Positions 1 to 43,992 of a stretch of 43,992 bases of DNA are shown in pieces. The translations under genes and the position numbers were made by a program. Below the pieces are notes generated by a model that worked only from the letters and a program-made list of their open reading frames with translations, searched no databases and was not told the origin of the DNA. Position 1 is the stretch's first letter. The number at the start of each line of letters is the position of its first letter. Source of the DNA: Chlorokybus atmophyticus (lineage: Eukaryota > Plantae > Mesostigma and Chlorokybus algae). The DNA is taken from positions 54,880-98,871 of the forward strand of contig RHPI01000975.1 of the NCBI GenBank assembly GCA_009103225.1, read 5' to 3'.

Positions 1-52
<52 letters not shown>
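1..52. repeat. (AG)n microsatellite, mirrored by (CT)n at 5797-5848
   Basis: Pure AG dinucleotide run visible at the window start. Confidence 0.98.
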
Positions 53-55
<3 letters not shown>

Positions 56-738
56 TTTTGAATCTTGTGCATTTTATTCAAAAATATCCTTTTTGTTTGT
101 GCACCGGTATATTAGTGCAAAAGCATGGCTTGCCACATTTTAGCCTTTAACGCCCCACAGCCGCCCGGCTCGACATGGCGGACACAAGTTTCAACGTTGC
201 AAAAAATGGCGTTTGCATAATCTTCCAACCGAACCAGTGAAACCGATTCCTTTTCCGGGGCGGTGCTGTTAAACACAACAGATCTTGAGGAAAACCCCAG
301 TCGGGACCCCGAAACGGGGTTGAGAACCTCGACAATCCGATACCCAAGCCGTCGTATTCTGGTAACTTTCCTCGGACATTTGGGACCCAACGGTGTCTTT
401 ACTCCGTTAAGGGCCCATACAACCACATAAAAACTGTAGTGCTAGCCCGGTTCAATGATGGGTTACCGTATTTGCCCGGATAGAAGCCCCCCCCGAATAC
501 AAGCCCCCCTGGCAAAAAAAGGTGGTGGGCCTGTGTAAACACTTACTAGCCCCCCCGACCGTTTACAAGCCCCCCTTTTCAGACCAGCTGCTCTTACCCA
601 AACTGTATGTATAGATCATGTGCATTGAGCAAGCGTATGTGTGCAATGACCAAGGCATAAACTTCAACACTGCATGCATGCACGATAATGCTGAAATGGA
701 TGGGTTCAATATAGCAACACACTCTGAACATACAGCCT

Positions 739-3118
739 CTAGACCTCACTATCTGAGTCAGTAAGGCACTCACTGTCACTACTGATCTCCTGCACCTTTT
801 TACTGCCCTCATCATCTACTGCAGACTTGGAGACTTCCTTCTCTTTCTCCATACGCGCTGCGCGCTCATTCTCCGCATCCTCCAACACTTGCTGCTCTTC
901 AAGGGGCAGGTCCTCAAAGGGTAGAAGCTCATCCTCCTCCTCTCCGACCACATGCAGATGCTCGTCGACGATGTCATCCTGGCTGCCATCCATGTCATGA
1001 CTCAAACCACATTTGACAAATGACTTCTTGATGAGTTCAACGGGAATCTTCTCCCAGCTTCTGCGAACCCACTCGCACAACTGTGCTTCATTTGGTGGGC
1101 GTTGATGCCCAGCTGGTGTGAAGGTGTGCTGGCTGGCATCCGCCATCCACATGGTGAACTGTGTAATGCCCAAGTCAGCACTTTATCATCTTACAATGCA
1201 CACACGCGCAACAGGCTTCACTTCTCTCACCTCAGCACGCATCAAACCCTTGAAAGGCTTGTTGATTGAGACGTCAAGGGGTTGGACAATCGATGTGAGA
1301 CCACCAGGAATGACTGCCATATCAATGCGCGCATGCAGAGCATCTTGTTTGACACTGTCACACAAGTGAGCACTGAAGCTATCCCACACCAACAGCGCGC
1401 GCTGACCAAACACCTGCCATACACATACACGCGCACGGTCACAAGCATGATGAGCACACATGCATGACTGACACTTGTGTGTAGACAACAACTACCCACC
1501 TGTTTGGGGCGTTTCTTCAACACCTGTTGGACGTACAACTGCGACAAGGCTTCATTCATCCATCCCTTTGGGTTGGCCCACACAATGACCCCTACTGGCT
1601 TGAGGTCTCGCGGCACGGTTGCGCGCTTGAATATGATGACAGGCAACAATTTGGAACCATCGGCCGCACATCCAAGCACCACTGTCATGTTCTTCTTCTC
1701 ATGGCCAGTACCCTTCACATGCACATCTCTACTACCACATTGATTGATGGTTGTGCCGGCAATGAGGTTGTAAGGCATAGGAGTTTCATCTACATTCAAG
1801 ATAGCAGGCAGGCCATACTTGTTGGCAGCACGCATTGTGGTGACATACCGCCGAAAGGCATCCACTTTCTCAACCACATCTTTGGGCAAGCGTTGAGCAA
1901 CTTTGGTGCGCCTTCGCGTCACCAAATCGTGCCGCCTCATGAAGCGGCGTAGCCAACCCAAGGATGCTTTGATAGTGACTTGCTCTTCTTCATCATGGTC
2001 CTCATTCCATCTTCTGATCAATTTGCGCGCATGCTCCTGTTTATAACATACAACACATTATTGCAACGTTGCACAGTCACATATACAACCAACGCATGCA
2101 AGACATGTTCATACCTGAACCATTGGTGCACTGACTGCTAGCCCTCTTGTGCGTTGGTCTATCACATACTTCATGCATCCCTCGTCAATCATAGGAGCTT
2201 CGGCTGCCTTGCCCCCACCCTTTAGCCTAAAGCGCACCTGTGAGTTGCCTTCAATGGCAGCTCTGTTTTCCACCCATCTGCGCAAGCTCTTCGCTGACAC
2301 GGTTGTCTTGCGTGCAACCTCTTTCTTGGACCAGCCTTGATCCAGCAGGCGTAAAACCTTTTGCTGCAAATAGTTGGGGAGTGAGAAGAGAGCAGCAAGT
2401 GCGGATGTGACTGACACATGTGACTGAGTGCATGCATGTGCACCGAGTGCATCCATGTGACCGAGTGCATGCATGTGCACTGCGTGCATGTGACTGCGTG
2501 CATCCATGTGACCGAGTGCATTCACGTGCACTGAGTGCAATTATGTGACTGAGTGCATGCATGTGACTGAGTGCATGCATGTGACTCGAGTACATGCATG
2601 TGACTGCGTGCATGTATGTGACTGAGTGCATGCATGTCCATCGAGTACATGCATGTGACAGAGACAATGCGCATCATGTAGCATGGCAGGAGAGCAATGA
2701 TTATATGCAATAACTGTGCAATGACTGAGTGCCGCCGCCGCCGCCGCAGCAGCAGCCGCCTGTGATGATCAGGATGCAGAAGAGCGTCACGCTGGCGGTG
2801 AGCGCCCCGTAGGCGTTAGCCGCAGGGAGGCACCTTCAGAGCGTGGCGCACAAAAGCAGAAGAAGAATATCCGCAACCAGTTCACCAACTGGCAGAAGGT
2901 GCGTGCATGCTCATGCATTCTGTCTCTCAACGTCATGCACNAATGCATGAGCATGCACGCACCTTCTGCCAGTTGGTGAACTGGTTGCGGATATTCTTCT
3001 TCTGCTTTTGTGCGCCACGCTCTGAAGGTGCCTCCCTGCGGCTAACGCCTACGGGGCGCTCACCGCCAGCATGACGCTCTTCTGCATCCAAATTATCACA
3101 GGCGGCTGCGGCGGCGGC
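739..3118 (-). CDS. Mirror copy of the pogo transposase; exons 2963-3118, 2115-2363, 1500-2036, 1231-1413, 739-1158
   Basis: Reverse complement of the + copy with a few amino-acid differences (EWVRRSW/EWVHRSW, DSFSAH/DSFNAH, GCMKYV/GCIEYV). Confidence 0.85.
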
Positions 3119-5110
3119 ACTCAGTCATTGCACAGTTATTGCATATAATCATTGCTCTCCTACCATGCTACATGATGCGCATTGTCTCTGTCACATGCAT
3201 ATACTCGATGGACATGCATGCACTCAGTCACATACATGCACGCAGTCACATGCATGTACTCGAGTCACATGCATGCACTCAGTCACATGCATGCACTCAG
3301 TCACATAATTGCACTCAGTGCACGTGAATGCACTCGGTCACATGGATGCACGCAGTCACATGCACGCAGTGCACATGCATGCACTCGGTCACATGGATGC
3401 ACTCGGTGCACATGCATGCACTCAGTCACATGTGTCAGTCACATCCGCACTTGCTGCTCTCTTCTCACTCCCCAACTATTTGCAGCAAAAGGTTTTACGC
3501 CTGCTGGATCAAGGCTGGTCCAAGAAAGAGGTTGCACGCAAGACAACCGTGTCAGCGAAAAGCTTGCGCAGATGGGTGGAAAACAGAGCTGCCATTGAAG
3601 GCAACTCACAGGTGCGCTTTAGGCTAAAGGGTGGGGGCAAGGCAGCCGAAGCTCCTATGATTGACGAGGGATGCATAGAGTATGTGATAGACCAACGCAC
3701 AAGAGGGCTAGCAGTCAGTGCACCAATGGTTCAGGTATGAACATGTCTTGCATGCGTTGGTTGTATATGTGACTGTGCAACGTTGCAATAATGTGTTGTA
3801 TGTTATGAACAGGAGCATGCGCGCAAATTGATCAGAAGATGGAATGAGGACCATGATGAAGAAGAGCAAGTTACTATCAAAGCATCCTTGGGTTGGCTAC
3901 GCCGCTTCATGAGGCGGCACGATTTGGTGACGCGAAGGCGCACCAAAGTTGCTCAACGCTTGCCCAAAGATGTGGTTGAGAAAGTGGATGCCTTTCGGCG
4001 GTATGTCACCACAATGCGTGCTGCCAACAAGTATGGCCTGCCTGCTATCTTGAATGTAGATGAAACTCCTATGCCTTACAACCTCATTGCCGGCACAACC
4101 ATCAATCAATGTGGTAGTAGAGATGTGCATGTGAAGGGTACTGGCCATGAGAAGAAGAACATGACAGTGGTGCTTGGATGTGCGGCCGATGGTTCCAAAT
4201 TGTTGCCTGTCATCATATTCAAGCGCGCAACCGTGCCGCGAGACCTCAAGCCAGTAGGGGTCATTGTGTGGGCCAACCCAAAGGGATGGATGAATGAAGC
4301 CTTGTCGCAGTTGTACGTCCAACAGGTGTTGAAGAAACGCCCCAAACAGGTGGGTAGTTGTTGTCTACATACAAGTGTCAGTCATGCATGTGTGCTCATC
4401 ATGCTTGTGACCGTGTGCGTGTATGTGTATGGCAGGTGTTTGGTCAGCGCGCGCTGTTGGTGTGGGATAGCTTCAATGCTCACTTGTGTGACAGTGTCAA
4501 ACAAGATGCTCTGCATGCGCGCATTGATATGGCAGTCATTCCTGGTGGTCTCACATCGATTGTCCAACCCCTTGACGTCTCAATCAACAAGCCTTTCAAG
4601 GGTTTGATGCGTGCTGAGGTGAGAGAAGTGAAGCCTGTTGCGCGTGTGTGCATTGTAAGATGATAAAGTGCTGACTTGGGCATTACACAGTTCACCATGT
4701 GGATGGCGGATGCCAGCCAGCACACCTTCACACCAGCTGGGCATCAACGCCCACCAAATGAAGCACAGTTGTGCGAGTGGGTTCACAGAAGCTGGGAGAA
4801 GATTCCCGTTGAACTCATCAAGAAGTCATTTGTCAAATGTGGTTTGAGTCATGACATGGATGGCAGCCAGGATGACATCGTCGACGAGCATCTGCATGTG
4901 GTCGGAGAGGAGGAGGATGAGCTTCTACCCTTTGAGGACCTGCCCCTTGAAGAGCAGCAAGTGTTGGAGGATGCGGAGAATGAGCGCGCAGCGCGTATGG
5001 AGAAAGAGAAGGAAGTCTCCAAGTCTGCAGTAGATGATGAGGGCAGTAAAAAGGTGCAGGAGATCAGTAGTGACAGTGAGTGCCTTACTGACTCAGATAG
5101 TGAGGTCTAG
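2731..5110 (+). CDS. pogo-family transposase (HTH + CENP-B-type HTH + DDE_1 + acidic tail); exons 2731-2898 (no ATG), 3486-3734, 3813-4349, 4436-4618, 4691-5110
   Basis: All four introns are GT-AG and phase 0, joining into one open frame: RNQFTNWQK|QKVLRLLDQGWSKKEVARKTTVSAKSLRRW, ASLGWLRRFMRRHDL, LNVDETP, LVWDSF, QPLDVSINKPFK. An in-frame TGA at 2722-2724 precedes exon 1, so the start codon is missing. Confidence 0.88.
3213..3435. repeat. Intronic minisatellite, ~18-bp unit GCATGCACTCAGTCACAT (mirror copy ~2414-2636)
   Basis: Tandem degenerate copies inside pogo intron 1; these produce the spurious His/Met-rich ORFs. Confidence 0.85.
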
Positions 5111-5407
5111 AGGCTGTATGTTCAGAGTGTGTTGCTATATTGAACCCATCCATTTCAGCATTATCGTGCATGCATGCAGTGTTGAAGTTTATGCCTTGGT
5201 CATTGCACACATACGCTTGCTCAATGCACATGATCTATACATACAGTTTGGGTAAGAGCAGCTGGTCTGAAAAGGGGGGCTTGTAAACGGTCGGGGGGGC
5301 TAGTAAGTGTTTACACAGGCCCACCACCTTTTTTTGCCAGGGGGGCTTGTATTCGGGGGGGGCTTCTATCCGGGCAAATACGGTAACCCATCATTGAACC
5401 GGGCTAG

Positions 5408-5793
5408 CACTACAGTTTTTATGTGGTTGTATGGGCCCTTAACGGAGTAAAGACACCGTTGGGTCCCAAATGTCCGAGGAAAGTTACCAGAATACGACGG
5501 CTTGGGTATCGGATTGTCGAGGTTCTCAACCCCGTTTCGGGGTCCCGACTGGGGTTTTCCTCAAGATCTGTTGTGTTTAACAGCACCGCCCCGGAAAAGG
5601 AATCGGTTTCACTGGTTCGGTTGGAAGATTATGCAAACGCCATTTTTTGCAACGTTGAAACTTGTGTCCGCCATGTCGAGCCGGGCGGCTGTGGGGCGTT
5701 AAAGGCTAAAATGTGGCAAGCCATGCTTTTGCACTAATATACCGGTGCACAAACAAAAAGGATATTTTTGAATAAAATGCACAAGATTCAAAA

Positions 5794-5796
<3 letters not shown>
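5408..5796 (+). mobile_element. Possible CACTA/EnSpm terminus (mirror copy ends at 441)
   Basis: Sequence begins CACTACAGTTTTT 24 bp beyond the pogo end. No partner terminus or TSD found in the window. Confidence 0.35.
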
Positions 5797-5861
<65 letters not shown>

Positions 5862-5881
5862 TCTCTTTCTCTCTCTCTCTC
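5797..5881. repeat. (CT)n microsatellite
   Basis: Visible CT run, degenerate after ~5857. Confidence 0.97.
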
Positions 5882-7010
5882 ACATATAAACATATGAAAA
5901 TGACGTAATGCATAAATGTGCAAAAGCATGCGAGCTTCGCGCATGCAATGAATGAAAGTTTTAATTATACTTGTATACATTTTATTGTGCTTGCACAGAG
6001 CGCATGCAAATGTCACAGTAGTTTGCTTGCTGGATGTGAAAAAGCTTGCACGGTTCGTGCGCAAAAAGTACAATAATACGCTTGGATTACTCAACCACAC
6101 CTAAATATATCAAAAGAGCGCATCCATGTGTATCAACAGCATGCTTGTTATTATGTATAAATTACAATTGAACATCATACTTTTACATGCACAAAGGTCT
6201 ATCAATATTATACATGGTCATTCCACCTAACAAACCATTATAATATAAGATATAATTGACAAATAATGTGCATGTCGTTTATCGATTATTTGATAGTAAC
6301 AAACAATGCAACTTGTAAGCAAACAAGGTGCATGGGTGTGTGGAAAGGCTTTGTGCGCATTAAAAAACCATTGACACTTACATTATTGCCCGCCTATGCC
6401 GACAGTAAGAGCACACACATGTGTGACAAGCCCTTTTTGATATTTTGTTACGATACATATATTTACTGCAACACACGGTTTTATAATATCGTGTGTTGCA
6501 AGTATAAAAAAAGGCATGCAAATGTCATAAACACATTTAATCCATAAATAGAGAGAGAGTGCTAACACTTGAGCACTTTTCGCGCATACATTAAAACCAA
6601 CATCTAAATACACATGTACTTGCATGCGCTACTCATGCATATATAGTACATATATGTACACATTGCATGCATGTGTAACAAATTAAATGCATCAAGCTTT
6701 GAGGAAGTTTTTAAATCTTGCGCGCTTCGTGCATATGTATTAAAAGTAGCACACATGTACTTTCACCAACCTTAATGCGCATGTGCTTATACGCAAATAA
6801 TTTGAATGGTATGTGAGTCTACATAAGATGTTATATGCTAGAATATATACGACTTGCGCACATGTGCTGATACGGATAGTGCATATGTATGACATATAAG
6901 ATGCAGGGATTGTGGCATGCACGAGAGTGTGATGCAAGCAACACACCACGAAACTGCAGAGTTGGAGGCTATACACTGACATTCACAGGTGTGTGACAAC
7001 TTGTCATGCA

Positions 7011-7206
7011 AGGGTGTGTCTCGCGGTGGGAGTATATACTCGAATGCATAAAAGTGTCGAGAACGAGAAAAGATAATGGGCAGCCTGTAGGTGCCCAAGC
7101 AGAGGACACCAAAGCTGTAATGCAGTGGTGGGTGAAGGAGACAGTGAGGAGGAAAAATTAATGTGTAGTCTTTCTAGCTTGATAGAGAGTGGTAGTTACT
7201 CAAAAA
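7011..7206. repeat. Second, diverged partial copy of the Gypsy LTR at 7876-8143
   Basis: GGGTGTGTCT...CAAGCAGAGGACACCAAAGCTGTAATG...CTTGATAGAGAGTGGTAGTTACTCAA is shared with ~7951-8141 in the same orientation. Confidence 0.8.
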
Positions 7207-7875
7207 GCTCCTGTACAAGGACGCTTGGGGAAAGCACACAGCAATTACGCAGTATTTGTTTGCGGGGGTAAATAGATAAGAGACGAGATCACACACTATT
7301 AGCACCAAATATGCAAGTGCGAGCACGCACGGTTATAACTGAACAGTGAGTGGAGTGCAAGCAAGCACTGCAGCAGTGTAAGTATGATGCAGTGTGCAGG
7401 TAGCAAATGGGATGGCTACAAGCATGAGAGCAAGAGTGTACACTTATAAGTGCATAGGCAATGCGAGTCCAGGGATAAAAACCTGTCTGTCGGTGCAGCT
7501 GGTACAGTTTTAACAACACATATACAACTATTGCTGGACTACTTGCACTGCGGGGGTTCTACTTTACTGAGCCTCATGCGCTCATCCACCCCAAAGTGGG
7601 CCGACTGGTCAATCTTGGACAATGCCGCCGCAGCTTTTGCTCCAGTACGTCCACTTGCAATTCACTGCCGACGCTACTGGTGGGAGTTGCCTAAGTGGAC
7701 TGACAGGAAGGCCCTCCACCACAGAGACTGCGTCCCCATTAATGGAGGTCAATGCTGGCAGTCGGCTGTCACGCGGCTCGCCGACATAAGGGCTGCGTCC
7801 TGATCGGCGGGGCTCAGGAGCCCAATTGTTGAACATAGTTTGACTGATCCAGATGTCAACAGGGCAACACTAGTG

Positions 7876-8143
7876 TGTTATGGGGTGCGACAGGAAAGTG
7901 CGATCGGGTCACCACTGTAATAGCTGTTGTGTAAGGAGGCCTCCACTGCAGGGTGTGTCTTGCGGTGAGAGTATGTACTCGAATGCGTACAAGTGTTGAT
8001 ACCGAGAAAAGATACCGGGCAGCCTGCAGGGGGCCAAGCAGAGGACACCAAAGCTGTAATGTCGTGGCGGTGAAGGAGACAGTGAGGAGGAAAAATATTT
8101 GTGTGGTCTTTACAGCTTGATAGAGAGTGGTAGTTACTCAACA
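7876..8143 (-). repeat. Putative 3' LTR of a minus-strand Ty3/Gypsy remnant
   Basis: Bounded by TGTT...AACA. On the minus strand it follows a purine run (GCAGGGGGGAAG, PPT-like) at the end of the integrase frame. Confidence 0.65.
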
Positions 8144-9165
8144 AGCTTCCCCCCTGCTTGATTATCGTCCTCGTGATTAGCTTGGCACCAGTGACAGCGC
8201 CATGGCAGCTCCGCGGAGGTGGTGGCAACGTCGGGGTCAACCACAGCAGGTGTGACGCCGAGGCTGCATGCTGGGTGCCAGTATTCCCAACAGGTGTTAC
8301 GCTCCTTCAACGGCTGATCGGTGGAGGCGCACCCGGTGCATTTTATTATACGAACCCGCGGGCGGGTTTTCCCAGACCTTCGATGTACGGGGGATGACAG
8401 GGAAAATAATTATCCACATGATCTGTCATAAAGGTGCCTACAGGGTTATGCAGTATTAGGGTTCCTTGAGCGCGCACCCGAGCCACCTTGTACACCATGC
8501 CGTAGTTGGCTGAGTCCAGGGTGTTGGTGGTTTGCTTCTTGCCGTAAATGTAGTCCCCTCGGTGAAACCTGCAAGTCTGAGGCACGTAGTTGCCGCTGCG
8601 CACGTTTTCGTAGCGGCGCTGGTCTCTGCGTTGCGCAGCCTTGAGGTTGTCCAGGGCAGAGGGTATTGCTGTCACGAGCAGGTTGGCGCGGGTAGTCAGC
8701 ATTTCTATCATGTGGGTGGGTTTGTTAATGATGTCCTCAACTGCCTCTGCAGCATGGCGGACGTGGAAGGGGTGCAATGGTTCCCTTCCAAACATAAGGA
8801 AGTACGAACTAAAGGAGCGCAGGGCTGCTCGGCGGGTACAGCGGTATCCGGGAGCAAGCCAAGGCAAGAATGCATCCCATTGTTCTTGCGGATGGGCAAC
8901 GCAATAATGCCGAAAAGGTTTTTGGGTTGTCTACACCATTTTATTCTGCAAGCCCTTTGGCTTGTGGGTGATCACAGCTGGTGCGGCGGTAATCGATGAG
9001 CGGTTGAAAAGGCTGTAAAATTCCCCCTAGAATTCGGTGCCCTGGTCGGTGAGGAGTTCTGCACAGGCGCCGAACCTGCTGAGTATACGATCAAGGAAGA
9101 CCAACGTCACTGTAGTGGCAAACTTGTTTGGCAGGGGGATAAGCTCGACTCTGATGCACCAGGCG
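8135..9165 (-). pseudogene. Ty3/Gypsy integrase remnant (rve core + C-terminal region with degenerate PHD finger)
   Basis: VELIPLPNKFATTVTLVFLDRILSRFGACAELLTDQGTEF, HPQAKGLAE, SYFLMFGREP. After a frameshift: KCTGCAST...RNTCWEYWHPAC...WRCHWC. In-frame stops present. Confidence 0.85.
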
Positions 9166-9425
9166 TGCGTTACCTTAGGGCAGTTGCTGCAACACTCTGT
9201 TTAAGCAGGCTCTCTGCCGCCGCTGCTGTCTTTGGCCTGGTGTGTGTGGACTGTCTGTGTCTATTAGCGCCCTGCCCTGCACTGGACTGTGATTATTTAT
9301 TCTCGAGGAGCCACGCCGTTCGAGGCGTAATTGGAGAGACAGAGAGAAGACACCATACATGACGGAGCGGCTTTAGACGCTTGCTGAAAACGGGTTCTCT
9401 GTGCTTTTGACTTGTGCGCGTCTGA

Positions 9426-9550
9426 CTTCTCCTGCCTGAGCCAAGCAGCAGCGGAAGGCAGCCCTCCAGGTTGCCAGCAGCTGCTGGCGGCAGGGAGGCT
9501 GCCTTCTGCTGCTGCAAGTAGTGCCGCTTATCGGCTCAGGCAGGAGGAAG
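9426..9550. other. ~125-nt GC-rich foldback hairpin
   Basis: CTCCTGCCTGAGCC/GGCTCAGGCAGGAG outer arms, GCAGCAGCGGAAGGCAGCC/GGCTGCCTTCTGCTGCTGC inner arms, central palindrome GCCAGCAGCTGCTGGC. Confidence 0.85.
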
Positions 9551-9769
9551 CAGCTTCTGCTGCTGAGCGCTTTGCAGGCGAGTGACAGTGGGTGGTTGCA
9601 TGAATGTCTGCCGCTGCCTTCACCGTTTGCAATTCTCTGTGCTTAGACTCTTGCATGGAGTGCTTGCCCTCATGCTGATCTGCATGCAGCCCGCAAGGCG
9701 TCTACTGCATCCGTCCGAAAAGGTAAGTAAGTACTACTTACCAAGTTAGTGACTTGGTTTGCAAGTGCC

Positions 9770-10300
9770 TACATGTCTACAACATAGCCGTTTGCATGCG
9801 ACAGCCTTTGCACGGACTGAGACACAGAGGCAGGCAACAGTCGCACTCACACTCACACCCTGCCGCATCATTGGCAGCATGGATTTCCGTCACGTTTACC
9901 AACTCATTCACACACCATCGACAGCAACTCTCTCTGCGCACACACTCACACTCTTAGTTGTCACAAGTCGGGACATGGGCAAGTTGGCACGCATTTGAAT
10001 ACGCTCACTGACGAAATGATTCCTAGGTCATCGCAGCGTCTTACGGCTGTAAACATGTACGACACCCTATATAGACTCTCTCCAACAATGTGCAGCTCAT
10101 GAGGAGGTGGCAGCGCTGCTGGGCCGCCTGCGTGTGGGACGAACAGCGATAAGTGCGTGTTGCTCCTCCTTTGTGTGAAACACGCAATGTGTTGTTCAGC
10201 ACAACACGAAGAAAAGTACTCGTTTTTGTGCTGATGATGATGATGCAGTTGCACGACAGCGGGGCTGCATAAAAGTGCGTACAAGTGCACGCGAATGAGG
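9770..10300 (-). pseudogene. Possible decayed MULE/SWIM zinc-finger fragment
   Basis: YRVSY...PTCPCPDL*QLR..VC resembles a SWIM CxC..CxH start; TRTYRCSSH and CRHL motifs lie nearby. Heavily interrupted. Confidence 0.25.
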
Positions 10301-10518
10301 ACGAGGTGCGGCGTCTTGCGTTGGAGCTGTCCGTATTATAGAGAGAGATATCTAAAGCAGCTAAAGGTATACGTACAGCGCCCAACCACAACCATCATGA
10401 GGCGTGTAGCAGATTGACAACATTGTAGTATACTGCAGGTGCAAGGTGGCACGTCACACATTACTGTAAGCATTGGTACTTCTGTTCAGGCACACGTCGT
10501 GTGTATTCTTTAAGCGCT

Positions 10519-10520
<2 letters not shown>

Positions 10521-10592
<72 letters not shown>
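10521..10592. repeat. (GA)n microsatellite
   Basis: Visible GA run. Confidence 0.97.
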
Positions 10593-10594
<2 letters not shown>

Positions 10595-12185
10595 CAACCA
10601 ATGGTAAAGTGCAGGTTGGGCATACAAAGGTAGTCTCGCACTGATGTGTATAGATGTACACGGGTTGTAGCACAGCGCCAGCTCGGTAATGGGGTTGGGT
10701 ATGCAAAGTATGGGTGGATTAGCTATCAAACTTCGGATGAAATTAAGCAAAACCGCCACCTATCACTACAACACCACCATCAAGTAAGAGGTTTTGAGAT
10801 GGCAGATGCCATGCGCGGGTCAATCGCCACCAAGATGTACCGGAGCTGATTGGCAATGTAACTGAGTTATGTGTTGGACTGTACTTATGCCCGAACCTGA
10901 ACGCTGAGTCATGCGAGGGTGCGACTTGCGCATGCATACAATTTGTGTCAGTGCTTTAAGGGCACTTGCACATGCATGTGGCTTGACGTTGCGGTGCCTC
11001 ATGAGACGGAGCAATGTTCATGCACAGAGTCACAACAATCCATGCAGTGCACTGAGCCTGTGCATGCAGACAAGACGGCCCGAGGCGAACTGTCGCATTG
11101 CACTCCAATGTTGTGTTCGTGTATGTGCGCGGGCATGCACGCGCTCGTGTGCGCGCGCGGGTGTGTCATCCCCGCTTGCTTCGCATGCTTCACGATGATC
11201 ATAAACAACACAGGAATACCGAGTTGGAGTGCTGTACTCAACAGAAGAAGCAATATCTGCGCGGGCACTTACTAGCTAGTAGTATCAGTAGCTCACTCTT
11301 CCGTATTGCAGTCACAACGCCGCGGCGGTACTTGTCGACAATCGTGATATCCACACCTGCTGGTCAGGCAACAACGCCAAGCAGCACAGCCTAGAACAGA
11401 GTATGACTTGCTGACTGACTGTGCAGTGATCTACGCAAATCATTACCAGCGCTGAATCTGAAGGACATGAGTGTAATGGTGAGTGAGGAGCAGAGGCAAG
11501 TGTTCAAGCAGAGCTTGCCTGGCACTGACCAACAGCAAGGTGTGTACACACAGACGCACGAAAGTTGCCGGGTAAATACACAATGGAGTGCGGGTACATG
11601 CGTGTGCACACACAAGGGCATGCATGCGTGTGTACGCGTATCACATGGGAGTAAGTGAGGATTGGGGATGACACAACGGCAGATGCAGCGCAGTTTCGAG
11701 CACATCATGCCATGATGGGTGCAAGCGCACAGATGCGATTGCACCCACACGCGTGTGGGTGGGGGGGTGGGGGGAAAGGTATATCTACTGCGCGCTTACA
11801 CACGCATGTTCGCGTGCAGCGGATAATTGAATAGCGCGCAGGCATGTTCGCATGCATACACGCGCATGCGCACTAGGTAAGGAAATTCAACTCGTTGGCA
11901 GCTTTGAGTGGATGATGTATCACCTTGTTTTTCTTGTAAACACAAGCTTCACAAGCCCCTTTCTAAACATGTTGATTTGCAAGTACAAAATACAAACCTG
12001 CCAGCAGCTCGATTCTAAGACGCGATGAAAGCAGGTATACCACCTTGAGATGAATGTGTTTGCTGAGCGGACACATGGAGCGGACACAGAGCACACATGC
12101 TGCAATGCATACATACATGCATACACTGTACAGTGTATGTGTGCGCGCACGTATGTACTTAATTGTCGTATGCACCTTCCCGCAC

Positions 12186-12275
12186 ACGTGTACTACAAAG
12201 TTAGCATTGGTTCAACATGTGCTGAGGTGACCACCTCAGCACATGTTGAACCAGTGCTAGCTTTGTACTACACAG
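12186..12275. other. Near-perfect ~90-nt hairpin with a 2-nt loop
   Basis: TACTACAAAGTTAGCATTGGTTCAACATGTGCTGAGGTG-AC-CACCTCAGCACATGTTGAACCAGTGCTAGCTTTGTACTA; 3 mismatches in ~39-bp arms. Confidence 0.9.
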
Positions 12276-12583
12276 AACGCAATAAAAATCGATGCCAATC
12301 AAAACCGCCAATGCCAACCACCTTGATGCACATATCGACATAACAGACCAGAACATGCACTGACGCAGAGAAATGTACGCTTCACTATTCCACTGAGCTT
12401 GTGCACTTCACTCTATGTTCTATCCACACAACTATATGAGCGGGTTGGCTTGTGCCTTCACTGTATGCCAATGGAGTACATCACAGCTTTGTGACTCAAA
12501 GCTATGCACCTGTTCCGACGCTTCCAACTTGCATGGCTAGCGCGTTACATGCAGCAGCAGCAGCGGCCAAGCCAACAAAAAAC

Positions 12584-12909
12584 TTACAGGTTGAGAGCTG
12601 TGTAGGTTTGCTGTGCGCGGTGAAAGTCACCGTCAAGGCGGATCTTGGCATCGTTGGTCTTCGTGCCCAAGTAGGGGATGACGGTGGCGATGGACACGGC
12701 AACTTCGTCGACGTGACTCTGCAGTTTGCCAATCTGTAGGGCGACGGGCTGGCCTATTAGAGGGGCGGTCTTAAGTAGGCCGGCCTTGTCGATGAGGATG
12801 TTCAGCAGCTCATGGAGCGCCTGGAAGAACTCCACCAGATCGTTGTACACTACTAGCTGGTCAATAGCGGAGTAGGGTGGCGCCACTTCGATGGACTATG
12901 TGCAGGCTC

Positions 12910-12957
<48 letters not shown>

Positions 12958-13265
12958 GTTGTTGCCACACACGCAAGCACACTTACCACGACGATGTAAT
13001 CGGCGCGAGCTCTAATTTCGGAGAAATCTGTGAAGATATCCACGAAGGGGCCCTCGTTGACGAGGATGAGGGGGCCGTTGACGAGGTTGATTGTCCTGGC
13101 CGTGACCTGCGCCTCCTTGACGCTGCCAACCATAAACTTGATCCCGCGCACCACGACGGAAGGGTCGGACCCCTGCGCCTCCACGGCTACGCTGCTGATG
13201 GCAAGCACCAGCAGCAGGCACAGGCCGGCGGAGGCGGCGCTGGTGGCGAGGCTGGGGCGATCCAT
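12584..13265 (-). CDS. Secreted ~196-aa protein, fungal UVI-1-like; exons 12987-13265 and 12584-12895
   Basis: ATG at 13265, hydrophobic signal peptide (GLCLLLVLAISSVAVEA), phase-0 intron GTAAGT...CATAG (12896-12986) containing (CT)n, TAA at 12584-12586. Motifs INLVNGPLILVNEGPFVDIFTDFSEI and LHELLNILIDKAGLLKTAPLIGQPVA match my recollection of ascomycete UVI-1 proteins (NGPLI..GQGPF..II.GF.DI; HQ.LLNILIGKAGLF..VPFIGQPVA). Confidence 0.82.
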
Positions 13266-13841
13266 CGTCACGGCGCAGCTAGCCCGACATCTGGCTTGCT
13301 GCTGTGCGCGTGGGCGTGAGGGAGCTGAGGGCACAGAAAAACAACACAGCGTCGGGTGGTGCATGCAAGTGGTGCCAGGCATGCACGACACAATGCAGCC
13401 AGCTGCAGCAGCAGCAAGCCGAAGATACACGGCACAGGACAAAGCCGCGACACAAACAGCAGAGCAGCCCCAATGTCATTTCATTGCACTTCTTTACACA
13501 GCATAGCACAGCCAACCCTACACAACCACAACCAAACAGCAGCAACCTTGGCTGCTGCTGAAGCTTGCCGCTGTGTTGCACAAGAGCGTGCGCGAACAAT
13601 GTCCCCGGTGACCTGCTAGCCAGACCAGTCACCACTGCGTTCCCCTTGGACATTGACAACAATGCAAAAAGCGCTTCGGCGCGCAGCAAAAGAACGCATC
13701 TACATAAACGCGGCCCTCACCGCGTTTAAGAATGACATGCATCATCATGTCAGAATCTTACCGGATTTGGATTGCTGGGGGTTTACCCGACCGTGCACAC
13801 GACGGCCCAATCTGCTAGTTTTGCTCAAATTAATAGACCTA

Positions 13842-13888
13842 CCGTATTTAGTTGAATACAACCCCCCCCCTTACAAACAAAGCCCCCC
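13842..13888 (+). mobile_element. Terminus of a second, related pogo-type element running into the assembly gap
   Basis: TA|CCGTATTTAGTTGAATACAACCCCCCCCC...AAGCCCCCC resembles the terminus at 466 (TA|CCGTATTTGCCCGGATAGAAGCCCCCCCCGAATACAAGCCCCC). Confidence 0.7.
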
Positions 13889-14274
13889 NNNNNNNNNNNN
13901 NNNNNNNNNNNNNNNNNNNNNNNNNNNNNNNNNNNNNNNNNNNNNNNNNNNNNNNNNNNNNNNNNNNNNNNNNNNNNNNNNNNNNNNNNNNNNNNNNNNN
14001 NNNNNNNNNNNNNNNNNNNNNNNNNNNNNNNNNNNNNNNNNNNNNNNNNNNNNNNNNNNNNNNNNNNNNNNNNNNNNNNNNNNNNNNNNNNNNNNNNNNN
14101 NNNNNNNNNNNNNNNNNNNNNNNNNNNNNNNNNNNNNNNNNNNNNNNNNNNNNNNNNNNNNNNNNNNNNNNNNNNNNNNNNNNNNNNNNNNNNNNNNNNN
14201 NNNNNNNNNNNNNNNNNNNNNNNNNNNNNNNNNNNNNNNNNNNNNNNNNNNNNNNNNNNNNNNNNNNNNNNNNN
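13889..14274. other. Assembly gap (N run)
   Basis: 386 N. Confidence 1.
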
Positions 14275-14716
14275 CTCAAAAATCAATGGGTAGTATCATG
14301 TTAATTAAATCCCGTAATAATTTTAATCGTATTTAAGATTAAAATCGCTTTTGTACACGGTTGATGGATGTTGATAAATACTTCCATTGTATATCTAAAA
14401 GCCTCTCCCGACTGGTGTAACTGCAGTGTCGCTTTGCTATATACAATAGGGTATAGCCACATGGCGCTTGCAGTCCGTGGCATACTGGCATAAACAATTT
14501 ATGCTAGTACTGGCACGAGGCGCTTGCCCCACGTGAGCGTTGCAAACACATGCACTTACATGCATACACACCCAAGCATGCACAATCATACAAGCTTATT
14601 GCAATCAACCCGCATACAAAGTCAAGGGGGCTGGGCTACGTTCAATGTGCTCAACGAGGCAAGCACAAGACGGTTGCAATAGCGTCTAGCAGTGATAGTA
14701 CTATAACGGCGCTAAA

Positions 14717-14923
14717 GATTAAGGCGGCACTTAATGGCAATTAGGGTTTTACAGTATCATAGCAATTTGACTTGTATTACACACACATGCACTTTTATAG
14801 ATCCCACAAAGTCTAGGCCTTTTCACTGTAGAAAGGCAAAAGTAATGCCAATTACGAACTTTTCACACACTACTCTCGACGACCTCTCAACATGTTCGTA
14901 CATTAACAGTACGGCTACTTAAC
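14717..14923 (+). repeat. Dispersed repeat, copy 1 (copy 2 at 23599-23785)
   Basis: GATTAAGG(C/T)GGCAC..AA(T/C)GGCAAT(T/C)AGGGTTT...TTGACTTGTATT..ACACACATGCACTT.TATAG.TCCCACAAA...GTACGGCTACTTAAC is shared by both copies. Confidence 0.8.
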
Positions 14924-16565
14924 AGCCGCTACATCAGCCTCCCTTTACATAAAAGCTTATGCGACCCGTGAGACCGTCTCTGGCAAAGCCTTCTTCTGAG
15001 CGGGGTTGCATCGACTTCACCATGTTGCTTGACATTTGGGGCAGGCCGCACTTATTGCACTTAAACAAGGTATTGCCACTTTTTTGGTTTCAACTCCCTC
15101 ACCTCCGCACCGGAGCATAAATTGTAAAAGGGCTGAACTGAACTAACCGTAAGAACCGCTGTCGACCGCAATGACCACCGCTACTGGTGAGGGGACTTCA
15201 TTGGATGGCTAGCTTCACGCTCATCAAACCCATATTTACCTCCTCCTCCACCACCAAACTGGACTGCTGAAGTGCTGCTGCTGAAAGCCAAACTACACTG
15301 CTACCGAACTAGCAAACTATGTACCTTGGGCTGCTAATGGGGAAAGTTGTGAATGAGACGCCGCTGAACTCAAGCAGACACTTTAGCATGAGGGTTGGAG
15401 CTGCTCGCGTTGCTGCTCCCTTCATCGGTTGCCATTGCCTTCCCCAGATCGACCAACTGCGCCATGTTATTGGACATTCTTGTGCGCGATTGAGCGCCGC
15501 CGCGGCAGGTGTCTCATGGTTCATGGCCAGTGCTATGGGTTCAGTGAGGACAAGGCAGATGATTAGCGCACTTCAATCCGGTCAGCCGCCGCCATCGCCG
15601 CCTCAATGCCGCCCAGCGGCGCCGTCCTACACCTCCTATCGGGCCAGGCGTCCACGAGCGCTGTTCCTTCTCGAGGATGATGTTCTGGGCTGCTGATGAT
15701 GTGCGCGATGACGCTTTTTGTCGATGTGTTAAGGCTGGGCCTGTTGCAGACAACTATACTTCGCCGAGAAGAGCTCCCACCCAGCATAGCTCAGTGTAGA
15801 GGAAGCTATGTAGGCGACAAGCTACCTAGTTAGGTGATGTGCTCACATGGCCTTCTCACGATAGAAAGCTGCGTGTACGTGTGTATATTCCCAAAACAGT
15901 AAGAGCTATGGGTGCTACCAACAAGTGTGATAGCAGATCATGACTGATGTGTATGTATGCTCAACAATGCAAGCATGCGCAGCTAGTGCGTAAGGCAAAT
16001 GCAATGTGTATGTGTGTGCTCCGTATTCATACACAACAGTAACAAACACACCAGGCTCACGTGTAGCTTTGTATTGCAGAGGTTGGGGCATTGGTCAGTC
16101 CTTGCTTCGTACTCACAGTTTGCTATGTAACAATGTGGCTAAGTCTGCTACTTATACAAGTACAGCCACATCTACTTTTACAACTGTGCAGTCCTAGCAA
16201 CGGCTAGTTGTGAGGTCATACGATATGATCGTTAGAACTTGATGTAGTTCGAGCTAACTTACAACGGAGTACCTACGGTGGTACCCACGGTAGTACTTAC
16301 GACGGTACCTACGACTCACGACCGGCGTAGCAGTCGTACGACGCGCGGCGCGCGACCCTCATGCTAGTAGTAGGCGCGGAAGCCTGCCTAGGAGATTCCT
16401 GCTGACGTTAACGAATAGCATGACACTCCTGCTGCTCCACCATTTAACGGTGCTAGGCAGTCGGATCGCCCGAGGGGCTGTTGCCTGCTAGCCATCAAGC
16501 AAGTCCCGACCCCGTCGGGTGCGACCCGCGTAGAGTCGCGGATTTGCGTTGAAAGTGATGAATCG

Positions 16566-16746
16566 TGGGCATTACTCGGCGGCTCCAACTATTGGCCGGC
16601 GAGTTTCGTTTAATAAATTGATCAATAAGTGATTAACATATATACTTTAACTTAGGGTTTGCCTCTGTTGCTTCACACACGTGTCAAGCAACAGAGGCAG
16701 TTACGGCCGTCACCTCAGCGGCGGCGTTGCTTGCGATCGCCGAAAG
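16566..16746 (+). repeat. Split direct repeat A1 (partner A2 22402-22596)
   Basis: TGGGCATTACTCG.CGGCTC.AACTATT.GCCGGCGAGTTTCGTTTAA...GGCCGTCACCTCAGCGGCGGCGTTGCT...GCCGAAAG in both copies. Confidence 0.92.
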
Positions 16747-16775
16747 GTCGGAGATAGTTTGGGGAAGAGTGCCCA

Positions 16776-18260
16776 ATGCCGCCGAAGAAGCGAGCTGCGG
16801 CTGCGGGCGGGCAGCGTGGCCGGAAGAACGCGGCCATTGAAGCTGCTCAGCCTGCGCAGCCTGAGCAGGCTGCTGAAGATGAACAAGCGGCTGATGAGGG
16901 GAGTAGGCGTGCGTGCAATTTGCGCAAGGCTACGCAGGCTGCTAAGCCGATAGCCTCGCCGCCGCCGCCAAAGTCACGCGTGGAGACTGGTCATGCCAAA
17001 AAAGCGTAACGCTGTGACGTTAGCTCAGGGCGTGACCCTAGAAAACGCTGCACAGCCCTTGAAGGTGGCTGTGAAGCTGCCCAAGGTGCCTCGGCATAGG
17101 CGTAGTAGAGGGGAGGTATTATCCTCTTTAGGGGAGGAGGAAGAGGTGAACAAAAAGCAAAAAGTCAAGAGAAACAAAAGGAGGAAGAAGAAGAGACACA
17201 CGTCCTCCTCGTCATCAACCTCCTCGTCATCCTCCTTCTCTGATGCGGACAGCTCCGACTCTGGAGACAAGCATACCAAGTACATCAAGCACAGGCTTCA
17301 TCAAGCACCTGTCCAGACAGTCAGAGACATATGCTTTGTGGGAGGAGAATCGCACGCGCAAGCTCTCCGCTGACGTGCAAGGCTGCTTCAAGGTAATGGG
17401 CCGCACTCTCTTCACAGGGCCGCCAGTTGCGCAGTTGGTGGCATTCTGTATCAGATGCTCCTCACGCATGTGCACGGAAGTATAGACTTTGCAACAGCCT
17501 TTGCGAGCGGGGCGCGAGGTATCATCAACGATGCTCGCATCAACCGCAAACACAATGAGGCCAAGGTCATCCGCCGCTTGACAAAGCTCGCCAACAGCTT
17601 CCAGGGCAAGGCAGCCATGCAAAAGGCCAAGACTTCTATTCGTCAGTAAGTCTGTTCAACAAATTGTTGATCTGAAAGTTGTCTCACAACATAAACACGC
17701 AATGCGCTGGCATGTGCACACTGCTCAAGCATAAATTACACTATGTGTGCATCATGATTGGCAGCTGCTGATCAATGTAATGGTACAATGCGCGCCTGCT
17801 CATAAACACGCACAATGTGTCTTAACAGCTGCTATCATCTGTGATGGTGCTATGCGCGCCTGTTTAGCAAGTCGCACAATGTGTGCATGTTTTGTGCACA
17901 ACAGTTGCCGTCAGACATGGTGCTATGTGCGCCTGTTCGTTAACATCAGCAGCACCATGTAAACAGTGCAATGCACGCTTGGGTCCTTGTCATGTTTATT
18001 ATGCAGAGCACGTCACTTGTTCATGTGATGGTGCACAGCACCTGTATTGTAGAGTAGTAGCACAACTGGTCGCAATGAGCACAGTCATACCTGCAAGTCT
18101 CCATGGAAGTTTGTTACACATCATATGGATGCAATTGTGCGCCTGCAGGCGCTTTGTTGCAGCAGAAGGGAGCACCCCGTTTCAGCGTGGTCGGGGCCGT
18201 GGTGGTTGCGGCCGCGGTGGTCGTCGTGGTTATGGTCGCAGAGGCGGCTATTACAATTAG
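16776..18260 (+). pseudogene. ORF1 (gag-like) of the YR retrotransposon, frameshifted, probably intron-containing
   Basis: MPPKKRAAAAGG start just after A1, basic and Ser-rich segments, possible donor GTAAGT at ~17646, Cys/His-rich stretch and RGG-rich end. Confidence 0.55.
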
Positions 18261-18636
18261 CAGGCTGTGCTAGTTTAACAACAAGCATAATATGTACCCG
18301 TGCAAAAGCAGCCGCACCTGGCCTTGCAGTGAGTAGTGCAGCCAATACATCTGCTAAGTAGTGCATTGGCAGTGCATGTCAAAGGTGCTGGTGTGTGTAT
18401 CATAGCAATGCGCGAGTGCGCGTGTGCAGTGGAAGTGCATGTCAGGAGGTGCTGGTGTATCATAGCAGCGCGCAACTGCGCATGTATGCATGTTTGGGTC
18501 ATGCACCATAGTGTACTATGTGCAGCTCTTTACTGCAGACGACATCATGTGTGCATGATGCACAGCTGTATGTTGCTGGACAAGTGCAGGTGGCATAGCT
18601 GAAGCTACTAGTCAATTCTGGCATAGCTGAATTGAT

Positions 18637-20460
18637 TTGCATGTGTGCAGACATAGCACATCTAACGAACTGGTCGCTATTAGTGCCATTTTTGACAATG
18701 ACTGCGTGCAAGCAGAGTGGAATCCTGCAATGCCACTATCAGCAGTGGACCCTTTATTTCCACCAGAGAAGCACATTAATGTTATTACACAAGTGCCACA
18801 CACTGTTGCGAGCGTATCTGCTACACAGCAGCAAGAAGACATTCGTTCTATATATGCAGACTTGTCACAAGTGTCCAATGGCTTTGAAGAGTATCCCAAC
18901 TTTGCAACCCACTGGACAGAACAGCTACGCACTGAAACTCTGGATGCGGAGAACTTTGTAGCAGCCTCTTTACAGCAACGGCTTACAGCAAGGACCACTT
19001 GGTTTCAATTGATCATGCAAGGCAAGAAGATATTTGTGCTGGAATCGTTGCGTTACGGGTATCGCTTACAATGGGTGGGCACTCAAACATTTGATAGACG
19101 CAAGTGGGAAAATATACATGCATTGTTGAAGGCAGAAGGCTTCGGTGTTAATGACATTAGAACTATGCTGTCACGCATTCTATGTTTCCCCAATACCAAT
19201 TGTGTTTGGCAATCGCAAGTCCGCCTCCATACATTGTGATTATGTTGTCACTGTATTGGCCAACTTGATCAGAAGCAACCTTTATCGGGAGTGCGCATGA
19301 TGTGGCAGTCGTTACTGGAATAGGTGTAGTTAAGCAGGAGAAACGTTTGAGGCTCATTATGGATCTGAGGTATATCAACCTTTTCTTGCGCCACATCCTA
19401 TTCAGTTATGAGCGGTTACGCGATGTATTGTTGTACACTAAGCGCCATTTATTAGCAAGTGACAGCAGATTTAAAGTCGGGGTATCATCATGTGCCCATC
19501 TATGAGAACAGTAAGCCTTACTTGGCTTTGCGCTATGCTGGAGTCACATACAGATGGAATGTACTGCCATCTGGCATGAATCAAGCATGCTGGCTGTTTA
19601 CGACCTTGACGTTTACTGTCTTCACGCCTTTGCGGGCAATGGGTTTTCCTTGCCTGGCTTATATTGACGACATGCACTTCAGCCATTCTAATTGTTGGCA
19701 TTTGTGCTAGCGCATTCGCTGCGTATTGCGTATGATCAAGACCTTGGCATCTATATTTCTGTGAAGAAAAGCCAATTGTGGCCGGAACAAGTAGTGCAAT
19801 TATTGGGTCTGCTGGTGGACACAGTGGCGGGCTCTTTTGCCGTCCCCTTAAGCAAGTTGGCTAAGCTATTGCAGCTAATGAAAGAATTGGCAGCGGCTCC
19901 CGTATTAACCAAGCGTCACCTGGCACGCATTGCTGGCAAATTGATTGCGCTGAAGCTAGCTTTTGCACATGCAAGCATTTATGCTCGCCATTTGATGCAT
20001 CTGGCGTTGGCCACGGATGCATGGAACGATAATGTGGGTGATATGAACGCTTTCAGACACTTCTGTGATTGGACTGCTGCTGGCTTGCAGACTCACAATG
20101 GCAATGCTTGGTGGAAGCCCCCCATACTGCTTGAGCTGCATGTGGACGCTTCGGGTACAATCGGTTGGGGGGCGACAGGACCTTGGCCTCGCATGGCGGG
20201 CAACTTTAAGCCTGAGCATATGTCACTGCCTTCGGCCGTCAAGGAGGCACTCGCTTATGTGCAAGCATTTGGTGGCGCGCACGCATGCTCTCCAGCGTTG
20301 TACAGTGTGCATGATTGGCGATTGTCAACCAGCAATTCAAATGCTAAACAAGTTGTCTGCTTCTGAGCTTCATGTGCTGCATGCTTTACATCATTGTGGT
20401 CCCTTTGCTCGAAGCGTGATATTGCGCTGACGTGTGTGTGGCGCTCGCGTGATGAGCTGT
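18637..20460 (+). pseudogene. DIRS-type reverse transcriptase + RNase H
   Basis: GYRLQW, GIGVVKQEKRLRLIMDLRYIN, DLKSGYHHVPI, YRWNVLPSGM, LAYIDD, LHVDASGTIGWGA, IGDCQPAIQMLNK. Several frameshifts. Confidence 0.92.
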
Positions 20461-20949
20461 GCGATGCGGATGCAAATTAACTAACAGAGGAGATTGGGCC
20501 CTAACCGCAGACGCAACCGCGCAAGTACAGCAGCATGTTGGACACCCAACATTGGACTGTTTTGCAGCTGATTCGAATAGCAAAACACCTTCTTACTTCA
20601 GTTACACATGCCTGAAAGTTTCGGAAATGCTTCAACTACAAACTAGCGCAATGTTCTTCAACGCTTGGGGGACGGCTTTGTTTGGTGTCACCCGCCATTG
20701 GCTCTCCTGCATGAAGCCATAGCATTATTGCAGTATTACCAGCTGCCAGCTGTGGTGTAAGTGCCTGAAGGGCACTCTGCTGTGTGGTGGCAAGTGCTTC
20801 GCGATTGGCAATTCACATATTGTGAGAGATTAGGCCCACGGCCCGAACGGTTTAAACATGGTGCCCAAGTACCCGAAAACAGCATCAACCCTGGACGCTA
20901 CCCATACATTTGTGCTTTTGTGCATTGGGTAAGCGTACCTTTTGTGTAG
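20459..20949 (+). pseudogene. DIRS-associated N6-adenine methyltransferase-like domain
   Basis: DWALTADATAQVQQHVGHPTLDCFAADSNSK, then (frameshift) FVWCHPPLALLHEAI...VPEGHSAVWWQVL. This matches the DIRS MT pattern DW.L...D.FA..N.K / W.NPP...L / VP.W...WW. Confidence 0.75.
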
Positions 20950-22061
20950 GTAACGGTGCATGATGATAGCACTTCTCCATGTGCCTTGAGCTTGTATTTC
21001 TTCCAGCGTAACACCACACTAGAAGGCGCTCTGAGCGGCACCACGCCTGAAAGAGTGCAACCCAAGGTGCGGCCTATATATGCCACACGCCTTGTAACAG
21101 CGCACAATTGCGTCGTATGCACAGTTATCAGACATGCTATGTTCTTCCCACTTCAACCTGTTCTTGGCAACAGGCCGAAAAAGAGGACCAGCGGTGATGG
21201 CAAAGGAGCTCCCGCGACAGTAGGTTAGATAGGCATAGAGCGCTTCAGAGAACTCCACAGGCAGACCACTACTGCGCACTTGTATGGTGGGTGCGCCTCC
21301 ATTGCTGTAATTCTTGAGATGTGTTACAGTGGCTGTTAGCCCAGAACCTGCCGCTTGTATCTCGTGCATCTGTACACGCGCACCTTCACCACCCCGTTGC
21401 CATATGCACCAAAGGTATAGGCAAAGTGCGTAGTCGCGCCAGAGCACAGCCTTGTCATGTGTGACTGTCAATTGCTGAGGTATGGTAGACAGCTGCTGTT
21501 GGAAGTAGAGGATCAGCGTACGCATGCCATCAATGGCCAATGGCACAGCAGGAATAGGTTGAACTCCTTGCCGAGCAGCAATGTTTGCATATCCTTGGCG
21601 AAACTCGCGCACGTCTATGTACAGAAGCGGGTTCCCTATGGATGTGTTGCTGTCCCAAGGGCTGATGCGCCCTACAAGTCTCAACGAGCATGTGAGATCA
21701 CGTTGTCCAGTGTGGTGCTGGCAATCATGCGATGACCATGGCGGTCGAGCCTGCGAGCTTTGCCAATGTGTGTGTCGGTCCAGTGCCCAGCAAGGTAGCT
21801 TGTAACAACAGCTGGGGTAACATTGGCGACGGCAATGTTGAGCTCAGGATGTTGCAGGTAGTTGGCAAACTCTTGTCAGACGCGATGGCGTTGGTCGTGA
21901 GTGCCATCAGATACAGCTTCACGGCTGATGCGCTCCACTTCCAAAAGCACTGCCGCTGCTCGCTCTCGCAAATTACAGCTGGTGACTTGCTGCGGACGCA
22001 CAGTCGCGCGTGCGGTGCGTTGGGTATCAGCGGTACGTTGCAAGCGCTGTGCGAAGTCCAT
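20900..22061 (-). pseudogene. Tyrosine recombinase of the retroelement, antisense to RT
   Basis: N-terminal ERISREAVSDGTHDQRHRV*QEFANYL...VTSYLAGHW. Catalytic residues WQRGGE (R), HLKN (K), HSFRRGAA (HxxR), GTWRS...HRY (W/Y). Internal stops present. Confidence 0.92.
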
Positions 22062-22235
22062 CTGCACAGCAATCACACACATGGTCAGACAATTGCACAC
22101 AACAATCTGCGCAAGGATCAAATACTATCAGATAGTTAAACACAACTATTTTGATTTGCAACTTTGGCAATACAAATACACAAGGCTTTACACCTACAAC
22201 TCTTCCCTACAGATATATGCTAAGGAGGGGGAGGT

Positions 22236-22404
22236 AGAATGTTCAATGCAATCACAGTTGTTCATCACGTAAGCCATACTTATAACGATGGACGCGCATG
22301 ATCGTAGGGCTTAGGTGTTCTTGCCAAAGTTGGACTGTAGGTAGGATGATGGTTTAAAACAAAAGGAATGTACATCGTTCATTGTGTACAAAGTAGTATA
22401 ATGG
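22236..22404 (+). repeat. Split direct repeat B1 (partner B2 ~22839-23006)
   Basis: CACAGTTGTTCATCA...GCGCATGATCGTAGGGCTTA...CTTGCCAAAGTTGGACTGTA...GTGTACAAAGTAGTATAATGG in both copies. Confidence 0.92.
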
Positions 22405-23598
22405 GCATTACTCGTCGGCTCTAACTATTAGCCGGCGAGTTTCGTTTAACAAATTGATCAGTAAGTGATTAACATATACACTTTAAGTTAAATTTTGCCT
22501 CTGTTGCTTGACACACACGTGTCAAGCAGCAGAGGCAGTGACGGCCGTCACCTCAGCGGCGGCGTTGCTGGCGACGCTGCTGGCGACGGCCGAAAGTTCG
22601 CCCTTCCCGCCCCACCCTAATGCGCCGCCACGCTTCACAAGAACTATGCACCTCGTCTTGATTGCGCTTCAAAGTGCATATTCATGCTCAGGAACGAGAC
22701 AAGTGGATCGTGAACCTAGATGCATTCGTCTGATCTAAGTAAAATCCGGGTTACGTCGGCAGCATGCTGCTGACCGTGCGATATTCATGTCACATCGACG
22801 GCACTTTGCATCATTCCTAGCCATCGTCGTTACGTCCCGAATGTTAAACGCATTCACAGTTGTTCATCATGTAAACGATACTTATAATGATGAACGCGCA
22901 TGATCGTAGGGCTTATGTTTTCTTGCCAAAGTTGGACTGTAAGTTGAATGATTGTTTGAAACAAAAGGACTATAAATCGTTCATCGTGTACAAAGTAGTA
23001 TAATGGCGTTGCAATGTCCGGTGTTTCGCCGCGTGTCGGGTCAATTGTGTGTGCCTGGGGGCGTGGGTATGCAAGGGTCGACGATGGTTCGCCATGATTT
23101 GTCCGGACCCAAATCCCAGGTGAGTAACGTAGTGTCGTAGATTGTTGGTGTGGTCTATCGAAAGTCTACGCGAGTGGCGGCGGAAGCTGTCAACATAAGT
23201 CCCCGCAAGTTGAGCGCGAAGCAAGTGGTGATTGTGTGCAAGTCCACAAGGCCGCAGCCAACGGTCCGCGAGGACCCAAACCGATTCATCTAACTACAAG
23301 GAATATACTGTCCACGCTAACATTCACGACCAACGCCGACAAGTGCAGTTTTGCCGTGCCTCGGACCAGGCCGGTCCGCGCAGGCGTGCCATGAACGACC
23401 AGGACTTGCGCTGGCTTGGGCAAGTTGTATCCCACCGGACTACCAGACCCAAAGTCCCACGCACCGGCACATCTCAATAGAGACGACATGATAAAACCAC
23501 TCGAGTCCGACGGGCACCACAGCGACCCACGCCTGTCCACCACTTTCGACATGGACCGTTTTGCTTGATGGGACCCCCTCGGGCGATCCGACTGTAGG

Positions 23599-23785
23599 GA
23601 TTAAGGTGGCACCTAACGGCAATCAGGGTTTCATAGTGTCATTGCAGAACTTGACTTGTATTCTACACACATGCACTTCTATAGGTCCCACAAACTCTAG
23701 ACCTTTGTACTGCCAACCAAGGACTGTCTACACACTACTTTTGAACTCTCTGTATGTTCGTTAATAAACTGTACGGCTACTTAAC
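23599..23785 (+). repeat. Dispersed repeat, copy 2 (copy 1 at 14717-14923)
   Basis: See copy 1. Confidence 0.8.
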
Positions 23786-24237
23786 TAGCGGTGCGGCTGA
23801 TTGGGCGTGTGGGCCGACCGGCATTAGGGCACAACAGTCTGGGAGCCCGAGGGGTTCTCGGTAACTCGTTTGGTTGCCGATGTGACGCGTTTTGCGACGG
23901 GGACTCTGGCTGTGTCAACGTCGACGTGCGATGAATTGTCTACGTATGTCGATGTCGCCATGCTTAGACCGGCGGGCTGTGTCGATGTCGACAGGGGCGG
24001 ATTCGACGATTTGAAACCGTGACAATCTGGGTTTATCAACGTCGACAAGCATCGCTCGTGGAACCGTTTGGGCGGCAGGGTGGGTAGTCCAAAATTTAAA
24101 AAGGCGATCAGCACTCCAATTGTCACACTGTGTCACCATCGACATAGATCGACCCATCCGCCTCTGTCTGTATCGACAAACTGTGAACAATCCATGTCAG
24201 TCGTCGGCGACACACACAGCACAACACCAATATTGCT

Positions 24238-24394
24238 TAGTTAACTATTGCCCCATGGGAACCCCTCCTGCTCCTTGACTGACAAGACACATCACACACG
24301 CACCACGCACGACGGCCCCGTGACATACGGCACCCGCGACTGCGGTAAACGCGGCCCGCTTACCTCTCATTGGCTAGGCGGCAATAGTTAACTA
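24238..24394. mobile_element. Putative ~155-bp MITE
   Basis: TAGTTAACTATTGCC (24238-24252) and GGCAATAGTTAACTA (24380-24394) are perfect 15-bp inverted repeats; the outer TA could be a TSD. Confidence 0.55.
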
Positions 24395-24469
24395 TCCACC
24401 GTTCGATCTGTCAAAACAAATCTCGACCGTCCAAAGCTCGTCCCCATGTCGTGCAACTGCTCAAAATAT

Positions 24470-24770
24470 ATGCGAATAATATATACTGTATTTATGATGG
24501 TCTTAATAACTATATGCATTTATGACTACATATAATAATATGCATTGCAATTAATAATAGATATAATAATCTAGATATATATATATATGTATCATAAGTG
24601 CAAACTATACATGATATATATGCACTTATATATGAGTAATCTTATACTATACATATATTACATCATATATATATGAAAGATATGCATAAATATCATAATA
24701 ATACCTAGCATTATACACATTATATGCATATAGTACTATAATATTATCCAATGTTATATATATAGGTAGT
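24470..24770. repeat. AT-rich low-complexity / decayed (TA)n tract
   Basis: Abrupt composition shift to TATA-rich sequence. Confidence 0.85.
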
Positions 24771-24905
24771 GAATATCTTTACTGGGAGGACGCACGCGCA
24801 GCGCGGAGAGGACGGTGGGAGGACACGCCGCCTAGGCGCTTTGTCCTCTGGGAAGATAAGTCGCAAGATAAGTCGCGGCCAGCCCCGGGCGTTTTGCCTG
24901 GGTCC

Positions 24906-25110
24906 TGAAGCAAACCTACACTAAAGGCATGCACGGCGACAGCAAGATGACAACGGCAAATGACAGGCAAAATCAGAACGCGTTAACAAAGGCAGTGAGC
25001 GTCTTTTATACTACACCTAACGAAGCTTCTAAGTTACCGAAACTTCTAGCTAGGTTAGTAATAATGGTGATGACGTTGACGATCGATGGTTCGCGACCAC
25101 CGCCGTTACA
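24906..25110 (-). repeat. 3' LTR of the Gypsy element
   Basis: TGAAGCAAAC...CCGTTACA; preceded on the minus strand by the purine tract GAAGGAGGGAATGG (25111-25124). Confidence 0.95.
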
Positions 25111-27172
25111 CCATTCCCTCCTTCGGTCATGTCCCTATCGACATAAGGTTTCATGCGCGAAACATGAGCCACGGTCATGGTCGCTCTGACACCGTCAGCT
25201 CGTTTCATTATATACGTCACCGGGGAAAGCTTTTCTATTACCTCGTAAGGTCCGGTCCATTTATGAATCAGTTTGTTTCCTAGCCCCCTTTTCAAAACCC
25301 GTGTTCGTACTAGTGCCGTGGTGCCAATGGTGAATGAAATAGTCTGGTGATTTGCGTCGTATTCGCGTTTTTGTCGGTTTTGAGCTTTTCGTAGTTTGCT
25401 GCAGCTTCGTCGTGGATTGTTTGTAAGAATGTGCGCGCGTATTGGGCCCATCCGGTTGCGTCTTTGGTTCCAACGTTTAACTCGTCATTGAATAAGCCTA
25501 TTTCTGCCGGGAGAACCGGTTTGCGCCCATAAAGTGCTTTGAAAGGGCTGATGTCAGTGGACTCATGTACTGAGAAGCGATATGCGGGTAAAGCCATAGG
25601 CACAACATCGTCCCAATTGTCGAGCTCTCGGCCCACGTACATTCAGATGGTGTCTTTGAGGGTTCTATTTCATCTTTCTGTCATGCCATCTGTTTCTGGA
25701 TGGTAAAAGGCTGTAAAACAATGCTGGATGTGGAGTTGTTGACATAAAATGTCCAATACTTGATTTTTAAATGAACTGCCTTGGTCAGATAAAATGCGCT
25801 CCGGGCAAGCGTGATTTGCAATGCAATATTCTAATAGAAAGGCCGCCACGGCGTTTGTCGTGGCGGCTGGGATCGCTTTTGCTATGCCCCACCGCGTTAA
25901 ATACTCCGTCATGACCAATAAGTACTGATTGCCACGTCGTGATCGAGGGAACGGGCCCATTATGTCCCATGCCACAAGCTGAAATGGGCTTTGAACATTA
26001 ATGAATTGTAGAGAGCCAGGTGGCATTTGGGACGGGGAGTTACGCGTTTAACACAGATGGCAGCTCCCCACACAGTCGTGTACGTCCTTTCGCATGTGAT
26101 GCCAAAAGAAATGTCGCCGCAGTTTTTCCAGGGTCTTGAGACGCCCAAAATGGCCGCCGCCATAGCGGTCATCATGCATGGCCTGCATGTACCGTTGCCG
26201 AAGCGCGGACGGTACTACCAGTCTCGGAGGTTCTTGGCCATTTTCTCCAAAATAATATAGAAAATCGCTCACCAATTGAAAGCGCTGTTGCTGCGGCGGC
26301 GGCTGCTCCTCGTACGGTGTCCACCAATCGTCCGTAAGTTGTTGCAGTAGGGACTGGCACCAGGTGTCCGACTGCTGCGCGTGCGCGACATCTTGCAACG
26401 AGGGTACTGGGTCGTCCTTCGTGGTACTGGGAGTCGGTGCCGGCGAGGGGTCTGCAATCATCGGGGCGGGTTCTTCTGCCCCCGCGGCTCTCGTCAGCAG
26501 CGCACAGGAAATGTCACATGCCGCGGAAAGTGGGGCTCGGGAAAGTGCATCGGCGTCCGTATTAGCACAACCGGGCCGCGGGCGAATGGAAAAAGTATAA
26601 GGTTGCATAGCCATTACCCATCGTGCCGCGCGGCCGCGTAGATCTTGTTTAGCAAAAAGTCCCTGAAGCGGTCGGTGGTCGTTTCAATAATTACGTTAGA
26701 ACCGTGCAAGTAAGAATGGAAATGTTTGAATGCCCAGATTACAGCAGCTAATTCCTTGTTTGTAGCGGAATAATTTTGTTCGGCTCCGGTCAGTGCGCGG
26801 CTAACAAGTTGGATGGGACGCATACCGGTGTCGTATTCTTGGCACAGTACGGCTCCCATCCCCACGTCTGAAGCATCAGTCCTTACGACAAATGATTTCT
26901 TAAAGTCCGGATAAGCGAGTACCGGGGCGGCACAGAGTACGGACTTCAAAGCATTAAAGGCTTTCTCGCATGATGTAGTCCACTCGAATGGGGTGTTTTT
27001 GTGCAGTAGACGACGCAACGGCTCACTGATGTCCGGCATGTTGGGAATAAAGCGAACATAGAAAGCACACATACCTAAAAACCTACGTACCGCTTTGGTA
27101 TTATGAGGTTGTGGGAAATCAGCAACGGCCAATGTTTTTGCTGGATCTGCATGAATATCGTCTCGGGATATA
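25090..27172 (-). pseudogene. Gypsy pol 3' part: RT C-terminus, RNase H, integrase (no chromodomain)
   Basis: VRRFLGMCAFYVRFI, VVRTDASDVGMGAVL, NYSATNKELAAV, DADALSR, HFGRLKT...CHLC, AWDIMGPFP, LSDQGSSF, YHPETDGMTER, WTGPYEV, HVSRMKPY. Frameshifted. Confidence 0.95.
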
Positions 27173-27622
27173 GAGCCCGTGCAGCCATGACAAAGGCCAG
27201 TCAGGCTGAACTGAACGCATTCTGCCGAACTGAAGCCGCCACGATGGATTTTGTCAGCCGACTGTGTTCAGTCGGCACAGCCATGCCTCTCGCGGGTTCG
27301 CTGAACCAAAAGCGCGCGTGTAATTCAAATCTACAAAACTTAACTACACTTAAGACTTTCGCGCCTAGTCCTGGTCCTGGTTGTTGCTGGTGGCAGTGGC
27401 AGAGGCGTCGGTGGCGGCCGGCGGCGGCGGCGACCACGCTGGTTGTCAGCCTGCTTAGGTTAAGGTGTCAGGTACTACTTACTGGCAAGCAGTAATTGGT
27501 AAAGACAAGCTGTATGTGGGTGTTATATACATACAGGAGTGACTGACTCTGTTGCAAGTAGTAACGTCTGGGTGCATGGCGTTGAGTGCGTGCGTTTCCT
27601 CAGATGCAATGTGCAATAGGAG

Positions 27623-28113
27623 ATGGCTGAAGACGATATGTATGAGTTGCCCAAATGGTCTGATGATGAGGATGATGCGGAGGTAGGCTCAACCGTGGCA
27701 AGTCATGCCGTGCATGCATGCCTGCAATGCTTTGTAGTGCATTGTAGTGCATCTGTAGGTAGCAATTGCAACGCTTCTGCAGCAGTTCAGCCTTCGACTG
27801 GGTGTTGTGCATGCAGGACCGCCTGCGCGACAACAACATTGATCAGCTGGACGACATGGGGACGCCAACTCAGCCTGCCACACCTCATGTGTTTGAAGTT
27901 GGTGGCATCCAGACCCCTGCCACAGCCTTGTCTCAGTCAGGGGTATGTTACATGTGCATAACGTCCACAAGTGTCACACATACAGGATGAATGTTGCTAA
28001 GGCACAAATGCATAGTTGTGTGTGTATGCGTGTGTGCATGTGCGCACACGTGTGTGTGTGTGTGCGTGCGCGCGCGCGCGCGCGTGTGCGTGTGCGTGAG
28101 TGTGTGTGTGTGT

Positions 28114-28149
<36 letters not shown>

Positions 28150-29756
28150 ACTTGATGGCATATGCATGTGGACATACAACTGAGTAATGTTCGGCTATGT
28201 AGTAACTATGTAGTAACTGAGTTGCAGCAATGTTGATTTGTTGTTGTTGGCTTGAGTGCAGGCAGCGTCCACCTTATTCATGTCAGGCGTTCGGCCTGCA
28301 TTGCAGTTTCCTCTTCCTATCAACATGCCACTCAACTTTGCACCACCAAATGTTCCATTGCTAGCTCCCGCACAGACGCCGCCAGCCCCACAAATGCCGT
28401 CTGTTTCACCACCGTGTATGCCTGCACAGGCTGCTCCGGCGCCACAAGTGACATCTGTTCCACAACCGCCTATGCCTGCACAGGCTCCAGCGCCACAAGC
28501 GCCAGTGCAAACACAACCAGCACATAAAGTTGATGCAATGGAAGTAGAGGTGGGTAAGGTCGGAGGATCATGGGCTTGCAGCTGCTGATGCATGTATGAA
28601 AGTTGATGATTCGTTGTATGTCCTGTTTGTGCGCGGGTGGTGGGTCACTCTTCTTGTTGTTGTGCTATGTGTAACTGAGAATGTGCTGATTTAAACTCAA
28701 CACATGTTGCTTGCGCAGGAGTTGAGGAATGGCAGTGGCATAGCATGGACTGACGCGCTGGTCCGGAAGCTCTTTCTAGCAGAGAAGCAAGTCACGGCAG
28801 CTATTGTCGAGGCGAATGCACAGTGCAAGACCAAGACTGCTGGCAAGTGGGAGCAAATCTATGAGATGATGAAGCCCACACCCTACACAGTCAAACAATG
28901 GCTGAACGCATACGACTACTTAAAGAAGAAGTACACGGTATGTTTGTCTTGCCCTTGTTGATGATATATATGTGTGTGCATGGATGTTATTGGCTTGTGA
29001 GCTAATGCTGTGTTGCTATGCGCGCAGAAGTACAACTCATCCGGGGGGCAAGCAAGTGGGCAAGGCCAAGGAGCTGGTCAAGTTCTGGACCGCAAAACAG
29101 GCGCACCTCTCAAGAAGCCCAAATACTATGACATTGTCCATGAGATTATGAAGACCAAGGCCTCAGCCAACCCAAGCTTCACTGTCTCTTCCATGCCATC
29201 AACAGATGGCAACTTCTGTAGCAAGAGAGACATGGGCTCTGTGCCAGTTCCATCTCGCTCCAGCAGCAAGCGAGCTGCCACGCCCTCCAGCTCCTACATC
29301 GGTAGTGAAAGAGTTCACTTCACACAGGAAGATCCATTGGGCACGGAGGAGCACTTGCCCACCTTTGACGCTATGGACAGTGAGGTTGAAGGGGAGGTGA
29401 AGAAAAAGGGTGTGAAGAAAGAGGACCCTTCATAAGTGACTTCTCCATCCCATCAACGAAGTCACAAGTGCAACCGTCCAACCGGCAGTGCAGCCTCTGA
29501 ATTGAAAGAGCTGCGTGAGCGGACCGTGACCTTCATGGACGAGAGTCAGGTGCTGAATGAAACCATCAGCCAGGTGGCGGTTGATACAAAGGCGCTTGTT
29601 GAGCACTCGAAGGCAATGGTAGAGGCGGTGGTCGCCAGCAATGACCATCAAAAGGCAGTGGAGGCTAACCGTGACAAGCGCCATGCCGAGTCGCTAAGTG
29701 CAGCCAAGGACTTTAATGATCGGTTTCTAGCAATCTTAGAACGCGGTTTTCATTAA
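27623..29756 (+). CDS. Harbinger B Myb/SANT-like partner protein, multi-exon
   Basis: Exons bounded by GT/AG: [12 protein letters not shown]..., Pro/Ala/Gln-rich exon, [12 protein letters not shown]...KWEQIYEMM...[12 protein letters not shown] (trihelix-like W-W-Y), coiled-coil tail ending LERGFH. Exact exon boundaries are partly uncertain. Confidence 0.78.
28018..28148. repeat. (GT)n/(GC)n microsatellite in an intron
   Basis: Visible run. Confidence 0.95.
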
Positions 29757-30216
29757 CACATGGAAAGGGATTGTGTGCTGACACTCGTACTTGCAAGTGA
29801 TCGGCTATTGTCAACAGCAATCGCTCTTTAACTTACTTATTTGTGTCACGCATACATTGCTGGTCTTGGTGTGTGCTGCTTCATGCCTTGCGCATGCTCA
29901 TTACCTTATGCACTTGATTGTGCTGGTCCATAGTCGGGCCTCCGTGCACTTGTGTTCATGCCTCTCGTGCCGTTGCGCATGCGCGTGCGTGTATATAAGA
30001 GATAGTATGCTGGATTATGTGTGCGTGCTGCTCCATGCCTTGCGCATGCGCACTTTTATTACCTTATGTAAACTGTTGGTCCATATGTGCTCTCTTGCGT
30101 GCATGTAGATGTGATGGTCTTGCACATGCACACTTGCTGATGCATGCTTTTCATGCCGTTGCGCTGCCTCGTGCCTTGCGCATGTTCAATGCATGAGTAG
30201 CCAAGCTAAGCAATTC

Positions 30217-31870
30217 TTAACGGATCAAGTACTCAGCTATCAAGTCCCGTTTCAGTTTGGCACCACCAGCTGCCATGTTGGAGCCTAAGGGCACCCCGGT
30301 CTGTGCCTGCAAGTTCAGTAGGCGGATGCGCTTTGCTGCTCGCCGCCGTTCACGCCGCGACACCACCACCTCGTGCCTCCTCTCATTGTGCAGTTGGACG
30401 ACATTGTGCAGTATGGCCGTAGCTGTAATGATGAGACATGCCGTTTCAAATCGAGTCTTCACCTGTGAATGCATGCGTCAGCTGCGCATGCACATGCACA
30501 TGCATCACGTTCTCATTCATATTTGCAAGAGAAGTTGCTGCCAGCAATTATATGTTAACTCACCTTGTAAAGCAGGACACGCCAAGTGTTCTTCCACAAG
30601 CCGATGGTTTGCTCGATAGCTATGCGTGTCGCTGACTGCACGTAGTTGTATACCTCTTGCTTAGGAGGTAAGTGGTTGCCGTCGTACGGAGTCATGATCT
30701 TGGTCGTCAAAGGGTAGGCAGCATCTCCAACCAAGTACCCCATTGCAGGAAGTTCGTGATCCAGCAAGTATTGGCTAACCGGTGCAAAGTTGAACACAGT
30801 AGAGTCGTGATTGCAACCAGCACAGCCGACATGCAGATTCGTGATGTTGAATTTGTCATCACAAATAACCAAGCAATTGGTGGAGTAAAACTTCTTATAA
30901 TTGCGATAGCTCTCATCTTTTTCTTGTATCTCCACATGGGTGCCATCAACCGATCCGACGCAGCCCTTCATGCCGTTAGTATGGGTTGTGTAGCCACGCA
31001 TTTCAAAGCCAGACTGAATGGCCGCCACACCCCTTCGCCCAGCAGGACGTCCCAATGCAGCAGGCCACACCGGCCCCTCTGGAAACCTAACAGGAGCAAC
31101 TTGATCAGCCATCCACACGCATATACAATTGCCTTAAACAATATGCATGAAAGCAGCACATCAACATTAATACCTAATAAAATGATCCATCATGCGCTGC
31201 ACAATGGCGCCACATACAATGGGAACCTCTTGAGCAATGGTGGAGATGCCAAGACCGAATAACTTACTAACTGCAGCGAAGTCAGCTCCAGTAGCTAGGT
31301 AGTAAAGCACTGCAGCTACCCTGCGCTCAAGTGTGATGGCTTTGACCCAACGAGAATCCTCTACTTCTACATCAGCACGGATGGCCTCACACACAAGCTT
31401 AAATACTGCGCGCTCCAACCTAAAGTGTTTTACAAACCTCTCCTCACTAAATTGAGGCACCCAGTGATCCCACCAAAGCTTATGTCTAGGCAAAGACTGC
31501 ACACGAAGACGCAAAGGACCAGCACCCACTGCCATCATACACGTCTGACTGGATGATGATAATTGCCTGAACAACATCAGCAACACCTGCACAACCACAA
31601 CCAGAACACTACTAGCCATAGCGACAAGCATTCTATGCTGCTGCATAACTACATCATATGTTGCATCGTCCAGCAACTCCTCCTTCTGACGCATTGTTAA
31701 GAGCATCGCATTATGCCGCTGGAACAGCATCAGGATCAGACGCATCTGTGCAAGTAGAGCACGCACACCTACACACAATGACACACATCATCAACACACA
31801 TAGATTGCTAGTTGTAGCTACAAAGCATACTGCTGTTTGATGTGTAATGTTGTGTATACTTACCTTCCAT
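30217..31870 (-). CDS. Harbinger B DDE transposase (DDE_Tnp_4/HARBI1-like), intron-containing
   Basis: FVKHFRLERAVF, VAAVLYYLATG, GCVGSVDGTHV, GCNHDSTVF, LVGDAAYPL, TRIAIEQTIGLWKNTWRVL, ACLIITATAILHN. Confidence 0.92.
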
Positions 31871-32368
31871 GGATCCACTGTCGCTGCTCGAAGAGGCAGG
31901 AAGGCGATGGTGTTGCCCTAGCCCCAACCAGCCTCAACCTACCCACCGCCGCACCAGACAAGCCTGATAGCGATGCCACTAGCCCAAGCACCAATGACCA
32001 ACACATCACCAAGCCCCCACCGCCGCCGCCGTCGTGACCGTCATTGTCACCCTCCCCGCCGCCGCCGCCACTGCCCGCAGCCAGGAGACGGAGGCGGGAA
32101 AACTAGATTTACGGGGTTAGCCGCCATAACTGGCCCCTTACCTCGTATTACAGGGCTCGAAAAGCCCTGTAAAATTCGGACTGAAGGCTGATGCCACATC
32201 GGCATCGACCGACGCCACGTAGGTGCCAACTGGATGGTTCAGTCGGCGCAGAAAGCACATGTCTATGCCGACTGAACCTGAAGTTTTCGATTAATTCGAG
32301 CCGCGGGGGGGCTTTTGGGTCAGGTTTACCGGGTCAGCCGGCTTCCCACGCCATGGCTGCACGGGCTC

Positions 32369-34205
32369 ATAATGTAGCCAAGAAACTTCAGCTGCTTCAT
32401 GCCAAATTCACATTTTGATCAACGAATTTGCATTTTATGCTGTCGTAATCTTGCCACTGCCGCCTCAACGTCTCGAATGTGCTGCTCCCATGATTTCGAG
32501 AATATAATAATATTATCCACATAAATGCCTCTTTACCACGAAAAATGCCGTCCATGGTTCGTTGAAATGTTGCTGGGGCGTTGCATAAACCAAATGGCAT
32601 AACCTTAAATTGATAAAGACCCTTATCAGTGCGGAACGCCGTTTTTTCCGCGTCCTCAGGTGCCATGAGTATTTGCCAATAGCCGGATGCCAAATCAAGT
32701 TTTGAAAAATAAAAGAGCCGCCGAGTTTATCAAGAATATCCGTAATTAGCGGCGGATATCTGTCCGGTTTGGTGACAGCGTTGAGACGCCGGTAATCTAC
32801 TACCAAATGGAAATCGGTACCATTTGCTTTGGGGACGACGATCGGCTCAGTTGACCAGGGACTGGATGACGGCTCAATGATATGGTTGGCAAGCATGTCA
32901 GATACGAACTTGCAATGATTGCACTCTCTTTCGGGGATTTGCGATCTTGTGGTACTTTTATGGGCAGGCTGTCGCCGGTGACAATGTGGTGCTGTACATG
33001 ATTGCTTTGCGTTGGGTGCGTCGCGGCAATAATGTTCGACAGGTTCGCGATTAGTTTCTTGATGTCAGCACGTTCATTTTCGGTCATAGCACATTGTACT
33101 GACTTGGTTTCTGACGGCGAACGAGGTATTAGTCCCGCACGTGGATGCCAAAGTCCCTTTTCAGAGCACCAGGACTTAGTCTTCATAATCCAATCGAAAC
33201 CGATAGAAATACTGAATAATTGGCCGGGGAGTACATAAAATGTGACGGTGTCTTGTAGCAACTGATTGAAATGTACAGGGACTTTAACAAATGCGGTGGT
33301 AGTAGATGAGGCTTTGCCATCTCCAAATGTGACACGCACTGGCTGTGCACTTGTGCCAATTTCAAAACGCATACGTCGAGCAAATTCAGCATTCATAGTA
33401 CATAAAGAGGAACCGGTGTCAATCAAAGTTGTTATCGGCAATGGAGGAGTTCCTATGCCTAGACACACTGTTAAAACTGCCTTTTTCCCTCTACTAACCG
33501 CTTGTTGAGTTGCTAGCGTGGGCGCGGCCCTGTTCACACTCACGCTTAATCGTTTTCCTGCAAAATGTGGGGCGCGGGGATTGACAGCTCGGCTTCATCT
33601 TCGTCAAATTGAACGTTTTGTCGTTCCTGACGAGGTGTCTGCTGTCGGCGTGGGCGGCGGCAGTACTTGGCGACGTGACCGTAACAATCGCAGTTAAAAC
33701 AACGTGGGCGTCCCTCGACATCGCGCTCCGGAAGTCGCTGCGGCATTTGTCGTACCTGGTATGGAGTCCGACTGTCGCGCGCCGATGGTTGTGAGTACTA
33801 AGCAGACTGCGAATCCACGTCCATCGGTCTCGCCGTGTCAGTGAGGACAGGTACCGACTGTAAAGTACTGATCGGTGGCATGGTGTTAAATGTAGCCAAA
33901 GTAGGGGCGGGCTGGGCTTTGAAATTAATTAACTGCCGTGCCGTTTCAATCCTTTGAGCGATGGCGAAAGCTTCCGCCAGGGTAGCAGGTGCATGAACCA
34001 TTATTACTTGGGCATATGAAGGTTGCATGCTTGGCCATAGAAAACTCAATTTGACGTCTTCCTTCATGGTTGGGTCCGCACGGGCAATCAATTGCTTGAA
34101 TCTAATAGCAAACGCTGTAACACTCTCCGTAGCTGACTGTTTCAACTGATGTAGCTTCTGCAACGCTGCTGCAATGAAATTGGGCTGTCCAAACTGAGCT
34201 CTTAA
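32369..34205 (-). pseudogene. Gypsy gag C-terminus (CCHC knuckle), protease, RT N-terminus
   Basis: LHQLKQSATESVTAFAIRFKQL, CFNCDCYGHVAKYC, LIDTGSS, VVDYRRLNAVT, ASGYWQI, FKVMPFGLCNAPATFQR. Confidence 0.95.
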
Positions 34206-35705
34206 GAGCCCCTCCCGACCGGCGGGATAGCAATCGGATAGGATATAATAGTGCCGCTTATCCGGCTTTTATCGCCGTGTTGTCTCCCCACCAGCGCGTT
34301 ACTCCGCTTTTCTATCAGTGCGCGCCAGAATTGTACGAGGAATAGTTGGTGAGATAAACGGCAACTATTCTAGAAAAGATAAATGATTTCTAGAATAGTT
34401 GGTGCAGTAGGATAGAGGGCGATAGTGCCCCGCAACGTGACGCGTGTCACATGACGGCGGGAACTGCACTTTTCATCAGTTGTGAAATTTCAAAAACGGG
34501 CAAGTTTCTCTGGCGGCAGCGGCGGGGGCGGCGAGGGCGTTGTTGTCGGCGGCGGCGGCGACGGCGGCTGGCGTGGTGTGTGGTGCGCTTGGTTGTTGTG
34601 TGCAGTCCAACACCAAGCGATGGCGAGGAACAACTGGACCAGGCGGCCTGACGGCCGCCAGCATGACCTATATGAGGACAGTCAGTACGCAGCAGGTATT
34701 GGTGGTGTGAAGGGTTGATGTTTGTGCTGTGTTGTGTTGATGTTATTTCATTCTATCCGCTGAAGTCGTGTTGGCTGTACATTTATTGTTGTGTGTAAGG
34801 CGCAGTTGCTGCAAACTTTTGCTAATGGTGTGGTTGCAAGCGTGGGCTGAGTTGTTGTTGTTGCTAGCATTTGCCAACTGCATGTCTCAGGTTGGCATTG
34901 GAAGCAGCATACCGTCGTGTTTTACAGCGCTGGCCTGGTCTTAAGGTGTGATTGACAATGATGCTTGAAGTTGTTGTTGGTGGCAGCATTTGTCAACTGT
35001 ATGTTGCAGCATGTGGTCAAGTATGAGGCATTGTCTAACTGCGTGGTTGTTGTGAGGTGGTTGTTGTGAGTGTCGGGTTGGGGCCACTGTGTTGTTGTTG
35101 TAATTAGCGTTTGAACGTTGTGTTGCAGCTGGGCTGAAGTTAGGGAAAGAATTGATGGACTGTGTGTACATGCATTGGCTCAAGTTGTTGACTGTGTGTT
35201 GCTGCATTGGCTTGGATTGGAACTGTGTATGTGTCTAGCAGAAGTGGAAGAGGAGGAGCATCGTAGAGTTGAGCAAGTTCGACCTCACACGCTGGCGTTT
35301 GATTTATGTGGGCCGCATGAATGCATGTGCCTGCTGGCTATGATAGCCAGCCGGCATGGGGGGAATCAGAAAATCAAACACAAGCACCAGAACGCGGTCA
35401 GGTGAGCGAGTGAGGCATGAGGCATGCTGCCACTGTTAGCTGTGTGTTTGCATGACACATGCATTTATTGTTAACATCTGAGTTGATGCATGCAGTCATA
35501 TGTGGCGCCTGTCGCGCGCCCTTCAATGCACCCCTACATGCACGCCCCAATGCCAGCCACACCAGGAGCTGCCATGCGGCCTTTGGTTCCTATCATTGCA
35601 CGCACGCCCTAAAGCACTCCGGTGTGCTCAAAGCTTTCACAACCTGGACACAATTGTAGTTTTTGAACAATTGTGTAGGTTGCTGACTGCATGTTGACTA
35701 TTGCA

Positions 35706-37136
35706 GAAGGGCTACACGCAGGTGTCTTCAACTCCAGTCGGAGCAATGCCCGTTGACACTCAGGCATGCTCAAGGCTCTTATATGCTTACATGTTGCAAG
35801 TGTAATTAACTGTGGATCGTTGACAATACTTGTTGCTGCAGAGTGGGTTCACAAAGGTGCCTCCACCCTCCGTTGCCGCAATGCCCGGTGCACTAGGTGG
35901 CCATGGTCAGAGTGCTGGCAGAGATAACACGACACCGCGCACAGATCTACAGGAAGAGGAGGCTAATGTTGGACGTGGACAAGCAGGTGCAGCGGTGAGT
36001 CTGTAAGGCGTTGACCTTAGATTGCGAGCAGCATTGGATGTGTTGTGCTGATGAATGTGATTGTGGCAGCCAACACAAGCAGGTGCGCAAAGCAGAAAAA
36101 GAAAGCCGACTGCCAAGCGCACCAAAGATGGTGCTGGTCAACGTGACACTCAGGAGAATCTAGAGTGGACAGTAAAGACAATCAGGCTGATGTTTGAAGC
36201 TTACAACAAAGCGGTGGCATTTCTTCAGCTTAAACATAAGGGCACCGCAACAAACAAGCACATCTGGTCCATGATAGCAGGGCGCATGGGCGTGCCCGCC
36301 GCCGCTGATAAACTTAGGAACAAGTTCAAAAACATGAAGTCTGAGTATCAGGTACATTATGCTTGCACGGTTCAGGCCTGTAAACTAGTGAGAGATGTAA
36401 GAGTTGTTGACTGGGGAGGTGCTGCAGGCATATCAGAGGGTGGCCACCAAGAGTGGTCAGAGCGAGCCCCCGGTCGATGAGCATGGGCAGATCTGCAAGA
36501 AACCACGCTTCCACGAAGAGTGCCACGGCTAATGGAAAGACATCAAGTCCTTGGACCTGAAGTCTTTTTCTGACTCCATGGCATTCACGCGCATGCAGAT
36601 GCTGTATAGTGGGAGCGATAACGAAGACGAGGATGATTGCGCCGTGGATGCAGACAGTGACGCGCCTGGAGATTGGTGGAGTGAAGGTGATGACCCGCTC
36701 AAAGAACGTGCGTACGTCCCATTCTGCGACGTGAAAGACCCAGGAGAATTTAGCAAGGCCAAGCGAGATCATAAGCAGCTTCGGCCTCCGAAAGTAACTA
36801 CATGCTGTGATTACATGCTGTAATTCACTTGATGATGCTCAAGTTGATTTGTTGCTACGATTATAGGGCGAGCCAGCCGCATGGGTCAAAGACTGGCTGA
36901 TGTCCCAAGCAGAGCTCGAGCATCAGCAGCGCGAGCGCGTGCTAGAGTTGGATGCGAAGCGGGCAGACGATTTCCAACAAGCGCAACTCGATTTGCAGCG
37001 CAGACGGCTGGAGATGGGTGAGAGGCTGGCAAAGGCACCTGAAGAGCGTGTTGTGCGTGAAAACAAGTTGCGCAGAGAGGCGCAGCAGCCAGCTCCGTGG
37101 GTGATGGCCGTTTTGAGTGCACTTAACAAAAGCTAG
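35706..37136 (+). pseudogene. Harbinger A Myb/SANT-like partner, multi-exon (further exons possibly from ~34620)
   Basis: LEWTVKTIRLMF...IWSMIAGRMG...LRNKFKNMKSEYQ, acidic segment, coiled-coil tail; in-frame TAA near 36530. Confidence 0.78.
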
Positions 37137-37423
37137 AGTATCAGCTCAGCGGGTAGCAGCACTTCTCTTAAATAAGATTGATGCATTGTTTGCTTAGAGT
37201 GTTGAACCATGCTTGTGCGTGCATGAGATTCGTACACGAGCTCAGTGTGTGTATGCATGGTACATTCACATGAGCATGCACACAAAGTTGTACACACGAC
37301 TGTACCGCAAGTCTATTGAAAACACAGTTCGTACTCAATCCGTACACACAACTTGACCACACTCACGCAACCACGCAAGCAGGCACGCCATCTACACTGT
37401 CAATCAACATGAAAACCGCACAA

Positions 37424-38804
37424 TCAAGCTATCCTCTTCCTCATCACCAACCCTCCCTGATCTCTTCCACGAGGTCGCCCACGTTGGGCGGAACCTGCTG
37501 CCGCTACGTCACCCAACAGCTGCACGTGCCTCGTGTAACGCAAGCGATCCTCAGCAGTCATGCGCACATCATCGACCCCAACCTCCTTATGAGCCATGCG
37601 GAAGTTGTGAAGTATCATGCAAGCCTCACACACCAGGTTGATGGCTTCAGGATTGCGAACCCCAATGCCCGTCAAGGTAGTGAGCCACACATTCTTTACG
37701 GATCCGATGGTGCGCTCAATGTGCATGCGCACACTGCTGAACCAGTGATTGAAGGCAGCTTCTGGTGAACCCTCAGGCTCTGTCTCAAATGGGACTATCA
37801 CAAAGGGACGGAGGGTGTAACCCGCATCTAACATCAACCATGAGGCAACCGGGAACTCACCGGCTTGGCACATCCTGCCCAATCCATTGCAAGACCACAG
37901 CGTCTTGTCGTTGTTGCAACCGGGCATGCCAGAGAAGTAGTTGGTGATGTACTCAGCACTTGTACTGGTCCGCCTGTTGCGCGTTCGGCGTGACAGGTCG
38001 TTGATGTAGAAACAGAGTGCCATCTACAATGTCGCAGAGCCCAGCGAACCCGCGCAGGTGAGGATTCCATGGCGTGCTCATTATGCTGAAACCCTGCTGT
38101 ACTTCCTCTAATATGCGCTCGTAGATGCCAACCTTGGGATGATGTGGACCTCCAGGCCAGCGCACATATAGTGGACCAACAACTCGTTTTACTGCTGTAC
38201 AGAAACGCTTCAACTCTCGCTCTGAAGTGGACAGCCCGATGCCGAAGAGATGTGAAATGCTCAGGTCACTCTGGTTGTGTGCTAGCTTGTACAGCATGGC
38301 CGCTACTCACCTTTTTAAGAAAATGGCCTTGCGCCTGTTGGTGTGCCGTCGTTGCAACCGTGGCCGCAACATATTACAGAGCAATTCGAATCCAGTACGC
38401 GAAATGCGAAAAGCCTCCACCCATCGCCATCCGCGCAAGTGCTTGGCGTGTCGGTCCCACCGCATCTCATCTCAAAAATACTTCCAGATTCTGCCAGTCA
38501 TGAAGATGCCAGTCTCCTTGGCCAGTTGCCCCAACACTAATAAAATCAAGACCACCGGCGATGCAGTAACAGGCCGATGTGCAGATAGTGATGGTGTGGT
38601 ATGCGCCATCTCAAGTAGCATTTCCTCCTCATCATGGAGCTGAACCAGCTGCAACTCAATGTATTCCATCTCTGCATCTAAAGCTCTGAGTGCTTCCAAG
38701 CGTTGCTGCATGTCAAGCATCCACATGATGACCACTACGAAGATTGCTGTGGCGGCATCCATCGGTGATAATGCAATGAGGATCTGCTTAATGCACAACA
38801 ACAT
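37424..38804 (-). pseudogene. Harbinger A DDE transposase
   Basis: EAFRISRTGFELL, AMLYKLAH, DIVDGTLF, GCNNDKTLW, MLDAGY, RMHIERTIGSVKNVW, ACMILHNF; internal stops. Confidence 0.92.
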
Positions 38805-39385
38805 ACTTTGAGTTGCCGTTGTGCGCTAGCAACCAACCCACAAGAATTGCCACAACAAGATGGTCAATCAAAACAATATTCAGTTCAAGTCATTAATTGC
38901 GCGTACACTAACGCTTAGCTTACATGCTATCCAATATTTCTTCACGACCTACATTGAACTGGAGGGCTGCTTCGACACCTGCCGCTCCACTCCTTCCTCT
39001 TGGCACACCGTTGACAACCTGAAACAAACACATGATCTTACTCGCTGAATGCTACACACGCATGCACGTACACAACCACACACAAGCACAGACTCACCCA
39101 CACAGAATCTGTGTGGGTGAGTCTGTGCTTGCTTAAACTGGCGTGCATCAGCTCCCCCACCCCACCCTCTGCCCTGCAGATGTCAATGCCTGCAAGAAAC
39201 AACGCTGGTAAACACATCACACATATGCACACCTCCAGCAAGAGCGACGTTACTAAACCAACGACAACATGTATGAGCAAACACACACAGGCGCACGCAA
39301 TGCACGCTAGTACGCGCACACACTTAACCACACTGTCAGCGTTTGCTGACCAAGTGGCAAACAATGACTGTGTGCCCCCCCCCCC

Positions 39386-39709
39386 NNNNNNNNNNNNNNN
39401 NNNNNNNNNNNNNNNNNNNNNNNNNNNNNNNNNNNNNNNNNNNNNNNNNNNNNNNNNNNNNNNNNNNNNNNNNNNNNNNNNNNNNNNNNNNNNNNNNNNN
39501 NNNNNNNNNNNNNNNNNNNNNNNNNNNNNNNNNNNNNNNNNNNNNNNNNNNNNNNNNNNNNNNNNNNNNNNNNNNNNNNNNNNNNNNNNNNNNNNNNNNN
39601 NNNNNNNNNNNNNNNNNNNNNNNNNNNNNNNNNNNNNNNNNNNNNNNNNNNNNNNNNNNNNNNNNNNNNNNNNNNNNNNNNNNNNNNNNNNNNNNNNNNN
39701 NNNNNNNNN
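39386..39709. other. Assembly gap (N run) followed by (AC)n 39710-39746
   Basis: 324 N. Confidence 1.
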
Positions 39710-39748
<39 letters not shown>

Positions 39749-40009
39749 TCACTTACCCCGTCCTCATGTGCCTACCGCGGCCACCGCCGCCACAACCAAT
39801 GCCGCCCTCAAGCCTGTCGCCAGAGCCAGCGGGAGAAATAATGGCGGTAAATCACGCCATCGTCACGCCCGGCTCACGCAGCTATCTAAACCCTAATCCG
39901 CTATTCTCAAGTGTAGACTCGCAACAGGATAGCATAAAAGTGCTCGATTTCGAGCAGTGTCGATTCTATCCTATCCGACTGCTATTGCGCCGGTCGGGAG
40001 GGGCTCTAA

Positions 40010-40294
40010 GGCTGCCACTAATAAATCCCAATTCACCTTTACGTCGTTTGGCTGTATCAAGTACCATGCGGCTGCCTCCCCTTTTAAATGTAACATCATT
40101 TCTCGGGCCTTTTAATTATTGTCCCAGTCGTAGTAGGCTGCTACATTAGAATAGTGGTCCAGCCACATCTCAATGTCGTCCTTTCCGGTGTACGGGGCTG
40201 GCTTAGCACGTCTATCTTGTCCTCCAATTGTGGGTGGTCGACTCAGGGTTACTGTCAGTAGCGTCATGAACTGCTGGAACTGTTCGGCGTCCAT
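40010..40294 (-). pseudogene. Gypsy gag N-terminus
   Basis: MDAEQFQQFM...PAPYTGKDDIEMWLDHY. Removing Harbinger A restores the frame LVAAL|RAQFGQPNF. Confidence 0.88.
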
Positions 40295-40359
40295 CGTAGC
40301 AGTAGGAGCTGGGTTTTGGCTTTTATCGTTGGGTTCGCGGTAGGGTACACACTGTCCCT

Positions 40360-40376
40360 ACCCCGCGTCTCCACCA
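40360..40376 (-). promoter_or_regulatory. Primer-binding site, tRNA-Ala-like
   Basis: Plus strand reads ACCCCGCGTCTCCACCA, one base from the LTR; this resembles the 3' end of plant-type tRNA-Ala (...ACCCCGCATCTCCA-CCA). Confidence 0.75.
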
Positions 40377-40377
40377 G

Positions 40378-40581
40378 TGAAGCAAACCTACACTAAAGGC
40401 ATGCACGGCGACAGCAAGATGACAACGGCAAATGACAGGCAAAATCAGAACGCGTTAATAAGGACAGTGAGCGTCTTTTATACTACACCTAACGAAGCTT
40501 CTAAGTTATCGAAACTTTTAGCTAGGTTAGTAATAATGGTGATGACATCAACGATCAATGGTTCACGACCACCGCCGTACA
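40378..40581 (-). repeat. 5' LTR of the Gypsy element
   Basis: TGAAGCAAAC...CCGTACA; 10 substitutions and 1 indel versus the other LTR (manual count). Confidence 0.95.
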
Positions 40582-41282
40582 GGCCCGCTCATCTTGGGCG
40601 CGGACCCGCGTATCTTGGCCCGGCCTGCCGCGACCTCGGAGGTTTTGAGGTCGCGGTTCAACCGCGACACGGTCAGACCGTGTATCGTATCCGGTATACG
40701 CCTCGAGCACGCCCGTCACCTGATGACGCTAGTCATCGTCATCGTCACACGCAGCGCGCGACGCTGACGCTGGCGCTGACGCAAACTTTAAGCCACAAGG
40801 CAAGCAGCTACGTGGCTTAAGCAGGCCACGGCGGCGACGGCGGCAGGTGGCGGCGGTGGGAGTTGCGGGCGACGGCGGCAGCAGGATGTTTGTGGAAGTG
40901 GCGATTGGCCAAGGGCGGAGGTGGTGGGTAGTGTGAGTGGTGAGCCCGCCATTGGCAACGTCCGTGACAACAGGGCACTGGCGGCAGTGACGGGGCAGGC
41001 GCCTGCTAAAGGGCACGAGGTATGTTGCCAGGTTGTTTTAGCAGAAGCAGTCAAGGAGTCATGCAAGCGCATGCAAGGTGCTGTCTTAGCAACCTTGCTT
41101 AGGAGCAGATAGGACTATGCGTAACAAGAGCCAGTACCCCTTGCCTATATGAAGCCTTTGTTTGCTCACTGATATGATAACTTACTGACTGGCACATTGT
41201 GTGCATGCCATAGAGACTGAAGTTGAATCATATGCGTGCCAGTGTATGCACACGCACATTCAGCAGCCAAGCCAGCACATAG

Positions 41283-41453
41283 CTGCAAGTGCATACGAAA
41301 CTTGCTTCCAATTATGTGCAGTGTTTGAGTCTAGCTTTGTCATTAAGCCTTTGATTGCTCACTTACTGCAAGTGCATATGAAGATTGCTTCCACTTATGT
41401 GCAGTGCAGTGTTTGAGTCTAGCTTTGTCATTAAGCCTTTGATTGCTCACTTA
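41283..41453. repeat. Tandem duplication, 83/88-bp units, within a larger degenerate duplication (~41190-41600)
   Basis: CTGCAAGTGCATA...GAGTCTAGCTTTGTCATTAAGCCTTTGATTGCTCACTTA occurs twice. Confidence 0.9.
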
Positions 41454-42129
41454 CATGCTGGATTGAACATTGTTCGCATGCGATAGAGATCAAGTTGAAA
41501 CTAACGCACTAGCGCAAGTGCATGCACACAACAACCTAGCTTTGACATGCGCATTGAGCAGCCAAGCCAGCACATAGTTGCATGCAGCATACGAAGCTTG
41601 CTTCCAAACATGGACATTGTGACGCACACATGCGCCACGCATATGTGCATTGCTGGCTGAACTGAATATATAGGCAGAGCTGCTTCAAGACACCTTGTAT
41701 CAGACATACAATTGCAGTCTTTATCGCCCCTCCACCCACCACCCCAGCCCCACACACCACCAACGCGCAGTGCCTGCAGTAGCGTACCAGTTGTACCCAC
41801 ACATAGTCGTAGCTTGCTTGCAGATACACTGTGATGCACGCATGCGATGTGCTAGTCATGCAGCGTCCAATATCGCTGATGTGTTTTCAGGCACAAACGT
41901 ACACATGCACGCATGAACAGGCAGGCAGGCATGGGCGCATTCTAACGGGGGTGTGAGTCATCAAACATGGAGGTTGATGGACAGATCAAGGATTGGGACT
42001 CTGATGCCAATGATGGTGCATTGCATCAACAAATTAATGGTCGACAGCAGCCAGCAACACTCAGGTGCATAATGCATGGTCAGTGCTCGCGTGTTGTTCA
42101 TTGCTCACTTCAATGTTGTATAATTTAAT

Positions 42130-43992
42130 AGGTTTTGCCAAGTGGAATGTGAACGTCAGCAATGGGGCGCTGCAGAGCAAACAAATGCCGCTGTGGCAGC
42201 TGGGAATCAAGCAAAGCATGGAAAGCTACGAGATCAAGCCAGGACGAGACATGCGCTCACATCAATGTGAGTTGCTGCTTGCAGAGGTTATCCCATCACT
42301 CCATTCATTGGTAACGTTTATGAACTGGCATGCATGCAGAGCGCCAGCAGAGTTTCACAACATGGTGTCAAGGAATCGAAGGAACACGATGCGACCCAAT
42401 TCCACACGCTCTTACAGTCAACATCACAAGAAGTTTAAGTGGTTCCTCAACCATGCTCCTGCTACAAGCTTACCACATGCTGCTCCAATTGATGACATCC
42501 TAGCAGGGGAAGAGGGGGCTAAGTTGGCCATGCATTTCATGCAATGGGTAACATCCAACATGCCTGGTTATGACTATCCTCGCAAGGCCAAAGTGCTGGT
42601 ACGTATTTGATGGTATATCTTGGCAACTGACATGTTGCTCATGTTGCTCATGTGCACGAATTGTCATTGTCTGTGCAGAAACTAAGTATTGTGGAGTCTT
42701 GCCACTCAATGTTGCAAAGTCATTACGCCCATTAACAAGTTGGAGCCCGTGCAAACCTATCATTCACACCAGACCTTTGGGAGCGTGCTCAACTTGTCCA
42801 GCACGTCGGGTAGCGGATGGTGTATCAAATTGCAAATGATTCGGTTGCACAAAAAGGGCAACGGCCAGATTCTTCAGACGATCCGCAAGATGGCATTGTA
42901 AACGCGACTTTCACCATTTAACAATGGCTTAGCCTAGCCACTAGCATGTTGGCAGACCCGTCCTTGCCTGCGTTGCGAGATCACTCCATGTCAACATGGC
43001 TTACGAGTTGCATTGAGCGCTCAACGGAAGGGAGAGCAGTCTACTTGCTAGACTTGTGTCCTCCACAAGTCGTGGAAAACATAGGTATGTAAACCCACCA
43101 CCACTCTTGCACCTACACACGCTTGCACACACACGCGCACATGGTGTTAATTACACGGTGCACATACACGCGCGCACACACACACACGCGCATGGTCTTA
43201 GTCACACGCTGCTAGATGCTAGGTAGTGCCAGTGCTAGCTTGTAACAATATGTTGTTAACGCAGGTCCTTCACCATGCATACTTGTCTATGCGGTGCTGA
43301 GCGGAGGGAAGACACTTAAAAACGGTCAAGTCAGTTTCGCGGGTTGCATCCGCTTTAGAAATCCTGTCGAGTGTCCACAAGGCTCCTTGGGATGCCTACT
43401 CTCACATCGATTTGCTATTAATGGTGAACGCTTTCCCGATCCTCGTGTGAAAGATGAATGGAATAAGACCGCATTATGGTTTGGAGCTCGAGTAAGATGC
43501 ATCACATGGTGCAATGCTGCTCCACTCAGCAGCATGGCACATACAACACTTAGCGGTTGTTTCTCTTGTCAACAGCCGGACCAAACTATCTTGTACGAGC
43601 AGCACTACAAATCCATTAAGACCAGATGTAAGGCCTTGGGCATTGATATTAAAAAAAGTCACACACGCCTTCCGTGTAGGCGGAGCGCAATTCATGGACA
43701 ACAGAGGCATCAATGAGAAGGTAAGCAGGTATCGGTTAGAATTCGAATACTGCACGCAAGTAATGTGCGCGCCGACACTGTGTTGTTACAAGGAAATTGC
43801 ACGAATGGGCAAATGGTGCTTTAATGCTATGCATAAAAGCTACATGAAGTTTTTTGGTCCGGAAGGGTTGTTGGGTGCAGCCGGCTGGCCCGGCGCCGCC
43901 CCAAAAAACTTTGGACTCTTTTGGAGTGCGCGCTTCATGGTGGACGTTCCCATTGAGCTTATACATGTCGTGTTCCCTTTCCTGCCAGTTCT
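42130..43992 (+). pseudogene. Crypton-type tyrosine recombinase (NDC10_II-like), intron-containing, running off the window end; possible upstream exons from ~40840
   Basis: RPNSTRSYSQHHKKFKWF, LRDHSMSTWLTSCIERSTEGR..LLDL (R), GGKTLKNGQVSFAGCIRFRNPVECPQGSLG (K), KVTHAFRVGGA (HxxR, after a +1 frameshift), EIARMGKWCFNAMHKSY (W/Y), GAAGW...VFPFL. Stops present. Confidence 0.88.

Follow-up and report, generated by a model that had tools for sequence, protein, structure and literature searches.

Our results indicate that the window, by which we mean the whole 43,992-nt stretch of Chlorokybus atmophyticus DNA that was analyzed, carries a divergent member of the UVI-1 protein family, which is equivalent to Pfam C166 (PF17615) and related to the HsbA and Mp1p proteins. 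As judged from sequence comparisons, the gene is probably a strongly diverged, fast-evolving third paralogue in this alga. We attribute it to duplication and divergence within the algal lineage because Chlorokybus has two annotated paralogues and the family is also represented in Klebsormidium, Marchantia and Physcomitrella.

Results

A two-exon gene for a small, predicted secreted protein

On inspection of its reading frames and splice sites, the locus proved to contain an intact gene of two exons, whose small product is predicted to be secreted (Table 1). The frame runs from a start codon at 13265-13263 to the stop codon TAA at 12586-12584 and predicts a product of 196 aa (93+103 codons); by our own arithmetic, (61/64)^196, the chance of an open frame over 196 codons is ~8e-5. 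The donor, at 12986, and the acceptor are both readable in the sequence and place the intron in phase 0, and the microsatellite within it reads (GA)21 on the gene strand. The initial annotation had described a gene of 196 aa at this position with an ATG, a signal peptide, one phase-0 intron and a stop codon, and this model was confirmed at its coordinates.

The start at 13265 was picked by homology. Its context is strong, with A at -3 and G at +4, and the two in-frame ATGs that lie further upstream, at 13382 and 13364, both have weaker contexts; in addition, a three-codon upstream ORF begins at 13290. The predicted N-terminus consists of one arginine, a hydrophobic core (11-residue Kyte-Doolittle mean of up to 3.0, residues 13-23) and then V-E-A immediately before Q31, an arrangement that fits the -3/-1 rule. 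A similar leader context, V-D-A followed by Q, was found in one of the two annotated Chlorokybus paralogues (P0031) and in an environmental locus (L026). The small, secreted, single-domain layout of the product, with its predicted leader, was likewise matched by its homologues, which range from 159 to 246 aa and have similar leaders.

Table 1. Positions of the UVI-1/C166-family gene, its parts and the repeat features found in the window.
Feature	Position	Strand	Basis or remark
Whole coding region of the UVI-1/C166-family gene, ATG to stop, two exons	12584..13265	-	Exon translations, readable splice sites, ordered profile matches
Exon 1, 93 codons; signal peptide and N-terminal domain half, including the INLVNGPLILVNEGPF motif	12987..13265	-	Translation; 41.5 bits on the fungal and metagenomic profile, profile positions 22-91
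Predicted signal peptide, residues 1-30, cleavage inferred after V-E-A	13176..13265	-	Hydropathy scan and -3/-1 rule
Phase-0 spliceosomal intron, 91 nt, GTAAGT...CATAG	12896..12986	-	Splice sites in the sequence
(AG)21 microsatellite within the intron	12914..12955	.	Tandem Repeats Finder, 21 perfect copies
Exon 2, 103 codons and TAA; C-terminal domain half, including ELLNILIDKAGL...PLIGQPVA	12584..12895	-	Translation; Pfam C166, E=3.7e-6; 67.9 bits on the same profile, profile positions 105-199
Pogo/Tc5 element, inverted duplication (palindrome), 99% identical	1-5848		Palindrome extends across the 1-N join at position 2941
Ty3-type integrase and RNase H	26048-27132		
Aspartyl protease	32800-33543		
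Harbinger-type DDE_Tnp_4 ORF	30555-31118		
Harbinger-type DDE_Tnp_4 ORF	37424-38023		
AG/GA/TC tracts resembling the intron microsatellite	1-53, 5796-5881, 10521-10592		

Membership in the UVI-1 (Pfam C166) family

By homology searches, which were all run exon by exon with the exons kept separate, the gene belongs to the UVI-1 family, described in Pfam (PF17615) as a 'family of unknown function'. Exon 2 alone scored 27.8 bits on the Pfam C166 model, for which the gathering score, a whole-protein criterion, is 36.7 bits. Exon 1 alone gave no Pfam match at E<=1, the exons gave no match to the HsbA Pfam model, and NCBIfam held nothing relevant to them. When we used a family profile made from fungal and metagenomic rows only, containing neither the window gene nor any streptophyte row, both exons were recognized (Table 1), and together they covered the domain from end to end. 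Because the exons matched this profile in order and without overlap, the splice model is independently supported. Exon 1 also aligned to the N-terminal half of all homologues.

On the same Pfam model, UVI-1 of Bipolaris oryzae (Q9P338, P0048) scored 149.7 bits, and the two annotated Chlorokybus proteins scored 81.5 bits (P0031) and 44.7 bits (P0003). Q9P338 and P0031 thus lie well above the C166 threshold, and together with the match of exon 2 these scores uphold the assignment to UVI-1 that the initial annotation had made. The motifs that it had named also proved, by alignment, to be those of the family consensus: the blocks NGPL..GQGPF and LLNILIGKAGL...P.IGQPVA are both present in the window gene, with substitutions. 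Among the 53 columns that are conserved at 85% or more, the window gene retains 30 and P0031 retains 41; the core motifs kept in the window gene are NGPL, GPF, LLNILI-K-G, P-IGQP, VD and a Y near the C-terminus.

A HMMER search with exon 2 against 1.84 billion representative proteins returned 20 matches at E<=1e-3, all at 48% identity or less. The named matches were an 899-aa protein of Marchantia polymorpha, P0003 of C. atmophyticus, a protein of Klebsormidium nitens, and ascomycete proteins, including one that carries the name UVI-1. Ten of the exon 2 matches were scanned for domains, and C166 was found in all ten, accompanied by a weak HsbA match in seven. When a profile search was started from the streptophyte sequences, it brought in P0031 (196 aa), another Klebsormidium protein and ~70 proteins of Pezizomycotina, many of which are named UVI-1, the original Bipolaris oryzae entry Q9P338 among them. 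Ascomycete proteins therefore make up the majority of the members retrieved, in agreement with the earlier view that the family is mainly fungal. No relatives were found among 185,579 prokaryote genomes. A word-indexed protein search was blank for both exons, a result that reflects a query too divergent for it and does not imply absence. The window copy itself was missing from the protein collections searched, including the scan of 1.84 billion representatives, and it appears to be unannotated (or unexpressed).

Predicted fold and function

The AlphaFold2 model of P0031, built on a 59-row alignment, is all-helical, with a pLDDT of 87.9 and a pTM of 0.81. When exon 2 was modeled alone, it gave three long helices (pLDDT 85.3), which correspond to the last three helices of the P0031 model. 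Foldseek comparison of the P0031 model placed at the top Afmp4p of Aspergillus fumigatus (5j5l, 5j5k; in complex with arachidonic or palmitic acid) and the ligand-binding domains of Mp1p from Talaromyces marneffei (5ecf, 5csd, 5fb7), with TM scores of 0.83-0.89 on the target, an rmsd of ~2 A, and a Foldseek probability of 1.0 against 5j5l and 5ecf. The top matches of the exon 2 model were again Afmp4p and Mp1p (TMq 0.79, rmsd 1.6 A), at E-values that are non-significant for so small a fragment. In a language-model atlas, P0031 and exon 2 both adjoin HsbA clusters. When exon 2 and a family profile were searched by sequence against the PDB, no credible match was obtained, and only the fold comparison links the family to Mp1p. 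The fold predicted for P0031 is of the fatty-acid-binding five-helix-bundle type represented by Afmp4p and Mp1p.

In members of this superfamily, namely Mp1p and Afmp4p, fatty acids are bound in a central hydrophobic channel, and HsbA of A. oryzae adsorbs to hydrophobic polyester and recruits cutinase (PMC13537970). As the models suggest, the likely role of the window protein is that of a secreted binder of lipids or hydrophobic surfaces. Under the mechanism that we propose, the signal peptide would be cleaved to leave a mature protein of ~165 residues, which would fold as a helical bundle of the Mp1p type; the hydrophobic channel at its core might then hold a fatty acid or another lipid, or the bundle might adsorb to hydrophobic surfaces. 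Fold and leader sequence would place this activity in the cell wall or mucilage of the subaerial alga. To our knowledge, there is no known ligand for UVI-1/C166 proteins. The figure legend of a preprint on the moss secretome lists a hydroxyproline site, validated by mass spectrometry, in a Physcomitrella PF17615 protein, which speaks for secretion of the family.

Relationship to the annotated Chlorokybus paralogues

P0031 is 44% identical to exon 2 and about 30% identical to exon 1, and has a similar C-terminal sequence. A tree of the C-terminal half, built by maximum likelihood under LG+C20 from 90 rows and 98 columns, placed exon 2 in a clade with P0031 and P0003, with an ultrafast bootstrap of 100 and an SH-aLRT of 86. 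By E-value, the best match of exon 2 was the Marchantia protein (2.9e-16); by identity and in the tree, its closest relatives were the two C. atmophyticus proteins. The terminal branch of exon 2, at 2.5 changes per site, is the longest in this tree, and the branches of the paralogues are short. Because both paralogues are short-branched, long-branch attraction is unlikely to explain the Chlorokybus grouping.

Exon 1 was less informative. A quick tree of the N-terminal half, with 55 columns too short for a firm placement, put it among the fungal rows, and its raw identity was 40% to fungal proteins (Didymella, Alternaria) versus 31% to P0031. However, forcing exon 1 to group with P0031 cost only 1.2 log-likelihood units, and this grouping was not rejected (p-AU 0.48).

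Deeper history of the family

Behind the duplication that we favor for the window gene lies the older history of the family itself. It is plausible, if somewhat short of probable, that UVI-1/C166 entered (or left) the streptophyte line through ancient transfer, on one or several occasions, between fungi and subaerial algae, in which case the window gene would be a vertical descendant of the transferred gene. Such family-level transfer concerns the deeper history only and is compatible with an origin of the window gene from algal paralogues. The distribution of the family is patchy, with members in Pezizomycotina and in Chlorokybus, Klebsormidium, Marchantia and Physcomitrella, and with none in the prokaryote genomes searched, as this history would have it. 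The C-half tree offers further points in its favor. The crown of the tree (98/88) contains both Klebsormidium proteins together with the other fungal rows; apart from the crown stand the Chlorokybus proteins, a Beauveria protein on a long branch, and the repeats of the Marchantia protein, which are joined by an environmental protein of two domains. When all streptophyte rows were constrained to one clade, together with the bryophyte-like environmental protein P0004, which falls within the Marchantia repeats, the outcome was not rejected against the quick tree (p-AU 0.84). P0079, one of the two Klebsormidium proteins, shares 72% identity with an environmental sequence and is fungal-type in appearance; this may point to contamination or to a later transfer of its own.

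On the other side, the C-half tree is unrooted, has 98 columns and a poorly supported backbone, and neither the direction nor the number of transfer events can be read from it. The tree constrained to a single streptophyte clade fell ~22 log-likelihood units below the careful free tree, in what was a direct comparison and not a formal test. Sampling was also biased towards sequences resembling the query and left out the wider HsbA superfamily, and our literature searches found no paper on an ancient transfer of this family between fungi and streptophytes. A more specific scenario, in which the bundle was exchanged between early terrestrial fungi and streptophyte ancestors before Chlorokybus diverged, and then survived in subaerial algae and bryophytes alone, vascular plants having lost it, we regard as doubtful. 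If it were true, the small Chlorokybus family, including its fast-evolving copy, would be a molecular relic of very old contact between fungi and algae on land.

Probable selection on the window copy

With respect to its present state, we consider it improbable that the window copy is a silent or decaying duplicate, that is, a young pseudogene with a residual open frame in repeat-rich DNA. The length of its terminal branch could be read in this way, as could the loss of 23 of the 53 conserved positions, the absence of the copy from the annotated proteome and from every protein collection searched, its transposon-rich surroundings, and the assembly gap 624 bp upstream. However, not one stop codon, frameshift or splice-site defect was found over 196 codons despite the very high divergence, and the gene has kept its predicted signal peptide, its core motifs and a start codon in strong context. 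Furthermore, GC3 is 0.84 and 0.73 in the two exons, versus a GC content of 0.50 in the intron, and exon 2 is predicted to fold confidently. Because the frame, the splice sites and the signal peptide are intact in spite of 2.5 changes per site, neutral decay is argued against, and we infer that the third paralogue has evolved fast under continued selection.

Position of the intron and the case for recent capture

The initial annotation had proposed that the gene was captured from a fungus and had since gained a host-style microsatellite intron. We compared the position of the intron with the junctions in 80 environmental loci, which had been fetched by the fungal form of the central motif and are mostly of fungal type (residues are numbered on B. 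oryzae UVI-1). Split matches occurred in 47 of the 80, and three junctions recurred, at ~64/65 (17 loci), 105/106 (21) and 146/147 (30). The intron of the window gene maps to none of these; it maps to ~82/83, where a junction was found in only one of the 47 split loci, L026. The intron of L026 (1462-1636, 175 nt, GTGAGT...CAG) is also in phase 0 and lies at the same site, and in both genes exon 2 starts exactly 23 residues ahead of the conserved F found before LLNILI. The same 23-residue spacing is apparent, from the protein sequences, at the internal junction of P0003 and at the start of the gene call of the environmental protein P0006, where the tail of an intron has apparently been read through. 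L026 shares with P0031 the leader context V-D-A followed by Q-T-C-x-C, and it groups with P0006 in the crown of the C-half tree, within which branching is poorly supported. In the P0031 model, the site falls in the linker between the third and fourth helices. As the comparison of positions indicates, the intron is not a private or recently gained feature of the window copy, because the same site is used in L026 and, by inference, in P0003 and P0006.

These results bear on whether an ascomycete was the recent and direct donor of the gene, a course of events that we now consider very improbable. It has in its favor that the family members retrieved are mostly UVI-1 proteins of Pezizomycotina, that exon 1 has its highest raw identity to Didymella and Alternaria and sits among fungal rows in the quick tree, and that the gene is isolated among transposons. 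However, exon 2 falls with the Chlorokybus paralogues and is not nested in a fungal clade, and the grouping of exon 1 with P0031 was not rejected. No close fungal donor was found, as the low identity of every exon 2 match shows, and the best matches were non-fungal, whether ranked by E-value, by identity or in the tree. The intron lies away from the three recurrent fungal-type sites and is shared with L026 and apparently with an exon boundary in P0003, so that the proposal of a newly gained host intron is not supported either. Finally, the family is already present in the recipient lineage, with two annotated members in Chlorokybus, two in Klebsormidium, and others in Marchantia and Physcomitrella.

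Genomic context

Transposons are dense in the window, as the initial annotation had noted, and comprise pogo/Tc5 and Ty3-type elements (integrase, RNase H and protease) and two Harbinger-type ORFs (Table 1). Its further statement that this is the only clean non-transposon gene in 44 kb was checked for ORFs of at least 140 aa and is to be narrowed accordingly, since the window may contain other spliced genes. No further copy or fragment of the gene was found in the window by tblastn, no flanking inverted repeats that would hint at transposon capture of the gene were seen, and neither the Rfam scan nor the tRNA scan of the window gave a match.

The window contains three runs of N, of which one (386 N, 13889-14274) is found upstream of the start codon at a distance of 624 bp, so that the gene sits on a contig segment extending from 2942 to 13888. 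That this segment is a fungal contaminant mis-scaffolded into the algal assembly is hardly credible: the gap lies close to the gene, and no repeat of at least 100 bp is common to the segment and those past the gap, but the nearest relatives of the gene are the alga's own annotated paralogues and not those of any fungus, the segment carries one half of the 99%-identical pogo palindrome across the 1-N join as well as AG microsatellites like that of the intron, and GC is uniform at ~0.5 throughout the window.

Discussion

Taken alone, our result is a small one: a known family, whose function is unknown, gains a further divergent member that had not been annotated. More useful, perhaps, is the wider observation that a family treated as fungal, with HsbA and Mp1p (a virulence factor of Talaromyces) among its kin, has several copies in the streptophyte alga that branches earliest and occurs in Klebsormidium, a liverwort and a moss as well; this streptophyte branch was not discussed in any paper that we found. 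Our searches of the literature on UVI-1, on PF17615, and on HsbA with horizontal gene transfer in plants found no treatment of the family in plants, except in the figure legend of the Physcomitrella preprint. If the deep history were resolved, the family could mark an ancient exchange of genes between fungi and algae, and its proteins would be candidates for a role at the cell surface or in lipid handling during life out of water. The analysis also holds a caution for screens of horizontal gene transfer, as a presumed fungal best hit failed once the host's own paralogues were included in the search.

The closest known counterparts of the window gene are the two annotated Chlorokybus proteins, Chrsp90S09245 (P0031, 196 aa) and Chrsp90S09248 (P0003, 159 aa), which belong to the same family, the former being equal to it in length. 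They share with it a signal peptide ending in V-[DE]-A before Q, the LID-K/R-GG/AG form of the central motif and a C-terminus of similar sequence, and the protein model of P0003 implies an exon boundary that coincides with the intron site of the window gene. They differ in having several cysteines, whereas the mature window protein has none, and in location: their gene numbers are close together on another scaffold, whereas the window copy stands alone among transposons and is not in the annotated protein set.

The UVI-1 protein of Bipolaris oryzae (Cochliobolus miyabeanus), from whose induction by UV the family reportedly takes its name, and the other ascomycete C166 proteins resemble the window gene in size class (~180-220 aa), in being secreted, single-domain proteins and in their two motif blocks; across the aligned C-half, however, exon 2 shares no more than 37% identity with any fungal member. 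Among land plants, the secreted PF17615 protein of Physcomitrella belongs to the same Pfam family, as does MPTK1_4g06545 of Marchantia polymorpha (P0001, 899 aa). The latter, however, has five tandem C166 domains, four of them nearly identical, carries a central motif of variant form (LLNVVIGKHG...PFFEPIR), and groups in a separate clade with the two-domain environmental protein. The most distant comparison is with HsbA (PF12296) and the domains of Mp1p and Afmp4p (PDB 5j5l, 5j5k, 5ecf, 5csd, 5fb7, 3l1n): although sequence identity to these proteins is only 13-20%, they are likewise secreted, and the model of P0031 shows the same helical-bundle fold, to which that of exon 2 contributes the last three helices.

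Intron position in an environmental homologue and a probable skipped exon in a Chlorokybus paralogue

The environmental locus L026 carries a two-exon UVI-1-family gene (L026:1168-1987; GC 0.61), whose 175-nt intron (1462-1636) was found to lie at a site identical to that of the window gene. The leader context of this gene, V-D-A|Q-T-C-x-C, is Chlorokybus-like.

We also examined P0003, the Chlorokybus paralogue Chrsp90S09248, for which the annotated model is 159 aa long, about 37 residues short of its neighbour P0031 (Chrsp90S09245). The segment that P0031 has and P0003 lacks consists of the NGPL...GPF block and the next helix, and the end of the deletion falls exactly at the intron site of the window gene. 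The short form of P0003 is likely the product of an exon skipped by annotation.

Flanks of the window gene and transposons

Upstream of the chosen ATG of the window gene (13265-13263) we observed two in-frame ATGs in weak context, as well as a three-codon upstream ORF. Which start is the true one depends on the transcription start site, and the chosen ATG is a predicted start. An assembly gap lies 624 bp upstream of this start codon, so that both the promoter region of the gene and the join to the remaining scaffold are incompletely sequenced. On the 3' side, approximately 310 bp downstream of the stop codon, there is a near-perfect palindrome that may represent a small foldback element or fold into a 3' hairpin.

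Features of the window outside the UVI-1/C166 coding sequence
Feature	Window position	Description
pogo/Tc5 element	1-5848	99% inverted duplication
Palindrome	12188-12273	arms 42 nt, 93% complementary; loop 2 nt
Upstream ORF	ATG 13290; TAG 13281-13279	three codons
In-frame ATGs	13364; 13382	weak context
Assembly gap	13889-14274	386 N
Ty3-type fragments	26048-27132	integrase + RNase H
Harbinger-type ORFs	30555-31118; 37424-38023	DDE_Tnp_4, two
Ty3-type fragment	32800-33543	protease

Klebsormidium and Marchantia members

The Klebsormidium nitens protein P0079 (KFL_008490030) is encoded on a 29-kb scaffold and is fungal-type in appearance. In the unrooted C-half tree it was placed within the fungal crown, the group holding most fungal rows, and it shares 72% identity with a sequence from environmental locus L010. 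P0079 could represent a separate, younger transfer, or its scaffold could be a contaminant.

The liverwort protein P0001 (Marchantia polymorpha MPTK1_4g06545) contains five tandem C166 domains, of which domains 2-5 are nearly identical to one another, which implies that they were duplicated very recently within the protein or have evolved in concert. Its close kin is P0004, an environmental protein with two domains.
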